64,000 nucleotides of DNA, from the NCBI GenBank assembly GCA_028868375.1, contig JAGWUP010000009.1, forward strand, positions 32,538-96,537, given 5' to 3'. The translations under genes were made by a program, and so were the position numbers. This document shows positions 1 through 64,000 of this stretch, in pieces (position 1 is the stretch's first letter; each line of letters begins with the position of its first letter). Below the pieces are notes generated by a model, which ran no database searches, was not told where the DNA came from, and was given only the letters and a program-made list of their open reading frames with translations. This stretch comes from Elusimicrobiota bacterium (GTDB taxonomy: Bacteria; Elusimicrobiota; Elusimicrobia; UBA1565; UBA9628).

Positions 1-42
1 GGCGCGCGCGATGGCCACCCGCTGGCGCTGCCCGCCGGAAAG

Positions 43-456
43 CTACTCCGGGTAGCGCTCGAGCTCCCGGCCCAGTCCCACGGACTGCAGCATCGCCGCG
101 CAGCGCCGGCGCTTCTCCTCGGCGCCCAGCGCCGCCTCCAAGTCCAGCGACATCTGCACGTTCTGGAGTGCCGTCAGCGAGCGCAGCAGATTGTGGGCCT
201 GGAAGATGAAGCCTATGCTCCCGCGCGCGCCGACCAACTCGCCCAAGCCGGCGCCGTTGAGCTCGCGGCCCAGCACGCGCACGCTGCCTTTCTCGACGGA
301 GCGCAGGGCCCCGGCCAAGGTCAGCAAGGTGGTCTTTCCGGAGCCGGAGGGGCCGGTCAGGATGACGATCTCCCCGGCCTCGATCTCCAACGAGACCTCC
401 CGCAAGACCTGGCGTCGCAACTCTCCCCGGCCGTAGAAGTAATCGACGCCGGACAT
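43..456 (-). CDS. ABC transporter ATP-binding protein, DevA/LolD/MacB-like (exporter ATPase); possibly inactivated by an in-frame TAG at 40-42, after which the same frame continues as LSGGQRQRVAIARA to the window edge
   Basis: Walker A GPSGSGKTT, Q-loop and conserved ABC fold. The start at internal Met MSGVDYFYG was chosen by operon context (a permease and HlyD-like protein lie upstream). An amber codon interrupts the ABC signature motif. The gene is truncated by the window start. Confidence 0.7.
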   Translation of the reverse strand: MSGVDYFYGRGELRRQVLREVSLEIEAGEIVILTGPSGSGKTTLLTLAGALRSVEKGSVRVLGRELNGAGLGELVGARGSIGFIFQAHNLLRSLTALQNVQMSLDLEAALGAEEKRRRCAAMLQSVGLGRELERYPE

Positions 457-476
457 CGAGATGACCCGCTCCACGG

Positions 477-1634
477 CTAGAAGATCTCCGCCGGATCGGC
501 CAGCCTGAGGCGGCGCGTCGCCAGGACGCCGGAGGCCGCGCACATCAGCGCCGTCAGCGCGTAGACCGCCAGCAGCCGGCCGGGCGTCATGCGCAGGGGC
601 AGCAAGGTCGCGCTGGCGGCGACGCCGTAGACGCACTGGGACACGAGCGCTCCCGGCAGGAAGCCCAACAGCGACAGGATCAGGGCCTCCTGAAGGACCA
701 GGAAGAAGAAGTAGCGGTCCGGATAACCCATCGCCTTCAGGGTCGCGTATTCGCGCAGGTGGTCCGACACGTCCGTGTAGAGGATCTGGTAGACGATGAT
801 GCAGCCGACGATAAGGCCCATCAGCACCCCCAGGTTGAAAATGAAGCCTACGGGCGTGTTCTCGACCCAGTAGCTCCTCTCCAGCGCCATGAACTGCTCC
901 CGCGTCAGGACGCGCGCGCCGCGGGCAAGCCGCGCCGCCAGCGCATCCCGAACCTTGCCCGCGTCGACCCCGGGCCGCAGGTCGATGAGGCCCAGGCTGA
1001 TCCTGCCCGTTTTCCAGCCGGGAGCCAGGCGCGCGAAGTTCAGGTCGCCGGTCAGGACGGTTCCATCGACGCCGAAGGAGGTGCCGATCCTAAACAAGCC
1101 GGCGACGCGCACCCGCCGCCCCTCGATCTCGGTCGTCGGCGGGCGCCCCGCGCGGAACTCCTCGGCCACCGGCCCGAATTCGGAGCGGCTTCCGGAATCA
1201 AAGAGCACGGCCTCCGGATCGCGCAAGGCCAGCGCGCCCCGATCGATGTCCGGCAGGTCGAAGACCCCGGCTCGCGGCTTAAAGCCCAGCAGCAGGATCA
1301 CCCTGTCCTCGAGCGTGCTCGGATTCTTCCAGGAGACCAACGCCGCGTTCAGGAAGGAGACGGACTCGACTCCGGGAAAGCCCAGGGCCTGATAGAGGCG
1401 ATGCTGATCGAAGGTGCCGGTGGCCAGGACGTACTCATACTCCGGGCTGATCATCACCAAGTCGCAGGTCAGATGGGAATAGAGCAGGGAGGCGCTCTGG
1501 ATCAAGGTCTGCTTGAAGCCGAGCTGGACCAGCATCAACACGACGGCGAAGGCGATGCCGGCGATGGCGGCGGCCAGGCGGCGCTTCTCCCTGGAGAGCT
1601 GCAGCCAGGACAAGAAGACGCGGCCCGTCCTCAC
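477..1634 (-). CDS. ABC exporter permease, DevC/FtsX-like (MacB-type transmembrane domain)
   Basis: 385 aa with an N-terminal TM helix, a large periplasmic domain and a C-terminal 3-TM FtsX-like segment. ATGA start/stop overlap with the upstream HlyD gene. Confidence 0.8.
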   Translation of the reverse strand: MRTGRVFLSWLQLSREKRRLAAAIAGIAFAVVLMLVQLGFKQTLIQSASLLYSHLTCDLVMISPEYEYVLATGTFDQHRLYQALGFPGVESVSFLNAALVSWKNPSTLEDRVILLLGFKPRAGVFDLPDIDRGALALRDPEAVLFDSGSRSEFGPVAEEFRAGRPPTTEIEGRRVRVAGLFRIGTSFGVDGTVLTGDLNFARLAPGWKTGRISLGLIDLRPGVDAGKVRDALAARLARGARVLTREQFMALERSYWVENTPVGFIFNLGVLMGLIVGCIIVYQILYTDVSDHLREYATLKAMGYPDRYFFFLVLQEALILSLLGFLPGALVSQCVYGVAASATLLPLRMTPGRLLAVYALTALMCAASGVLATRRLRLADPAEIF

Positions 1635-2545
1635 GGATGTATCACCACGTCCACTTTCCCGTTGAGGAGATGCTCCAGGGCGCGCGAGCTGGCCTCGGGC
1701 AGGGAGATGACGACCTTGACGATGCGGGAGTCGGAGAAGGCCTCGGGATCTTCTGGAAGGACCGAGTTCTTGGAGATCTCCAAGCCGATGCGCTGCACGC
1801 GCCCCTCGATCGCGGCGGGCAACAAATCCCCGCTGACGGTGGCGCGCTGGCCCAGGCGCAGCCTGGCGATGTCGGTCTCGTAGACCTCCGCCTTGACGAC
1901 CAGGCGCTCGGTGTCCCCGAAGTCCAGCAGCCCCAAGGGCCCGATCTCCTCGCCCGCCTTGGCGCGTATCTTGAGTATGCGTCCGCTCTCCGGCGCGCGT
2001 ACCGTCGCGGCCTCGGCCTGCGCGCTAGCGCGAGCCACGTCCGCTGAGGCGGCCCGCAGTTGCGAGCGGGCTGTCTCAAGGGCCAGGCGCCTAGCGTCCA
2101 GCTCCGATGAGGAGACGTCATGCGTCTTGTAAAGCGCCTTGTACCGCTTTTCCTCTGCGGCGGCGTTTTCAAGGCGGGCGCGCGCCATGGCCAACCGGGC
2201 CCGGCTTTGCCCCAGCTCAGCCTCCAGCCGCGGGGCGCTCTGCAGGACGGCCAGCGGCTGCCCCTTGCGCACCCAATCCCCCTCGCCGACCAGCAGCTTG
2301 GCGACCAGAGCCGGGCGGCCCTGATCGTACGGCGCCGACACGCGGATGACGCCTCCCTCCGGCTCGATGCGGCCCAGGCAGCCGATCCCCTGGTTCGGCT
2401 GCGCGCCGACCGGCGGCCCTCCCGCCCGGGAATGGAGAAGCCGAGCCGCCAGCGCGGCGAGGAGAAGGCAGCCCGCGGCCGCGGCGGCAAGCGGCAGGCC
2501 ACGCCTGCCCGCAAGCCGGAAGCGGCCGCCGTTTTCTTTTTCCAT
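1631..2545 (-). CDS. HlyD/DevB-family membrane fusion (periplasmic adaptor) protein
   Basis: N-terminal TM anchor followed by a coiled-coil rich in Ala/Arg/Glu and a C-terminal beta domain. Its position between TolC-like and DevC-like genes supports the call. Confidence 0.8.
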   Translation of the reverse strand: MEKENGGRFRLAGRRGLPLAAAAAGCLLLAALAARLLHSRAGGPPVGAQPNQGIGCLGRIEPEGGVIRVSAPYDQGRPALVAKLLVGEGDWVRKGQPLAVLQSAPRLEAELGQSRARLAMARARLENAAAEEKRYKALYKTHDVSSSELDARRLALETARSQLRAASADVARASAQAEAATVRAPESGRILKIRAKAGEEIGPLGLLDFGDTERLVVKAEVYETDIARLRLGQRATVSGDLLPAAIEGRVQRIGLEISKNSVLPEDPEAFSDSRIVKVVISLPEASSRALEHLLNGKVDVVIHP

Positions 2546-2548
2546 GCG

Positions 2549-3895
2549 CTAGCGCACCATCGAGCGTATCGTGCCCATGGCCAGCCAAAGATCGAGGCGG
2601 GCCTTCTCAAAGGCGAAGAGGGCGTCGGCCCGCCGTTCTTGCGCGCCGGCCAGGCGCGCCTGGGCGTCGACGACGTCGACGTTGTCGGCGACGCCGGCTT
2701 CGTAGCGCCGCCTGGCTTGCTCTAGCTCTTGTCGCGAGAGCTCCAGGCCCTCTTGGGCCACCTCCAACCGCTCTTGGGAGAGTTGTCGGGTTTGCAGGGC
2801 GTCCCTCAACTCCAGTTCAACCTGGTCCTCCAGGTCCTCGGCCCGTATCTCCTCGGTCTTTAACCGCGCCAGGCTCCGCGCGTCGCGGGCCTTCAAGCGG
2901 AAGCCCTCGAAAAGCGGCAGCCTCAGCGCCGCGCCGACGACATGCGTAGCCACCGGGCGCTCCGAGCCGGCCTTGATCGAGCCGTAATCGCCGTAAGCCT
3001 CAAGAGAGGGGAAGTGCTCCCAGCGGGAGGCGGAGTCCAGCAGCCGGGCCTGCCGCAAACGATCCGACTGCTCCCTCAAATCGGCGCGCGCGCCTCTGGC
3101 CTTGGCCAGGACCGCGGAGAAATCCGGCGCTTGGCCCGGCTCTTCCAGGCCCGGGTCGTCGCTTAATTCTAGCTCGGTGCCTAGATCGAGCCGCAAGGCC
3201 CGCAGTAGGAGCAGCCGGTCATGAGCTCCCAGGATGCGCGCTCCCAGCAGGCGCTCCTGGTCGTCGTCCAGACGCGCCTGCGCCCGCACGACGTCCAAGC
3301 GCGTTGCCTTGCCCGCCGATTCCCGGCGCCGGGAAAGCTCCAGCAGTACGCTTCCCCTTTTGACGTCCTCGGCGGCAGTCCCGACGACGGCATCGGCGCG
3401 CAGGGCCTCCAGATAGAGCTCGCCCACCCGCGCGGCCAACACGTCCTCAAGGCGCTCCAGCCGCCCCGCGGCCGCCCCCGTCGCGGCCGCGGCGGCCCGC
3501 GCCTTCTGGAGAGCCCCGATATCCAGCAGGGTCGCCGTGGCCGACAGACGGGCGTCCAGGGTGTTGAAGGAGCCGGAGGAAGCCGGGAAATTGACGCCGG
3601 GAATCGGGGAGGCTGTCAGGCCGGCCGCCTGCAGGCTCAACTCCTGGTTTTGCCCGGACAGGGAGCCGTCCAGACGCGGCAGGAGAAACGAGCGCGACTC
3701 CTCGCTTTGGGCCTCGGCCACGCGCAGGGCTTGCCGCGCCTGGCGGAGCCCGAGATTTCCGGAGGCGGAGAGGGCCATCGCGACGGCTCCTCCGAGGCTG
3801 AGCGTCATCGGCGCGGCGGCGGCCCGCGCGGACTGCGGGACGGCGGCGAGCATCATGAACGCCGCCAGGCTCCGTCGCCCGAGGCTGAGTGGCAT
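2549..3895 (-). CDS. TolC-family outer membrane efflux protein
   Basis: Signal peptide MPLSLGRRSLAAFMMLAAVPQSARA, then two long coiled-coil repeats typical of TolC/OprM. It is the first gene of the DevBCA-like operon. Confidence 0.8.
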   Translation of the reverse strand: MPLSLGRRSLAAFMMLAAVPQSARAAAAPMTLSLGGAVAMALSASGNLGLRQARQALRVAEAQSEESRSFLLPRLDGSLSGQNQELSLQAAGLTASPIPGVNFPASSGSFNTLDARLSATATLLDIGALQKARAAAAATGAAAGRLERLEDVLAARVGELYLEALRADAVVGTAAEDVKRGSVLLELSRRRESAGKATRLDVVRAQARLDDDQERLLGARILGAHDRLLLLRALRLDLGTELELSDDPGLEEPGQAPDFSAVLAKARGARADLREQSDRLRQARLLDSASRWEHFPSLEAYGDYGSIKAGSERPVATHVVGAALRLPLFEGFRLKARDARSLARLKTEEIRAEDLEDQVELELRDALQTRQLSQERLEVAQEGLELSRQELEQARRRYEAGVADNVDVVDAQARLAGAQERRADALFAFEKARLDLWLAMGTIRSMVR

Positions 3896-3985
3896 CTTGG
3901 GGTGAAAGGTAGCCGCCGTCGCGCAAAAAGTCAAGCATTCCTTGATTTCACCAGAGACCCTCGCATTTGGTAGCATCACTTCAAC

Positions 3986-5245
3986 ATGACCTCCAAACCC
4001 AGCGTCGCGCCCGCCGCAAAGAAGCAGGGACGCCTGCGCCGCGGCGTCGGGATGACCAACGAGGAGATGCGCCACGTCGGCGGCCTCTCGGGCATCTTCG
4101 CGCTGCGCCTGCTTGGCCTCTTCCTGGTCCTACCCGTTCTCAGCATCTACGCCTTGGGCCTGCGCGGCGCAACGCCCTTCCTGGCAGGTCTCGCCGTCGG
4201 CTTCTACGGCTTGGCCCAGACCGGCATGCAATTGCCCTTCGGGATGCTCTCCGACCGCTTCGGCCGCAAGCCCGTCATCGTGGCCGGCCTGCTCATCTAC
4301 GTCGTCGGCAGCGTGGTGGCCGCCCTTTCCCACGGCATCTACGGCCTGCTCCTGGGCCGATTCATGCAGGGCATGGGTGCCATCGCCTCGGTGCTTTTGG
4401 CCCTCATCGCAGACCTCACGCGCGAGGAGGTGCGCGGCCGGGCCATGGCCTTCGTCGGCATCTCCATCGGCTTAAGCTTCACCTTGGGCTTCGTCCTGGG
4501 CCCCATCCTCGCGGCGCGCCACGGCGTGCCCTTCTTGTTCTGGATCCTGGCCGGCCTGGACTCCTTCGCCGTCTTCTACCTGCTGACCTTCATTCCCACC
4601 TGCCCTCCCAAGCGCGCCGCCGCCGTCAAGCTCAAGGACCTGGGCGTCGTCCTGGGCGACCGCAACCTCGTCTGCCTCGACGGCGTGATGTTCCTGCTGC
4701 ACCTGGGCCTGACGGCCATCTGGGTCGTGACTCCGGCCATCCTGCTGCAGCACTGGGACCGCCACGACATCTGGCGCGTCTATCTGCCGATGATCCTGCT
4801 GGCCGGCTTCATCATGCTGCCGGCGATGGGCTTCGCCGAGGCCAAGCAGCGGCTGCGCACGCTGCTGGCCGCCGGCCTCCTCCTGGCCGGCGCGGGCTTC
4901 CTCATCCTCGCCCTGGCGCCGGGCCGCCCGCTGGCCGCGGCCGGCGGGCTCATCGTCTACTTCATCGGCTTCAACCTGATGGAGCCCTGCCTGCCCTCCC
5001 TGGTCTCGCGCTTCGCCCCCGAGGACTTGCGCGGCAGCGCCATGGGGCTGTTCAACATGTCCCAGTTCATGGGCGCATTCTGCGGCGGAGCGCTCGGCGG
5101 CTTCGCCCTCGGCCACGGCCGCTACGTCCTCTATTGGATGCTGCTGGCCGCCTGCCTGCCCTGGGCCTGGCTGGCTTCCCGCGTCGAGGCCCCGCCGAGG
5201 CGCAAGCCCGCGCAGGACCTGGAAGCCGACATCGCCGCCGCCTAG
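3986..5245 (+). CDS. MFS transporter
   Basis: 419 aa with 12 predicted TM helices and the MFS motif GMLSDRFGRKPV between TM2 and TM3. Confidence 0.85.
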   Translation: MTSKPSVAPAAKKQGRLRRGVGMTNEEMRHVGGLSGIFALRLLGLFLVLPVLSIYALGLRGATPFLAGLAVGFYGLAQTGMQLPFGMLSDRFGRKPVIVAGLLIYVVGSVVAALSHGIYGLLLGRFMQGMGAIASVLLALIADLTREEVRGRAMAFVGISIGLSFTLGFVLGPILAARHGVPFLFWILAGLDSFAVFYLLTFIPTCPPKRAAAVKLKDLGVVLGDRNLVCLDGVMFLLHLGLTAIWVVTPAILLQHWDRHDIWRVYLPMILLAGFIMLPAMGFAEAKQRLRTLLAAGLLLAGAGFLILALAPGRPLAAAGGLIVYFIGFNLMEPCLPSLVSRFAPEDLRGSAMGLFNMSQFMGAFCGGALGGFALGHGRYVLYWMLLAACLPWAWLASRVEAPPRRKPAQDLEADIAAA

Positions 5246-5324
5246 CCGCCTGGCTGTCCGCGCTTCTTGATTTGACCGCGGCAAGCAACGCATAATTCTC
5301 GAAGCGCCGCAAAGGAGGCCAGCC

Positions 5325-5879
5325 ATGCCGAAGGGATTCTTTGCCGGAGTTCTCGCCGCCGTCGCCGCCCTGCTGCTGGGGGCGTATTGCTTCGTGGCCA
5401 TGGGCCTCATGCCGGCCAACGCCGACGGCCGGCCTCCCGCCTTGGAGAAATGGGCCGCCCGCAAGTCGCTGCGCGCGACCATCGCTCGAGAAGCCCCCCA
5501 AGGCGAGGGGCCGCTCAAGCCCACCGAGGAGAACCTGCTGGCCGGGGTGAAAATCTACGCCGCCAACTGCGCCGTCTGCCACGGCGGCTCCGACGGCCGC
5601 GCCTCGAACATCGCCACGGGATTGTACCAGCACGCGCCGCAATTGGCGCGGCACGGCGTCGAGGACGATCCGGCGGGAAACACCTATTGGAAGGTCCGCC
5701 ACGGCATCCGGATGACCGGAATGCCCTCCTTCGGCAAGGCGCTGACCGAGGATCAACTCTGGCAGGTCACGCTGATGCTCAAGCACATGGACGCGCTACC
5801 GGGGCGCGCGAAGAAGGCTTGGCTGGCCCTGCCCAGCCAGGCGGCCGGCAGGGGCCGCGACACTTCCGGCAAGGCGTAA
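5325..5879 (+). CDS. monoheme c-type cytochrome (class I-like)
   Basis: N-terminal signal/anchor, a single CAVCH heme motif and a downstream Met ligand region (MTGMPSF). Confidence 0.75.
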   Translation: MPKGFFAGVLAAVAALLLGAYCFVAMGLMPANADGRPPALEKWAARKSLRATIAREAPQGEGPLKPTEENLLAGVKIYAANCAVCHGGSDGRASNIATGLYQHAPQLARHGVEDDPAGNTYWKVRHGIRMTGMPSFGKALTEDQLWQVTLMLKHMDALPGRAKKAWLALPSQAAGRGRDTSGKA

Positions 5880-5914
5880 GCGTCTCATCACCAAGAGACT
5901 TTACGGAGGGATTC

Positions 5915-6373
5915 ATGAAATATTGGATGCAAGCCGTTCTCATCGCGGCGCTGGCGCTTTGCCTGACGCCCCGACTGCGGGCGCAGGACGAGGGAGAGGC
6001 AAGCCAGCCCCCGGCGGCCGCAAGCCCCAGCCACAAGGACGACGGGGCGATGCGGCAAGCCTGGCAAGCCGAACGGGAGGCCCTCAAGCCCATGCGCCGC
6101 CAGCTGCGCGACGCGGTTTTAAAGCTCCGCGATCAGCTGCAGGACAACGCCTCCGACCAGGACCTGCTCGCCTCCATGAGCCGGGTCAAGCAGGCGCGCT
6201 CTGCGCTGCAGGAGCAACGGGAGAAATTCCTCGAGGAGCATTTCACCGTCAAGCAGCGCGCCCAGATGATGGTCCGCATGGCTCGGCGCGGTCAGCAAGC
6301 CATGGGCCATGGCCGCCGGATGCGGCAGGGACAGGGACGGCGCCCCATGCGCGCCCCCCAAAACGGCGACTAG
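5915..6373 (+). CDS. periplasmic Spy/CpxP-like (LTXXQ-type) helical protein
   Basis: Internal ATG with a GGAGGG RBS, a signal peptide (MKYWMQAVLIAALALCLTPRLRA), and a helical Gln/Arg-rich body carrying an FTVKQRAQM LTXXQ-like motif. Confidence 0.5.
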   Translation: MKYWMQAVLIAALALCLTPRLRAQDEGEASQPPAAASPSHKDDGAMRQAWQAEREALKPMRRQLRDAVLKLRDQLQDNASDQDLLASMSRVKQARSALQEQREKFLEEHFTVKQRAQMMVRMARRGQQAMGHGRRMRQGQGRRPMRAPQNGD

Positions 6374-7142
6374 CGCCAAAGGGACGCGACTCCTCGGCGT
6401 CGTCATCGGCTCCATTTTGGGGCTCGTTTTGAGCGCCGGGGAAGCGCGCGCCTTCCTGTGGTGGCGGGATTCCGTTCGTAGCCATTGGACGGACAAGCCT
6501 CCCGCGCTCAGCGGCGAGGATGCCGCTTGGTCCGGCGCAGAAGAAATCGAGGAACCCCAGCTCGACGTGCGCGTCCTCAACGACGGCGAGGCCGTTTACG
6601 TGAGGTTGATCGCCGACGGGATGGATGGACGCGCCCTGCTGGCGGGAGCGTATCGTCAAGACGTGACCTTGTGGTTTTTGAATCCCGACGGCAAGGCCAA
6701 GGCCTGGGGCGTCACCATTCCCTTCAGCGCTCTCGGGCCCTCCCCCTCCCCGCTACGTCTCAACGAGGCTCCCCCCGTCCCGGACGTGGAGCCGCAGCCG
6801 GCCTCCGCGGGAACGGACGCAGCCCCCGCGGCGGCCTTGCCGCCGGGCCTGCGGGTGCGATCGGCCCTCTCCGGCAAGACTCCCGTCCTCGAGGCCGCTA
6901 TTGCCTTGCGCAGCCTGAAAATCAAGGACGGCAAGGAGATATTGCTGGACCTGGTCTCATCGCCCGTCAATCCCGACATCCGGCGCCAGCTCCAAGCCCG
7001 TCCGAAGGCTGGCCGCAGGCGCGGCGGCCGCCGCGGCGAAACGGCCGGCCCGGAATCGGAAGTCGATTTGCCCAGCCCCCTGCACTTGCGCTTGTCCATA
7101 CGCCTGGCTGGACGGCCTGAAGCGGCAAAAATGGTACAGTAG
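6309..7142 (+). CDS. hypothetical secreted/lipoprotein-like protein (start uncertain; overlaps previous gene)
   Basis: ORF with a hydrophobic N-region (LLGVVIGSILGLVLSAGEARA) and a Pro/Ala-rich linker. No recognisable family. Confidence 0.35.
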   Translation: MAAGCGRDRDGAPCAPPKTATSAKGTRLLGVVIGSILGLVLSAGEARAFLWWRDSVRSHWTDKPPALSGEDAAWSGAEEIEEPQLDVRVLNDGEAVYVRLIADGMDGRALLAGAYRQDVTLWFLNPDGKAKAWGVTIPFSALGPSPSPLRLNEAPPVPDVEPQPASAGTDAAPAAALPPGLRVRSALSGKTPVLEAAIALRSLKIKDGKEILLDLVSSPVNPDIRRQLQARPKAGRRRGGRRGETAGPESEVDLPSPLHLRLSIRLAGRPEAAKMVQ

Positions 7143-7161
7143 GTTTTAAAGGAGGAACCAC

Positions 7162-7344
7162 ATGGAAGAGCAGAAAGGAAGCGGAAAGGAGTGCGGACGG
7201 CGTTGCGGCGGCTGCAAGTTCATGGCCGGCATCTTGGTGGGGCTCTTGCTCGCCGCGGCGGCCTTCGGGTTGTTCCTGGCGGGACATTGCTCGGGCTACG
7301 GCCACCGCTACTGCCCGATCACGTCCATGCCCGCGCCGAAGTAG
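7162..7344 (+). CDS. small Cys-rich single-TM membrane peptide (60 aa)
   Basis: Strong RBS AAGGAGGAACCAC before the ATG, CGRRCGGC and HCSGYGHRYC Cys/His clusters flanking one TM helix, and locally lower GC. It sits immediately upstream of the ABC-2 transporter. Confidence 0.4.
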   Translation: MEEQKGSGKECGRRCGGCKFMAGILVGLLLAAAAFGLFLAGHCSGYGHRYCPITSMPAPK

Positions 7345-7351
7345 CGCCGCG

Positions 7352-8167
7352 TTGACGGGACCTCTCCCCACCGGCGACGTCGTCGTCGCCGAGGATTTGA
7401 CGCGCCGCTTCGGCGAGATCCTCGCGGTGGATCGCCTCTCCTTGCGCGTCAAGTCCGGGCAGATCTTCGGCCTGCTCGGGCCCAACGGCGCCGGCAAGAG
7501 CACGACGATCAAGATGCTGACGACCTTGCTGGAGCCATCGGCCGGAACGGCCTCCGTGGCCGGCTTCGACATCCGATCCCAGCCGCGGCGGGTGCGCGGC
7601 CGCATCGGCTACGTTCCGCAGCTGGTGTCGGCCGACGGAGCGTTGACCGCCTATGAGAACCTGAACCTCTCGGCGCGGCTCTATGGAATCTCCTCCCGCC
7701 AGCGAAAGGCCAGGATCGCCGAGGGCCTGGAATTCATGGGCTTAAGCGAGCACGGCGGGCGGCTGGTCAAGACCTTCTCGGGCGGAATGATCCGCCGCCT
7801 GGAACTGGCGCAAGCCCTGCTGCACCGTCCGGACCTCCTCTTCCTGGATGAGCCGACGATCGGGCTCGATCCGATGGCGCGCCGGACCGTCTGGGACAAG
7901 CTCAAGGAGCTGCGGCGCTCCCTGAACCTGACCGTCCTGATCACGACCCACGACATGGAGGAGGCCGACCAGCTCTGCGACGAGCTGGCGATCATGCTCG
8001 ACGGGCGTGTCATGGCCCGCGGCGAGAGCGCGGCGCTGAAGGCCGGGCTTGGGCAGGCTGCGACGCTCAACGACGTCTTCGCCGCGGCCTGCGGCGGCGT
8101 CATCCGCGAGAGCGGAGACTACCGCGGCGTCGGCCAGAGGCGCCGGACGGCCAGTCAACTGGGATGA
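7352..8167 (+). CDS. ABC transporter ATP-binding protein (ABC-2 / DrrA-like)
   Basis: Walker A GPNGAGKST, signature FSGGMIRRLELA, Walker B LLFLDEP and an H-loop. TTG start. Confidence 0.85.
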   Translation: MTGPLPTGDVVVAEDLTRRFGEILAVDRLSLRVKSGQIFGLLGPNGAGKSTTIKMLTTLLEPSAGTASVAGFDIRSQPRRVRGRIGYVPQLVSADGALTAYENLNLSARLYGISSRQRKARIAEGLEFMGLSEHGGRLVKTFSGGMIRRLELAQALLHRPDLLFLDEPTIGLDPMARRTVWDKLKELRRSLNLTVLITTHDMEEADQLCDELAIMLDGRVMARGESAALKAGLGQAATLNDVFAAACGGVIRESGDYRGVGQRRRTASQLG

Positions 8168-8940
8168 TCGCGGGGCAATTCCTGGAGCAGGGTTTGGCGA
8201 TCGCCGACGTGGAGGCGCGCAAGGTCCTGCGCGATCCCACCGAGCTCTTCTCCCGCGCCGTGCAGCCGGTCCTCTGGCTCGTGATCTTCGGCCGGGTCTT
8301 CGGCCGGGTGAGGGGCATTCCGACCGGGCATCTCGACTATACGGCCTTCCTGGCGCCGGGCATCTTGGCGCAAAGCATACTCTTCAGCTCGATTTTCTAC
8401 GGCATAGGGGTCATCTGGGAGCGCGACCTGGGCATCGTGCACAAGCTCCTGGTCAGCCCCGCGCACCGCAGCGCGCTGGTGCTGGGCAAGGCCCTGGCGG
8501 CCGGCCTGCGCGGGCTGGCGCAAGCGGTCCTGATCTACGTTTTGGTCTGCCTGATGGGCATCGGGCTGCGCTGGAGCCCCCAAGCCTTGCTGGGCGTCGT
8601 GCTGATGGTCGCGGCGGCCTCCGCGCTGTTTTCGACCTTCTCGCTGATGATCGCCTGCATCGTCAAGACGCGGGAGCGCTTCATGGGCATCGGCCAATTG
8701 TTGACGATGCCCCTCTTTTTCGCCAGCAACGCGATCTATCCTATCGCGCTCATGCCCGGCTGGCTGCGGATCGCGGCCCGGCTCAATCCGCTCACCTACG
8801 TCACCGACGCGCTCCGCGGGCTGATGATCGCCGGAGGAGGCAGCGTCTACGGCTTGAGGTTGGACTTCGCCGTCATCGCCGCGGCGTTCTTGGCTCTGAC
8901 GGCGGCCACGAGTGTCCTCTATCCGACGATCATCCGCTAG
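8164..8940 (+). CDS. ABC-2 family transporter permease
   Basis: 258 aa with 6 TM helices. ATGA overlap with the upstream ATPase gene. Confidence 0.8.
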   Translation: MIAGQFLEQGLAIADVEARKVLRDPTELFSRAVQPVLWLVIFGRVFGRVRGIPTGHLDYTAFLAPGILAQSILFSSIFYGIGVIWERDLGIVHKLLVSPAHRSALVLGKALAAGLRGLAQAVLIYVLVCLMGIGLRWSPQALLGVVLMVAAASALFSTFSLMIACIVKTRERFMGIGQLLTMPLFFASNAIYPIALMPGWLRIAARLNPLTYVTDALRGLMIAGGGSVYGLRLDFAVIAAAFLALTAATSVLYPTIIR

Positions 8941-8950
8941 CAGGACTCCG

Positions 8951-9292
8951 CTAGCGCCGGCGGCGGCTATCCCAGCGCCGCGCCATCTCGTCGAAGCGCT
9001 TCTGCTGCTCGGGTGTCAGCATCGCTCGGATGTCGGAGCGCGTCTGGGCGCGGATGGCCTTGAACTTGGCCGCCGTCTCCTCGCGCAAGGAGCGCAGCCG
9101 CCCCGCGCTGGCCTCCAGGGCGGCCTGCACGGAGAGACGCTGGGGGTCGCTTAAACCCAGCTCCCGCGAGAAGCGCTGCGCCAAGCGCGCGGGATCCGGC
9201 GCGTGGCGGCGGTGGCGCAGCCGCGGCAGGGCCAGCATGGCCGCCGCACCCAGCAAGAATCCGAGCAGGACCGGCAGGATCGATTTTCTCAT
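8951..9292 (-). CDS. periplasmic Spy/CpxP-family LTXXQ-motif protein
   Basis: Internal Met with a GGAGGGGG RBS, a signal peptide (MRKSILPVLLGFLLGAAAMLA) and an LTPEQQKRF motif. Overlaps the anti-sigma stop (ATGA). Confidence 0.6.
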   Translation of the reverse strand: MRKSILPVLLGFLLGAAAMLALPRLRHRRHAPDPARLAQRFSRELGLSDPQRLSVQAALEASAGRLRSLREETAAKFKAIRAQTRSDIRAMLTPEQQKRFDEMARRWDSRRRR

Positions 9293-9759
9293 CTGGCCGC
9301 CCCCTCCATCAGCGATAAAGCGTCCGTGCGGGATGGAGGCGGACCGGAGAGCCAAGCGAAAAAGCCGGCGCCGTCCGGCTCTGTTAAGAGAAGCGCCACG
9401 GCCGGATCGCGCGGCGACGAGGCGGGCGCGGCCAGCAGGAGCGCTGCGGCCAGCCCCAGGCCGAAAGCGGGAGCCAGCCAGCGCGGCGCAAGCCAAGACC
9501 AGGCGGGCCTTGACTCCGCCTTGGCCTTTACGGCCGCCATCACGCGGCGCGCAAAGGCCGCCGTCTCCGCCTCGTTCGCCGGCGCCTGCGCCCTAAAAAG
9601 CCGGGAAGAAGCCTCCCTCCAAGCCGCCAACTCCTGCCGGCACTCGCCGCAAGCCGCCAGATGGCTCTCGAAGGAACTGCGCCTCTCTAGCGGCAGCTCG
9701 CCGTCGTAGAACTCCCAGAGCGCCTCTTGCGCTTCCTCGTGTTCCATTCCCCCCTCCAT
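9289..9759 (-). CDS. anti-sigma factor, zinc-finger (ZAS, HxxxCxxC) type with C-terminal TM segment
   Basis: HLAACGECRQEL motif, a C-terminal hydrophobic stretch, and a position 4 nt downstream of the ECF sigma gene. Confidence 0.65.
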   Translation of the reverse strand: MEGGMEHEEAQEALWEFYDGELPLERRSSFESHLAACGECRQELAAWREASSRLFRAQAPANEAETAAFARRVMAAVKAKAESRPAWSWLAPRWLAPAFGLGLAAALLLAAPASSPRDPAVALLLTEPDGAGFFAWLSGPPPSRTDALSLMEGAAR

Positions 9760-9762
9760 CGA

Positions 9763-10362
9763 TTAGACGTCCTCCGGGGCGACTAAGTGCCGCAGCCGCT
9801 CCAGCAGATCTCGCCGCGCCCTCTGGAGGCGGGCCTTGACGGAATCCAGGGAGCAGTCCATCGTCTCGGCGATCTCCTCATAGCTGAGCCCGTTGAGCTC
9901 GCGCAGGGTCAGGATCAGCCGATAGGCCCGCGGCAGGCCGCCCAAGGCCGCCTCGAGGAGCTGCCTGTCCGCCAGAGCCGGCTCCGGGCCGGGAGCGGCC
10001 GGCAGGCGCAAGGCCGCTCCGGGGTCCTCCAGGGCCGCGTCGAGAGAGCGCGCCCCGGAACGCCCCATGCGCCTGCGCCAGTCGAGGCATTTGTTGGCGG
10101 CGATGCGGTAAAGCCAGCTAGAGAAGGCGCAGTCGCCGCGAAAATCTCCCAGGGCGGAGTAGGCCTTGAGAAAGGCCTCCTGCGCCGCGTCCTCGGCAGC
10201 CTCGGGCAGCAGCGAGCGGCACAGGGCGATGATCCGCGGGTGGTGGCGCCTGATCAGCTCGGCATAGGCGCCGTCGTCTCCCGCCTTGACCCGAGCGACG
10301 AGTTCCAAATCGGTGATGAGAGGGATATTACTATATGCCGATGATGGACGCCCGCCGCTCAA
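9763..10362 (-). CDS. ECF-type RNA polymerase sigma factor (sigma-70 family)
   Basis: Region 2 (AQEAFLKAYSALGDF, WLYRIAANKCLDWRRR) and region 4 (LSYEEIAETMDCSLDSVKARLQRAR). Start is uncertain (a TTG at 10362 or downstream). Confidence 0.85.
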   Translation of the reverse strand: MSGGRPSSAYSNIPLITDLELVARVKAGDDGAYAELIRRHHPRIIALCRSLLPEAAEDAAQEAFLKAYSALGDFRGDCAFSSWLYRIAANKCLDWRRRMGRSGARSLDAALEDPGAALRLPAAPGPEPALADRQLLEAALGGLPRAYRLILTLRELNGLSYEEIAETMDCSLDSVKARLQRARRDLLERLRHLVAPEDV

Positions 10363-11015
10363 AGCGCTACAGTGTCTGCATGCGCGACGATCGCGGCAAG
10401 GACAAGGGCGGCGTGCTCGCCGAGCATGGAAGCTGGGAGGCGGTCTATCGCGACCTCAAGCCGGAGGAGCTTCCCTGGAATGCGGGGGGACCGGACCCGG
10501 AGCTCGTCTCGCTCGTGGACTCCGGGGCGATCCCCGTCGGCCGCGCCATCGACATCGGCGCCGGGCCGGGTCACGACGCGATTTTCCTGGCCAAGCGCGG
10601 CTTCCGCGTGCTCGCCTTAGACATCGCCGCCTCCGCCATAGAGCTGGCGAAAGCCAACGCCAAGAAAGCCCGCGTAGGGGTCGCCATCGATTTCAGGGTC
10701 GAGGACGTCCTCAAGCTCTCCTCGCCTCCCGGCTCGGCCACCTTCGTCAACGACCGCGGCTGTTTTCACGTCCTGCCGGAACACCAGCGACGCGACTACC
10801 TGCGGCGGATCGGCGACGTCCTGGTCCGCGGCGGCCAGCTGCTGCTGAGGACCTTCAGCGAGAAGGAGCCGCCGGGTCCCGGGCCGCATCGCTTCACCGG
10901 CGAGCAGTTGGAGCGGATATTCTTTCCCCGCTTCGACTTCCTGCGCATGAAGGAAGGCCTCTTCGAGGGACCCCGCAAGCCCAAGGCACTGGTCTGTCTG
11001 CTGCGCAAAAAGTAG
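10335..11015 (+). CDS. class I SAM-dependent methyltransferase (TehB/TPMT-like)
   Basis: SAM-binding motif I AIDIGAGPGHDAIFLAKRG and post-I acidic LALDIA. The true start may be the ATG at 10379, which would avoid overlap with the divergent sigma gene. Confidence 0.7.
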   Translation: MPMMDARRSKRYSVCMRDDRGKDKGGVLAEHGSWEAVYRDLKPEELPWNAGGPDPELVSLVDSGAIPVGRAIDIGAGPGHDAIFLAKRGFRVLALDIAASAIELAKANAKKARVGVAIDFRVEDVLKLSSPPGSATFVNDRGCFHVLPEHQRRDYLRRIGDVLVRGGQLLLRTFSEKEPPGPGPHRFTGEQLERIFFPRFDFLRMKEGLFEGPRKPKALVCLLRKK

Positions 11016-11020
11016 CCGCG

Positions 11021-11896
11021 CTAGGGCGTTCCCGGCTCAGGCCGTCCCGCCGTCCCCACGCTCAACACCGGAAGACTCGAGTAGCGCAAGAGGCGCTGGA
11101 CCGTCATACCGAATCTCCATTCGCGCCAGAAGGGCTTGCGGTGCGCGGCCATGACGATGAGGTCGTAGCCGCCCAGCTCCGCCTCGCGCAGGATGGCTTC
11201 GGCAGGCTCGTAACGCGAGTGCTGGGCGATGAAGAGCGCCGAGCCGGCCGTCAGTTCTTCGACGTGCCGCCGCAGCTCATGCGCGGATTGCTCTTCCAGG
11301 GCTGATTCCGCCACATGGAGGACCCCTAGCGAAGCCTTCACGCTGCGCGCGAAAGCATCGGCATAAAGCAGGGCGCGGTCAGCGTAGTCTGTGAACTTCA
11401 TCGGGACCAGGACCTTCCTGGGCCAGCCGCCGTCGCTCCAGCGCGGCACGACCAACACCGGCACCCCGGTCTCGGCGATGACGGCCTCGGCGGTGGAGCC
11501 CAACACGGCCCTCGAAATGCCGGAGCGGCCGTGCGTGCCCATGGCGATCAATCCGCAGGAGCGCTCCCGTGCCGCTTCGACGATGGCCTCATCCGCGGGC
11601 CCATCCCTCACCCAGCAGGGTAAATCCGTTCCGGCGAATGTCTGCATCCTCATTTGCAGGCGACGGCGAAAGTCATCCAATTGCCGTCGTTCCTCCTGCG
11701 TGCCCTCGTTCTGGTTGAGGAAGGCCGGGATGTCCGCCGCACAGAGCAGCTCCAAGCGCGCGCTCCAGCGCTCCGCCAAGGCGCGCGCGGCGCACAGGGC
11801 AGCCACGGAGCGCCGACGGAGGTCGACGGCGCAGAGTATCCTCTCCGCCGGAGCCGTGACCATCGCCTCCTTGGAGGCTTGAGTCTGAGTCGTCAT
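11021..11896 (-). CDS. universal stress protein, tandem UspA domains
   Basis: Two USP domains with the G-x2-G-x9-G(S/T) ATP motifs HGRSGISRAVLGSTAE. Start set at MTTQTQ. Confidence 0.75.
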   Translation of the reverse strand: MTTQTQASKEAMVTAPAERILCAVDLRRRSVAALCAARALAERWSARLELLCAADIPAFLNQNEGTQEERRQLDDFRRRLQMRMQTFAGTDLPCWVRDGPADEAIVEAARERSCGLIAMGTHGRSGISRAVLGSTAEAVIAETGVPVLVVPRWSDGGWPRKVLVPMKFTDYADRALLYADAFARSVKASLGVLHVAESALEEQSAHELRRHVEELTAGSALFIAQHSRYEPAEAILREAELGGYDLIVMAAHRKPFWREWRFGMTVQRLLRYSSLPVLSVGTAGRPEPGTP

Positions 11897-11909
11897 GGAC
11901 CCCCCTCGC

Positions 11910-12806
11910 TCAACTGCTGGCGCCCAGGGCCTCCAGGCGTCGCTCCACTTGGGCCGCGCGCCCGGCCTGCCCGCAGCGCATAAATCCATCCCGCGCCTCC
12001 TGCAGGCATATGCGGGCCAAACGCGTCGTCTCCCGAGGATCCGGTTGGCAGGAGGCTAATTGGAGATAGCCGCCGGCCCGATTGAGTTGGGTGGCGGCGT
12101 ACTCGCAAGGATATCGGCTCTTTGAGCGTACCCTCAAGGCACGCTCAAAATGGCGCAGAGCGCGGCAGGCGTTTTGTTGCGGCCGTGCCGCGCCAGCGCA
12201 AAGACCCAAGAATGCGCTGCCCAAACCGTCGTGCAATCGCGCGTTTTTAAGCGGCATCAGCTGGAATGTAAAGACGCGCAGTGCTCTCCGGTAGCAGTCG
12301 ATCGCCTTAAGCGTGCTGGCCTTCCGGTCCTTAGAGGGCAGCTCGCGATATGCGATCGCCAAATTCTCAAGCGCGTCCGCGTAGAGCGCCGGAACCTGCC
12401 GGCGCGTCAACACCACCAAGGCCGCCTCGTAATGAAACACCGCATCCTCCCATGCCTTGGGAAAACCAGCCCCGGCCAAGCGGCGGCAAGCCTCGCCCTG
12501 CTTGCAGCGCTGCCGGGCCCAAGCGTCGATTTCTTCTTTCCTCATATATATCGCAGCCGCCGCTCCAAAACAAAGAATCGCCTCGCCGAAGCGCTCCTCC
12601 GGCTCTAGCCCCAGCCCCAGCGAGGCGCGGCCAAGCAGGTCGAGAAGCCTGGCTCTGGGCAAGCCCCCCCCGCCGGAAGCCAATCGCCGGCGCATGCCGC
12701 GCAGAAGCGTCAGCGCGACTCCACTCAGACGCCCCAGCATCCTCTCGCGCATATGCCTCCAGCGCGTCACGTTATTGAAGCCCGCAACGCGCCTGCCAGG
12801 GCGCAA
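11910..12806 (-). CDS. hypothetical protein, helical/TPR-like repeats
   Basis: ORF with repeated A-x-x-Y/AL-R helical hairpin patterns. No confident family. Confidence 0.35.
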   Translation of the reverse strand: MRPGRRVAGFNNVTRWRHMRERMLGRLSGVALTLLRGMRRRLASGGGGLPRARLLDLLGRASLGLGLEPEERFGEAILCFGAAAAIYMRKEEIDAWARQRCKQGEACRRLAGAGFPKAWEDAVFHYEAALVVLTRRQVPALYADALENLAIAYRELPSKDRKASTLKAIDCYRRALRVFTFQLMPLKNARLHDGLGSAFLGLCAGAARPQQNACRALRHFERALRVRSKSRYPCEYAATQLNRAGGYLQLASCQPDPRETTRLARICLQEARDGFMRCGQAGRAAQVERRLEALGASS

Positions 12807-12836
12807 GTTGCTCGCTAGGCCGCGGCCTTAGAGCCT

Positions 12837-13109
12837 ATCCCATAACTACAAGGCCACTCGGAGGGCCGAGTCCGCGACGATTTCGAGAAGCGAGGAGGGA
12901 GCATAGCGATAGCTATGTGACCGACGAGCGACGAAGAAATCGGCCGGAATCGGCCCTCCCTTCCCTTAAATCAAAAAAGAGGGGTCGAGCGCTTTCGGTC
13001 CCTGGCTGCATTGCTCATCGCTTACATGCCTATCGGCATGCTCGCTCTTCGCGCCTTGCCAGAAACCAAAAGCGCTCGACCAAGTGGCCTTGTAGTTATG
13101 GGATAGGCT
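12837..13109. repeat. 29-bp perfect inverted repeat (AGAGCCTATCCCATAACTACAAGGCCACT) flanking a ~222-bp spacer, immediately 3' of actF
   Basis: Left arm at 12840-12868 and its reverse complement at 13082-13110, read directly from the sequence. An inner small hairpin catgcc-tatc-ggcatg lies near 13026. Confidence 0.7.
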
Positions 13110-13110
13110 C

Positions 13111-14268
13111 TTAGGCGTGGTGGTGGAGGCTTTCGACGAGGTAGGGATCGCGCAGAGCCACCGGGGGAGCGGCGCTGAAGGTTCGGTCGAAGAGCAGGAT
13201 GAAGAGTCCGCCCGCCCCCAAGAATGCCCCCACCTCAAGCCAGCCGAACTGCGGATGAATGGTGACGGAGGGGCCGACCAAAAGGTAGAGATCGAGGCAG
13301 CGGCCGAAGAGCAGCAAAATGCAAACGGAAAATAAGCGGCGGATGCGCTTCTTTTGTCCGGCCGGCAAAAGAAGGGCGAAGGGCAAGGCGAAATTCACGA
13401 TCGGGTTGAGCCAGAAAAGAGGCTTCCAGCCGTTCGCCATGCGCGTGACGTAGTGGGCCGTCTCCTCGGGGAGATTGGAATACCAGATCAGAAGGTACTG
13501 GCAGAACCAAAGGTAGGCCCAGAAACAAGAAAAGGCGAAGAGGTACTTGCCAAGATCGTGGAAGTGGTGGGAGTTGAGCTCCCGATAGAGGCCGCGGCGA
13601 TGCAACAGCAGAAGAAGAAGGACCATCACGGCCAGCCCGGCCATGAACAAGCCGGAGAAAAGGTACCAAGGATAGATCGTGCTGTACCAGTCCGGCTCCA
13701 GGGACATGATCCAGAGAATCGCCGCCGCGGTGAAGGTCAGGGAAAAGGCGACGAGAAAGGCGGCGGAGACGCGCATCGCCCGCTCGCTTAAGTCCGCGCC
13801 GTCCCGCTCGTCCTGCGCCCGGGAAAGGCGGATCAAGGAGCGCGAGAGTCCGTACCAGACGGCGAAGCAGACGGCGGAGATGATGAAGAAGGAGACGGGA
13901 TTGAGAAACGCCGTCTTGGCGCGCAAAACGGGGTCTGCGGCCACCGTGGCGCTGTCGGCCCAAGGATAAAGCTTGCCGACGCCGAAGCATTGCAGGGCCA
14001 TCAACGCGGCGCCGACCGGCAGGTAGGCGCCCATGGCCTCCGGCACGCGGCAGAAGAGCGCCGACCAGCCGGCGCTGGACAGACGCTGGATCGCGGCGAA
14101 GACGAGCCCCCCCAAAGCCACGCAAACGAAGAAAAAGTTCGCCATCAGCAGAGCGCTCCAGGCGCGCCTCGGCTCCAGGAGCAAGCCCGCCGCCAGCACG
14201 GCGGCTGCCGCCGCCGCCAGAATGCCGAGCGTCCTCCTCTGATTTTCGTCCAATAGTCTAGCGGTCAT
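13111..14268 (-). CDS. actF: alternative complex III subunit ActF (NrfD-like integral membrane subunit)
   Basis: About 10 TM helices with NrfD/PsrC-like hydropathy, as the last gene of the act cluster. The ATG at 14268 overlaps the upstream stop (ATGA). Confidence 0.7.
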   Translation of the reverse strand: MTARLLDENQRRTLGILAAAAAAVLAAGLLLEPRRAWSALLMANFFFVCVALGGLVFAAIQRLSSAGWSALFCRVPEAMGAYLPVGAALMALQCFGVGKLYPWADSATVAADPVLRAKTAFLNPVSFFIISAVCFAVWYGLSRSLIRLSRAQDERDGADLSERAMRVSAAFLVAFSLTFTAAAILWIMSLEPDWYSTIYPWYLFSGLFMAGLAVMVLLLLLLHRRGLYRELNSHHFHDLGKYLFAFSCFWAYLWFCQYLLIWYSNLPEETAHYVTRMANGWKPLFWLNPIVNFALPFALLLPAGQKKRIRRLFSVCILLLFGRCLDLYLLVGPSVTIHPQFGWLEVGAFLGAGGLFILLFDRTFSAAPPVALRDPYLVESLHHHA

Positions 14269-16610
14269 GATGAGGGCTTCCCCGTTTCCCATGTCCTGAG
14301 GTATGCCACGATCTCGCGAATCTCGTCGGCCGACAGGGCCCGCACGCCCGGAGCGCCCAAGGCGAAAGGAGGCATCGGCGTGCCCGGACGCCCCATCGCG
14401 ATCGTCGCCAGCAGGAAGTTGTCGTCAGCCGCCTTTAGGAAGCCTGGATTATGCAAAGAGGGTCCGTAGTCGCCAGCTTCCAAGCCGTGCTTGCCCAATC
14501 CCCCCTCGCCGTGGCAGCGGGCGCAGTTCTGCTTGAAAAGGGCGCGGCCGCGCAGCGCCAGGGCCGGGGAGCGGTCGACCTCGCGCCGCTCGACGGGCGG
14601 ATGCCCGGAAAAGCTCATGAGATAGGTCGCCACGCTTTCGATGTCGTCTTCCGACAAATGGACCTTGCCGCTGTAAAAGGACGGCATGGGGGTATGATCG
14701 CGCCCGAGAACGAGGGTCGCCGCGATGAAACCGGCCGAGGCCACCCGCTGGAAGCCGGGCGCCCCCAGAGACGGCCCGCTGCCGCCCTGGGCGTGCTCGC
14801 CATGGCATTTCGCGCAGCCGGCCTTGCTGTGGAAGATCTCGTTGCCGTCGTCGGCGAAGGACCAGGAGAAGGTCGGCTTGAGGATCTCGGCGGGCGGATG
14901 CCTTTGAATTTGGCGCAAGTAGGCGATGACGTTATCGATATCGCCGACGCTCAGGGGATCGCGATCCCGATGCAGGAAGCCCTTCATCTCCGTTCCCCGC
15001 TTGCCGTGGGCGATCGTCTGGAAGAGGAAATCGTCGCTGACTTGGGTGCCGAAGGTGGGATTGCCGATCTGGGCGCCGACGTCGCCGGAGCCTCCGGCCA
15101 TGTGGCACTTCTGGCAGTTCGCCTTAAAGAGCGCCTGGCCAAGCTTCGGATCCCCGGAGATCGTCTTATTGGAGAGCGCGACGGAGGGCTCCGTCTGCCA
15201 GGAGCGGATGTGCGTGATGACGGCCGCAAGCTCCGCGGCGGAGAGCTGGCGCCAAGCGGGCATCGCGGTCTGCGGCCTTCCCTCGGTGATCACGTTATAA
15301 AGGAAGTGGTTGTCGGCCATCGAAAGGAAAGAGGGGCTGTTGAGGCGCGAGCCGATGCCGCCATCCCCATTCTGGCCGTGGCAGCCGGCGCAGCGCATCG
15401 CGAAGACGCGCGCTCCCTGGGCATTGGTGACGCGCGGCAGGAGGCGCTGGACCCGGGACCAGGACGGCGGCCTCGAGCGCCAGCTCTGGATCGCGGCGGA
15501 CAGATCGGCGACATCGGAAGCCTTCAAGCCGTAGGCCGCCGGCATCGCGGTATGGGGGCGTCCCCAAGCGATCGTCTCCCGCAGGAAACGCTTGGAGGCG
15601 ATGGAAAGGAAGGCGGGGCCGTTGAGGGAATTGCCGATGCCGCCCTGGCCGTTGCGGCCATGGCAGCCGGCGCAGCGCTTGGCAAAAAGGGCCTTCCCTT
15701 GAACGGCGTCGCCTCGGGCGGCCACCAGGCTGGCCGCGCTCGGGGCCGGCGTCGCCCAGGAGCGGATGTAGCGGACCAAGCTTTCGATCTGCGTCGGCGT
15801 CAAGGCCCCGCCCCAAGCCGGCATCGCGGTCCCCGCCCGCCCATGGGTTATGGTCTGACGGTAGTAATTATTGTCGGCGACGGCCAAGACGCTGGGCTGA
15901 TGCAGCGTCGGCACGCCATGCTGCGGATGAAGCCCTTCTTGGCCGTGGCAGACGGCGCAATGCTGGGCGAAGAGCTCCTTGCCGTAGCCGGCGGAGACGA
16001 GGGAGTCGCGGCGGGAGTCCTCCAAGGGGCTGCGCGGATAGGCGTGTCTGGCGATCTCCTGGCGCTGCAGGTTGCGCAGGTAGAGGATGATCTTCCAGCG
16101 ATCCTTCTGGGGAATTTGCGAGCCGTGCGCCGGCATCATGTTGAAGCCGTAGGTGATGACGTCGAAGATCGTGCCGTCCTTGAGGGCGTAGACCGATGGG
16201 GTCGCGATCGGAAAGGAAAAGGCCGGAAACAACTTGGCGACCGGACCGTCGCCCAGCCCCTCCTGCCCATGGCAGTGGGAGCAGTAGGCCTGGAAAAGCT
16301 GTTTGCCCTGGATCAGATTCTGGTAGGTCGGCAGCAATGGGTTCTTGAGCTCGCGGCCGGCAAGCTCGCGCCCCGCCGCGCCCGGACCGTAGGGCAGGGG
16401 CATGTAGCCGCGCGGGATGGTGCCGGGAACCGGCGGCTGCTCGGTGCGTCCGCCGGGCAAAACGGAATTTGGCATCTGGGATTTGTAGGCCTTCGAGTAG
16501 ACCATGTCGTTGAAAAGCCGCCAATGCGGCTCCTGCAAATCCCGCCGCACGGCCAGCACCATCGCCACCGCCGCCAGGACCAGGGCCGCCGGAGCCAGGA
16601 AACGCTTCAT
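14265..16610 (-). CDS. heptaheme c-type cytochrome built of seven tandem class-I cytochrome c domains, occupying the ActE position of ACIII
   Basis: Signal peptide, then seven CxxCH motifs: CSHCH, CAVCH, CAGCH, CAGCH, CQKCH, CAKCH and CARCH. Each is preceded by G..LF and followed by GxGG and a Met-ligand region (TAMPAW, TEMKGF, TPMPSF, TPMPPF). Confidence 0.8.
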   Translation of the reverse strand: MKRFLAPAALVLAAVAMVLAVRRDLQEPHWRLFNDMVYSKAYKSQMPNSVLPGGRTEQPPVPGTIPRGYMPLPYGPGAAGRELAGRELKNPLLPTYQNLIQGKQLFQAYCSHCHGQEGLGDGPVAKLFPAFSFPIATPSVYALKDGTIFDVITYGFNMMPAHGSQIPQKDRWKIILYLRNLQRQEIARHAYPRSPLEDSRRDSLVSAGYGKELFAQHCAVCHGQEGLHPQHGVPTLHQPSVLAVADNNYYRQTITHGRAGTAMPAWGGALTPTQIESLVRYIRSWATPAPSAASLVAARGDAVQGKALFAKRCAGCHGRNGQGGIGNSLNGPAFLSIASKRFLRETIAWGRPHTAMPAAYGLKASDVADLSAAIQSWRSRPPSWSRVQRLLPRVTNAQGARVFAMRCAGCHGQNGDGGIGSRLNSPSFLSMADNHFLYNVITEGRPQTAMPAWRQLSAAELAAVITHIRSWQTEPSVALSNKTISGDPKLGQALFKANCQKCHMAGGSGDVGAQIGNPTFGTQVSDDFLFQTIAHGKRGTEMKGFLHRDRDPLSVGDIDNVIAYLRQIQRHPPAEILKPTFSWSFADDGNEIFHSKAGCAKCHGEHAQGGSGPSLGAPGFQRVASAGFIAATLVLGRDHTPMPSFYSGKVHLSEDDIESVATYLMSFSGHPPVERREVDRSPALALRGRALFKQNCARCHGEGGLGKHGLEAGDYGPSLHNPGFLKAADDNFLLATIAMGRPGTPMPPFALGAPGVRALSADEIREIVAYLRTWETGKPSS

Positions 16611-17137
16611 GAGCCGGCTCCCGTCTCCACGACCCTGGACGCCCCCTGCTCCTCGAGGAAGCGCTGCACGACGCCCTCGCCGACCCCATCCGGCCCCTCG
16701 CGAAAGGTCAGCAGGAAGCGATCGTCAAGGGCGCCCAAGCCCTCCATGGCAGGACGGCGGCCGGGATGGAGGCGGCGCATGCGCATGAAGGTGGCGACCG
16801 TCCCCAGGCCGGCGATCAGCACGGTCAGCTCGAAGGCGATCGGGATGAGCGCTGGAGAGGCGTCGTAGGACTTGCCGCCGATGTTCAACGGCCAGTCGAA
16901 GACGCTGACCCAATATTGAAAGGAAAGGGCGGCGGTCAAGCCGATGGCGCCGAAGAGGAGGCAGAAGCGCGGCAAGGGCGAGGGCGCAAGACCCAGGGCC
17001 TCGTCCATGCCGTGGACCGGATAGGGCGTATAAGCGTCATGGACCGGCAGGCCGGCGGCTCGCGCCAGGCGGGCCGCGCGAAGCAGCTTCGTCTCCGATT
17101 CGAAGACGCCGACCACGAAACGATGCGGATGCGTCAT
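16607..17137 (-). CDS. actD: alternative complex III subunit ActD (DUF3341 membrane protein)
   Basis: 176 aa with two TM helices and the ActD-like PYPVHGMDEALG segment. Translationally coupled to both neighbours. Confidence 0.7.
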   Translation of the reverse strand: MTHPHRFVVGVFESETKLLRAARLARAAGLPVHDAYTPYPVHGMDEALGLAPSPLPRFCLLFGAIGLTAALSFQYWVSVFDWPLNIGGKSYDASPALIPIAFELTVLIAGLGTVATFMRMRRLHPGRRPAMEGLGALDDRFLLTFREGPDGVGEGVVQRFLEEQGASRVVETGAGS

Positions 17138-18507
17138 GCCTCCACCCCGGGGGCGTCCTTGGCGTAATGCAGCACGCTCTTGACCTCGCTCATCGCGATG
17201 ACCGGCAGCACGCGGCAGAAGAGGAAGAAGCAGGTGAAGAACAGCCCGAAGCTGCCGATGAGAGTGCCCACCTCGATATAGGTCGGATAGTACATCCGCC
17301 AGCTCGAGGGCAGGAAATCGCGATGCAGGGAGACCGTGATGATGACCCAGCGCTCAAGCCACATGCCGACGTTGATGAGGATCGAGATCACCCAGACCTT
17401 CCAAGGCGTCCTGCGCACGCGCTTGAACCAAAGGGCCTGCGGCGCGAAGACGTTGCAGAACACCATCGTCCAGTAGAAGGGCCAGTAGGGCCCGCGCATC
17501 CGGTTGACCGTCGAGAAGCGCTCGAAGGGATTGACGCTGTACCAGGAGGTGAACAGCTCCGTGGCGTAGGCCAAGCCCACGATCAGCGAGGTCAAGAGGG
17601 TGATCTTGCACATGGCGTCGATGTGCTCGATGGTGATGTAGGCCTCCAGGCGCATCACCTTGCGGGCGATGATCAAGAGGGTCAGGACCATCGCGAAGCC
17701 CGAGAAGATGGCCCCGCAGACGAAATAGGGCGGAAAGATGGTGCTGTGCCAGCCGGGCAAGATCGAGGTCGCGAAGTCGAAGCTGACGATGGTGTGCACC
17801 GAGAAGACCAGCGGGGTCGCCAGGCCGGCCAGCAGGAGGTACATCGACTCGTAGTGAGACCAGGTCCGCTGCGAGCCGTCCCAGCCGAGGCTCAGGCCCC
17901 GATAGAGCGTCTTACGCCAGCCCCGCGGCAGCCGCGCGGCCAGCGTCGCCAAGTCGGGCAGCAGACCGATGTACCAGAAGGTCGCCGAGATCGTGAAGTA
18001 GGTGCTGATGGCGAAGAAATCCCATAGCAGCGGGGAGCGGAAGTTGACCCAGAGAGGACCCCTGGGGTTGGGGTAGGGCACCACCCAATAGGCCAGCCAG
18101 GGACGGCCCATGTGGATCAATGGGAAAAGCGCGGCGCACATGACGGCGAAGAGGGTCATCGCCTCGGCCGAGCGGTTGATGGAGTTGCGCCAGCGCTGGC
18201 GGAACAGGAAAAGAATGGCGGAGATGAGCGTGCCGGCATGGCCGATACCGACCCAGAATACGAAGTTGGTGATGTCGAAGGACCAGCCGATCGTCTTGTT
18301 GAGGCCCCAGGTGCCGATGCCGGTCCACACCTGGTCGATGACCATGATCAGGCCCGTGAGCAGGGCCGTGGACGACAGGCCGAAACCCAGCCACCACAGG
18401 CGCGTCGGGGTGCGGTCCAGTGGATCGCAGACGTCGCGCGTGACGTCCGCGCAGGTCTTGTCGCCCTCGACCAGCGGCTTTCTCAACAGAGACAGGGTTG
18501 AGGTCAT
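17134..18507 (-). CDS. actC: alternative complex III subunit ActC (NrfD/PsrC-family quinol-interacting membrane subunit)
   Basis: MTSTLSLLRKPLVEG start (TGATG overlap with actB), then about 10 TM helices with polysulfide-reductase NrfD-like conservation (WGLNKTIGWSFDITNFVFWVGIGHAGT). Confidence 0.85.
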   Translation of the reverse strand: MTSTLSLLRKPLVEGDKTCADVTRDVCDPLDRTPTRLWWLGFGLSSTALLTGLIMVIDQVWTGIGTWGLNKTIGWSFDITNFVFWVGIGHAGTLISAILFLFRQRWRNSINRSAEAMTLFAVMCAALFPLIHMGRPWLAYWVVPYPNPRGPLWVNFRSPLLWDFFAISTYFTISATFWYIGLLPDLATLAARLPRGWRKTLYRGLSLGWDGSQRTWSHYESMYLLLAGLATPLVFSVHTIVSFDFATSILPGWHSTIFPPYFVCGAIFSGFAMVLTLLIIARKVMRLEAYITIEHIDAMCKITLLTSLIVGLAYATELFTSWYSVNPFERFSTVNRMRGPYWPFYWTMVFCNVFAPQALWFKRVRRTPWKVWVISILINVGMWLERWVIITVSLHRDFLPSSWRMYYPTYIEVGTLIGSFGLFFTCFFLFCRVLPVIAMSEVKSVLHYAKDAPGVEA

Positions 18508-21419
18508 CAGGCCTTCTCGCTGTCGTTGCGCACCTTGGTCTGGTAGAACACGGAGGGGCCGACGCCGAGCTCCGCCAGCACGCGATAGCTGCGCGAGCGC
18601 CGCGCCACCTTGGCCACGCGGCTGTCCGGATCGTTCATGTCTCCGAAGACGATCGCCTGCGCCGGGCAGCTTTGGGCGCAGGCCGGGGTGATGTCGCCGT
18701 CCTTGAGGACGCGATCGTCCTCGCGCGCCTGGAACTTGCCGGAATAAATCCTCTGGACGCAGAAGTTGCACTTTTCCATGACGCCGCGCTGGCGGACGGT
18801 GACGTCCGGATTGAGGGCGAGATTCTGGACCAGGTCCTGATGCGCGTAGTCGAACCAATTGAAGCGCCGGACCTTGTAGGGGCAGTTGTTCTCGCAGTAG
18901 CGGGTTCCCACGCAGCGGTTGTAGACCTGCATGTTGAGGCCCTCGCTGGAATGGACGGTGGCCAGCACCGGACAGACCGTCTCGCAGGGGGCGTTGTCGC
19001 AGTGCTGGCAGAGCATCGGCTGGAAAGCGACCTGCGGGCTTGCCTGCGGCTGTCCCGGAGCGCCGGAGTAATAGCGGTCGATGCGGATCCAGGACATGTC
19101 GCGGCCCTTGCGCACCTCGGCCTTGCCGACGACGGGGACATTGTTCTCCACCTGGCAGGCGATGACGCAGGCGGAGCAGCCGGAGCAGGAGTTCAAGTCG
19201 ATGGCCATGCCCCACTTATGCCCCGGGTACTTATGCCGCGGCCAAAGCTCTTCTTCTTTTTTCGGCGGTGGATTTCCGCTGTGCGGATCCAGGCGGTAGG
19301 CCGACTCCGTCGTCTCTTGCACGATATTCCGCTTCTGTCCCAGCAGCGGATCGGTCTCGAAATCGTAGATCTGGACCTTCGACAAGGGGCTGGTCCGGTC
19401 CGTCGCGGCAAGCGTCACCGCGCCCGAGGCGACGAAGGGCCGGATGTTCGCTCCCGCGAGGAGATCCTTCTCGATGGGGAACAGCTTGACGGTCGGGTAA
19501 TTCGCCGCGACCTTGCCCGCCCCCGTGCGGCCGTAGCCGAAGGCGACGGCCGCCACCCCCGGGGTCTGTCCCAGCTGCACGTAGGCCGGCAGCTCCGCCG
19601 AGCGGGCGCCATCGGACAGCCGCAGGACGCGGCCCTCCTCGACGCCCATGCGCTTGGCATCCTCGGGGGCCAGGCAGACGTAATTGCCCCAGGAGGCGCG
19701 GGTGACCGGATCGGAGAGCTCCTGGAGCCAGGGGTTGTTCGCCTGACGCCCATCGGCCAAGGCCACCGAGGCATAGGCAGCCAACTCAAAGGCTCCCGCC
19801 GCGGCGGGCTTGCGCGCCGGCTTCAAGCTGGAGACGGCACGGGCGGAGAAGTGCGCGGCCGGCATCCTAGGCTCGTCGGCCAGCACGACGCCTTTCTGCA
19901 GGGAGTCGCGCCAAAAAGCCTCGAAGCCATGGGCGCCATGGACATGGGGATAGACCTTGCGGCGCCAGAAGCCCTTGATGAAATCGTGGCCGCTGCTTCG
20001 ATCGCCGGACCAGCGCAGCACCGCCTCCAAGGCCGGACGGCTGTCGAAAAGCGGGGCGATCGTGGGCTGCTGGAGGCTGTAGACTCCGGAAACGGGCCGA
20101 GAGTCCCCGAAGGCTTCAAGCGAGTGCGAAAGCGGGGCGGCGATGCGGCAGAGGGAAGCCGTCTCGTCCAGGCGGTCGGCGAGGGCCACGGACAGCCCGA
20201 CTTTCTTGAGCCCTTCCTTGAACTCCTCGGCGCGGCCCAAATCGTAGACGGGATTGGCGTCGAGAACGATCAGGACGTCGACGGCGCCGCGGCCCATCTG
20301 CGCCAGCAGCTCGGAGACCGCGGAGTCGTCTCCTTGCGCCTGGCGGGAGGGGCGCTCGATGTCGATCGTCCTGCCGTAGGCGCCGAGCATCGCGTTGATC
20401 CAATTGACCAGTATCTGAACCGCCGGATCGTTGGAGCCGCTGACGACCAAAGCGTTCCTGCCGGCCTTGGAAAGAGCCCCCGCCGTCCGCTCGAGCGTCC
20501 CCTGATCCACCCCGCAAGCGCCTTCGACGGCGGGAAGCGGTCCTGTCCAGCCGGTATGGCTGGCGACCAAGCGGCCCAGGGCCGCCACGGCCGAGAACTC
20601 CTGGGAGGGCAGAAGTCCGGCGCGCAAATCGGCGTTAGCCCCCGTCACGGAGAGGCGGGGCTCGAACTGGGCATGCCACGACATTCCGCCCTGAGGCTGA
20701 TCCGGGCGGCGCCCCTTGGACCAGCCGCGGATGAATTCCACGGGGAAAAGCCACGCCCCCAGGAAATCCGCGTCGAAGCCGACGATGGCGCGCGCCTCGT
20801 CGAAGCGATAATGCGGCACGACGGCGCGGCCGTGGGTGCGGCGATGCGCCTCGGCGATCGCCCAGGAGGAAATGGGATCGTAAACGACCCGGCGAAGCGA
20901 CGGATAACGGCGCGCCATCCGTTCGATGGCCGCGTCCAGCGAGGGGCTGGTCGAGGTCCGGCCAAGGATGCGGACGGATTTAGCCGACCTCAGGCGCCGC
21001 CGGACCTCGGCGTCCACCGTCGCCCAGCTCGCCTCGCCGCCTCCGATGAGCGGCTGGCGCAGGCGCTCCGAATCGTAGAGGTCCAGGATCGTAGCCTGTC
21101 CCCGCGCGCACAAGCCGCCGCGCGACAAGGGATGGTCGGGATTGCCCTCCAGCTTGATCGGCCTGCCGTCCCGGCTCTTGACCAGGACGCCGCAGGCGGA
21201 ACTGCAGCCGCCGCAGGTGGAGGCGAACCACAAGGCCTTGCCGGCGACAGCGTCCTCGGGCTGCCGGACGTAGGGCAGAATCTTCTCGACCGGGGTGCGC
21301 AGCTTGCAGCCCGCCATCGATAGGGCGGCGAAGCTCGCTCCCAAGAACTCCAGAAAATCGCGGCGCGTCAGGCCGTCAGCCTTGTCGTCGGCGCCGGCCT
21401 TGGCGGCATCGTCTTCCAT
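18507..21419 (-). CDS. actB: alternative complex III subunit ActB (molybdopterin-oxidoreductase-like plus 4Fe-4S ferredoxin-like fusion, Tat-exported)
   Basis: Twin-arginine signal TRRDFLEFLGASFAAL, a MopB-like domain, then a C-terminal polyferredoxin region with repeated CxxCxxCxxxCP motifs (CSGCSACVIAC, CQHCDNAPCETVCP, CNFCVQRI). Start chosen at Met39 of the ORF. Confidence 0.85.
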   Translation of the reverse strand: MEDDAAKAGADDKADGLTRRDFLEFLGASFAALSMAGCKLRTPVEKILPYVRQPEDAVAGKALWFASTCGGCSSACGVLVKSRDGRPIKLEGNPDHPLSRGGLCARGQATILDLYDSERLRQPLIGGGEASWATVDAEVRRRLRSAKSVRILGRTSTSPSLDAAIERMARRYPSLRRVVYDPISSWAIAEAHRRTHGRAVVPHYRFDEARAIVGFDADFLGAWLFPVEFIRGWSKGRRPDQPQGGMSWHAQFEPRLSVTGANADLRAGLLPSQEFSAVAALGRLVASHTGWTGPLPAVEGACGVDQGTLERTAGALSKAGRNALVVSGSNDPAVQILVNWINAMLGAYGRTIDIERPSRQAQGDDSAVSELLAQMGRGAVDVLIVLDANPVYDLGRAEEFKEGLKKVGLSVALADRLDETASLCRIAAPLSHSLEAFGDSRPVSGVYSLQQPTIAPLFDSRPALEAVLRWSGDRSSGHDFIKGFWRRKVYPHVHGAHGFEAFWRDSLQKGVVLADEPRMPAAHFSARAVSSLKPARKPAAAGAFELAAYASVALADGRQANNPWLQELSDPVTRASWGNYVCLAPEDAKRMGVEEGRVLRLSDGARSAELPAYVQLGQTPGVAAVAFGYGRTGAGKVAANYPTVKLFPIEKDLLAGANIRPFVASGAVTLAATDRTSPLSKVQIYDFETDPLLGQKRNIVQETTESAYRLDPHSGNPPPKKEEELWPRHKYPGHKWGMAIDLNSCSGCSACVIACQVENNVPVVGKAEVRKGRDMSWIRIDRYYSGAPGQPQASPQVAFQPMLCQHCDNAPCETVCPVLATVHSSEGLNMQVYNRCVGTRYCENNCPYKVRRFNWFDYAHQDLVQNLALNPDVTVRQRGVMEKCNFCVQRIYSGKFQAREDDRVLKDGDITPACAQSCPAQAIVFGDMNDPDSRVAKVARRSRSYRVLAELGVGPSVFYQTKVRNDSEKA

Positions 21420-21439
21420 GATCTTTTCGCCTGTCTCGC

Positions 21440-22330
21440 TCACCAGTGGCATGCCGCGCAGTCGGTCGGCCCCCCCACGCGTTTCCAATGCGTCGGCGCC
21501 TGTCCGGGACGCAGGCGATGGCATTGGATGCACCAGCCCATCGACAGACTAGCCGCCTGCCTCACCCGATCCATTTTCTGGATCGGTCCGTGGCACTCCT
21601 GGCACTGGATGCCGTTGGCGATGTGGACACGGTGGCTGAAATGGGCGAAGTCCGGAAGATGGTGCACCCGCACCCACGGGATCGTCGCCGCCTCGGGAGT
21701 GGCGCGGGCATCCCAAAAATGGAGCAGCTTCGCGATCTCGGCGGACGGCTCCTTGGATCCCGCCATCCCCTTGACCACGTTATGGCAGTTCATGCAGACG
21801 CTGACCGCCGGCACCCCCGCCACGTCGCTGCTGCGAGCCCCATAGTGGCAATAGAAACAGGAAATCTTGAGCTTCCCCGCATGGATGGCGTGCGAAAAGG
21901 CGATCGGCTGCACCGGCTCGTAGCCTTGCTGATTGCCGAGCAGATGGAAATAGCGGCGCCCGCCCAAGGACAGGTAGGCGCAGAGTATCGCCAGCAAGGC
22001 CAGCACCAATGGAGCGCCTCGGACGCCGAACTGCCAGGCCCAAATCATCCCCGCCAGCAGCACCAAGGAAAAGGCGATGCCGGGCCAATAAATCGAGAAG
22101 CCCTCGTCGGGCGTCTTCACCTTGTCGGCCAGCGGCTCTTGCGGCAAGAGCTGCTGATCCAGGGAAGCCGCCGGGTCGCGATGACCCGGGACGACCGCAT
22201 GGTAGCGCAAGGTCTGCGCGCTCTTTCGTTTCGGGGCGTGACCCGTCCCCGCGACCGCTGGCCCCGCGGCCGCCAAGACGAGGAGCCAGGCCCACTTCAT
22301 TCGCCGAGTTCTCGCATGTCGCCTACCCAT
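21440..22330 (-). CDS. actA: alternative complex III subunit ActA, pentaheme c-type cytochrome
   Basis: Five CxxCH motifs (CFYCH, CMNCH, CQECH, CIQCH, CAACH) and an N-terminal signal/anchor. The start may be Met11 at 22300, given the position of the sigma-54 promoter. Confidence 0.85.
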   Translation of the reverse strand: MGRRHARTRRMKWAWLLVLAAAGPAVAGTGHAPKRKSAQTLRYHAVVPGHRDPAASLDQQLLPQEPLADKVKTPDEGFSIYWPGIAFSLVLLAGMIWAWQFGVRGAPLVLALLAILCAYLSLGGRRYFHLLGNQQGYEPVQPIAFSHAIHAGKLKISCFYCHYGARSSDVAGVPAVSVCMNCHNVVKGMAGSKEPSAEIAKLLHFWDARATPEAATIPWVRVHHLPDFAHFSHRVHIANGIQCQECHGPIQKMDRVRQAASLSMGWCIQCHRLRPGQAPTHWKRVGGPTDCAACHW

Positions 22331-22348
22331 TGATGCGTGGGGGTATCA

Positions 22349-22364
22349 GGCAACACTCTTGCCA
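22349..22364 (-). promoter_or_regulatory. sigma-54 (-24/-12) promoter TGGCAagagtgTTGCC upstream of actA
   Basis: Exact GG-N10-GC spacing with TGGCA and TTGC elements on the minus strand, 20-50 nt upstream of the candidate actA start codons. Confidence 0.6.
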
Positions 22365-22414
22365 TCGAACGCGGCAAATAAACGCATTTATTCTGAAATT
22401 ATTCTAAAAGCGCA

Positions 22415-22447
22415 GGAATAGATTCCAAGGGATTTAAAATAAATCCC
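22415..22447. promoter_or_regulatory. two adjacent palindromes (GGAATAGATTCC and GGGATTTAAAATAAATCCC) in an AT-rich region 50-85 bp upstream of the actA sigma-54 promoter; candidate activator (UAS) sites
   Basis: Perfect inverted repeats read from the sequence, in the position expected for bacterial enhancer-binding protein sites. Confidence 0.4.
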
Positions 22448-22478
22448 GGTCCGATACCGGCAGTCGCGAGGCCCGATC

Positions 22479-23024
22479 TCACTTGCTGGATCCCTTCGCC
22501 TCCGGTCCCTTCGTTTTCTCTTTGGCCTCCGGTTTCTTTGCTTCCTCCTTGAGCTTCTGCTTGATCAGGTCCGCCTTGCGAACCGATGAATCGTAGATCA
22601 AGAAGGCTGTGATCTTGTCTTCGTCCTTGTCGCTGATCCCGGAATGCCTCTTATGCCGCATCTTGCTCACGTAAGCCTTCCATTCCTCCGGCAAGGCGTA
22701 ATGCGAGTTGATCGGACGCGCCAAGGTATGGCAGCGCGAGCATTTTTGGGCGAAGACCTTGTAATTCTTCTGCTGCTCGGGCGGATACTTGGAGACGTCG
22801 ATGGTGTCCGGTCCGTTGTCGAACGGACAGACGCTGTTGCCGTCCTCGTCGAGCTTGCACTCGCTGCCCGGAATCGGCGTCAGCTTCTGCGCCGCCTGCC
22901 CGGAGTCGCCGTCGGCCCAAGCCGTCCCGCGGCCAACCGCCAGCCAGCCGCCGGCAAGCAAGACCGCGGCGACTCCGACGCTCTTTACAGTCCGCCAACC
23001 GCTAGAAGTCATCCTTCCCTCCAT
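22479..23024 (-). CDS. small secreted monoheme cytochrome c-like protein with Lys-rich C-terminal tail
   Basis: Signal peptide, a single CSRCH motif and a tail KEEAKKPEAKEKTKGPEAKGSSK. Lies 26 nt downstream of the cyc2-like gene. Confidence 0.55.
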   Translation of the reverse strand: MEGRMTSSGWRTVKSVGVAAVLLAGGWLAVGRGTAWADGDSGQAAQKLTPIPGSECKLDEDGNSVCPFDNGPDTIDVSKYPPEQQKNYKVFAQKCSRCHTLARPINSHYALPEEWKAYVSKMRHKRHSGISDKDEDKITAFLIYDSSVRKADLIKQKLKEEAKKPEAKEKTKGPEAKGSSK

Positions 23025-23049
23025 GCATCCCGCTGGCCGCGACGCCGGC

Positions 23050-24417
23050 CTAGAAGCCCACCTCCACCTGCAGGCTGGCCCGATCGCCGTGCACCGCCAG
23101 AGTGCCCGCGGTTGCGGTCAGCGTCCCGCCCTGGTAACCCCGCGTCGTGTCCACGGAGTACTCGGCGAAAGCCTTCACGTTGGGCTGGAAATAATGCGCC
23201 AGGTGGAAGGTGATGTAATTGAACTGCTGCGTGCCGTTGAAGGTCGTGTACCAGTTCTCGCGAATCAACGGCATCAGGAACGGATATGCCTCGTTGCCCC
23301 TCTTGTAGGCATAGGCCAACTCGGCGTAGGCCGCGCGATCCGTCGCAGTGGCCCCGTCGAAGGAGGGATCGCCCTCATGAGTGTAGGCGAAGGCTCCGCG
23401 CGCGGCGAAGTTGCCGATCTCCCAAAGGGCGTCGAAGCCGGTCCAGACGAACTGCTGCTTGGACAAGACTCCCGCCGTGCCCCCAGTGAAGCCGCTGGCG
23501 TCGCGAGGCCCCTCGTGGCCGTAGGACCCGAAGGCTCCGACCATCAGCCCGGAGTTGTTGTCGAAGGCCAGCCGCAGGTCTCCGTTGGTCGGCGCGTTGG
23601 CCTGCCGGCCCAGGTCGTCATCCTTGCTGGCGCCCGCCGCATAATAAAGGAACGCGGCGTTCGGCAGCGGAACCTGTCCGTAGACGTACATCGTCTGCTG
23701 CGTGCCGGTCAGGGAATTGCCGGCCACCGAGCTCTGATCCGGCTGCAGCAGGTCCGTCGCCCGGTTTGCGATCGTCGGGCTCTCCGCCGCGGACAGCGTC
23801 TGGTAGGGATCGTCGACGAAGAAACCGCGGCGCGCCAGCACCACGTTGAGCTGGTCATAGGGATGATAGCCGAAGCGCAGGTCGCCCAAACCCGGAGCGA
23901 AGCCGCCCGCTGCGTTGGCGTCCATCTCGCCGAAGTAGGAGATTTGCCTGGCCGCGTCTCCCCCCGCCACGAAGAAATCCACGTCGTTGAGCGGCTGGGA
24001 CTTGAAGCCGCCCGTGTTGGGACTCGCCGTGCCGCCCATCTGGCCTCCGGCGTTCGCGATGTTGCCGCGCCCGTTGTCGAAAGGCCGAGAGCGCACGATC
24101 ACCGCCCAGGGGAATATCTTCTCGATGCTCATCTGCTTATCGGAGCTCTTGAGCACGCCGACGTCGGAGTCCTTATCCCGGACGTAGCCGTTCATCTTGA
24201 ACTGCCGGCCGTAGGCGTTGAGGATCGGGAAGGCGTAATGGCATTGCGAGCAAGAGACTCCGTACTTGCGCGCGAAGGACGGAAGGGCCTGGACCGACTC
24301 GACGGCGCTGCGGCGCAGCGGGCAGAGGTGCTCGCACGTCTGATGCAGGGGCGGCAGCAGCCAAGCGACGGCCAATAGGACCGCCGCCAGAGCCGGGATC
24401 ATGAATTTCTTGGACAT
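23050..24417 (-). CDS. Cyc2-like fused monoheme cytochrome c / outer-membrane beta-barrel porin (candidate Fe(II) oxidase / extracellular electron transfer protein)
   Basis: GAGGAG RBS, signal peptide MSKKFMIPALAAVLLAVAWLL and the N-terminal motif LPSFARKYGVSCSQCHYAFPILNAYGRQFK carrying one CxxCH. About 400 aa of Gly/Tyr/Asp-rich amphipathic beta-strand sequence end in a terminal Phe (QVEVGF). Confidence 0.6.
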   Translation of the reverse strand: MSKKFMIPALAAVLLAVAWLLPPLHQTCEHLCPLRRSAVESVQALPSFARKYGVSCSQCHYAFPILNAYGRQFKMNGYVRDKDSDVGVLKSSDKQMSIEKIFPWAVIVRSRPFDNGRGNIANAGGQMGGTASPNTGGFKSQPLNDVDFFVAGGDAARQISYFGEMDANAAGGFAPGLGDLRFGYHPYDQLNVVLARRGFFVDDPYQTLSAAESPTIANRATDLLQPDQSSVAGNSLTGTQQTMYVYGQVPLPNAAFLYYAAGASKDDDLGRQANAPTNGDLRLAFDNNSGLMVGAFGSYGHEGPRDASGFTGGTAGVLSKQQFVWTGFDALWEIGNFAARGAFAYTHEGDPSFDGATATDRAAYAELAYAYKRGNEAYPFLMPLIRENWYTTFNGTQQFNYITFHLAHYFQPNVKAFAEYSVDTTRGYQGGTLTATAGTLAVHGDRASLQVEVGF

Positions 24418-24456
24418 AGTCTCCTCACTCGATGGATGATGTTGTTCTGCGCACAC

Positions 24457-24472
24457 AGCAACATTTTTGCCA
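24457..24472 (-). promoter_or_regulatory. sigma-54 (-24/-12) promoter TGGCAaaaatgTTGCT upstream of the cyc2-like gene
   Basis: Consensus spacing, located about 40 nt upstream of the ATG and directly downstream of the NtrC-family regulator gene. GATTCC...GGAATTTC repeats lie 40-75 bp further upstream (24509-24534). Confidence 0.6.
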
Positions 24473-24552
24473 AAGAACGCGTCAAAATATCATATTTCCC
24501 GACTGGATGATTCCAATCCAAAGAGAGGAATTTCTAAAAAGCTTGAAAAAGC

Positions 24553-25926
24553 TCAGCGGTAGAGCCGCGGCTGGAGGCCGTATTTCTTAAGGTACCAATA
24601 CAAGTTGCTCAGCGGCAGGGCCGCGGCCTGGGCCGCCGCCTTGGCGTTGCCGTGGTGTTCCTTAAGGAGAGCGTCGAAGTATTCCCGCTCGAAGGCCTGG
24701 ATGCCCTGCCTCTTTCGCTCCACGAACCCCCCCCGCGCCTCGAGCGGCTCCGTCGGAGCCGAGACGAGGTTCTCGGGAAGGTCCTCGGGCCGCAGGAGGC
24801 TGCGGCCGCACAGCAGGATGGAGCGCTTGAGGACGTTCTGCAGCTCGCGGATGTTTCCGGGCCAGGAGTAGCTCGTCAAAATCTCCAGCGCCGCGGGGTC
24901 GACGCGCAAAACGTTCGAGTCCAGCTCCTTGGAGTAGCGCGGCAGGAAATGCTCCAGCAGCAGCCGTATGTCGTCCGGGCGCTCGCGCAGCGGAGGCACG
25001 CGGATGGCGACCACGTTCAAGCGATAGAAGAGATCGGAGCGGAAGCGCCCCGCCGCGACGTCCGCCTTCAAGTCGCGATTGGTGGCGGCGACGACGCGCA
25101 CGTCGACGCTTTGGACCTCGTTGCCTCCGACCCGGCGAAATTGCCGCTCCTGGAGCGCGCGCAGGAGCTTGGCCTGCAGCCCTCCCGGCAATTCCCCCAC
25201 CTCGTCCATGAAGAAAGTGCCGTGGTCGGCGAACTCCAGGAGCCCCGGAGCGGCCTCTCCCGCGTCGGTGTAGGCCCCGCGCTCGTGGCCGAAGAACTCG
25301 TTTTCAAGCAGGTTCTCCGGGATCGCGCCGCAGTCCACCGGCACGAAGCGCCCACGCCTGCCGGAGCGCGCGTGCAGGCGCCGCGCGATGAGCTCCTTGC
25401 CGGTTCCCGACTCGCCCAGGATCAGCACGTCCGCCGCCGTCGCCGCCACCTTGTCGACCAGCGCCAAGACCTCCAGAATGCTGGGGCTGGCGCCCACGAT
25501 GCCGTCGGTAGCGTATTCCCGGGTGAGGTGCCTGGTGAGCAGGCGATGCTCCCCCTTGAGCCGCCTCTGCTCCAAGGCGCGCGCCACCTTCAGGCGCAGG
25601 TCGTCGGGGTGGAAGGGCTTGATCAAGTAGTCCAGCGCCCCGTCGCGCAGCGCCTGCACGGCGGATTCGACGCCCGGGAAAGCCGTGATCAGGATGAAGG
25701 GAAGCTCGGCGTCCGTCTTCTTGGCGGCGCGCAAAAGCTCCAGGCCGCTTAAACCCGGCATGTTGATGTCGGCCACCACCGCGTCGAACGTTCCCCGGGT
25801 CAAGCGCTCCAGGGCGCGCGGCGCATCCGCCTCCAGCACGACGTTGACGGCCTCCCGCGAGAGCGCGGCCTTGCAGGTCGAGAGCATGTCCCTCTCGTCG
25901 TCGACGACGAGGACGCTCTGGGTCAC
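24553..25926 (-). CDS. sigma-54-dependent response regulator (NtrC/AtoC family: REC + AAA+ + Fis HTH)
   Basis: REC domain (VLVVDDERDM, phospho-Asp), AAA+ Walker A GESGTGKE, the GAFTGA-like ENEFFGHERGAYTDA sigma-54 contact loop, and a C-terminal HTH. Confidence 0.9.
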   Translation of the reverse strand: MTQSVLVVDDERDMLSTCKAALSREAVNVVLEADAPRALERLTRGTFDAVVADINMPGLSGLELLRAAKKTDAELPFILITAFPGVESAVQALRDGALDYLIKPFHPDDLRLKVARALEQRRLKGEHRLLTRHLTREYATDGIVGASPSILEVLALVDKVAATAADVLILGESGTGKELIARRLHARSGRRGRFVPVDCGAIPENLLENEFFGHERGAYTDAGEAAPGLLEFADHGTFFMDEVGELPGGLQAKLLRALQERQFRRVGGNEVQSVDVRVVAATNRDLKADVAAGRFRSDLFYRLNVVAIRVPPLRERPDDIRLLLEHFLPRYSKELDSNVLRVDPAALEILTSYSWPGNIRELQNVLKRSILLCGRSLLRPEDLPENLVSAPTEPLEARGGFVERKRQGIQAFEREYFDALLKEHHGNAKAAAQAAALPLSNLYWYLKKYGLQPRLYR

Positions 25927-27287
25927 GGCGCCGGAGCCCCCGGAGCGGGAAAGCGGATGGTGAAGCTCGCCCCCCGGCCGACGCCCCCGTCCACCAGGAT
26001 TTCCCCGCCGTGCGCCTTGACGAAGGACAGGGAGATCGGCAGGCCCAGGCCGGTCCCGTGGTCGGCCGTCTTGGTCGAGAAAAGGGGCTCGAAGATCTTG
26101 CGCAGATGCTCCGGCGCGATGCCTTCCCCGGTGTCCGAGATCACCGTCTCGATCCAGCCGCCCGCCTCGCGCGTGGCGGCGCCGAGCCGGCCCCCGCGAG
26201 GCATGGCCTCGATCGCGTTATGGATCACGTTCAGGTAGGCATGAAAGAGGTCGTCGTAGCTGGCCCGCACCGGCGCGACGGCGCGCAAATCGCGGCGGAC
26301 CTCTATGCCGCGGGCGCGCGCCTGCGCCGCGCTCGTGGCCAAGGCGTCGCAGAGCACCTCGTTGACGTCCACCTCGCCGCGCGGCTCGGAGGAAGGCTTG
26401 AGCAGGCGCAGCAGGCGCTGCACGACCCGGCCCACGCGATCGCTCTGGCGGTCGACGATCTCCAGGGACTCCTCAAGGAACTCCCCGGAGCGAAACTCCG
26501 GGGAGCCGGAGCGCAGCAGCTTCATGCGCGCGGAGATGATCCCGATGGGGTTATTGACCTCGTGCGCGATGAAGCCGACGATCTGCCCCAAAGCGCCCAG
26601 CCGCTCGGCCTTGAGCAGCCGCTCCTGGCTGTCGCGCAGCCTGCCCATGATCGTCGTGATGAAGTAGGCCGTGCCGGCCAATAGCCCCAGGAAGGTCGCC
26701 GTCATGCCCACGACCTCCCTCAGCCGCTCCGGGCTGGCGAACGCCAGCAGGCGGTAGTGAGGCCAGAGGCCGGCGTACTCGCCGAAGCTCAGGCAGCAGA
26801 AGAGGCCCCCCGCCATGGCGGTCACCAGCCAGGCGTCGGAGACCGACAGGAGAATCCCCGCCATCAAAACGTGGAAGACGTAGAGAACGTACAGGGGGTT
26901 CTCCAGCCCTCCTGAAAAATGGAGCAGAAAGGTCAGCAAGACCAGGTCGAAGGCCATCTGCGCCAGCAGGAATGGGCGCTGCCGGCGCAGCCTGGAGCGC
27001 AGGGACAGGAAAGCGAAATTCCCGAGCAGGATGGCCGCCACGCATGTCCAGAGCGGCGCGGCCAAGGAGGGATCGACCCAGCCCAGGACGTGGGCGGCTA
27101 AAAAGACCGTCACGCCGGCCGCGGTCGCCGCCACGCCGCGCATGCGGATAAGCCAATCGGCCGGGCCGCGGCCGCTGCCGGCCGCCTCGGCGCCGATGAT
27201 CAGGGGAAGCTCCGGCGCCAGCCGCCGTCCCATCACCGCCGCGCCGACGGCCACCAGGCAGAGCAGGACGCCTAGGCCTTCGAGCAT
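25923..27287 (-). CDS. membrane sensor histidine kinase
   Basis: About 6 N-terminal TM helices, H-box FIAHEVNNPIG, and an HATPase_c with N, G1 (DTGEGI) and G2 (GTGLGL) boxes. Overlaps the regulator gene start. Confidence 0.85.
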   Translation of the reverse strand: MLEGLGVLLCLVAVGAAVMGRRLAPELPLIIGAEAAGSGRGPADWLIRMRGVAATAAGVTVFLAAHVLGWVDPSLAAPLWTCVAAILLGNFAFLSLRSRLRRQRPFLLAQMAFDLVLLTFLLHFSGGLENPLYVLYVFHVLMAGILLSVSDAWLVTAMAGGLFCCLSFGEYAGLWPHYRLLAFASPERLREVVGMTATFLGLLAGTAYFITTIMGRLRDSQERLLKAERLGALGQIVGFIAHEVNNPIGIISARMKLLRSGSPEFRSGEFLEESLEIVDRQSDRVGRVVQRLLRLLKPSSEPRGEVDVNEVLCDALATSAAQARARGIEVRRDLRAVAPVRASYDDLFHAYLNVIHNAIEAMPRGGRLGAATREAGGWIETVISDTGEGIAPEHLRKIFEPLFSTKTADHGTGLGLPISLSFVKAHGGEILVDGGVGRGASFTIRFPAPGAPAP

Positions 27288-27346
27288 ATCTGGCGGTTAT
27301 TTTAGCGAAATTCCCCCAACCGCGGCCAGACACGGACGCAAGCCGG

Positions 27347-28165
27347 CTACGCCTGCGTGGAGCCTCGGCGGCGGCTTGTCGCTAGCAGCAGAAGCAGGAA
27401 GACGGCCAGCATGATCAGGACGATCGTGCCGCCGGTCGAGAGATTCAGATAGAAGGAGGCGAGCATCCCGCAGACCACCGAGAACAGGGAGATCGCCTCC
27501 GCGTAGGCGATCGTGGCGGCGAAGCTGCGGCGCAGCTGCAGGGCGGCCACGACCGGCACCACGATCAGGGCCGCGATCAGCAGAACCCCTATGATGGGAA
27601 TCGACAGGGTGATGGTCAAGGCGGAGAGCAGTATCAGGATCACGTTGATCGCCCGCGTCGGCAAGCCGGAGACCCGCGCCGATTCCTCGTCGAACGTGAT
27701 GTAGACCAGCTCCTTATAAAGGAAGGCGACGGCGGCGGCGACGATGACGGCCAAGACGGAGATCGTCAGGACGTCCCCCCTGGTGACCGTGACGATGCTT
27801 CCAAAAAGATAGTTGAAGAGGCTGGTGTTGAAGCCCCGGCCCAGGCTGAGCAGGATGGTCGCCAAGGCCAGGCTGCCGGACAAGAACAGGGCCAGCGCCG
27901 ACTCGCCGTAGACGCGTCGGGTCAGCCTGAGGCTCTCGATGCCGAGGCTGGCCAGCACGGTGACGGCCAGGGCGGCGAGGATGGGGTTAAAGCCCAGCAG
28001 CAGGCCCAGGGCGATGCCGGCCAAGGAGACGTGCGCCAGGGTGTCGGCGATCAAGGAGTAGCGCCGCAGCACCAAAAAGGTGCCGATCAAGGGGGCCACC
28101 AGGGCGACGATGATCCCGGCCTCGAAGCCCCGCAGCACGAAGCCGTAATGGAAGAGGGCCAGCAC
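27347..28165 (-). CDS. metal ABC transporter permease (ZnuB/TroC/MntB family)
   Basis: GTG start overlapping the ATPase stop (TAGTG), with an AGGAGG RBS. 8 TM helices with ZnuB-like conservation (SLIADTLAHVSLAGIALG). Confidence 0.75.
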   Translation of the reverse strand: MLALFHYGFVLRGFEAGIIVALVAPLIGTFLVLRRYSLIADTLAHVSLAGIALGLLLGFNPILAALAVTVLASLGIESLRLTRRVYGESALALFLSGSLALATILLSLGRGFNTSLFNYLFGSIVTVTRGDVLTISVLAVIVAAAVAFLYKELVYITFDEESARVSGLPTRAINVILILLSALTITLSIPIIGVLLIAALIVVPVVAALQLRRSFAATIAYAEAISLFSVVCGMLASFYLNLSTGGTIVLIMLAVFLLLLLATSRRRGSTQA

Positions 28166-28932
28166 TAGGCCTCCTGGCCGCGGCGCTCGTGGGGATGGAT
28201 CTCCGCGTGGGTCTTGCGGAAATAATCGTCCAGGGACTCGTGAAAAAACAGGGTCCGGTCGACGCAGGCGACGTGCATCGCCTGATGCGCCATCCGCTCG
28301 ATGTCGTGGGTCACCAGGACGACCGTCAAGCGCAGCTCCTCGTTGAGGCGCCTGAGCAGCCGGTAGAATTCGTCCTTGACCGCCTGCTCGACTCCCACCG
28401 TGGGCTCGTCTAGAAACAGGACCTCCGGCTCGCCGGCCAGCGCGCGCGCGATGAAGACCCGCTGCTGCTGGCCGCCGGAGAGATCCCCGATGAGGCGTCC
28501 CCGCTGCGGCAACAGGCCCACCCGCTCGAGCGCCAGCTCGGCCTGGGCCCTGTCCTGCCTGCCCAGGCGCCGCAGCAGGCCCCGCCGCGCGAAGCGCCCC
28601 ATCAATACGACTTCCTCGACCGTGGCGGGAAAATTCTCGTCGAAGCTGGTCGCCTTCTGAGGCACGTAGCCGATCCGAAACCATTGCCGGAAGGCCGAGA
28701 TGTCCTGGCCGAAGAGCCGGACCGCGCCTGAGGAAGGCTTGAGCAGGCCCAGCGTGATCCGCAGCAGGGTCGTTTTTCCAGCCCCGTTGCCGCCGACGAT
28801 GCCGAGATAGTCGCCGCGATGAACCGCCAGGCTGACGTCGCTTAGAATCTCGCGGGCTCCGTAGGAAAAGGACGCGTGCGAGACCTCGATGATGTTGTCG
28901 CGATGATCGACGGCCGCGGCGGCTAGCGGCAT
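28165..28932 (-). CDS. metal ABC transporter ATP-binding protein (ZnuC/TroB family)
   Basis: Walker A GGNGAGKTT, signature LSGGQQQRVFIARA, Walker B LFLDEP and an H-loop. Start is 4 nt after the substrate-binding protein's stop. Confidence 0.85.
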   Translation of the reverse strand: MPLAAAAVDHRDNIIEVSHASFSYGAREILSDVSLAVHRGDYLGIVGGNGAGKTTLLRITLGLLKPSSGAVRLFGQDISAFRQWFRIGYVPQKATSFDENFPATVEEVVLMGRFARRGLLRRLGRQDRAQAELALERVGLLPQRGRLIGDLSGGQQQRVFIARALAGEPEVLFLDEPTVGVEQAVKDEFYRLLRRLNEELRLTVVLVTHDIERMAHQAMHVACVDRTLFFHESLDDYFRKTHAEIHPHERRGQEA

Positions 28933-29753
28933 CGCAGGGCCGTCCTGAGGGCGGCGAGGTTGGCCCTCATCCGCGCGAAATAGTCCTTTTGAGCGGGCAG
29001 GGTGGCCTCCAGCGAATCGAGGGACAGCGCCGTCGCTCCGGTCTCGCCGGCCACGGTGCGGGCCAGCTTGGGGGAGACCAGGGGCTCGAAAAAGACGGTC
29101 GTGACGCGGTGCTGCCGCGCGAAATCGACGACTCCGGCCAGGCGCCGAGGGGAGGGCTGGGAATCCGGGGACAGCCCTAAAATCGCGACCTGCCGCAGCC
29201 CGTAGGCCGCGGCGAGGTAGCCGAAGGCGGCATGGGAGACGACGATGTCGCGGCCGGCGCAGCGCGCCAGGCCTCGCCGATAGTCCCCGTCCAAGGCCTC
29301 CAGGCGGGCGTGGAGGAGGCGCTCGTTGGCGGCGAAGAACGGCGCGTCGGCGGCGTCCGCCCCGGCCATGGCCCGCTCGATGTCCGCGGACAGGCGCTCG
29401 GCCAGCCTCGCAGACAGCCAGACATGGGGATCCGGATCGCCGAAGCCGACGCGCGCCGAGCGGGAGCGCCGCGACTTGAGGGACTCGGCGAGGCGCTCTC
29501 CCCACGGTTCCACGACGCCGTCGAAAAGAAACAGCCCGCTGCCCTCGATGCGGGCGACGTCGCGAGCCGTCGGCTCGTAGTCGTGCGGCTCGGCGCCGGC
29601 CGGAGTGACGTTGAACACCGCGGCGCGGCGTCCCCCGATCGAAGAGGCGAAAAACCAGATCGGATAAAAGCTGGCCGCGACCGTCAAGCGGGGCGCGGCG
29701 GCCGCCGGAGCGCCCAAGGCCAGCAGCGCGGCCAGGAGCGCCGAGGGCCTCAT
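28923..29753 (-). CDS. metal ABC transporter substrate-binding protein (ZnuA/TroA cluster-9 family)
   Basis: Signal peptide MRPSALLAALLALGAPAAA, conserved HAAFGYL and DPHVWL metal-site motifs. ATGA overlap with the upstream yceI-like gene. Confidence 0.8.
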   Translation of the reverse strand: MRPSALLAALLALGAPAAAAPRLTVAASFYPIWFFASSIGGRRAAVFNVTPAGAEPHDYEPTARDVARIEGSGLFLFDGVVEPWGERLAESLKSRRSRSARVGFGDPDPHVWLSARLAERLSADIERAMAGADAADAPFFAANERLLHARLEALDGDYRRGLARCAGRDIVVSHAAFGYLAAAYGLRQVAILGLSPDSQPSPRRLAGVVDFARQHRVTTVFFEPLVSPKLARTVAGETGATALSLDSLEATLPAQKDYFARMRANLAALRTALRCR

Positions 29754-30364
29754 GGCGCGCGAGCGCCCTTGCCCGCCGCGACCGCCTCGACGTCGATGCG
29801 GATTTGGACCTCGTCGCCGACCATCACCCCGCCGCTCTCCAGGACCTTGTTCCAGACCAAGCCGAAATCCCTGCGGTCGATCTTCGTCGTGGCGGAGGCC
29901 CCCAATCGCTCGTGGCCCCACGGATCCTTGACGGTGCCGCCCACCTCCAGCGCCAGCGCCACCGGCCTGCTCACCCCTCTGATCGTCAGCTCGCCGTAGA
30001 GCGTGCCGGAGCCGTCCTTGCCGAGCGCGGCGCGCCGGCTCTCAAAGACGACCTCGGGAAACTTCTCGACGTCCAGGAAATCCGCCGAGCGCAGATGCTT
30101 GTCGCGCGCCGCCACCCCGGTGTCGATGGAGGCGGCGTCGATCTTCGCCTGAGCCCCCCAAGCCGAGGGCTTGCCCTTCTCGTAGTCGATGCTCCCCGAG
30201 AAGCGGCTAAAATGCCCGTTGACCTCGCTGATCACCAGGTGCTTGACCCGGAAGCTCACCGCGCTGTGCTGCGGATCGATCTCGTAGCGCTCGGCCCGGG
30301 CCAGCCCCGGCAGAAGGGCCAGCGACAAGCCCAGCGGCAGCCAAATTCCAGCCCTGATCCCCAT
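29750..30364 (-). CDS. YceI-family periplasmic protein
   Basis: Signal peptide, YEIDPQHSAVSFRVKH N-terminal motif and a YceI-like 8-strand barrel length. It is the first gene of the metal ABC operon. Confidence 0.8.
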   Translation of the reverse strand: MGIRAGIWLPLGLSLALLPGLARAERYEIDPQHSAVSFRVKHLVISEVNGHFSRFSGSIDYEKGKPSAWGAQAKIDAASIDTGVAARDKHLRSADFLDVEKFPEVVFESRRAALGKDGSGTLYGELTIRGVSRPVALALEVGGTVKDPWGHERLGASATTKIDRRDFGLVWNKVLESGGVMVGDEVQIRIDVEAVAAGKGARAP

Positions 30365-30462
30365 AAATCCCTTTCTCCTCGGTGCGGCAGGTGGAAGCCT
30401 CCTTAAGCGTAGCAGAAAGGAAGCCGCGTCTTCACCTGCACGCCGCAGCGGCTCTGGTTGGC

Positions 30463-31170
30463 TTATCGGGAGCGCGGACTCAAATGGCGCCGTTGGATGG
30501 CCCGCCAGAGATTGGAGGGCTTGATGCAGAGGTTCTGGCGAGTGATGTTAGGACGGCCCTCGTACTCGTTCTCCAGAAGGCCGATGAAAGCGTCGTCGAA
30601 CTTGAACAAGAAGCGGGAGCCGCCGCTCTCGGCCCTGTAGAGGCCCTTCAAGACCAAACCGGGGACCACGACACCGACGGCTGACTCGCGCGAGGAATAA
30701 AGCGGCTCCATGGCGCCCCCGTCGTAGAGCCTGAGCTCGAAGCCCGGCTCCGACTGCAGGAACAAGCGTGAGGGCCCGTCCCCCGAGCTCGGAGGCTGTA
30801 GCTTGCCCTGGATGTCTCGGCACAGGTCACGCTTGAGGCGCGGGTAGTCGCCGTCGGGGGAAGCGAGGATCGCCCGCAGGGCTTCATCCGGGCTGTCGCT
30901 GCCCAAGCCGGGGAACAGACCCTGCCTGCGCTGGGCCAGGACAAATAGAGAGCGCAACCCCTCTTCCACCCTGGGAACGACCTGCACTCCGGGAGAACAA
31001 AATAAACCCTCCTGCTCCCGCAGCCAGGCTTTATCTTCTAGCGGGCGATGCGCGGAAAGATAGTTGAGCCGGACCCAAATGGCGACTTGGCCTAAGGGAT
31101 CGTCCTGCGCCGGCGCCGGCATGGCCGCCGCGCCGAAGGCCAAGGCGAGCAGGAGAGATGCCGTCTTCAC
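30463..31170 (-). CDS. hypothetical periplasmic protein
   Basis: GTG start giving the signal peptide VKTASLLLALAFGAAAMPAPA. No family recognised. Confidence 0.35.
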   Translation of the reverse strand: MKTASLLLALAFGAAAMPAPAQDDPLGQVAIWVRLNYLSAHRPLEDKAWLREQEGLFCSPGVQVVPRVEEGLRSLFVLAQRRQGLFPGLGSDSPDEALRAILASPDGDYPRLKRDLCRDIQGKLQPPSSGDGPSRLFLQSEPGFELRLYDGGAMEPLYSSRESAVGVVVPGLVLKGLYRAESGGSRFLFKFDDAFIGLLENEYEGRPNITRQNLCIKPSNLWRAIQRRHLSPRSR

Positions 31171-31241
31171 GCCCTCAGTGTAGGGCGTCGGGCCCGCCCC
31201 GTCAAGCGTCCCAAGCGGCGGCAACCTGGTAGAATGGTGGC

Positions 31242-31796
31242 ATGCCGAGCTGGCTGTCCCACTCCTGGAAGGTGCTGACGCTGTTCTTGATCCCGGTCGG
31301 GGGCGGCATCCCCGCCGGGGTGCTGCTGGCGCGCCATTACGCCCTGCCCTGGCCGGCCACGACGGCCCTCTACTGGCTTTCCGACGTCATCCTCGCCTGC
31401 CTCTTCGAGCCCTTGCTTAAGCTCATGGTCGTCGCCGGCCGGCACGTCGCGCTGCTGGGCCGCTTGGCGCAGGGCCTGCGGGAGGCGGTGCGCCGCACGA
31501 CCGCCCTTTATGGAGAAAGCAACGGCCCCCTGGGCCTGATCCTGGTCGCCTTCGGGGTCGATCCGATGACAGGGCGGGCCGCCGCCGCCGCGGCCGGACA
31601 CGGCTTTCTGTCCGGCTGGACCTTGTCGATCACCGGGGACATGCTCTATTTCTTCGTCATCATGGCCTCGACCCTCTGGCTCAGTTCAATCCTGGGAAAC
31701 GGAACCGTGGCGACGACGACGATCTTGGTCGTGATGACGCTCGTTCCCCCTCTCCTCGATCGCTGGCGCCGCCGCCGGCGCCTGGTCAGTAGCTGA
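31242..31796 (+). CDS. small integral membrane protein (COG2426 small multidrug-export-like)
   Basis: 184 aa with 4-5 TM helices and an N-terminal LIPVGGGIPAG motif. Confidence 0.4.
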   Translation: MPSWLSHSWKVLTLFLIPVGGGIPAGVLLARHYALPWPATTALYWLSDVILACLFEPLLKLMVVAGRHVALLGRLAQGLREAVRRTTALYGESNGPLGLILVAFGVDPMTGRAAAAAAGHGFLSGWTLSITGDMLYFFVIMASTLWLSSILGNGTVATTTILVVMTLVPPLLDRWRRRRRLVSS

Positions 31797-32802
31797 ACTT
31801 CCCCAGCTCGACGCGGCCGCGGAAGACCCAGTAGATGACGGCCGTATAGGCCAGCACGAAGGGCATGCCGCAGAGGGCGATCACGGCCATGATGCCCAGG
31901 GTCTTGGCCGAGGAGGAGGCGTTGACGACGGTCAGGCTCCAGTCCGGATTGAGGCTGGAGACGATCAGGTTGGGATAGAGGGCCGCCCCGAAGAGGGCGA
32001 TGAGCGCCGCGATGGACGCCGCCGAGGAGAGGAAGGCCTGGCCGGGGCGCCGCAAAAACAGGGAGCGCGGGATGTTGGCCAAGGCCAGCACGTTGACAGC
32101 CACCGCTCCCCACAGCCAGGGCAGCCGCTGGAAGTTGGCGATGGCGCGCGGCAGGCTCACGAGCGTGACGATGGTCGTAAAAAGGTAGAGCGTCAGGAAA
32201 ATCCCGAAGGCATGCCAGGCCCAGCGGCGCACGCGCCGCTGCAGCTCCCCGCCGGTCTTGAGGTTCAGGTAGATGGCGCCGTGCAGCGTAAAGAGGGAGA
32301 CGTTGAGCGCTCCCACCAGCAGGGCGTAGGGACGCAGGAGGTCCAAAAAACCGCCGGCGAACTCGTGGCCGCGGGCGATCGGGATGCCGAGCATGGAGTC
32401 GCCCACCGCCACGCCGAAGAGCAGCGCCGCCAGAAAGCTCGCCGCCGAGAAGGAGACGTCCCAGGCCCCGCGCCAGAGCGGGGAGGAGCGCTTGCCGCGA
32501 AACTCCATCGACACGGCCCGGAAGATCAGCGCGAAGAGCAGCAGCATGAAGGGCAAATAGAAGGCGGAGAAGGCGGTGGCGTAGGCCTCCGGGAAGGCCG
32601 CGAACAGAGCCCCGCCGAAGGTCACCAGCCACACCTCGTTGCCGTCCCACAACGGGCCGATCGAGTTCATGAACAGGCGGCGCTCCCGATCGTCGCGCGC
32701 GCCCAGATGGAGGATGCCGACGCCCAGGTCGAAGCCGTCGAGGATGGCGTAGCCGGAAAGCAGTATCCCCAGCAGGACGAACCAGAGAGCGCGCAGATCC
32801 AT
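31786..32802 (-). CDS. cydB: cytochrome bd ubiquinol oxidase subunit II
   Basis: [32 protein letters not shown]-terminus and 8-9 TM helices. ATGA overlap with cydA. Confidence 0.9.
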   Translation of the reverse strand: MDLRALWFVLLGILLSGYAILDGFDLGVGILHLGARDDRERRLFMNSIGPLWDGNEVWLVTFGGALFAAFPEAYATAFSAFYLPFMLLLFALIFRAVSMEFRGKRSSPLWRGAWDVSFSAASFLAALLFGVAVGDSMLGIPIARGHEFAGGFLDLLRPYALLVGALNVSLFTLHGAIYLNLKTGGELQRRVRRWAWHAFGIFLTLYLFTTIVTLVSLPRAIANFQRLPWLWGAVAVNVLALANIPRSLFLRRPGQAFLSSAASIAALIALFGAALYPNLIVSSLNPDWSLTVVNASSSAKTLGIMAVIALCGMPFVLAYTAVIYWVFRGRVELGKFSY

Positions 32803-34217
32803 CAGGGCTCCTCCTTCGCCTCGGTCAGCGAGCCCCCGGCGGGATCGGCGAGCTGGGCGGCCGACTCCAGCCAGCCGCGGGCGGGGACGGCGGCTGGCAG
32901 CTCCTCCGGGCCGCGCCGGATCTTGTCGTCGAGCACGCTCAACCAGACGGCCAAGAGCAGGGCGTAGATGAGCGCGAACAGGGTGATCGACAGCAATACC
33001 TCGGGAGCCGGAACCGAGCGGGAGACGGCGTCGCGCGTGCGCAGCAGGCCGTAGACGATCCAAGGCTGTCGGCCGACCTCCGCCGCGCACCAGCCCAGCT
33101 CGTTGGCCGCCAAGGCCGGCACCACGGAGCCGACCAGCGCCTTGAGCAGCCAGCGCTGCCCGTAGAGGCGGCCGCCGCGCAGCCCCCAAGCCGCCGCGCA
33201 GAACAAGGCGGCCAGCAGGAGCCCGCAGCCCACCATGGAGTGGAAGAGCCAATACGACGCCGCCACCGGCGGGCGGTCCCCCGGAGGGAAGGCGTCCAGG
33301 CCGGTGACCGGGGCGTCGAGGCGCCGATGGACTAGCCAGCTCAGCAGGCCGGGAACGGCAAGCTCTGCGCGGAGCTTTTGCCGCTTGCCGTCCGGAATGC
33401 CGAAGAGCGTCAAGGGGGCGCGGGGCTGGCTGCGGTAGAGCCCCTCGAAGGCGGCCAGCTTGGCCGGCTGCAGGCGCGCGATCAGCCGCGCCTGGACGTC
33501 TCCGGAGAGCGGCAAGAGCAGGGAGGCGCTCGCCCCGAGGAGCACCGAGACCGCCAGCGACTTGCGCGCCAGCGAGGGTCCGCGGCCCTTGAGCAGGTAG
33601 AAGGCCGAGACGCTGGCCACGAAGGCCGCGCCCAGCATCCAGGCTCCCAGGACGGTATGGACGAGGCGCGGAATGCTGGAGGGATTAAAGACCACCGCCC
33701 AGAAGCTTGCGACCTCGGCGCGCAGCACTCCCCCGTGGGACACCAGGACGTAGCCGGCGGGGGTCTGCTGCCAGGAATTGGCGACGATGATCCAGACCGC
33801 CGAGAACAGGGCCCCCAGGGCGACCAGGCAGGTCGAGAGAAAATGCATCCGCGCCGAGACCCGATCCCAGCCGAAGACCAGCACCGCCAGGAAGCCGGAC
33901 TCGAGGAAGAAGGCGAAGATGCCCTCCGCCGCCAGGGCCGAGCCGAAGACGTCGCCGACGAAACGCGAGTAGACCGCCCAATTCGTGCCGAACTGGAACT
34001 CCATCACGATTCCGCTGGCCACGCCCATGGCGAAGTTCACGGCGAAGATCTTGGTCCAGAAGCGCGCCAGGCTCTCCCATTCCTTGTCGCCGGTCCGCAG
34101 GTAGGCGCCTTCCATCAGCACCAGCAGCAGGCCCAGACCGATGGAGAGGGGCGGGAACAGGTAGTGGAACATGATCGTCAGCGCGAACTGCAGCCGCGAC
34201 AGCGTGACGATGCTCAT
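32802..34217 (-). CDS. cydA: cytochrome bd ubiquinol oxidase subunit I
   Basis: Conserved [14 protein letters not shown], heme-ligand region, a Q-loop and 9 TM helices. Confidence 0.9.
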
Positions 34218-34320
34218 GACCAGGCCCTCCCGGCTCTCATTCTAGCTCTTTGTGCGCGGCAAGCCGCCCCACGCAACGGAGGAGCCGGAATCCTTTTTGT
34301 TGCGGGAGCATCTAAAGGTC

Positions 34321-35691
34321 ATGGCGGTTTTACTGGCGATTTTGTTGGCGGCGTCCTTGCCGCCGGCTCTCTGCGCGGCCCCGGCCGCCCAGCGCTGGAG
34401 CCTGACGCAGGCAGTCGAGGAGGTCCTCTCCGCGAGCCCCGAGCTGGCCCAGGCCAGGGAGCGGCGAGAAGCGGCCGCGGCCGGCCTGGCCCAAGCGAGG
34501 CTGGAGGCCCTGCCGCGCCTGACGGCCCGGGCGCAGGTCGCGCGCGGCGACGACCCGGTCTACGTTTTTTCCTCCCTCTTGCAGCAGCGCCGCTTCGAGG
34601 CCCGGAACTTCGCGCTCGACGCGCTCAACCACCCGGGCGATCTGACCGCGATCCACGGCGCCCTGGAGCTGGGGCTGCCGCTGTTCACCGCCTATGCCTT
34701 GACCACCGAGCGCTTAAAGGCGCGCGCGGGGCTTTCAGCGGCGCGGGCCGCTGGCGAGGCCTCCCTGCAGGCGGAGCGCGCTCAGGCCGTGGAGGCCTAC
34801 CTGCGCATCCTGCTGGCGAGCTCCCTGCTGGCCAACGACAGCAAGCGCGTCGAGGCGGCGAAAACCGAGATCGAAGAGGCTGACCGCCTGCGCGAGCGCG
34901 GGCTGGTGCTGGGCGCGGATTTCTACGCGGCCCGGGCGCTGCTGGCCGGGCTGCGCGCCTCGCAATCGCGCCGGCGAAGCGAGCTGGCCTCGGCTCAGGC
35001 GACGCTGGCTCTATTGGCCGGGCGCGGGGAGGAGGAGGCGATCGAGACGACGGGCCGCCTGGACGGGACGGACTCTCCGGAGGTCTCCCTGCGAAGCTTG
35101 ACGGAGGAGGCGCTGCAAAGACGCGGCGAGCTGCTGCGGGCGCGGGCCGACGAGATTTCGGCCGCCGCCGGCCTGCGGCGCGCGCGCCTAAGCGCCCTGC
35201 CGAGCCTGGAGGCCTTCGCGGCCCTCTCGGCTGACTCCTCCGATCTGTCCTCCAGCGCCTCCAGCCGCCTCGTCGGCCTGCGCGCCTCCCTGCCGCTGGG
35301 CGACCCAAGCTATTTCGAGCGGCGCCGCCGCGCCGCAGCCCAGCTCGGCGCCGCGCGCGCCGACTCCAAGACCCTGGAGCGCTCCATCCGCATAGAGCTT
35401 GCCCAGCGCTACCAGGACTACGAGTCCGCCCGCGCGCAACTCCCCCTGGCGCGCTCGGCCGCCCAGGAGGCGGCCAGCTCGCTGCGGCTTCTGCGCCCCC
35501 TCTATCGCGAGGGCCGAGAGAGCATCCTCGACGTCCTAAAGGGAGAGAGGGCGCTCGAGGAGGCGCGCGCGGCCGCCCTGCAGGCGGCGTTTTCGGCGCA
35601 TCTGGGCTACGCCAGGCTGCGGGCGGCGGCCGGGACCCTCGATGAGGCCGCCGTCGGCGAGATCGCCGCGCGGCTGGGAGAGGCACGATGA
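34321..35691 (+). CDS. TolC-family outer membrane efflux protein
   Basis: Signal peptide MAVLLAILLAASLPPALCAAPAA and duplicated coiled-coil/beta repeats. Confidence 0.75.
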   Translation: MAVLLAILLAASLPPALCAAPAAQRWSLTQAVEEVLSASPELAQARERREAAAAGLAQARLEALPRLTARAQVARGDDPVYVFSSLLQQRRFEARNFALDALNHPGDLTAIHGALELGLPLFTAYALTTERLKARAGLSAARAAGEASLQAERAQAVEAYLRILLASSLLANDSKRVEAAKTEIEEADRLRERGLVLGADFYAARALLAGLRASQSRRRSELASAQATLALLAGRGEEEAIETTGRLDGTDSPEVSLRSLTEEALQRRGELLRARADEISAAAGLRRARLSALPSLEAFAALSADSSDLSSSASSRLVGLRASLPLGDPSYFERRRRAAAQLGAARADSKTLERSIRIELAQRYQDYESARAQLPLARSAAQEAASSLRLLRPLYREGRESILDVLKGERALEEARAAALQAAFSAHLGYARLRAAAGTLDEAAVGEIAARLGEAR

Positions 35692-38600
35692 GCGGCGAGG
35701 GCCGCCGCCTGGGCGCCGCCGGAGCCCTGGCGCGCGCCTTCGTCGACTCCAAGCTCACCTTGCTCTTGGTCCTGGGCTCGCTGCTTCTGGGGCTCTTCGC
35801 CATCCTGCGGCTGCCGCGCGAGGAGGAGCCGCAGATCGACGTCCCCTTCTTCGACATCTTCGTGCCCTTCCCCGGGGCCGGGGCCAAGGAGGTCGAGCGC
35901 CGCGTCGTCGACGTAGGGGAGCGCAAGCTTTGGGAAATCCCGGGCGTCGAGTACGTCTACTCCACCGCCCAGCCGGGCTCGGCGCTCTTCATCGTCCGCT
36001 TCAAGGTCGGAATGGACCCGGACGAGGCGATGACCCGGGTCTACACCAAGGTCTTCTCCAACCTCGACCTGCTGCCCGCGGGGGCGCTGCCTCCCCTCAT
36101 CAAGCCCCGGTCGATCGACGACGTCCCCATCCTGGCGCTGACCCTCTCCGGCCCCGGCCTGGACGGCCTGGCCCTGCGGCGCGCGGCCGCGACTCTGCGC
36201 GAGAAGATCAGCTCGGCGGAAAACGTCTCCGACATAGAGATCATCGGGGGGCGGCGCCGGCAATTCTCCGTGCGCTTCAGTCCTGAGGCCCTGGCGCGCC
36301 GCCGGCTGACCCCCGAGAGGATCGCCGCCATCATCCGCGGCTCCAACGCGCGCCTGTCGGCCGGCAGGATCGACGAGGGGATGCGCTCGCTGGATGTGGA
36401 GACGGACTCTTTCATCCGCACGGCCGATGACCTGCGCCAGGTCGTGCTCGGAGTCTCCGCTGGCCGGCCCATCCGCCTGGGCGAGGTGGCGCAAGTCTTA
36501 GACTCCGTCGACGAGACCCAGCATGAGGTCCTGCTCGACGGGCATCCCGCCGTCACCCTGGCCGTCTCCAAGCGCCGCGGCTCCAACGCCACGACCGTCT
36601 CGCGCGAGGCTCTGGCGCGAGTGGCGCAAGCCCGGCCCGAGCTGCCGCCCCAGCTCAAGATCGCGGTCACGCGCGACTACGGCCGCAGCGCCAAGGAAAA
36701 GTCGGACGAGCTGCTCTTTCACATGGCGCTGGCCACGCTCTCCGTGGCCCTTCTCATCGCCCTGGCCCTGGGCCCGCGCGAGGCCGCCGTCGTCTTGGTG
36801 GCCATCCCGGTCACGCTGAGCCTGACCCTGCTGGTCTACTTCCTGCTGGGCTACACCCTCAACCGCATCACCCTCTTCGCCCTGATATTCTCCATCGGCA
36901 TCCTGGTCGACGACGCCATCGTGGTCGTAGAGAACATCCACCGCCATTTCGCGATGGCAGACGAGCGCCCCCTGTCCGCGCTGGCCGTGGAGGCCGTGGC
37001 CGAGGTGGGAAACCCGACCATCCTCGCCACCTGGGCCGTGATCGCCGCGATCCTGCCCATGGCCTTCGTGGGCGGCCTGATGGGCCCCTACATGCGCCCG
37101 ATCCCCGTGGGGGCCTCCTGCGCGATGCTCTTCTCCCTGGCGGTCGCCTTCGTCGTCTCCCCCTGGGCCTTCACGCGCGTGCTGGCGGTCTGGAAGCCGA
37201 ATCGAGACGGCTGCCGCGGCAAGGAGGGCCGCCTGGACCGGCTCTACCGCCGCGGCATGCGCGCCCTGCTCGAGCGCCCCGGATTGCGCCGCGCCTACTT
37301 CGCGGCGACGGCGCTGCTTCTCATCGGGGCGGGCGCCTTGGTGCTGGCGGGCAAGGTCGTCGTCAAGATGCTTCCCTTCGACAACAAGGACGAGTTCGAG
37401 GTCGTTCTCAATCTGCCGGAGGACGCCAGCTTCGCGGCCACGCGCAAGGCCAGCGCCGAGATCGCGGGCTACCTAAAGACAATCCCGGAGGTCCGGCGCG
37501 TCGTCTCCTACGTCGGCGCCTCCGCGCCCTACAACTTCAACGGCCTGGTGCGGCATTACTTCCTGCGCCGAAACCCCAACCAGGCCGACATCGCCGTCCA
37601 GCTGCTGCCGCGCTCCCGGCGCCGCCGCCAAAGCCACGAGATCGCCCGCGCCGCGCGCGCTCCGCTCTCGGCGATCGCCAGGCGCTACGGCGCCCGGCTG
37701 CAGGTCGCCGAGGTCCCCCCCGGCCCGCCGGTGCTCTCGACCCTGGTGCTGGAGCTCTACGGCCCGAGGCGGCGAGAGCTCGCCCGCAAGGTCCTGGCCC
37801 TGCTTCAATCGGCTCCCGGAATCGTCGATGTAGACACCTACGAGGCCGGCCCCCAGCCGTTGGAGCGATTGCTCGTCGATCGCCAGAAGAGCGCCTTGAA
37901 CGCGATCGCCCCCGCCCGAATCGCCCAGGCGGCGCGGCAGGCCGTCTCGGGCGAGCTGGTGGATCTGGCCCACACCGAGGCGGACAAGGAGCCGGTCGAG
38001 ATCAGGCTGCGCCTGCCGCAGGCCAGGCGCCACGATCTCTCCGCGCTGCTGCGCACCTCCCTGATCTCCCGCTCCGGCTCTCCCCTGTCGATCGGAGCCC
38101 TGACGAGCGCGCGCCGAGCTTTCCAGGACGAACCGATTGACCACAAGAACCTCCGTTCCGTCTCCTACGTGCTGGCCGACGTCTCCGGCCCTCAGGAATC
38201 CCCCATCTACGCCATGCTTAACCTCCAGCCCAAGATCCGCGCCCTGGGGGTCGCGCAATACTTCGCGCGGCAGCCCTCGGACTCGCGGCAGCCGGCGCTC
38301 AAGTGGGACGGGGAATGGCAGATCACCTACGAGGTCTTTAGAGACCTGGGCCTGGCCTTCCTCCTGGCGCTCCTGCTCATCTACGCCCTGGTGGTGGCTT
38401 GGTTTGAGTCCTTCTCGATTCCGCTGGTCATCATGGCTCCCATCCCCCTGACACTGATCGGCATCCTCCCGGCGCATTGGCTGCTGGGGGCCTTCTTCAC
38501 CGCCACCTCGATGATCGGCTTCATCGCTGGGGCGGGCATCGTGGTGCGCAACTCCATTATCCTTGTCGACTTCATCGAATTGCGGCGCCGCCAGGGCGTC

Positions 38601-38822
38601 GGATTGCGCGAGGCTGTCGTCGACGCCGGCGCCGTCCGCTTTCGGCCGATGCTGCTGACCGCCGCGGCGGTGGCGGTGGGCGCCGGGGTGATCCTGTTCG
38701 ACCCCATCTTCCAGGGCCTGGCCATCTCCCTGATCGCCGGGGAAGCCGCCTCGACTCTCTTGTCGCGCACGGCCGTGCCGATCCTCTATTTCCTGCTCAA
38801 GCGCCGCCAGGAGGCCTCATGA
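35688..38822 (+). CDS. RND family efflux transporter permease (AcrB/CzcA superfamily)
   Basis: 1044 aa with 12 TM helices, two large periplasmic loops, and conserved VVENI and FDPIFQG-like motifs. ATGA overlap with the upstream TolC-like gene. No adaptor gene lies between them. Confidence 0.85.
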   Translation: MSGEGRRLGAAGALARAFVDSKLTLLLVLGSLLLGLFAILRLPREEEPQIDVPFFDIFVPFPGAGAKEVERRVVDVGERKLWEIPGVEYVYSTAQPGSALFIVRFKVGMDPDEAMTRVYTKVFSNLDLLPAGALPPLIKPRSIDDVPILALTLSGPGLDGLALRRAAATLREKISSAENVSDIEIIGGRRRQFSVRFSPEALARRRLTPERIAAIIRGSNARLSAGRIDEGMRSLDVETDSFIRTADDLRQVVLGVSAGRPIRLGEVAQVLDSVDETQHEVLLDGHPAVTLAVSKRRGSNATTVSREALARVAQARPELPPQLKIAVTRDYGRSAKEKSDELLFHMALATLSVALLIALALGPREAAVVLVAIPVTLSLTLLVYFLLGYTLNRITLFALIFSIGILVDDAIVVVENIHRHFAMADERPLSALAVEAVAEVGNPTILATWAVIAAILPMAFVGGLMGPYMRPIPVGASCAMLFSLAVAFVVSPWAFTRVLAVWKPNRDGCRGKEGRLDRLYRRGMRALLERPGLRRAYFAATALLLIGAGALVLAGKVVVKMLPFDNKDEFEVVLNLPEDASFAATRKASAEIAGYLKTIPEVRRVVSYVGASAPYNFNGLVRHYFLRRNPNQADIAVQLLPRSRRRRQSHEIARAARAPLSAIARRYGARLQVAEVPPGPPVLSTLVLELYGPRRRELARKVLALLQSAPGIVDVDTYEAGPQPLERLLVDRQKSALNAIAPARIAQAARQAVSGELVDLAHTEADKEPVEIRLRLPQARRHDLSALLRTSLISRSGSPLSIGALTSARRAFQDEPIDHKNLRSVSYVLADVSGPQESPIYAMLNLQPKIRALGVAQYFARQPSDSRQPALKWDGEWQITYEVFRDLGLAFLLALLLIYALVVAWFESFSIPLVIMAPIPLTLIGILPAHWLLGAFFTATSMIGFIAGAGIVVRNSIILVDFIELRRRQGVGLREAVVDAGAVRFRPMLLTAAAVAVGAGVILFDPIFQGLAISLIAGEAASTLLSRTAVPILYFLLKRRQEAS

Positions 38823-39004
38823 CCATCGAGCACCGCATCCGCTTCATCGCCGGGACCGCGATCCTGGCCAGCCTCGCGCTGGCCCATTGGGTCAGCCCCT
38901 ACTTCCTCTGGCTGACCGCCTTCGTCGGGGCCAATCTGCTGCAGTCCTCCATCACCAAATGGTGCCTGATGGAGGACATCCTGCGCGCCCTGGGCTATCG
39001 TTGA
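38819..39004 (+). CDS. DUF2892 (YgaP-like) small inner membrane protein
   Basis: 61 aa MTIEHRIRFIAGTAILASLALAHWVSPYFLWLTAFVGANLLQSSITKWCLMEDI, overlapping the RND stop. Confidence 0.55.
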   Translation: MTIEHRIRFIAGTAILASLALAHWVSPYFLWLTAFVGANLLQSSITKWCLMEDILRALGYR

Positions 39005-40995
39005 AGCGGCCGGGCCGGCTCGACCTCGTAGAGCTTGCGTCCTCCGCCTTGGTCCAGCAGCCGCAAGGGCCAGCGAGAGACGACCCGCAGCAGCGCCGGC
39101 GGCTGCTTGGGATCGACGAGCACGTAGCGGACCCTCGACTGGCGCAGCCAGCGCGAGGCGCGCGCGTCGCTCAGCACCGCCGCGGGCGCGGCTCCAGCCT
39201 GCGCGGCGACCAGCGCGGTCAGGAATGGGTCGCCCCGCATGGCGTCGTAAGTCAGTCGCGAGACCCGCGTCAGATAGCCTCCGACGATCGGCTTCTCGTG
39301 GATCATCTGGTAGATGGGGTCGAAAGCCCGTCCCATCCCTCCCTCGGCGGAGAGTCCGTTGAAGATCGCCCCCGCCGGAATGCGCAGCAGCGCCCCATAG
39401 GGCCTTTGGCGCAGCCGCGCGTAGAGGGGCGGCACGCTCAAGCCGATCATGCTGACCCTCGCGGCGCTCTCGAAGGCCAGCAGGCCCAGCGTCACGGCCA
39501 GCAGCGCCGCGCGCTCGCGCGAGGGCAGGCGGCCGCGCAGGCGGTCGTAGGCCGCAGCGAAGATCAGGCAGAGAAACAACATGATGAAGACATGGAAGCG
39601 CATCCCCGTTTGCATGCCGTCGAAAAACGGCAGCAGATGGGCGAAATAAAACGGCATCGGCAGGTAGGTGTCGACGCCGAAGATTTTGATCCAGGGCCCC
39701 AGGGTCATCGCGAAACTGAAGGCCGCGGCCGCGTACCACAGCCGCACCTGCCGCCGCTCCGGCTTCTGGCGCCACAGCCACCAGGCCGCCAGCAGCGGCA
39801 AGAAGCCAAGAGAAGAGCCGCTGTAGGAGGCGCCGGCGGGCCCCCCCATGGGCACATAGCCCAGATGGAGCCAGGCGCCGAGGCGCCGGACCGCGCCGCC
39901 CCACAACGGATTGTAATAGCCGGGCAAGAACATCCAAGCGATCTCGGTGGCGTTTCCGCCGCCGCGCCAGGGGCTCAGCGGGGCGGCCAGATCGCCGTTG
40001 CGCCAAAAATGCAGCACGCAGACGATGAAGGGCAGGTTCATCGCCGCGTAGATCGAGATCAAGGCGACATACGGCGAGAGGCTAGGCCACGAGAAGGCGG
40101 CGCGCTTAAGACGCAAGCGCGGCTTGTAGCGGACGGCCAGAGCCGCCAGCGCGCAGCCCCAGAAGCCGGCGTAGGGAGCGACATAGCGCAGCAACTCCAG
40201 GGCGCCGCCGCGGCCATGAAACTGCCGCTGGCCGCTCCTCCAGGCCAGCCAGGCGCAGGCGGCCGCCGCCAGCGCCAGGACAGCCAGCGCCGCGCGCGCC
40301 GGCCCAGAGGACGCCCGTCGCTGCGCCGAAGCCGACAGCGGCCGCTCGTTCCAAAAGTAAAGGAAGGCGATGAGCAGCAGGCAGAACATGAAGTAGTAGT
40401 AGTTCGACAGCCAGACCCAGGTCAGGCACAGGGCCGCCAGCGCCGCGTCGCGCAAGGCGCGCGTGCGCAGGGCGCGCGTCAGGGTCCAGACGAAGAACGG
40501 CAGCACGTGCAGGCAGCTGTAGTCGAGGCAGGAGATCGCCTCCAGCACCCGGATGCTGCCCGGGCCGAAGGCGAAAAGCCCTCCCGCCAGCAGGCTCGCC
40601 GGCCAGCTTAAGCCATTGTCGCGGCAGAGCAACAGCGTCCCCCAGCCGGCCAGAACCAGCGAGAAGAGGCTGATCGCGTTATAGGTCGCGGTCATCCCCC
40701 AGCGCGGCAGCAAGAAGTAGCCGATGGCGTCGTAGAACAGTGTGTCGTGGTGCAGCAGGAGGTTGGCGCCGTAGGGCCAGTATTGATAGTCGGTCCAGAG
40801 CAGATTGCCGCCGAAGCGCAGGGCATGGCGGAAGTACCAGATGTTCCAGGCTCCGGTCGTTATGTCGCCGTTGCCCAGGTACATGCTGGAAAAATGCCGG
40901 GCCAAGGGCCACGTGAAGGCGACGGCCAGCAGCGCGTAGGCGGCCAGGGCGGCCAGGTGGCGCGACGACTCGGCGAGGGACGCTCGAAATCTCAC
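38995..40995 (-). CDS. polytopic GT-C-like membrane glycosyltransferase (ArnT/PMT/YfhO-like), putative
   Basis: GTG start overlapping the GT2 stop (GTGA). About 12 TM helices plus a C-terminal periplasmic domain, in a GT2 + epimerase operon context. Confidence 0.5.
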   Translation of the reverse strand: MRFRASLAESSRHLAALAAYALLAVAFTWPLARHFSSMYLGNGDITTGAWNIWYFRHALRFGGNLLWTDYQYWPYGANLLLHHDTLFYDAIGYFLLPRWGMTATYNAISLFSLVLAGWGTLLLCRDNGLSWPASLLAGGLFAFGPGSIRVLEAISCLDYSCLHVLPFFVWTLTRALRTRALRDAALAALCLTWVWLSNYYYFMFCLLLIAFLYFWNERPLSASAQRRASSGPARAALAVLALAAAACAWLAWRSGQRQFHGRGGALELLRYVAPYAGFWGCALAALAVRYKPRLRLKRAAFSWPSLSPYVALISIYAAMNLPFIVCVLHFWRNGDLAAPLSPWRGGGNATEIAWMFLPGYYNPLWGGAVRRLGAWLHLGYVPMGGPAGASYSGSSLGFLPLLAAWWLWRQKPERRQVRLWYAAAAFSFAMTLGPWIKIFGVDTYLPMPFYFAHLLPFFDGMQTGMRFHVFIMLFLCLIFAAAYDRLRGRLPSRERAALLAVTLGLLAFESAARVSMIGLSVPPLYARLRQRPYGALLRIPAGAIFNGLSAEGGMGRAFDPIYQMIHEKPIVGGYLTRVSRLTYDAMRGDPFLTALVAAQAGAAPAAVLSDARASRWLRQSRVRYVLVDPKQPPALLRVVSRWPLRLLDQGGGRKLYEVEPARPLQR

Positions 40996-41711
40996 GCGGA
41001 GCGGAACAGGCGCCAGTATTCGGCCAGATTCGCGAGGACCTTCATGCTGCTGGCGCCGCGCTTGAGATCGTAGCGGTAGACCATGGGGACCTCGCCGCAG
41101 CGGACCGGTCCCGCGCGCTGGACCTTCAGCAGGATCTCGCAGTTGGCGCAAAAGCCCCGGCGCTCGATGAAGCGCGGCCCGCAGCGCGCCAGCGCGCGCT
41201 TCAAGACCTCCGCCCGATAGGCCCGACAGAAGAGGGTGTAGTCCTTGACCCCCGGAATCCCGATGATCCAGCGCGCGGCCAGGTTGGCGCCCAAGCTTAG
41301 AATCCGGCGCTTGAGGGGAAAGCCCACGTAGGCCCCGCCGCGGGCGTAGCGGGAGGCGCAGACGACGTCGCAGCCTTGGCGGAGGCGCTCGATCATGCTC
41401 GGGACGCAGGCGGGATCGTTGGTCATGTCCCCCTCGAGGGTGACCACGATGTCGTCGTCCGAGGCTTCGGCGCAGGCCCGGCGCAGGCCGGTGTCGAAGG
41501 CCCGGCCGACGCCCTGGTTGACCGGATGGCCGAGCAGGGTCACCGGCAGAGACCGGGCGGCCTGCCGCGCCGCCGCGGCGGTGCCGTCGCGCGAGCCGTC
41601 ATCGACCACGAGAAATCGGTGGGGCTCTCCCGCCAAGCGCTCCTCAAGCGCCCGCAGCAAGCCGGGCAGGGCCGCCTCCTCGTTGTAAGCCAGGATGACG
41701 GCGAAGATCAT
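40992..41711 (-). CDS. family 2 glycosyltransferase, polyprenyl-phosphate sugar synthase-like (DPM1/ArnC/GtrB-like)
   Basis: IFAVILAYNEE, VVDDGSRDGT and DxD-like TLEGDMTNDP motifs. ATGA overlap with the epimerase gene. Confidence 0.8.
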   Translation of the reverse strand: MIFAVILAYNEEAALPGLLRALEERLAGEPHRFLVVDDGSRDGTAAAARQAARSLPVTLLGHPVNQGVGRAFDTGLRRACAEASDDDIVVTLEGDMTNDPACVPSMIERLRQGCDVVCASRYARGGAYVGFPLKRRILSLGANLAARWIIGIPGVKDYTLFCRAYRAEVLKRALARCGPRFIERRGFCANCEILLKVQRAGPVRCGEVPMVYRYDLKRGASSMKVLANLAEYWRLFRSA

Positions 41712-42745
41712 CGCCGCGAAGCGGCGACGCGCGGGGCAAGCCAGCGCCACAGCCGCTCCAACCCGCGCTCAAGCCCGATCTCGGGGCGCCAGCCCAGGAG
41801 CCTCGCGGCCTTGGAGACGTCGGAGACGTAGACCTTCTGATCCCCCGGCCGCCACTCGCGAAAGCTCAGGGGCGGCTTGACGCCGTGGCGCAGCCGCATC
41901 CAGTCCAGCAGCTCCAGCAGAGAAAGGGTGCGCCCCGGCCCGCCGCCGGCGTTGAAGACCTGGCCGGAGCAGGCGGCGGAGCGCTGCCAGGCGCGGTCGT
42001 AGAGCGCAAGCAGGTCGTCGACATCGAGCGCGTCGCGGACCTGCTTGCCGTCGCCGTAGACGACGATGGGGAGCCCGCCCTGCGCGGCGATCATGAACCA
42101 CGCCACCCAGCCCTGGTCCGTCTCGCCGTACTGCCAGGGCCCGTAGATGCAGGACTGGCGAAAGACCACCGTCGAGAGGCCGTAGACGCGGGCGTAGTCG
42201 CGCACGTACTGGTCGGCCGCTCCCTTCGAGCAGCCGTAGGGGGAATGGAAATCGAGCGGGGCGCTCTCGTCGATGCCGCCGCGCGGCCGCCGCAGGGCGT
42301 AGCGGGTACGGCCCTCGACGAGGGCGGTTTTTAGCCCGCCCAGCTCTCCGTAGACCTTGTTGGTCGAGGCGAAGATCACGAAGGCCTTCGGGCTTAGGCG
42401 GCGGACGGCCTCCAGCAAGTTCAGGGTCCCGCGGGCGTTGATATCGAAGTCGGGCTCCGGATCGGCGACGGAGGCGGTGACGGCGACCTGGGCCGCGAGA
42501 TGGACGACCAGATCGAAGGGGCCGTGCCGGTTAAAGAGGGCGCGCAGGGCCGCCGCGTCCCGGATGTCTCCGCGCACCAGGCGGGTCCGGGGAGGCGGGG
42601 AGCGCCGGAACTCGGCCAAGTTGCGGCGCGCCGTGCCGCGGGAGACGTCGTCGAAGAGGATCACCGAGCGGCCGCGGCGGGAGTGGCGCAAGGCCGCGTT
42701 GTAGCCCACGAAGCCCAATCCCCCGGTAATCAGGCACTTTTTCAT
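41708..42745 (-). CDS. NAD-dependent epimerase/dehydratase (SDR family)
   Basis: Rossmann motif ITGGLGFVGYN and a catalytic YGCSK (YxxxK). Confidence 0.85.
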   Translation of the reverse strand: MKKCLITGGLGFVGYNAALRHSRRGRSVILFDDVSRGTARRNLAEFRRSPPPRTRLVRGDIRDAAALRALFNRHGPFDLVVHLAAQVAVTASVADPEPDFDINARGTLNLLEAVRRLSPKAFVIFASTNKVYGELGGLKTALVEGRTRYALRRPRGGIDESAPLDFHSPYGCSKGAADQYVRDYARVYGLSTVVFRQSCIYGPWQYGETDQGWVAWFMIAAQGGLPIVVYGDGKQVRDALDVDDLLALYDRAWQRSAACSGQVFNAGGGPGRTLSLLELLDWMRLRHGVKPPLSFREWRPGDQKVYVSDVSKAARLLGWRPEIGLERGLERLWRWLAPRVAASRR

Positions 42746-42782
42746 GGACGCCCAATGTAACAAATTTAGCTAGAATCCGCCC

Positions 42783-44042
42783 ATGAAGTCACTCCTGCTC
42801 GCCGCGTCCTTGGCGGCCGGCGCGCTGGCCTCGCCGATCGCGCGTCACTTCAAGAGCGGCTGGACCAAGATCGAAGCCGGCGCGCTGCCCCCGGCGCCGA
42901 CGGTCCACGGCCTCAGGACAGACCTGGGTCAACCGGCGAGAGCAGCCTACAACGTCGTCACGCATATCTATTTGACCCGCCAGGCCTACCGCCTCTACGC
43001 CAGCCGCTACGACTGCGGAGAGCTGGCCCGCTACATCGGCGGCATCCAAGCCAATCGCCCCTCCACGGACGAGCCGACCAACGTGATCGCCGGCTCCTAC
43101 GATGAGGACATCCCCTTTGAAAACCCTTGGAGCCAGCTAGTCCCGGAATTGCGGCACTTCTGGGACTACCGCAAGGGGCGCACGGAAGGCTTCGCCGGCT
43201 ACGACAGCTCGGTCGACAGGGCCTACAAGTATTTCACCGGCGGCTTCGGCTACAACGGCAGGTACGATGACGGCTGGTCGCACGGCGGGCAAAGGGGCGC
43301 GGGCGCCGTCGCCCTCTATAAGAGCGGGAACAAGGCCCTGGCCTTCTGGTATCTCGGCCATGCGAGCCACCTGCTCGAGGACCTGAGCGTGCCCGCGCAC
43401 GCGCTGCTCTGGCCGCACCCCGTTCGCGGGGTGGACGCCTACGAGACCTTCATCGGCAAGCGCGTCTCCGGCTGGCCGGCGCTGGACGGGGAGCCGGTCG
43501 AGCGCTTCAACACCCTCTACGACCTCTTCCTGCGCACCGGTCAAGTCTCGGCCGGATTCGACGCCGGCTACGGGCCGGGGCCGATGGAAGGCGTCGACGG
43601 CACCAGGGACCGCGGCCGGCGGCGCGCGGAGGGCTTCCCGCGGCCGGCCCTCCTCCAGGAGGAGTCCGTCCTCATCCCCCTGGCCATCCGCAGGATCGCC
43701 GCCCTCTTCCGGCTTTTCTACGCCCAAGTCGATCATGCTCCGCCGACGGTCTCCCTGCGGGTGCTGCGCCGAGGCCGCCGCGCGCGGCTGACCGCCCTGG
43801 CGCGCGATGCGCAAAGCGGGGTCGATCGCCGCGGCTTCCGCTTTCAATACCGACTGCTCGGGACAAGACCTTGGCGGGAAGCCTCCGCGGGGCCCACGGG
43901 GCCGGTCAGGTATTTGCCGTTGCGGCCGCAAGCCGCCTACGCCTTCCGCGTCCGGGCCGTCGACTCCGTCGGCAACGCCGCCTACTCGCCGATCGTCGTT
44001 TCCTTGCCCCGAACGAGGCCCGCGCTGCTGGCCGTACGCTGA
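42783..44042 (+). CDS. secreted protein with zinc-dependent phospholipase C/S1-P1 nuclease-like N-domain and C-terminal Ig/FN3-like domain, putative
   Basis: Signal peptide MKSLLLAASLAAGALASP, an HASHLLEDLSVPAHA His/Asp metal-site-like segment, and a C-terminal beta-rich domain. Confidence 0.35.
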   Translation: MKSLLLAASLAAGALASPIARHFKSGWTKIEAGALPPAPTVHGLRTDLGQPARAAYNVVTHIYLTRQAYRLYASRYDCGELARYIGGIQANRPSTDEPTNVIAGSYDEDIPFENPWSQLVPELRHFWDYRKGRTEGFAGYDSSVDRAYKYFTGGFGYNGRYDDGWSHGGQRGAGAVALYKSGNKALAFWYLGHASHLLEDLSVPAHALLWPHPVRGVDAYETFIGKRVSGWPALDGEPVERFNTLYDLFLRTGQVSAGFDAGYGPGPMEGVDGTRDRGRRRAEGFPRPALLQEESVLIPLAIRRIAALFRLFYAQVDHAPPTVSLRVLRRGRRARLTALARDAQSGVDRRGFRFQYRLLGTRPWREASAGPTGPVRYLPLRPQAAYAFRVRAVDSVGNAAYSPIVVSLPRTRPALLAVR

Positions 44043-44046
44043 CGAG

Positions 44047-45192
44047 CTACTCCGAGCGGGGCAGGCTGACGACGAACTCGCCGCCGCGCCCGGGCCTGGA
44101 GCGGGCGGCGATGGAACCGCCCATCAGCTCCAGGGCTTGCCGGCAGAAAGCCAATCCCAGGCTGGCGCCGCAGCGAGTCTCCCCAAGCTGCGCCTCAGCC
44201 CCGCGATAACGCTCGAAGAGACTAGGCAGATCCTCCTTGGGAACGCCGCGACCTGAATCCCGGAAGGACAGGGAGACGGCGGCCCCGGAAGCGGCGGCCT
44301 CGATTCGCGCGCTCCCCGAGACGGGCGAGAACTTGATGGCGTTGTTGAGAAGGTTCTCGACGACTCGCCGCAGCAGCGCCGCGTCGGCCCTGGCGCTCAA
44401 ACCGGAGGGCACGGCGAGGCTGACGGAAATCTTGCGCGAGGAGGCCAGCGGGGCCTGGGCCTCGGCCACGGAGCGCACCAGGGGCTCCAGCTCGACGTCC
44501 TCGACGGACACCGCCACCTCCTTGGCGTCCAGGCGCGAGACCTCCAGATAGAGGTCTAAAAGCTCCATCATCCTCCGGCAACTCGACAAGCCGGCCGCAA
44601 TGATTTTGCGCTCGTCCGAGGAGCCCGTGGCGCGCTCCTCTTGCAGCAGCAGCAAACTGGAGTATACGCTGCTCAACGGCGCGCGCAAGTCATGGGCGAC
44701 CATCCCGCGCCAGCCCGCGCGGCGGCGCTCCAGCTCCAGCGCCGAGGCCGCGTCCTCGATGAAAACCAGATGGACCTCCTCGAGGCCGCCCCGCTTCCCA
44801 GGCAAGCCGGCGCGCAGGCAGCGCACGCGCAGGTCGCGCCAACGCTGCGCGCGCTCGACGTGGTCGTCGCGCCAGTTGAACTCAGAGCGGGGACCATGGC
44901 GCCCGGAAAAGGTGACGGCTCTCTCTTGACGCTCGGCGGCCGCTCGGCGCAGCGGGCAGTCACGGATGGGGATGGAAAGGCCGTTCTCCCCCTCCAGCCT
45001 GCCGCAAAGCGTCTCGCAGATATTGGCCAGTCCTCGCGCGGAGGTGTCCGCCAACAATCGGACGGCCGCCCTATTCGCGTAGATGACCTTGCCGGAGGCG
45101 TCCGCCACGCAGACTCCATCCTCGACCTGTTCGAAGAGGGCGAACAGGCCGCCCCATTGCTGCCAGCCCGTCTCGGTCCCGGCATTCTCCAT
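44047..45192 (-). CDS. PAS-domain sensor histidine kinase (soluble)
   Basis: PAS (GVCVADASGKVIYANRAAVRLL), H-box MVAHDLRAPL and HATPase_c (NLLNNAIKF, DSGRGV, GASLGL). Confidence 0.8.
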   Translation of the reverse strand: MENAGTETGWQQWGGLFALFEQVEDGVCVADASGKVIYANRAAVRLLADTSARGLANICETLCGRLEGENGLSIPIRDCPLRRAAAERQERAVTFSGRHGPRSEFNWRDDHVERAQRWRDLRVRCLRAGLPGKRGGLEEVHLVFIEDAASALELERRRAGWRGMVAHDLRAPLSSVYSSLLLLQEERATGSSDERKIIAAGLSSCRRMMELLDLYLEVSRLDAKEVAVSVEDVELEPLVRSVAEAQAPLASSRKISVSLAVPSGLSARADAALLRRVVENLLNNAIKFSPVSGSARIEAAASGAAVSLSFRDSGRGVPKEDLPSLFERYRGAEAQLGETRCGASLGLAFCRQALELMGGSIAARSRPGRGGEFVVSLPRSE

Positions 45193-45286
45193 GCGGACGT
45201 CTTTAGGCCCGCAACGCAAAGACCAGCGCTCCGGCCGCAAGCCGGAGCGCCGACGCTGGCTGACGCCCAAGCCGGCTGGCGCCGGC

Positions 45287-46675
45287 TTAGAACATGAACT
45301 GGAACAGCATCCGAGCCTCCACCACCGTTCGCCGGGCCGTTCCGTTGCCTTTGGTGGCCAGCACCGAATTCTGCGTCGTGGCGGTCGGATCGGGGAAGGC
45401 GTAGGCGCCCAGGGGGGTCGGGGCCGCCTCGGTGCCCTTGCCGATGTTGTCGTACCAGATGGGGCAGTTCAGCGTCACCGGGAGGTCGGCGACGATCTTC
45501 ATGTGATTGCCCCGGAAATGCCAGCTTAGGGACGGCGTGATCTCGTGGATCGCCGTGCCGAGATCATTGTTGACCACCGGTCCCAGGATCTGCGGAGGGC
45601 CGGCCTTGGCCGTGCTCAGGAACCCAGACTTGGTGTCCATGGACAGGACCGCGTAGCGCAGCCCCACCGCGAAGCGGCCGACTCTATAGTCGCCCTGGAC
45701 CCTGGCGTTCGCCAGATGGATGACGCCGTAGCGGTTCTGATAGCCGCCCCAGTTGGCCTCGATCTCCCCCTCCAGGGCCGAGCCGACGCCCAGGGGGTGG
45801 CGCAGGACGGCATCCCCGCCCAGCCAGTAGAGGTTGCCGCGCTGCATGTTCGCCGTGTTAGCCGCCGTGTCTCCGGGGCCCGCGCCGATGTAGGGGTTGA
45901 AGCCGGAATCGACCAGCAGGTTCTTGTCGATGGTCCGGACCTGGAGGGCCGAGGAATGGCCGATCAAGGTGTCCTGCATGTAGATGGCGTCGAAGTAAGC
46001 CGCCTTGGTCGTGCGCGTCAGATGGTCGTCGGTGCCGACGACGTGGTAGATGTCCTCGTCGACGCCGTCGTTGTAGCCGAAGCGCGCGGCCAAGTACGGC
46101 ACGCCCAGACGCTCCGGCAGGAAGCGCTGCGGCACGTCCCGCCCGCCGGAGGAAAACGTGCCGAGCGTCCCGGTCCACTTGCCGCTGGCGGCCAGCAAAG
46201 CCAAGCCGTAGTCCCGGCTCTGGTAGGAGCCGAGGTTGGCGATCGAGCGGGAGGTGAAGAGGGCGTAGCCCTGATCGGTCAAGCCCTCGCGGCTGTAGGG
46301 AACCCGAAACTGGCCGATCTTCAGGATCGTGCCCTTCGGGCCGAAGTCCAAGGGGACGTCGGCCACGAAATCCAGCAGCGAGAGGTCGGTGTTGCTGCCG
46401 TTGGCGTCCTCGCCGCCGAAGGCGAACTGCGCGTCGTAGCGGAAGGCGTCCTCGTAATGCCCCTTGAAGCCGATGCGGGCCTGCTTCTGGAACAGATAGA
46501 GCCGGTTATGGTCTCGGTAGGGGTCGGGAACGTTCTCGAGCACGCCCAACATCTGCTCGCGCCCGTAGACGTCGAGGCCGAAGGCGTCATTGTTTACGAT
46601 CTCGACCGCCTGGGCCGGCAGGATCAAGGCGAGAAGCGCGGCCAGCGCCAGCCACGGCCATTTTTTTGTGATCAT
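45287..46675 (-). CDS. outer membrane porin (OprO/OprP-like beta-barrel), putative
   Basis: Signal peptide MITKKWPWLALAALLALILPAQA, alternating beta-strand pattern, and a C-terminal Phe (MLFQFMF). Confidence 0.6.
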   Translation of the reverse strand: MITKKWPWLALAALLALILPAQAVEIVNNDAFGLDVYGREQMLGVLENVPDPYRDHNRLYLFQKQARIGFKGHYEDAFRYDAQFAFGGEDANGSNTDLSLLDFVADVPLDFGPKGTILKIGQFRVPYSREGLTDQGYALFTSRSIANLGSYQSRDYGLALLAASGKWTGTLGTFSSGGRDVPQRFLPERLGVPYLAARFGYNDGVDEDIYHVVGTDDHLTRTTKAAYFDAIYMQDTLIGHSSALQVRTIDKNLLVDSGFNPYIGAGPGDTAANTANMQRGNLYWLGGDAVLRHPLGVGSALEGEIEANWGGYQNRYGVIHLANARVQGDYRVGRFAVGLRYAVLSMDTKSGFLSTAKAGPPQILGPVVNNDLGTAIHEITPSLSWHFRGNHMKIVADLPVTLNCPIWYDNIGKGTEAAPTPLGAYAFPDPTATTQNSVLATKGNGTARRTVVEARMLFQFMF

Positions 46676-47301
46676 GATTTTTTCTCCTTGTCGGAATGCG
46701 CCTTCTCCAGAACCAGATGAAACCGGATGACGACCCGGTCCGCTGTCTTGATCGCGCCGAAGGCCAAGCGCGGCGGCCGCACGCCGAAATCGGTCATGAG
46801 CAGAGGCTGTTGACCGTCGATGATGATGCGACCCTCTTTAAAGGAAAGCGCGGCCTCGATTCGCTCCGGCCGCGTCCGGCCCGCCACGGACAGCTCGCCG
46901 TAGGCCGTTACCGTCGCCGCACCGCTCTCAAGCCGCCCGGCGACGCTGTAGCGATCCATCGCGAACACGATCTCCGGAAAGCGCTCAGCCTTGAGCGCCC
47001 GGGCCATGTTTTTATCGAGCAAGCGATGCGGCGAGCGCAGGGCGGCGACCGGGATGCTCAGCGTCAGGCGCGCGGGAAGCTCGGAGACGACGGCAGAGGA
47101 CAACGATTCCAGGGAAGAAGCGCTCGAAAAGACCAGCTCTAAATCGCTGAAGGTCGCCTGGCTCTCGTAGGCGTGCAGGGTGGACTCCCCCTCCAGCCAA
47201 ATCTTGCTGCCCTCCGCCAGCCCGGCTTGAAAGGCGGCCTGAGCCGCCGGAACCAGGATGATGGCCAAAGAAACGATAACGAATTGGATTATCTTTTTCA
47301 T
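46672..47301 (-). CDS. YceI-family periplasmic protein
   Basis: Signal peptide, YceI-like length and motifs. ATGA overlap with the porin gene. Confidence 0.65.
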   Translation of the reverse strand: MKKIIQFVIVSLAIILVPAAQAAFQAGLAEGSKIWLEGESTLHAYESQATFSDLELVFSSASSLESLSSAVVSELPARLTLSIPVAALRSPHRLLDKNMARALKAERFPEIVFAMDRYSVAGRLESGAATVTAYGELSVAGRTRPERIEAALSFKEGRIIIDGQQPLLMTDFGVRPPRLAFGAIKTADRVVIRFHLVLEKAHSDKEKKS

Positions 47302-47328
47302 CTTATTTTAATCTGGCTAATTTGATTA

Positions 47329-47344
47329 ATGCAACAAAATAGCC
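47329..47344 (-). promoter_or_regulatory. sigma-54 (-24/-12) promoter TGGCTattttgTTGCA upstream of yceI-porin operon
   Basis: Perfect GG-N10-GC spacing in an AT-rich intergenic region, about 28 nt upstream of the yceI ATG. Confidence 0.55.
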
Positions 47345-47380
47345 AAAACAATAAGACGACTTACTTTCGCTAGCCTTGAA

Positions 47381-48337
47381 TCAGCGCCCGAGGCTGGAGA
47401 GGTAGCGGGCCAGGTCCTCGATCTGCAGATCGGTCAACTGGCCGCGGAAGGCAGGCATGCCGGACTTGGGATTGGTCTTGGCGGGATCTTCGATGTAGCG
47501 GACGATGAAGGACTTGTCTCGCGCCGAGCCGATCGTGGAGAGATCGGGACCGACCTCCCCTCCCTGGCCGCGGATCTTATGGCAGACGGCGCAGTTCTCG
47601 GCGAAAAGCTTCGGCGCCTCCTGGGTGAAGGGCTCGTTGGCGATCGACTTAAGGTAGGCCGTCAGGGCCTTGATCTCGTCGTCCAGCAGGCCCAGGCGCG
47701 GCATCGCGGAATGGGGCGTGACGGCGCTGGGATCGCGGAAATGCCGCTCCAGCCACTCGGGCGACTCGGCGCCGACGACCCGGTCGAGCTGGGGCCCGAC
47801 GACGCCGCCCTTGCCGCGAATCTTGTGGCAGTAGGCGCAGTTAAGCTGCCGGTAGAGGCGCGCGCCCTCCACGACCTCGGGGTTTTTCTCGACGACCGGG
47901 TTGACCAAGGGGCTGCGGTAGCCCTCCACCGTCAGGGCCGTGACGCCGGCGATCGCCAAGACCCCCAAGCCGGTCAAAAACGGGCGATCCAGGGGATGGC
48001 GCTTGTGGCCTCGGTCGAACAAGGGCAGGAAAAACAAGGCCGCGAAGACGGCTCCCGGCAGCACCACGGCGGCCACCGACTCCAAGCTGCCGGGGAAGGC
48101 CTTCAAAGCCTGGAACAGAAAGAGGAAATACCATTCCGGCCTCGGGTTGTAGGAGGTGTCGGTGGGGTCGGCCAAGCTCTCCAGATGGGCCCCCAACTTC
48201 CAGGCCAGGAAGGCCAGCAGCCCGAAGAGGAGGAAGGCCACGAGGCAATCCTTGAAGACCGCGTACGGAAAGAAGGACTTGCCCTTCTGCTTGAGCTCCT
48301 TATAGCGGCGCTCGTAGTCCTGATGCCAATCAGCCAA
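47381..48337 (-). CDS. cytochrome bc complex subunit: cytochrome b C-terminal (subunit IV-like) domain fused to diheme cytochrome c
   Basis: N-terminal 3-TM PetD-like segment (FPYAVFKDCLVAFLLFG), then two CxxCH motifs (CAYCH, CAVCH). Confidence 0.8.
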   Translation of the reverse strand: MADWHQDYERRYKELKQKGKSFFPYAVFKDCLVAFLLFGLLAFLAWKLGAHLESLADPTDTSYNPRPEWYFLFLFQALKAFPGSLESVAAVVLPGAVFAALFFLPLFDRGHKRHPLDRPFLTGLGVLAIAGVTALTVEGYRSPLVNPVVEKNPEVVEGARLYRQLNCAYCHKIRGKGGVVGPQLDRVVGAESPEWLERHFRDPSAVTPHSAMPRLGLLDDEIKALTAYLKSIANEPFTQEAPKLFAENCAVCHKIRGQGGEVGPDLSTIGSARDKSFIVRYIEDPAKTNPKSGMPAFRGQLTDLQIEDLARYLSSLGR

Positions 48338-49037
48338 GAGGGTTTCCCTCCCCGCGCCGCCGGGCGCGCTCCGGAGGCTCGGAGATGCCGTGCCAGACCA
48401 CCAGGAAGAGGTGGATGCCGATGAGGAGGAGGACGACGGCCGGCAGCACCAGCACGTGCAGGGCGTAGAAACGGGTCAAAGTCGAGGCCCCCATCTCGCC
48501 GCCGCCCTTGAGGATCTTGGAGACGAGGGGACCCACAAAAGGAGTCTGCCCGGCGATGTTGGTGCCCACCATCGTGGCCCAATACGCCTTCTGGTCCCAC
48601 GGCAAGAGGTAGCCGGTGAAGCCGAAGCCGATGACGACGAGCAGCAGGACGACGCCGACCATCCAGGTGCCCTCGCGCGGGTATTTGTAGGCGCCCATGA
48701 AGTAGACGCGCAGCATGTGCAGCACGACCAGCACGACCATGAAGCTGGCGCCGAAATGATGGAGGCCGTGGATGAAGGAGCCGCAGAGGACCTTCTCGTT
48801 GATGAAGCGCACGGAATCGTAGGCGTGGTCCGGCGAGGGCACGTAGTTCATCGCCAGCAGCGCCCCGGTGACGGCCTGGACCACGAAGATGAAGAGTGTG
48901 GCGCTGCCCAAAGTGTAGAGCCAGGCCGTCGGTCCCTCGGCCTCCGGGATGTGGCGGGCGAAGAGGGTCTCCCAGACCCGGTCGCAGCCCGTGCGCCGGC
49001 GCAGCCACTCCCCGACGGCGCGGCAGCGGCGCTTCAC
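48330..49037 (-). CDS. cytochrome b6-type (N-terminal four-helix) subunit of a cytochrome bc complex
   Basis: Four TM helices with conserved heme-ligand His pairs (FIHGLHHFGASFM and YALHVLVLP). ATGA overlap with the Rieske gene. Confidence 0.85.
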   Translation of the reverse strand: MKRRCRAVGEWLRRRTGCDRVWETLFARHIPEAEGPTAWLYTLGSATLFIFVVQAVTGALLAMNYVPSPDHAYDSVRFINEKVLCGSFIHGLHHFGASFMVVLVVLHMLRVYFMGAYKYPREGTWMVGVVLLLVVIGFGFTGYLLPWDQKAYWATMVGTNIAGQTPFVGPLVSKILKGGGEMGASTLTRFYALHVLVLPAVVLLLIGIHLFLVVWHGISEPPERARRRGEGNPLG

Positions 49038-49564
49038 GCGGCCCCCTTCTCGTCAACCGGGCGTATGAGCAGGCGGCCGGAGACGACCTTGACCGGGAAG
49101 CGGTCCAGCGGCCGCGGCGGAGGCCCGGAGAGCACCTTCCCCTCCCGGTCGAAGACCCCCGCGTGGCAGGGGCAGAGAAACTCCTGCTTGCCCTGGTCCC
49201 AGCGGTAGGGGCAGCCCAAATGCGTGCAGCGCGGATCGAAGGCGATGAAGCGCCCCCCTCCGAGATTCGACAGCCAGACCGAGGACCTCTTCTCGGTGAC
49301 GACCCAGGCGTCCCGCTTGCGGGCCACGTAGTCCACCTTGACCGGAGCGCCGGTCCTCAGCTCGGAGGCCCTGCCGACGTCGATCCAATTCTCATCCTCC
49401 TTCTCGAAGGCGGGAGAGACGAAATAAGACAGGCCGGCGGCTCCGAGGACCGAGGCGATCGTCCCCGCGAGGAGGGCCGCCGCGCCGGCCAAGAAGCCTC
49501 GGCGCGTGACCCCCTGCTCCTCCGCCTCCGATTCGCAGGGGCAGCGGCCCAGGCCCGTCGTCAT
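49034..49564 (-). CDS. Rieske [2Fe-2S] iron-sulfur protein, Tat-exported
   Basis: Tat signal TRRGFLAGAAALLAG and Rieske boxes CTHLGC and CPCHAG. Confidence 0.9.
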   Translation of the reverse strand: MTTGLGRCPCESEAEEQGVTRRGFLAGAAALLAGTIASVLGAAGLSYFVSPAFEKEDENWIDVGRASELRTGAPVKVDYVARKRDAWVVTEKRSSVWLSNLGGGRFIAFDPRCTHLGCPYRWDQGKQEFLCPCHAGVFDREGKVLSGPPPRPLDRFPVKVVSGRLLIRPVDEKGAA

Positions 49565-49565
49565 C

Positions 49566-49943
49566 CTACTCGACGTCCTTCTTGACGGCCTTCCGGGATT
49601 CCGTCTTGGCGCCGAACGCCCTCAAATAGGCCACGACGTCCGCTATCTCCGCATCCTTGAGCTTTCCCTTGAACGCCGGCATGGTCTTCCTGCCCGCCTC
49701 GTTGCTCACACCCTCGGAAACGGCCGAGGCGAGCTTCTCATCGGAGAGTCCCTGAATCCTTGCCGAGCCCAGGTTGAGGTCCTCCAGCTTGGCCTTGAAC
49801 AGCCTGGCGATCCCCGGATTGCCCTTGCCGTCCTTGGCATGGCATGCGGAGCATTTGGCGAGGAACAGATTCCGACCTTCCGTCTTGGAGGCGGGAGCGG
49901 CGGCAGCGCAGACGGCCAACAACAGGATGACGATTGATTTCAT
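49566..49943 (-). CDS. monoheme class I cytochrome c (c6/c553-like)
   Basis: Signal peptide, CSACH and a Met ligand region KTMPAF. Confidence 0.8.
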   Translation of the reverse strand: MKSIVILLLAVCAAAAPASKTEGRNLFLAKCSACHAKDGKGNPGIARLFKAKLEDLNLGSARIQGLSDEKLASAVSEGVSNEAGRKTMPAFKGKLKDAEIADVVAYLRAFGAKTESRKAVKKDVE

Positions 49944-49976
49944 TGCTTCTCCTTTAAGTCTAGCAAGTCTCGAATC

Positions 49977-51020
49977 TCAGGCCACCGCCTCTCGCGGCCG
50001 AGCGAAAGCGGCCGCCTTGTCTAGCTCCAGGGCGCAGCGGGAGGCCGCCTCCGAGACCAAGCTCTCGGCCGCGGCCTTGTCCTTCGCCTTGGCCTCGACG
50101 CTGCGGGCCACGACCTGCTTGAGGTCGTCCAGATCGTAGAGATACGCCCCGCTGACCGCAGCGCAGCCGGGATCGACGTTCCTGGGCATGCCCAGGTCGA
50201 TCAAGAAAAGCGGCCGCCTCCGGCGCGCGACGATGCCGCGCAGCATTTCGGCCTGCAGCAGCGCCGCCGGGCTGGCGGTGGAGAAGACGCCGACCTCGGC
50301 GCGGGCCAAAAGCTCCAGCCCCTCCGCAAACGTCATCGGCCGCCCCCCGATCCTGCGCGCCAGCTCCTCCGCCCGCTCCGGCGTCCGGTTGGCCACGCTG
50401 ATGTCCTTGAAATTCTTGACGGCCAAATGACGCGCCACGGCCTCCGCCGCCTCCCCCGCCCCGAAGACGACGATGGAGCCGTCGTCGCGCGAGCCGAAAA
50501 TCTGCCGCGCCAGCGCGGCCGCTGCCCCCCCGATCGAGGACACCCCGTTCTGGATGCCGGTGCGCGCGCGCGCCGACTTGCCGGCGGCCAGGGCGCTTTG
50601 AAAGCACCGGTTAAGCCAAGGCCCCGTCATTTTAGCCGCGCGAGCCGCCTCGTAGGCCCGCTTGACCTGCCCCAGCACCTCGGATTCGCCGATGATCCAG
50701 GAATCCAAGCCGGCGGCCACCCGGAAGAGATGCCCCAGCGCGGCATTGCCGAGCAGGCTGCCCAGGCTGCCCTCAAGCCCGGGTCCGCCGCGCCGCAAGA
50801 ACCATGCTCTCGCCCGACCGGCGGCTTGCCCGGCGCGCGGCGCAACTCCGTAGATCTCAAGCCGGCTGCAGGTCGACAGCAACACCAGCTCCGAAACCCC
50901 CAGCTCGCGGGCCAGCCCGGGCAATTGCGCCGCCACTTCAACCTCCGGCACGGAGGCCCGCTCCCGCTCCTTTAAGGGCGCCGACAAGTGGCTGAAGCCG
51001 ACCTTGAAGAGCTCGCTCAT
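49977..51020 (-). CDS. hemA: glutamyl-tRNA reductase
   Basis: Conserved catalytic LSTCSRLE (Cys), NADPH-binding VFGAGEAAE, and typical HemA order of domains. Confidence 0.85.
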   Translation of the reverse strand: MSELFKVGFSHLSAPLKERERASVPEVEVAAQLPGLARELGVSELVLLSTCSRLEIYGVAPRAGQAAGRARAWFLRRGGPGLEGSLGSLLGNAALGHLFRVAAGLDSWIIGESEVLGQVKRAYEAARAAKMTGPWLNRCFQSALAAGKSARARTGIQNGVSSIGGAAAALARQIFGSRDDGSIVVFGAGEAAEAVARHLAVKNFKDISVANRTPERAEELARRIGGRPMTFAEGLELLARAEVGVFSTASPAALLQAEMLRGIVARRRRPLFLIDLGMPRNVDPGCAAVSGAYLYDLDDLKQVVARSVEAKAKDKAAAESLVSEAASRCALELDKAAAFARPREAVA

Positions 51021-51069
51021 GTTCGGATTGTTCTTCGATTAAGCAACCAAGCAACGCTACGGCCAAATC

Positions 51070-51085
51070 TCTAAAAAGCGAGGGA
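51070..51085 (-). promoter_or_regulatory. sigma-54 (-24/-12) promoter TGGCCgtagcgTTGCT upstream of the hemA-bc complex operon
   Basis: Perfect spacing, about 50 nt upstream of the hemA ATG. Confidence 0.5.
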
Positions 51086-51112
51086 GAGCGCCGCGGCGCC
51101 CCCCTCGTCGGA

Positions 51113-53080
51113 TCAGAACTTCGCCGACAACGACAGCTCGCTGACGCCTATGCGGCCGTTCTGCGAGCCGTCCAGCTTATCGACCCACTGCTCCTCGTCG
51201 TAGGAGGCCCGGGCGCTGAGGTTCTTGTAGAGCTCGCGCGCCAGGGACACCGTCCAGTGCGTGATCCGGACCTCGGTGGGAGCCAGGTCCGAGAGATGGA
51301 CGCCGACGGAGGCCCCCGTGAAGTAGGGGTCGAAGGCCGTCACGAACCAGTGCGCGTTGGAGATCGTATACGACAGATTCGCGCGCGCCGTCAACTTCAG
51401 GGGCAAGCATGCCATGCCGTTGGCCGAGATGACATGGTTTTCGTAGTCGTAGCTGGAATCCGGGATGTGGATCAGGTTGACGACGTTGTTGCCGTTAAAC
51501 GCGACGTTGCTGGCTCCGAAGTAGGCGTCGATGGTGTCTTTGCCTCGCTCGTAGGCGTAGCCGCCTCCCAGGGAGGCCTTGCCGTCCTGGCGGGACCACT
51601 GCAGGTCGAAGAGCACCCGGTTGAGCCGCTGCTTGAAGTTGTTCGGCGAGCGGTCGCTGTCCTCGCCGATGCCGTCCCAGTTGGCGTTGAAGGCCAGCGT
51701 CTCCGCCAGGGGAACGTAGATCGCGACGGTCTCGTAGTGGCCGAGGGTCGGCGAGTTCTCGTAGGCGGCGCGGTTCGCGGTCAGGAAACGATAGCCCGCC
51801 GAGAGGCTGGCCCCGGCCGGCAGGTCGAAATCCGCCATCAACTCGACCTGATGCTTGGTGTCCTTCGTCTGCGGTCCGTAGAACTGCGTCTCGGCCGGCT
51901 GGAAGGTGCCGTCCTGGTAGAGGGCGTCGTCGCCGTAATCGCCCGGCCTCTGGTCGGCGTTGCGCCGATAATTGTACTCCGGCTTGTAGCCCAGGGAGAG
52001 GGCCACGTGCTCTATGCCGGTGTAGCGCGCCTTGACGTCGGCCCGCATCTGGTAGAAGTCGATGCGCGGGTCCGGCGGGCTGGCGTTGTCGAAGGCCGCG
52101 AAGCTGTTGTTGACCGCGGTGTTCATCACGTGGTCGTAGAGCCGCGCGGAGATCGAGAAGTCCTTGGCCGGCAAATACAGCGTCCCGAGGTTGCTGTCGA
52201 CGACTTTCACCTTGTAGCCGTTGGTCTCTCCGACTCGCTCGCGGTAATCCACACCGCCGGCCGCGTTGATGTCGGCCGTCAGCGGGAAGTGGAAGGCCGC
52301 CTGGTGTATGTCCGTGCGCTGCTCGGAGACCCAGCTTAAGTCGGCGGTCGGATAGCCGCTGAAGGTGCCCGCGATCTTCGAGTCCACTGAGCTCGGGGCC
52401 TTGTCCGCGAACTTGCGCGCCGTGTAGGTGTAGCTGACCTCGCCCTTGCCGACATCCGCCTGGGCGCCCACCGTCACGTCCCTGGTGAAGCGGTCGATCT
52501 GCTGGGAGGTCACGTCCTCCTTGGTCGCCCCGGTCGTGCCGTCATAGCCCAGGGGCTGGGTGCCCTTCTCCGTTTCCTGCCAGTAGCCGGCCAGCAGGCG
52601 CAGGGCCGGCATGCGCGGGCAGGACAGCCACAGGTCGGCGTTCTCCTCGGTCCTTTTGAAGAGAAGGTCCTCGCCGCCGTAGTCGACCTTGGTCTGCGTA
52701 TTAGGAGTCCACTGGCCGTCCTGGATGATGCCGTTGGTGACGATGGGTTGGCGATGGGTCAGGATGCCGAAGCTGGAGTCCAGGCCCAGATAGCCGCCGA
52801 CGTTGAGGTCAAGACGCCCGCTCTCGTTGGAGCTGCCGACGTCGTTGATCCCCAGGTCCAACAAGGCGTTGCCGAAGTCGGACTTCACCCAAGCGCTGCC
52901 CTCCAGCGGATTGTACAGGTTTCCGTCATACTCGCGGACGTTGCCCTGGAATCCCCTGCGATCCGCCGAGAAGAACTTAGCCTCGGCCCCCGCCGAGCCC
53001 TCCGCCGCACGCAGCGGCCAGGCCAACGCGAGCAGCATCCCTCCCAATCCGGCGGCTACCGCCGCCTTGATGAACCTCAT
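51113..53080 (-). CDS. MtrB/PioB/MtoB-family outer membrane beta-barrel protein (porin partner of a decaheme cytochrome), putative
   Basis: GAAGGAGG RBS, signal peptide MRFIKAAVAAGLGGMLLALAWPLRA, about 630 aa of Asp/Gly/Tyr-rich alternating strands, and a terminal Phe (SLSAKF). Lies 55 nt downstream of the decaheme gene. Confidence 0.55.
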   Translation of the reverse strand: MRFIKAAVAAGLGGMLLALAWPLRAAEGSAGAEAKFFSADRRGFQGNVREYDGNLYNPLEGSAWVKSDFGNALLDLGINDVGSSNESGRLDLNVGGYLGLDSSFGILTHRQPIVTNGIIQDGQWTPNTQTKVDYGGEDLLFKRTEENADLWLSCPRMPALRLLAGYWQETEKGTQPLGYDGTTGATKEDVTSQQIDRFTRDVTVGAQADVGKGEVSYTYTARKFADKAPSSVDSKIAGTFSGYPTADLSWVSEQRTDIHQAAFHFPLTADINAAGGVDYRERVGETNGYKVKVVDSNLGTLYLPAKDFSISARLYDHVMNTAVNNSFAAFDNASPPDPRIDFYQMRADVKARYTGIEHVALSLGYKPEYNYRRNADQRPGDYGDDALYQDGTFQPAETQFYGPQTKDTKHQVELMADFDLPAGASLSAGYRFLTANRAAYENSPTLGHYETVAIYVPLAETLAFNANWDGIGEDSDRSPNNFKQRLNRVLFDLQWSRQDGKASLGGGYAYERGKDTIDAYFGASNVAFNGNNVVNLIHIPDSSYDYENHVISANGMACLPLKLTARANLSYTISNAHWFVTAFDPYFTGASVGVHLSDLAPTEVRITHWTVSLARELYKNLSARASYDEEQWVDKLDGSQNGRIGVSELSLSAKF

Positions 53081-53135
53081 GGCTTGCCTCCTTCTGTCGC
53101 TTCGTCCATACGCCTTGAGCGTTTCCATGGCGGCC

Positions 53136-54077
53136 TCAATGCGGAATGAACCGCATATGGCGGTCCGAGCCGTGGATCTCGCGGTGGCAGTTGACGCAGC
53201 GGCCGCGCTGCAGCAACAGGGCGCTGCTGGTGTATGCGTTGGCGTTATTAACGGTGCCGGTGTGCGGGAACTTGTGGCACTGCAGGCACAAGAACGGCAG
53301 CGCCTGCTTGAGCATGCGGTCGTTGATGCTGCCGTGCGGATCGTGGCAGTTGAGGCAGTTCTCGGTGACCGGCGGATGCTCGTAGGCGAACGGCCCCAGC
53401 TTCTCGGCGTGGCACTTGCCGCAGAGCTCCGGCACGCTGCCGGCCCGGATATTGCCGGACTCGCCCCCGTGCGGGTTGTGGCAGCTGGCACAGCTCATCT
53501 TGCCCTCCATCACGGGATGATGGGAGGGAAGGTTCATGCCCAGCTTCTTGGTCTTGTGGCACTTAAGGCAGGTCTCCGTCTCCGCCAGATACTCGTTGGA
53601 ATTCTCGACCTTCAGGTTGCGCGGGCCGTGGCCCTGATGGACGCTGTGGCAGGTCAGGCAGGAGAGGCCGTTGGCCGCATGCGGGCCGATGTTCCAATAC
53701 ATGACCTCCTGCTGCTTGTGGCAGTTGAGGCAGAACTTGCTCTGCTCGGCCGGCGGCAGCTTCAGGGGATCGATGATGGTGGCAAACCCCGGATTGCTCC
53801 TGTCTCCCGCGGCGGCCGCATGCAGGGAGCCGGGGCCGTGGCAGGTCTCGCAGCTCTTCTCGAAGTCGATGCCCTTGACCACCGGCAGGCGCTTTCCGTG
53901 CATCGACTGCTTGAACTGCTCCGCCTTGTCGGAATGGCAGGCGATGCAAGTCGAGGCGCCGACGTACGTCGGCTCGTCTACGGCGCGCGCCGCGCCGGCC
54001 AGGCAGAAGGCGAGCGCTCCCGCAAGCGCAGCCGTCCCCAGCCCCCTCATCCCCTCTCGGCCCGTCCTTGATCTCAT
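53136..54077 (-). CDS. periplasmic decaheme c-type cytochrome, MtrA/DmsE/PioA/MtoA family
   Basis: AAGGAG RBS, signal peptide and ten CxxCH motifs in 313 aa (CIACH, CETCH, CLNCH, CLTCH, CLKCH, CASCH, CGKCH, CLNCH, CLQCH, CVNCH). Confidence 0.8.
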   Translation of the reverse strand: MRSRTGREGMRGLGTAALAGALAFCLAGAARAVDEPTYVGASTCIACHSDKAEQFKQSMHGKRLPVVKGIDFEKSCETCHGPGSLHAAAAGDRSNPGFATIIDPLKLPPAEQSKFCLNCHKQQEVMYWNIGPHAANGLSCLTCHSVHQGHGPRNLKVENSNEYLAETETCLKCHKTKKLGMNLPSHHPVMEGKMSCASCHNPHGGESGNIRAGSVPELCGKCHAEKLGPFAYEHPPVTENCLNCHDPHGSINDRMLKQALPFLCLQCHKFPHTGTVNNANAYTSSALLLQRGRCVNCHREIHGSDRHMRFIPH

Positions 54078-54883
54078 CGCGCTTCTCCTTGCCAGGGATA
54101 TCGCCGCTGGCCTTTCCCGTCTTTTAAATTCTGCCCGTTGTCGGGATCGCGCCGCGATGACCGAAGTGCCGCGCGGTCTTGATAAAAGTCATCCGCGGCC
54201 GCGGGCAGGCAGGCCGCGGCGCGCAGCCGCCGTTGGTCGAGCACGCGGGCGACGCGCCCCTCGAGGGCGAGGATCCCGCCGCGCTCCAGTTGCGCCAGGG
54301 CGCGGCAGACGACCTCGGGAGCGGTCCCCAGGCGCTTGGCCAGCTGCTGGCGCGAGGCTCCCAGATCGGCCAGGCGCGAGCCGGGGGCGCGCTCCAATTC
54401 GCGGGCGATCAGCCTGGCCAAGCGCTCGCGCAGCGGGCGCAGGCCGAGCTCGGCGCAAAGATCCTGGACCTGCCCCAAGCGCTCGGCCAGACGGCGGGCC
54501 AGGGCGCGCACCAAGGCCGGCTCCCCCTCCCAGAGGCGGCGGAAGCGGGAGGCGTCGAGAAAGCAGATGCGCGAGTCCTCGGCGGCCTCGGCCGTGGCCT
54601 CGTAGGGCCGTCCCGCGATCAAGGCCCGCTCGCCCAAAACATCAGGCCCCGAGGCGAAGCGCACGATCTGCTGGCGGCCGCTGCCGGCGCTCTGCGACAA
54701 GGCGACTCGTCCGGAGCAGACGAAGTAGAGGCCCTGCGGCTCGTTGCCTTGGTAGAAGAGGATATCTCCGCGGCGGTAATCGTTGCCGCGCCAGCCCTGG
54801 CACAGCCTGTCCGCTGCCGTCCGCGGCAGGGCCAGCGAGGCGGGCCAGCGCAACAGGCCGCAGCGCCCGCGCATGCCCCTCAT
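54074..54883 (-). CDS. Crp/Fnr-family transcriptional regulator
   Basis: cNMP-binding beta-roll (DILFYQGNEPQGLYFVCSGRVAL), a C-terminal HTH (RQQLAKRLGTAPEVVCRAL) and an ATGA-type overlap with the decaheme gene. Start approximate (ORF extends to 55078). Confidence 0.75.
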   Translation of the reverse strand: MRGMRGRCGLLRWPASLALPRTAADRLCQGWRGNDYRRGDILFYQGNEPQGLYFVCSGRVALSQSAGSGRQQIVRFASGPDVLGERALIAGRPYEATAEAAEDSRICFLDASRFRRLWEGEPALVRALARRLAERLGQVQDLCAELGLRPLRERLARLIARELERAPGSRLADLGASRQQLAKRLGTAPEVVCRALAQLERGGILALEGRVARVLDQRRLRAAACLPAAADDFYQDRAALRSSRRDPDNGQNLKDGKGQRRYPWQGEAR

Positions 54884-54979
54884 CCCGCAGGGACCACGAT
54901 CGCATTCATGCCAGCTTCGCGCCATTGAACGGCGCGAAGCAACACAATGGCCCGGCAGATTCGTTGCTTTTAACCGATC

Positions 54980-55624
54980 ATGGCCGCGCGCGGCGAGCTC
55001 GCCTACCTTTATAAGGGGCGTCTCTACCTCAACCTGACCAATCGCTGCCCCACCGCCTGCCGCTTCTGCGCCAAGCACGCCTGGGACTGGAATTATCGGG
55101 GCTCACGGCTGCTGCTTGGGCGCGAGCCGACGGTCGGCGAGCTGCTGGACGCGGCGCGCTGCAGGCTGCCCGACGCCCCGTCGCGGGAAATTATTTTTTG
55201 CGGCTTCGGCGAGCCCACGGAGCGCCTGGCGACCTTGCTCGACCTCTCGGAGGCCCTGCGCAGCGGCCAGCCCGGCCTGTCGCTGCGCCTCAACACCGTG
55301 GGCCTGGGCACCCTCTCCAACCGCCGCGACATCGTCCCGGAGCTGGCGGCGGTCCTCGACTCGGTCTCGGTCAGCCTCAACACGGCCGACGCCGCTCAAT
55401 GGCGCTTCCTGCACCGCCCGCGCGCCAATCTCGCCGCGGCCGGGTTTTGCGCCGTCTGCGACTTCATCCGCGGCTGCGTCCAAGCGAAGCTGGAGACGAC
55501 GGTCACGGCCGTCGAGCAGCCCGGCGTCGACTTGGCGGCCGTGGCGGCGCTCTCCCGCCGCTTGGGGGCCGGCTTCCGCCTGCGCCCGCAGCTCGTCGAT
55601 CGCCCTCAGCGGGCCGGCTCGTAG
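54980..55624 (+). CDS. small radical SAM protein
   Basis: CxxxCxxC motif NRCPTACRFC near the N-terminus, 214 aa. Confidence 0.6.
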   Translation: MAARGELAYLYKGRLYLNLTNRCPTACRFCAKHAWDWNYRGSRLLLGREPTVGELLDAARCRLPDAPSREIIFCGFGEPTERLATLLDLSEALRSGQPGLSLRLNTVGLGTLSNRRDIVPELAAVLDSVSVSLNTADAAQWRFLHRPRANLAAAGFCAVCDFIRGCVQAKLETTVTAVEQPGVDLAAVAALSRRLGAGFRLRPQLVDRPQRAGS

Positions 55625-56667
55625 AGGCAGCCCGGATCGGAGGCCAGGTAATCGCCCGTCATCGCGTGGGCGCGGGCGCGGGAGCCGGAGCAGACGACGC
55701 GGAACTCGCAGGCGCCGCATTTGCCCTTGAGCCGAGAGGGATCGCGCAGGGCCAAGAAAAGATCGGAGTCGCGGTAGACCTTCGCGATGGAGTCCGTGCG
55801 CACGTTGCCGGCCGCCAGCGGCAAGAAGCCGGAGGGGCAGATGTCGCCGCGGTAATCCACGAAAGCGAAGCCCTTGCCGGCGTTGACGGCCACCTTGGTG
55901 GCCGTCGCCCCTCCTCTAATGCCGGGGCCCTTGGCCGCGCCGGCCGCAAGCCCGCCATGCTGAGCCAAGTACCTGCGGTAATGCTGCCCCTCGGTCAGCT
56001 TGACGACGAAGCCGGCCCCCGCTTCAAGCTGGCGCAAGCGCTCGAAGGCGTCCTCGAACTCTTGGGGCGAGAGCCCGCCCAGCTCCACTCCGCGTCCGAC
56101 CGGAATCAGGAAGAAGACCTCCCAGAACACCACGCCCAGGCGGCAGACCAGCTCGATCATCGCCTCGAGGGCGTGGGCGTTGGAGCGAGAGAAGCAGGTG
56201 TTGATCTGCAGGGGCAGCCCCAGCTCACGCGCCCAGCCCGCCGCCTCCAGGGTGCGCTCGAAGGCTCCCGGCACCCCGCGCAGGCTGTCGTGCAGCGCCG
56301 CGTCCGGGCCGTCGAGGCTCAGGGCCAGCTGATCGAGGCCCAGATCGCGCAGGCCCTCCAGCCGGCGGCGCGTCAAATTCGGCGTGGCCGCCGGGATCGT
56401 GCCCATGCGCAGGCCTCGCTCCTTGCCGCGCGCCACCAAAACCTCCAGGTCGGGGCGATTGAAGGGGTCTCCACCGGAGAGGATCATGATCGGGGTGCCC
56501 ATCCCGGCCACCGCGTCGATGAGCCCGCGGCCCTCCTCGCTCGTCAACTCCTGCGGCGAGCGCCCCAGCTCGGCTGAGGCGCGGCAATGTCGGCAGGCCA
56601 GGGCGCAGGAGCGAGTCGTCTCCCAGATGACCAAGAGCGGCGCGACGCCGAAATCAGGCGCCTTCAT
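55606..56667 (-). CDS. radical SAM/SPASM-domain protein (NirJ/AhbC/AhbD/PqqE-like)
   Basis: N-terminal LLVIWETTRSCALACRHC (CxxxCxxC) and a C-terminal SPASM Cys cluster (CPSGF, CGACEFRVVCSGSRARAH). Confidence 0.75.
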   Translation of the reverse strand: MKAPDFGVAPLLVIWETTRSCALACRHCRASAELGRSPQELTSEEGRGLIDAVAGMGTPIMILSGGDPFNRPDLEVLVARGKERGLRMGTIPAATPNLTRRRLEGLRDLGLDQLALSLDGPDAALHDSLRGVPGAFERTLEAAGWARELGLPLQINTCFSRSNAHALEAMIELVCRLGVVFWEVFFLIPVGRGVELGGLSPQEFEDAFERLRQLEAGAGFVVKLTEGQHYRRYLAQHGGLAAGAAKGPGIRGGATATKVAVNAGKGFAFVDYRGDICPSGFLPLAAGNVRTDSIAKVYRDSDLFLALRDPSRLKGKCGACEFRVVCSGSRARAHAMTGDYLASDPGCLYEPAR

Positions 56668-57046
56668 GGCCCAGATTCGCCACGAGCGACCGGAGGATGT
56701 CCATCGCCGAGACGATGCCGACCAGCCGCCCCCCGCGCGTGACCAGCAGGCGGTGGATGCGGCGCTCGAGCATCACGCGCGCCACCTCCTCCGTGGGCGT
56801 GTCCTCCTCGCAGCAAACCGGCTTGTTGGTCATCACCGAGGCCACCGAGGCGCCGGCGGCCGGGCCGCCCTGCCCCTGGAAACGCGTCAGGTCGGTCTGG
56901 GAGACCACGCCCAACAGCCTCCCTTCCGCGTCGACGACCGGAGCGCCGCTGATGCGGCTCTCGCTCAGCAGCCGCGCCGCCTCCGAGATATCGGCATCGG
57001 GCGGCAGCGTGATCAGCTCGCGGCTCATGATGTCCTTGGCGTTCAT
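56654..57046 (-). CDS. CBS domain pair protein
   Basis: MNAKDIMSRELITL start and two CBS repeats (ARLLSESRISGAPVVD, ARVMLERRIHRLLVT). Confidence 0.7.
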   Translation of the reverse strand: MNAKDIMSRELITLPPDADISEAARLLSESRISGAPVVDAEGRLLGVVSQTDLTRFQGQGGPAAGASVASVMTNKPVCCEEDTPTEEVARVMLERRIHRLLVTRGGRLVGIVSAMDILRSLVANLGHEGA

Positions 57047-57110
57047 GAAGGATTCGCCCTTATCTTGCAACAGGTCTGCCATCGGCCGGGTTGTTGCTGC
57101 GGTTTTCATC

Positions 57111-57917
57111 ATGATGATCCACGTTCCCCCTCGACGGCTGCTGGTCGCCTATGATTTTTCGCGGCGCGCCGCCTTGGCCTGGCGCGCCGCCCTGGCCTTG
57201 GGGCGGCTGTGGGGCTGCGGGGTGGAGGCCCTGCACGTCGTCGATCCGATGGAATCTCCCGGACGCGCCCCGCTGACTCTCGCGCCATCGAGGCGCGGCC
57301 TGCTGCGCCGCCGCCTGGAACAAGCCATCCCGGGCGCTTCCTCCTATTTCATCGCCCTGGGCGACCCTGCCTTCTGCATCCTCGAGCACGCCCGCTGGCG
57401 CCGCCCGGACTTGATCGTGCTGCCCTACGAGGGCAGGCGCGGCGTCGCTCGGCTGCTGAAAGCCTCGGTCGCCGAGATCGTCGCCGGGCAGGCCTGCGCC
57501 CCGGTCCTTGTCTTGAAAGGCTGCCCCCGACGAGTGCGCTCGGTCCTCTTTCCGATCCTCGCCGCGGACGCCGAGCATTCCGCGCTGCGCCAGGCGGCGG
57601 GGATCGCGGCGGCCCTATCGGCCCACATGACGGTGATGCGCGTGCGGCGCGCGCCTTGGCCGCGGCCAAGGGCGCTCTCGAAGCTGGAAAGCGTCCTGGA
57701 GACGCTGGACCCGGCCGTCCGAGCCGTCGTCAAGCCGGACATGCGACTGGCCGCCGGCAGCCCGGCGCGGCGCCTTGCCGAGGAGTCCGGGCGCCATGAC
57801 CTGCTCGTGCTGCCCCTGGCGCCTGGCCGCGCCGGCTCTCAAGCGCTGCGGCTCTCCGAAGCGCGCCGTCTCATGCGCCTCTCTCGGGCCGCGGTGCTTA
57901 CCTTGCCTTCTGAGTGA
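57111..57917 (+). CDS. universal stress protein (tandem UspA-like)
   Basis: Internal ATG start MMIHVPPRRLLVAYDFS and two USP-like halves (VLPYEGRRGVARLLKASVAEIV). Confidence 0.55.
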   Translation: MMIHVPPRRLLVAYDFSRRAALAWRAALALGRLWGCGVEALHVVDPMESPGRAPLTLAPSRRGLLRRRLEQAIPGASSYFIALGDPAFCILEHARWRRPDLIVLPYEGRRGVARLLKASVAEIVAGQACAPVLVLKGCPRRVRSVLFPILAADAEHSALRQAAGIAAALSAHMTVMRVRRAPWPRPRALSKLESVLETLDPAVRAVVKPDMRLAAGSPARRLAEESGRHDLLVLPLAPGRAGSQALRLSEARRLMRLSRAAVLTLPSE

Positions 57918-59244
57918 CCGCCACGCCGTAGGATTTAAGCTTGCGCCAGAGGGTGTTGCGCCCGACTCCGAGCCGCCGGGCCGCCTCGGTGGCGTTGCCG
58001 CCGCAGGCCTCAAAGACGGCGAGAATATGCTTGCGCTCCAGCTCCTCCAAGGTCTCGGCCGCGACGCCGCTCGGCCCCTGCAGCTCCGCCGGCAAATCCG
58101 GCAAGGACACCGCGGGACCGGAGGCCATGATCAGGGCCCGCTCGATGGCGTGCTCCAGCTCCCGGACGTTCCCCGGCCAAGAGTAGGCCGCAAGCGCCGA
58201 GGCCGCCTCCGGGGCCAGCCGCACGGCCGAGCCCCCCGTCTTCTTCTTGGCCTTGCGCAAGAAATGCTCGGCCAGCGGCAGGATGTCCTCCCGGCGCTGG
58301 CGCAGCGGCGGAATCTCGATGGGAAAGACCTTCAGCCGGTAGTAGAGATCTTCCCGGAATTTCCCCTCTTTGACGCGCTGGGCCAGGTCCTTGTTGGTGG
58401 CCGCGACCAGGCGGCCGGACACCTTGATGGGGTGGTTGTCGCCGACGCGCCGCACCTCCCCCTCCTGCAGCGCGCGCAGGAGCTTGACCTGCAGGGCCAA
58501 GCTCGTCTCGCTGATCTCGTCGAGAAACAGGGTCCCGCCGCTGGCCTCCTCGAAGAGCCCGCGCTTGTTGCGGTCCGCGCCCGTAAACGAGCCCTTGACG
58601 TGCCCGAAGAGCTCGCTCTCGAGCAGCCCCTCCGGCAGCGCGCCGCAGTTGATCGCCACGAAGGAGCCGCTGCGCCGGGGGCTGTTCTCGTGAATGGCGC
58701 GGGCGACGAGCTCCTTTCCGGTGCCGGACTCCCCGCAGACCAGCACCGTCGCCTCGGTGACGGCGACTTTCTTGACTAACTCCAGCACCCGGTGCATCTG
58801 GGGCGAGCCGTAGACGATGCCCTCGAAGCTGTACTTGCCCTTCACCTCCTCGCGCAGCCGGCGCACCTCTCCCAGCAGGCTTCTGCGCTCCAAAGCCTTG
58901 TGCAGCACCAGCGCCAACTGCTCGGTCTCGATCGGCTTGGTCAGGAAATCGAAGGCCCCCGCCTTCATCGCGGCCACGGCCGAGGAAATCGAGCCGTGCC
59001 CGGTGACCACGACGACCTCGGCGTCCGGCTGCTCGCGCTTGGAGGCGCGCAGCACCTCGAGGCCATCGCTGTCTGCCAAGCGCAGATCGGTCAGCACCAG
59101 CTCGTAGTTGTCTCGCGCCAGATGCGCGAGCGCCTCGGATGCCGATTTCGCTGCGGTCACCGCGTAGCCTCGCCCCTTGAGCTCGAAGGAGAGCAGGGTC
59201 TGCTGCGAGGGATCATCCTCCACCAGCAATATCTTGAGCGCCAT
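57898..59244 (-). CDS. sigma-54-dependent response regulator (NtrC family)
   Basis: [17 protein letters not shown]+ [14 protein letters not shown]-like [15 protein letters not shown] and a C-terminal Fis-type HTH. TGATG overlap with the kinase gene. Confidence 0.9.
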
Positions 59245-60695
59245 CAGTCCCCCGAGAAGCCGAGCTGGACCTGGAAACGGGTGCGCCCCGGCCGAGTCTC
59301 CACGAAGATCGCCCCGCCGTGAGCCTTGACGATGCGCTCCGCGATCGCCAGCCCCAGGCCGGTGCCCTGCTGCTTGGTCGTCTGGAAGGGCTTGAACATC
59401 GAGGCGCGCATCGCCTCCGGAATGCCGGGGCCGGTGTCCTCGACCTCGAAGAAGGCGCGCCCGCCGCTGCGCCCCGTGCGCACGCTGAGCTTCCCCCCGC
59501 CGGCCAAGGCCTGCAGGGCGTTGATCATCAGATTCCAGACCACCTGCCGGAGCTGGTCGGCGTCCATCGGGAAGGGCTTGAGCTCCTTCGACAGGGAGAG
59601 GACGATCTGCGTGGAGGCCTTGAGCTCGGCGTTGGACTCGATCATGCGCGCCGTCTCCTCGATCAAGCCGTTGAGATCGGAGCGCGCCAGCTTCAGCTCC
59701 CGCGGCCGGGCGAAGGAGAGGAAGTTGGTGAGCGCCTCGTTGAGCCGTTGGCTTTCGTGGCGCAGCACGCGCATGACGACGTCCCTGTCCTCCGCGTTGA
59801 GCTCGGAGCCGGAGGCCAGCTCCTTGGCCGCCATCACGATGGAGCTTAAGGGATTGCGTATCTCGTGGGCGACGACGGCGGCCATCTCGCCCAGGGAGGC
59901 CAGGGCCTCCGAGTCGGCCACGCGCGCCTGCAGCGCCAAGTGCTCGGTCATGTCGACCGCGTTCGAGATGTAGCCCACGATCTCTCCGGCCCCGTCGCGC
60001 ACGGCGGTGATGGTCAAGACCAGCGGTATCTCGCGCCCGTCCTTGGCCTTGTTGATCATCTCGCCGCGCCAGTGGCCCTTGGTGAGGATCGCTTCCCACA
60101 TCCTCTTATAGAGCTCGTCGCTGGAGTGGCGCGAGCGCAGGATGCGGGGAGTGCGGCCGACCGCCTCCTCCCGCGACCAGCCGTAATGGCGGCTGAAGGC
60201 CTCGTTGACGTCGAGGATCGTCCCGTTGCGGTCGCAGTAGAACATCACCTCGTTGGAGCGGCGGAAGGCCTCGTAAAGGGTCAGGGCCAGCCGGCGGTCG
60301 CGCGCCTGCTCGCCGATGTCGCGCGCGGTCACGAGGACGGCCCGCTCCGCTCCCAGCCGCACCAGCCTGCCCTTCTGCTCGACGGCCACCGGCCGTCCGA
60401 TCTTGTCGCGCAGGGTCGCCGGAAAATCCCCGGAGCCCGCCGCCAGCACGCGGCGGATCCAGGCCTTGTCCAAGGCCGCGTCCTTGGGGTCATAATAGAA
60501 TTCCGAGATCGAGCGGCCGAGAAGCTCCCCCTTGTCGTAGCCGGTCCCGCGCAGAGCCGCCGCGTTGACGTCGAGCACCGTCCCCTCGGGATCGCGCAGC
60601 CAGACCCAATCCGGCAACAGCTCGAAGATGTCGAGCTCGTGGACCACGTTCTGGCGACGGACCATGCGTCTATTAAATATAATTTTGCGTTCCAT
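59244..60695 (-). CDS. tandem-PAS sensor histidine kinase (soluble)
   Basis: Two PAS domains, H-box VAHEIRNPL and HATPase_c (DTGPGI, GTGLGL). Confidence 0.85.
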   Translation of the reverse strand: MERKIIFNRRMVRRQNVVHELDIFELLPDWVWLRDPEGTVLDVNAAALRGTGYDKGELLGRSISEFYYDPKDAALDKAWIRRVLAAGSGDFPATLRDKIGRPVAVEQKGRLVRLGAERAVLVTARDIGEQARDRRLALTLYEAFRRSNEVMFYCDRNGTILDVNEAFSRHYGWSREEAVGRTPRILRSRHSSDELYKRMWEAILTKGHWRGEMINKAKDGREIPLVLTITAVRDGAGEIVGYISNAVDMTEHLALQARVADSEALASLGEMAAVVAHEIRNPLSSIVMAAKELASGSELNAEDRDVVMRVLRHESQRLNEALTNFLSFARPRELKLARSDLNGLIEETARMIESNAELKASTQIVLSLSKELKPFPMDADQLRQVVWNLMINALQALAGGGKLSVRTGRSGGRAFFEVEDTGPGIPEAMRASMFKPFQTTKQQGTGLGLAIAERIVKAHGGAIFVETRPGRTRFQVQLGFSGD

Positions 60696-60726
60696 TTCGG
60701 ATCAAACGGCATAGCGAAAACGATTT

Positions 60727-60742
60727 TGGCCGTTTTATTGCA
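60727..60742 (+). promoter_or_regulatory. sigma-54 (-24/-12) promoter TGGCCgttttaTTGCA upstream of the rpoN-like gene
   Basis: Perfect spacing, about 30 nt upstream of the ATG at 60773, in the AT-rich divergent intergenic region. Confidence 0.55.
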
Positions 60743-60772
60743 ATACCATCATGGAACATTCCGGCCAATGAC

Positions 60773-61861
60773 ATGAACAAACAACGTTTGGACGCGCGCT
60801 TGCGCCAGGAGCAACGATTGGCTCTCTTCGGCCGGATGCGGATGGCCGAATGGATCGAGATGCCGGAGCGGGACTTCGCCCGGGAGATCGAGCGGCTGGA
60901 GAAGGACGAGCTCTTCCGAAGGCTCTATTTCGGCTCCGGGCAGCGCGCGGGAGCCATCCGGCGGCAGCGCTGGCCGCGGGCGCGCTTCGCCGGCATCGGC
61001 GAGCTCAACGAGCGGGTGACGGCCGGGGGCGGGGAGCGGGTCAAGGTGGAGGAGCGCCTCGAGGACCAAGGCGAGATCGCCGAGACCATCCGCAGGCTGG
61101 GGCGCGAGAACTTCGAGCGCTACTTCCTCTACGCCGAGGAAGCCCTGCCGCTCTCGGAGATCGCCAAGCGCACCGGGCTGGACGAGGCCGCGATCAAGGC
61201 GATCAACGATTTCTTGGTCGAGATCGGCGCCGAGTCGGAGTTCTCCTCGCTGCCGCGCGCCTCCGGAGGGGTGGGCTGCTATTGCGTGGCGCGCCTGACC
61301 GTCGTCGACGAGGAGCCGGTCTTCGAGTTCTTCTCCCCCCACTGGGCGCGCGGCCTCTACCAGATCCGCTACGACATCATCGAGCAGATGAAGGACACCA
61401 GCGAGCTGGTCGGCGGCGACGTCAAGCGCCTGCCCAATCTCCTCAAGCGCATCGAGACGATCAACCTGCGCCAGAGCACGATGTTCCGCGTGCTGGAGAC
61501 CCTCTCCAAGGTGCAGGTCGGCTATCTGAAAACCAGGCGAGACGATCTCAAGCGCCCGATCAGCCTGCGCATGCTGGCCAAGAGGCTGGACCTGGCCCCC
61601 AGCACCGTCAGCCGCGCCCTTTCGGAGCGCTCCGTGCGCCTGCCCTGGGACAAGGAGGCTCCCTTAATCGAGCTCTTGCCCGGCCGCCGCCGGCAACTGC
61701 GGCTGATCCTCAACCGCTGGCTGTCCGAGGACGCCAGCCCCACCGACGCGGCGCTGACCTCCCGCCTGAAGCAGGAATACGGCATCGCCGTGTCCCGGCG
61801 CACCGTCAACGCCGTCCGCCATGAATTGCGCCCCGGCGGGACGAGGCGCGCTTCCCCCTGA
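60773..61861 (+). CDS. RNA polymerase sigma-54 factor-like protein, compact (362 aa)
   Basis: C-terminal DNA-binding domain with HTH (ISLRMLAKRLDLAPSTVSRA) and RpoN box (GIAVSRRTVNAVRHEL). A region upstream of it resembles INQRQQT (INLRQSTMFRV). The N-terminus has an L/Q/R-rich region-I-like segment. Shorter than typical RpoN. Confidence 0.65.
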   Translation: MNKQRLDARLRQEQRLALFGRMRMAEWIEMPERDFAREIERLEKDELFRRLYFGSGQRAGAIRRQRWPRARFAGIGELNERVTAGGGERVKVEERLEDQGEIAETIRRLGRENFERYFLYAEEALPLSEIAKRTGLDEAAIKAINDFLVEIGAESEFSSLPRASGGVGCYCVARLTVVDEEPVFEFFSPHWARGLYQIRYDIIEQMKDTSELVGGDVKRLPNLLKRIETINLRQSTMFRVLETLSKVQVGYLKTRRDDLKRPISLRMLAKRLDLAPSTVSRALSERSVRLPWDKEAPLIELLPGRRRQLRLILNRWLSEDASPTDAALTSRLKQEYGIAVSRRTVNAVRHELRPGGTRRASP

Positions 61862-61898
61862 GCGATCGCTTGGCCGTGGCGTTGCAGAGTAGACGGAC

Positions 61899-62096
61899 GT
61901 GGACTTGAACATCACCTCAGACATGACGATCCGCGACGTCATCGAGCGCTTCCCGGCCACGCGGAAGGTCTTCTTCAGGCACCGCTTGGAGGCCTGCTGC
62001 GGGGGCGCTCATTCGATCGCGGTGGCCGCCGTGGCCCGCGGCATCGACCCGGACCATCTGATCTCGGAGATTCGCCGGGCCGTCGAGGCGGCCTGA
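61899..62096 (+). CDS. DUF1858 domain protein (hybrid-cluster-protein-associated redox disulfide-like)
   Basis: 65 aa with TIRDVIERFPATRKVFFRHRLEACCGGAHSIAVAAVARGIDPDHL, typical of DUF1858/ScdA N-domain. Confidence 0.6.
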   Translation: MDLNITSDMTIRDVIERFPATRKVFFRHRLEACCGGAHSIAVAAVARGIDPDHLISEIRRAVEAA

Positions 62097-62191
62097 CGGG
62101 GAACCTGGCCACAAAAGACTTGCGCGAAACGACGGCGTATGCTATATAGATAGAAGAGTTTCGAACCTGAGACTAGAAATGTCAGGACCGA

Positions 62192-62223
62192 CCCGCCAAG
62201 AAAACGGCGGGTTTCGTGTTTTC
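62192..62223 (+). terminator. Rho-independent terminator (CCCGCC-loop-GGCGGG followed by TTTCGTGTTTT)
   Basis: GC stem plus T-tract about 100 nt downstream of the DUF1858 stop. A second GC hairpin (GGCCCGC-gta-GCGGGCC) follows. Confidence 0.5.
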
Positions 62224-62342
62224 TAGGCCCGCGTAGCGGGCCTGCCGGCGCCGTAAGGCCCGGTCCGCCTAGGTCCATCGTTCCTCCTCGCAGGGGCCGC
62301 TCGGCCCTTCCGCTCAAACGGCCTCCACGCTAAAATAATGTC

Positions 62343-63596
62343 ATGAGACTATTAGCCGTCTCGCTGGTCCTCGCTTGCCTGCCATGGACGGCTCCCGCCC
62401 GAGCGGGGATGAACGAGGCCGCTCCCGCCCCAGAGCTTTTGCTGCTCCCGTTTCCAGCCGCCGCGCCCCAGACCGTAATCCAGTTGCAAGCCTTCCTGAA
62501 AACTCAAGAGGGCCAGGGTTTGGCCTTCTTGGTTCCAGACTTGGCCGGCCTGGCCCAAGCCGATCCGAACGCCCTGATGACGCGGCAATTGGTCGGCGCC
62601 CTGTCGCAAACGCAAGCCTGGCGGCCGGGCTTCATCCGTCCGCTGTTCACTGTCCAGTTAAGCCAAGCCATGGCTAAGAGGGACCGTCGACTTCGGGAAG
62701 CAGCGGCCCGCAATCTCGAGCGCGCCTGCCGGCAAGCCAAGCCGTCCGTAACAGCCGCCCTGGAGGCATTGCGCCGACGCGTCAAGGATGAGGCCAAGAG
62801 CGACGGCTCATTGACGCCGGAGCAAGCCCGGGAAATTGCCGACCAGCTGGAGCAGGCCGGCCTCTTCGGCCAGCTGACCGGGAATCTGGCGCGAGACATC
62901 CGCGTTATGGCCATGGTCCAGCCGGCGCTGCAGACGCTGACAGGGGGCTGCGCCGAAAGCGAGGCCGCCGCGCCAAGCGAGCCGGTGCCGGCTCCGGCCG
63001 GAAAGACGGAAACAACTCGAAGCCGCCTTAGCGTGGTGGACGGTTTGAGAGCGGACCTGGATAATGCCCCCCCGCGCGAAGTCGCCCCGCTGGCGAGAGC
63101 TCTCTCCACGCTGATGGAGGTCCGCGGCAAGGTCGGGGAAGACGCCGTCAAGGCCCTGTTTTATCGCGTTTCCCTGGCCGCGAAGGCCGGCGATCAAGTG
63201 CGCGCCGTCACCTTGCTCGAGGCGGCCGTCCCCGAGGCGCCAAAGCTTGCCGAAATGGCGCGGAAAAATCCCGCTCTGCCGGGCCTGCTGCGCCATAGGC
63301 TGGCCGAGCGCCGGCATAATCTCCGCGGGGAGCAGACGGACTACGCGGCGGCGCTGGAAGCCGCCCGGCAAAGGCTGCAGGCGGCCCAAGAGCAGTTGGA
63401 TAATGACAAGGCTTCCGCCGCCGTCCTCGACTGGATCAAGCAAGAGGATGGGTCCCGGACGGAAACGACGCCTCCCCCCTCCGAGAAGGCCCCGGCCTGG
63501 CAAAGCATCCTCATCATGCTGTCCATATCGGCCCTCCTTTGGTGGGGAGCTGCGGAGCTACTGTCCTTGCTTGAGCGGCTGTTCCACCACCTCTAA
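62343..63596 (+). CDS. hypothetical exported helical protein with C-terminal TM anchor
   Basis: Signal peptide MRLLAVSLVLACLPWTAPARA, Ala/Leu/Arg/Glu-rich helical body and a C-terminal hydrophobic segment (ILIMLSISALLWWGAAELL). Confidence 0.4.
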   Translation: MRLLAVSLVLACLPWTAPARAGMNEAAPAPELLLLPFPAAAPQTVIQLQAFLKTQEGQGLAFLVPDLAGLAQADPNALMTRQLVGALSQTQAWRPGFIRPLFTVQLSQAMAKRDRRLREAAARNLERACRQAKPSVTAALEALRRRVKDEAKSDGSLTPEQAREIADQLEQAGLFGQLTGNLARDIRVMAMVQPALQTLTGGCAESEAAAPSEPVPAPAGKTETTRSRLSVVDGLRADLDNAPPREVAPLARALSTLMEVRGKVGEDAVKALFYRVSLAAKAGDQVRAVTLLEAAVPEAPKLAEMARKNPALPGLLRHRLAERRHNLRGEQTDYAAALEAARQRLQAAQEQLDNDKASAAVLDWIKQEDGSRTETTPPPSEKAPAWQSILIMLSISALLWWGAAELLSLLERLFHHL

Positions 63597-63603
63597 GAGC
63601 GGC

Positions 63604-64000
63604 TTAGTCCAGGAGGTCGGAGGGCTGGGCGAACAGGTTCTTGGCGGCGCCGGCCTGCTTGAGCAGGGGGTTGTCGGGGCGGCCGCGCTTGAGCAGCACG
63701 TGCTCGTGAACGTCCCGCTCTCCCTTCATCCCCTTATTGACGTTGATGGAGAGATCGGCGGTGATGTCGAGGGGATCGACCAACTGGATGAGCACGCGGA
63801 GCATGTCGTTGAAAGCCACGCCGGCGCCGTCACGGCCGGAGAGCAGGTCGACGAAGGCGCGGGCTTGCTTCTGCGGCGTGGGGCAGCGCCGGGCGGCGGC
63901 GATCGCGCGGACGATCGACTCGGCCTGGTAGGCGAGCAGATCGGCGCGGCCCGCGGCGTCGTCTCCGAAGCGATGCTCGCCTTCTAGAGCGGAGCGATCG
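63604..64000 (-). CDS. partial CDS (C-terminal ~130 aa; continues beyond window end), unidentified
   Basis: An open minus-strand frame with no stop up to the window edge, ending ...NLFAQPSDLLD. The family could not be identified. Confidence 0.4.
   Translation of the reverse strand, partial: DRSALEGEHRFGDDAAGRADLLAYQAESIVRAIAAARRCPTPQKQARAFVDLLSGRDGAGVAFNDMLRVLIQLVDPLDITADLSINVNKGMKGERDVHEHVLLKRGRPDNPLLKQAGAAKNLFAQPSDLLD

Follow-up and report, generated by a model that had tools for sequence, protein, structure and literature searches.

Layout and conservation of the locus

The locus described here lies in a 64,000-nt stretch of Elusimicrobiota DNA (hereafter the window) and consists of a gene for a compact sigma-54-like protein, the short elements in front of it, and a divergently oriented pair of genes for a sensor kinase and an activator. 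The reading frame at 60773-61861 on the forward strand is a genuine ORF of 362 aa with an ATG start. An identical protein is on record from an Elusimicrobia MAG (KGO96_08910, GCA_028865065.1), where it is annotated as 'hypothetical protein'. The features of the locus are as follows.

57066-57081, minus strand: -24/-12 element TGGCAGACCTGTTGCA before a CBS-radical SAM gene pair
57898-59244, minus strand: NtrC-type enhancer-binding protein with receiver, Sigma54_activat AAA+ domain with GSFTGA loop, and HTH_8
59244-60665, minus strand: divergent PAS-PAS-HisKA-HATPase sensor kinase
60689-60703, no strand assigned: palindrome-like site GTTCCATTTCGGATC, some 25 nt upstream of the -24 element, with the family consensus GTTCCA-N3-TGGAAC/TGGAGC
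60727-60742, plus strand: forward -24/-12 promoter TGGCCGTTTTATTGCA with GG-N10-GC spacing, ending 30 nt before the ATG
60753-60767, minus strand: inverted near-copy of the promoter (reverse complement TGGCCGGAATGTTCC, -12 = TTCC), facing the forward element
60773-61861, plus strand: compact sigma-54-like protein, 362-aa ORF with its stop codon
61871-61886, plus strand: a further -24/-12 element, TGGCCGTGGCGTTGCA, shortly past the end of the sigma-54-like ORF

Divergence of the gene from an NtrC-type two-component system, reported in an earlier note on this DNA, was confirmed here and extends well beyond the window. Of 63 full-length loci, a set that covers all subclades and underlies all synteny and promoter counts given below, 55 have the same kinase and activator directly upstream in the opposite orientation. 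In nearly all loci the family gene has a neighbouring orthologue of the activator, 63-77% identical to the window copy. Genes for CBS, radical-SAM and Usp proteins frequently occur close by, likewise in the window, and the CBS-radical SAM pair adjoins these genes elsewhere too. This synteny shows that the sigma-54-like gene, the PAS kinase and the NtrC-type activator form a conserved three-gene module. A search against Rfam returned no RNA family in positions 56000-64000.

A profile search of 1.84 billion cluster representatives yielded 254 clusters (50% identity) at E ≤ 1e-30, nearly all of them 345-390 aa long and matched end to end. Named members belong to the Elusimicrobiota and are annotated "hypothetical protein"; for distant members the taxon was checked in a sample of 20 distant clusters, in which all named ones were Elusimicrobiota. 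Close relatives (54-79% identity) are all 350-370 aa in length, and the named ones are again 'hypothetical' proteins of Elusimicrobia. Scanning one genome per species gave 71 loci, labelled as Elusimicrobia or Elusimicrobiota MAGs; the exceptions are one 'Candidatus Endomicrobium trichonymphae' and a few records with no title other than 'bacterium'. Across 27 members, column identity averages 65%. Taken together, the 254 full-length clusters and the 71 loci show that the short form is the standard form in the free-living Elusimicrobiota lineage, not a local oddity. The earlier note had suggested that the gene could be a specialised sigma-54 dedicated to the respiratory regulon and had named, as the case that would speak against this, a lineage in which a short RpoN is standard; as to the short form being standard, this is what the 254 clusters across Elusimicrobiota reveal, and an unusual extra paralogue serving this respiratory locus is not supported. 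Literature searches on sigma-54 in Elusimicrobia turned up no description of the family, and nothing on sigma-54 in Elusimicrobiota beyond a statement from 2011 that scores Elusimicrobium minutum as being without sigma-54 and its activators (PMC3162934).

The protein and its relation to canonical sigma-54

The following segments were delineated within the ORF, all on the plus strand.

60785-60922: region-I-like N-terminal helices, aa 5-50 (hhalign to region I; AF2 helices 2-29, 32-44 and 46-53)
60938-61279: middle domain with conserved motifs, aa 56-169, in the place of region II and the core-binding domain
61139-61228: one HTH-like unit, aa 123-152, which hhalign relates to a subdomain of the sigma-54 core-binding domain (CBD; family column 129 to canonical 227)
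61280-61369: beta-hairpin linker before the long helix, aa 170-199 (AF2 strands 170-178, 181-186 and 195-198; aligned to E. coli 281-300)
61412-61513: extra-long helix (ELH), aa 214-247 (AF2 helix 214-247, pLDDT >90; aligned to the E. coli ELH)
61556-61624: helix-turn-helix for the -12 element, aa 262-284 (Pfam DBD and HTH; aligned to E. coli 366-386)
61784-61825: RpoN box for the -24 element, aa 338-351, IAVSRRTVNAVRHE (aligned to ARRTVAKYRE)

Of the three Pfam domains to which the earlier note proposed to align the protein, Sigma54_DBD (PF04552) matched at aa 227-292 (E 3e-12), along with generic HTH models, whereas Sigma54_AID and Sigma54_CBD gave no match in the 362-aa protein. The score against the curated rpoN equivalog TIGR02395 was 51.5 bits, well short of the cut-off of 277.35. 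The same pattern runs through the family: PF04552 matches 123 of 123 members (best E 3.7e-31), PF04963 (Sigma54_CBD) matches 0 of 123, and PF00309 (Sigma54_AID) found no match at E ≤ 1 in the ORF or in the 123 members.

Structure and profile comparisons place the protein with sigma-54. An AF2 model built on 27 homologues reached a pLDDT of 82.5 and a pTM of 0.81, and its 30 best Foldseek matches in the PDB are sigma-54 chains without exception (30/30). Alignment of the 123 family members to eight canonical RpoN sequences with hhalign gave a probability of 99.7% and an E value of 3e-25; the canonical set comprised E. coli RpoN, confirmed to have the same sequence as PDB 9MSE_M, and seven copies carried on plasmids, from five orders. 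At default stringency, 224 columns are collinear; in the family they begin at column 129 and extend to the C-terminus, and in the canonical set they span columns 227-475. This stretch of about 240 C-terminal residues includes the last CBD subdomain, the beta-hairpin, the extra-long helix, the HTH and the RpoN box. By these comparisons the ORF product is a strongly diverged, compact sigma-54 homologue, 115 aa below E. coli RpoN in length and thus within the shortfall of 100-150 aa first estimated for it. As the curated criteria fail for the core-binding domain and the equivalog score, we class it as a variant form of sigma-54 rather than a plain RpoN member.

The DNA-reading half is well preserved. 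When the family profile was compared to PDB sequences, aa ~205-353 aligned to sigma-54 chains, with LAPSTVSRAL set against MHESTISRV in the HTH (AF2 HTH 265-283) and SRRTVNAVR against ARRTVAKYR in the RpoN box. Residue R281 of the HTH is invariant across the 123 members, R343 and R349 are nearly so, and R342, R343, T344, V345 and N346 of the RpoN box are invariant in A1. The C-terminal HTH and RpoN box, on which the earlier note had based its call of an rpoN-like gene, are therefore substantiated by both the Sigma54_DBD match and the alignment to PDB chains. Given this conservation of DNA-contact residues, the predicted DNA specificity is that of the canonical -24/-12 element, GG-N10-GC, consistent with the sites found in the window.

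The N-terminal half is where the family departs from canonical RpoN. Residues 5-50 align in register with E. coli 6-49 (region I), a weak resemblance (P 7.8e-5) with an hhalign score of 23.0 compared to 8.4 ± 1.7 (maximum 14.9) in 100 column shuffles, none of which reached 23.0. For E. coli 57-226, which spans region II and the minimal core-binding fragment (which we take to be E. coli 120-215), hhalign gave no confident counterpart in the family, in agreement with the absence of region II proposed from the sequence. About 67 highly conserved, family-specific residues replace region II and the N-terminal core-binding subdomain, and the middle domain as a whole carries the strongly conserved motifs IRRQRW, ERVxVEE and GxxxFExYFL. 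The only CBD part aligned confidently is the last subdomain (E. coli ~227-255), to which the HTH-like unit scores 26.4 as against 10.6 ± 2.1 in shuffles; the core-binding domain is thus reduced, as anticipated, to this one detectable subdomain. When aa 54-172 were modelled in isolation (pLDDT 64), Foldseek returned no significant match in the PDB; the top ranks were taken by sigma-70 region 4 domains (E 0.35-2), and a single sigma-54 chain came 27th. The middle-domain profile likewise yielded nothing significant against PDB sequences. With an equivalent of E. coli 120-215 undetectable and no significant structural match to the isolated middle domain, the 362-aa protein can only be predicted to bind core.

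Promoter elements, palindrome and paralogous copies

The -24/-12 element noted about 30 nt upstream of the gene withstood comparison across the family. Of 63 related loci, 47 have TGG-N9-TGC in the 200 nt before the gene (consensus TGGCCGGAATATTGCTAC), and the element is kept between clades with only 50-60% protein identity. The inverted copy follows the pattern G[GA]AAC-N5-[TGA]GCC, which reads TGGC-N7-TTCC on the other strand, the GC of the -12 element being replaced by CC. It is present in 33 of 63 loci where ~0.65 would be expected (background 0.05 per kb). Both elements occur together in 26 loci, separated by a fixed gap of 13 nt in 20 of these and of 11 nt in the window. The inverted copy faces the forward element and covers roughly +2 to +16 of the predicted start. 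None of the window's other seven -24/-12 sites has an inverted copy, nor do the four second-copy loci without the kinase-activator pair. This distribution points to one of two roles, namely a sigma-54-type promoter of the divergent kinase-activator operon or a site at which bound sigma or holoenzyme restrains transcription of the sigma gene.

The palindrome pattern further upstream was found in 24 of 63 loci (background 0.02 per kb) and may be a target of the activator or some other regulator. Two further candidates were discarded: a divergent sigma-54 promoter inside the palindrome, as its spacing varies between loci, and a leftward sigma-70-type promoter in the 5' leader as a general feature, as it was matched in only 5 of 63 loci. 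No good sigma-70-type promoter was found on the plus strand. This counts against full self-dependence, since a sigma gene fully dependent on its own product would need a basal promoter.

Across the window, the motif TGGC-N7-TTGCW occurs eight times compared to 1.14 expected, a 7-fold enrichment that none of 100 shuffles reached. At six of the eight, a start codon follows after 25-45 nt; these sites precede the sigma-54-like gene, a small ScdA_N ORF, the CBS-radical SAM pair, one YceI-porin and one hemA-like/bc-complex operon, and an unknown gene that lies downstream of the second activator. The small ORF (ScdA_N/DUF1858, 65 aa, 61899-62096) is the one preceded by the element at 61871-61886. 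With two Sigma54_activat proteins encoded in the window, cognate GG-N10-GC promoters and AAA+ enhancer-binding proteins are both present, and by this measure the DNA carries an active sigma-54 regulon.

Two family copies, both of the short form, occur together in at least two genomes, those of isolates clean11 and SMAG_U13971. There, the copy beside the kinase-activator pair has a degenerate forward element, and only the copy elsewhere has a strong, plain -24/-12 element, without the inverted copy. Because the two short copies carry different promoters, a hierarchy between them is possible in these relatives. The window protein is closest to the second kind (69-71% identity), yet it sits in a locus of the first kind with the full architecture. 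No second copy from the same MAG appeared among the best 120 matches, which weakly favours a single copy. The 64-kb window contains no canonical rpoN and no hpf, lptB or ptsN. With E. coli RpoN as query, tblastn of 864 kb of Elusimicrobia DNA (a tiny sample of genomes) recovered family members and no canonical rpoN, and queries for hpf, lptB and ptsN in the window and the fetched Elusimicrobia loci returned generic ABC ATPases only.

Interpretation and comparison with known systems

In our view the gene probably encodes a functional though strongly rebuilt sigma-54, standard in its lineage and embedded in a conserved auto-regulatory module. The rebuilt middle domain would bind the RNA polymerase core, and the resulting holoenzyme would be directed to GG-N10-GC promoters. 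Transcription of the sigma gene itself would need a sigma-54-type holoenzyme and the neighbouring activator, which would create a signal-gated positive feedback loop. The inverted site at +2 to +16 would either drive the divergent kinase-activator operon or bind excess sigma or holoenzyme as a brake.

The failure of the curated rpoN models would also fit a decaying or mis-called rpoN remnant with a chance match to the -24/-12 consensus, an explanation that the conservation data refute and that retains next to no credibility: the 27 aligned members average 65% column identity, matches in 254 clusters are intact and full-length, the AF2 model is confident, the promoter is kept across clades of 50-60% protein identity, and its motif is 7-fold enriched in the window. 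A more substantial alternative starts from the promoter. As the gene has a sigma-54 promoter, some factor must read it first, and this could be a canonical RpoN that, with the neighbouring activator, transcribes the gene for a specialised second sigma-54 serving a subset of promoters, e.g. those of the respiratory operons, in line with the hierarchy suggested in the earlier note. Some genomes do contain two family copies with different promoter architecture, and hierarchies of rpoN paralogues exist in Rhizobium etli and Bradyrhizobium. We nevertheless consider a second sigma-54 unlikely: the short form occurs throughout the phylum and usually as a single copy in the recovered loci, both copies in the two-copy genomes are short-family members, canonical rpoN was not found in the window or in the 864 kb of Elusimicrobia DNA, and the predicted canonical GG-N10-GC specificity would lead to cross-talk rather than a separate regulon.

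The undetectable minimal core-binding region raises the further question of whether core binding has been lost. Sigma-54 is able to bind promoter DNA without core, and a sigma-54-derived DNA-binding regulator could occupy -24/-12 elements and its own palindromic double site as a repressor or activator partner. The face-to-face double site with its fixed spacing does resemble an operator for two protomers, and members of the family are labelled ArsR- or XRE-type regulators in the sources. Against such a regulator, which we regard as quite improbable, stand the region-I-like segment and the 67-residue replacement, which are among the most conserved parts of the protein and unexpected in a plain DNA binder, and the last CBD subdomain, which is kept and collinear. 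It would moreover require an undetected canonical sigma-54 for the activators and the many -24/-12 promoters.

The preferred reading of a rebuilt, functional sigma-54 can be taken a step further. Free-living Elusimicrobiota might lack canonical RpoN altogether and use the family as their sole sigma-54 on a rebuilt core-binding module, with its level set by a self-activating, self-limiting circuit; we put this forward tentatively, as a serious possibility. The circuit would combine a dedicated PAS kinase with an NtrC-type activator and a pair of sigma-54 sites that face each other and have one melting region in common. The prevailing view of sigma-54 is that of a three-domain protein of high conservation, present at a roughly constant level and regulated through its activators. 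If the family is indeed the sole sigma-54, the whole regulon, including the respiratory complexes, would be gated at the level of the sigma factor, whose abundance would not be constitutive. Since the standard models miss a phylum-wide form, surveys based on Pfam or TIGRFAM would under-count sigma-54. Should the protein still bind core, it would reveal what in the core-binding domain can be dispensed with or replaced. The module, with the sigma gene behind its own -24/-12 element, the TTCC copy inverted at a fixed distance and the kinase-activator pair next to it, would be a natural case of a signal-regulated sigma factor with a compact promoter architecture open to testing.

Control of a sigma-54 gene by sigma-54 has precedents: rpoN of Rhodobacter capsulatus (nifR4) is self-activated, and autoregulated or hierarchical rpoN copies occur in Rhizobium etli and Bradyrhizobium japonicum. 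The likeness lies in a -24/-12 element before the sigma-54 gene and in control of itself or of a paralogue; the B. japonicum case is cited in PMC3162934. In contrast to these examples, the Elusimicrobiota arrangement is phylum-wide, is coupled to a dedicated adjacent kinase and activator, and has a conserved inverted TTCC promoter copy at fixed spacing. To our knowledge, such an inverted copy has not been described before.

A weak, HTH-like resemblance links aa ~100-145 to sigma-70 region 4 (Pfam E 0.02; top of the Foldseek ranking, non-significant), and canonical sigma-54 CBD occupies the RNA polymerase site used by this region (PMC7057263). We nevertheless rejected a sigma-54/sigma-70 chimera and membership in Sigma70_r4: all Pfam matches lie below the cut-offs (E 0.02-0.025), the best Foldseek E value is 0.35, and hhalign against region 4 scores at shuffle level (17.6-19.3), as opposed to 26.4 for the sigma-54 CBD segment.

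With canonical sigma-54 (E. coli, 477 aa; Klebsiella; Aquifex aeolicus; PDB 5NWT, 5UI5 and 8F1I) the family shares a collinear C-terminal part and conserved DNA-contact residues, and GG-N10-GC promoters and AAA+ activators are likewise present in the Elusimicrobiota genome. It differs in that none of 123 members has a Pfam AID or CBD, in scoring far below the TIGR02395 cut-off, and in the location of its gene in a kinase-activator module instead of the lptB-rpoN-hpf context. A compact canonical counterpart is a plasmid-borne sigma-54 of Paracoccus (WP_024845821, 378 aa), which is similar in length and likewise without the acidic region II, but which keeps AID (2e-8), CBD (7e-25) and DBD (2.5e-29) where the Elusimicrobiota family has DBD only. 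Because so short a sigma-54 can retain all three Pfam domains, the odd feature of the Elusimicrobiota protein is its diverged N-terminal half and not its shortness.

Leader of the sigma-54-like gene

The forward promoter, which is the -24/-12 element upstream of the gene for the compact sigma-54-like protein, is accompanied by two further motifs:

60753-60767, - strand: inverted near-copy of the forward promoter (TGGC-N7-TTCC), its position kept in 33 of the 63 related loci that carry a full-length family gene
60689-60703: palindrome-like motif GTTCCA-N3-TGGAAC/TGGAGC, separated from the downstream -24 element by approximately 25 nt, present in 24 of these 63 loci

The inverted element occupies about +2 to +16 and lies face-to-face with the forward promoter, the spacing between the two being fixed. 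It is confined to the promoter of the sigma-54-like gene and to loci where the divergent kinase-activator pair (a PAS-HisKA kinase and an NtrC-type activator) is present. The palindrome-like motif may bind the activator or belong to the kinase promoter. It is overlapped by an ATG at position 60695, a candidate upstream start of the kinase gene. This gene has an ambiguous start (60663-60695): it encodes 483 aa if read from the ORF's first ATG, at 60695, and 473 aa in the deposited annotation, which starts at 60665. A good sigma-70-type promoter (TTGCCA, 17-18 nt, TACAAT/TAAAAT) was found on the - strand inside the 5' leader of the sigma gene, aimed at the kinase-activator operon; this leftward promoter occurs in only five of the 63 loci (L011, L013, L014, L025, and L048).

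Other -24/-12 elements and regulators in the window

Besides the forward promoter, the -24/-12 elements of the window include a second strong one and four that are well placed, listed here with the predicted target of the former and with a second kinase-activator pair:

61871-61886, + strand: second strong -24/-12 element, directly 3' of the stop codon of the sigma-54-like ORF
61899-62096, + strand: ScdA_N/DUF1858 ORF (63-65 aa), predicted target of the element at 61871-61886
57066-57081, - strand: element preceding a CBS-radical SAM pair
51050-51065, - strand: element preceding a hemA-like gene with Rieske/cytochrome b/c genes downstream of it
47330-47345, - strand: element preceding a YceI-porin operon
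24457-24472, - strand: element preceding an unknown 455-aa gene immediately downstream of the second activator
24553-27287, - strand: second kinase and enhancer-binding protein pair

The ScdA_N/DUF1858 protein is a small domain of the iron-sulfur repair or redox-sensing type. Elsewhere in Elusimicrobia, at loci L076 and L077, YceI-porin genes come immediately after the family gene. The enhancer-binding protein of the second pair is without the HTH_8 DNA-binding domain, and GAYTDA replaces its GAFTGA loop. An ECF sigma factor with an adjoining zf-HC2 anti-sigma factor (9763-10308 and 9289-9747, - strand) bears no relation to the sigma-54-like gene.

Duplicated and split family genes

Two short-family copies occur in some genomes: isolate SMAG_U13971 (L005/L010), isolate clean11 (L006/L009), and NC_groundwater_1301 (L028/L049). 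In the two isolates, the -24/-12 promoter is strong and plain at the copies apart from the kinase-activator pair (L005 and L006), and degenerate (GGGCCCGAAGAGTGC) at those adjoining it (L010 and L009). In the complete, long-read-assembled genome CP096137.1, the family gene (L069, 5983-7491) is broken across two frames, which probably reflects an indel error and not a pseudogene.

Compact sigma-54 of Paracoccus plasmids

A 378-aa protein annotated as 'hypothetical' on a Paracoccus plasmid (NZ_CP058691.1; L088, 2812-3948) proved to be a compact yet complete sigma-54, with AID, CBD, and DBD all significant, and its gene adjoins acetoin dehydrogenase genes. A similar protein of ~382 aa is encoded in the same acetoin dehydrogenase context on a second Paracoccus plasmid (NZ_CP035286.1; L089, 3275-4423), the domain scan covering the L088 protein only.
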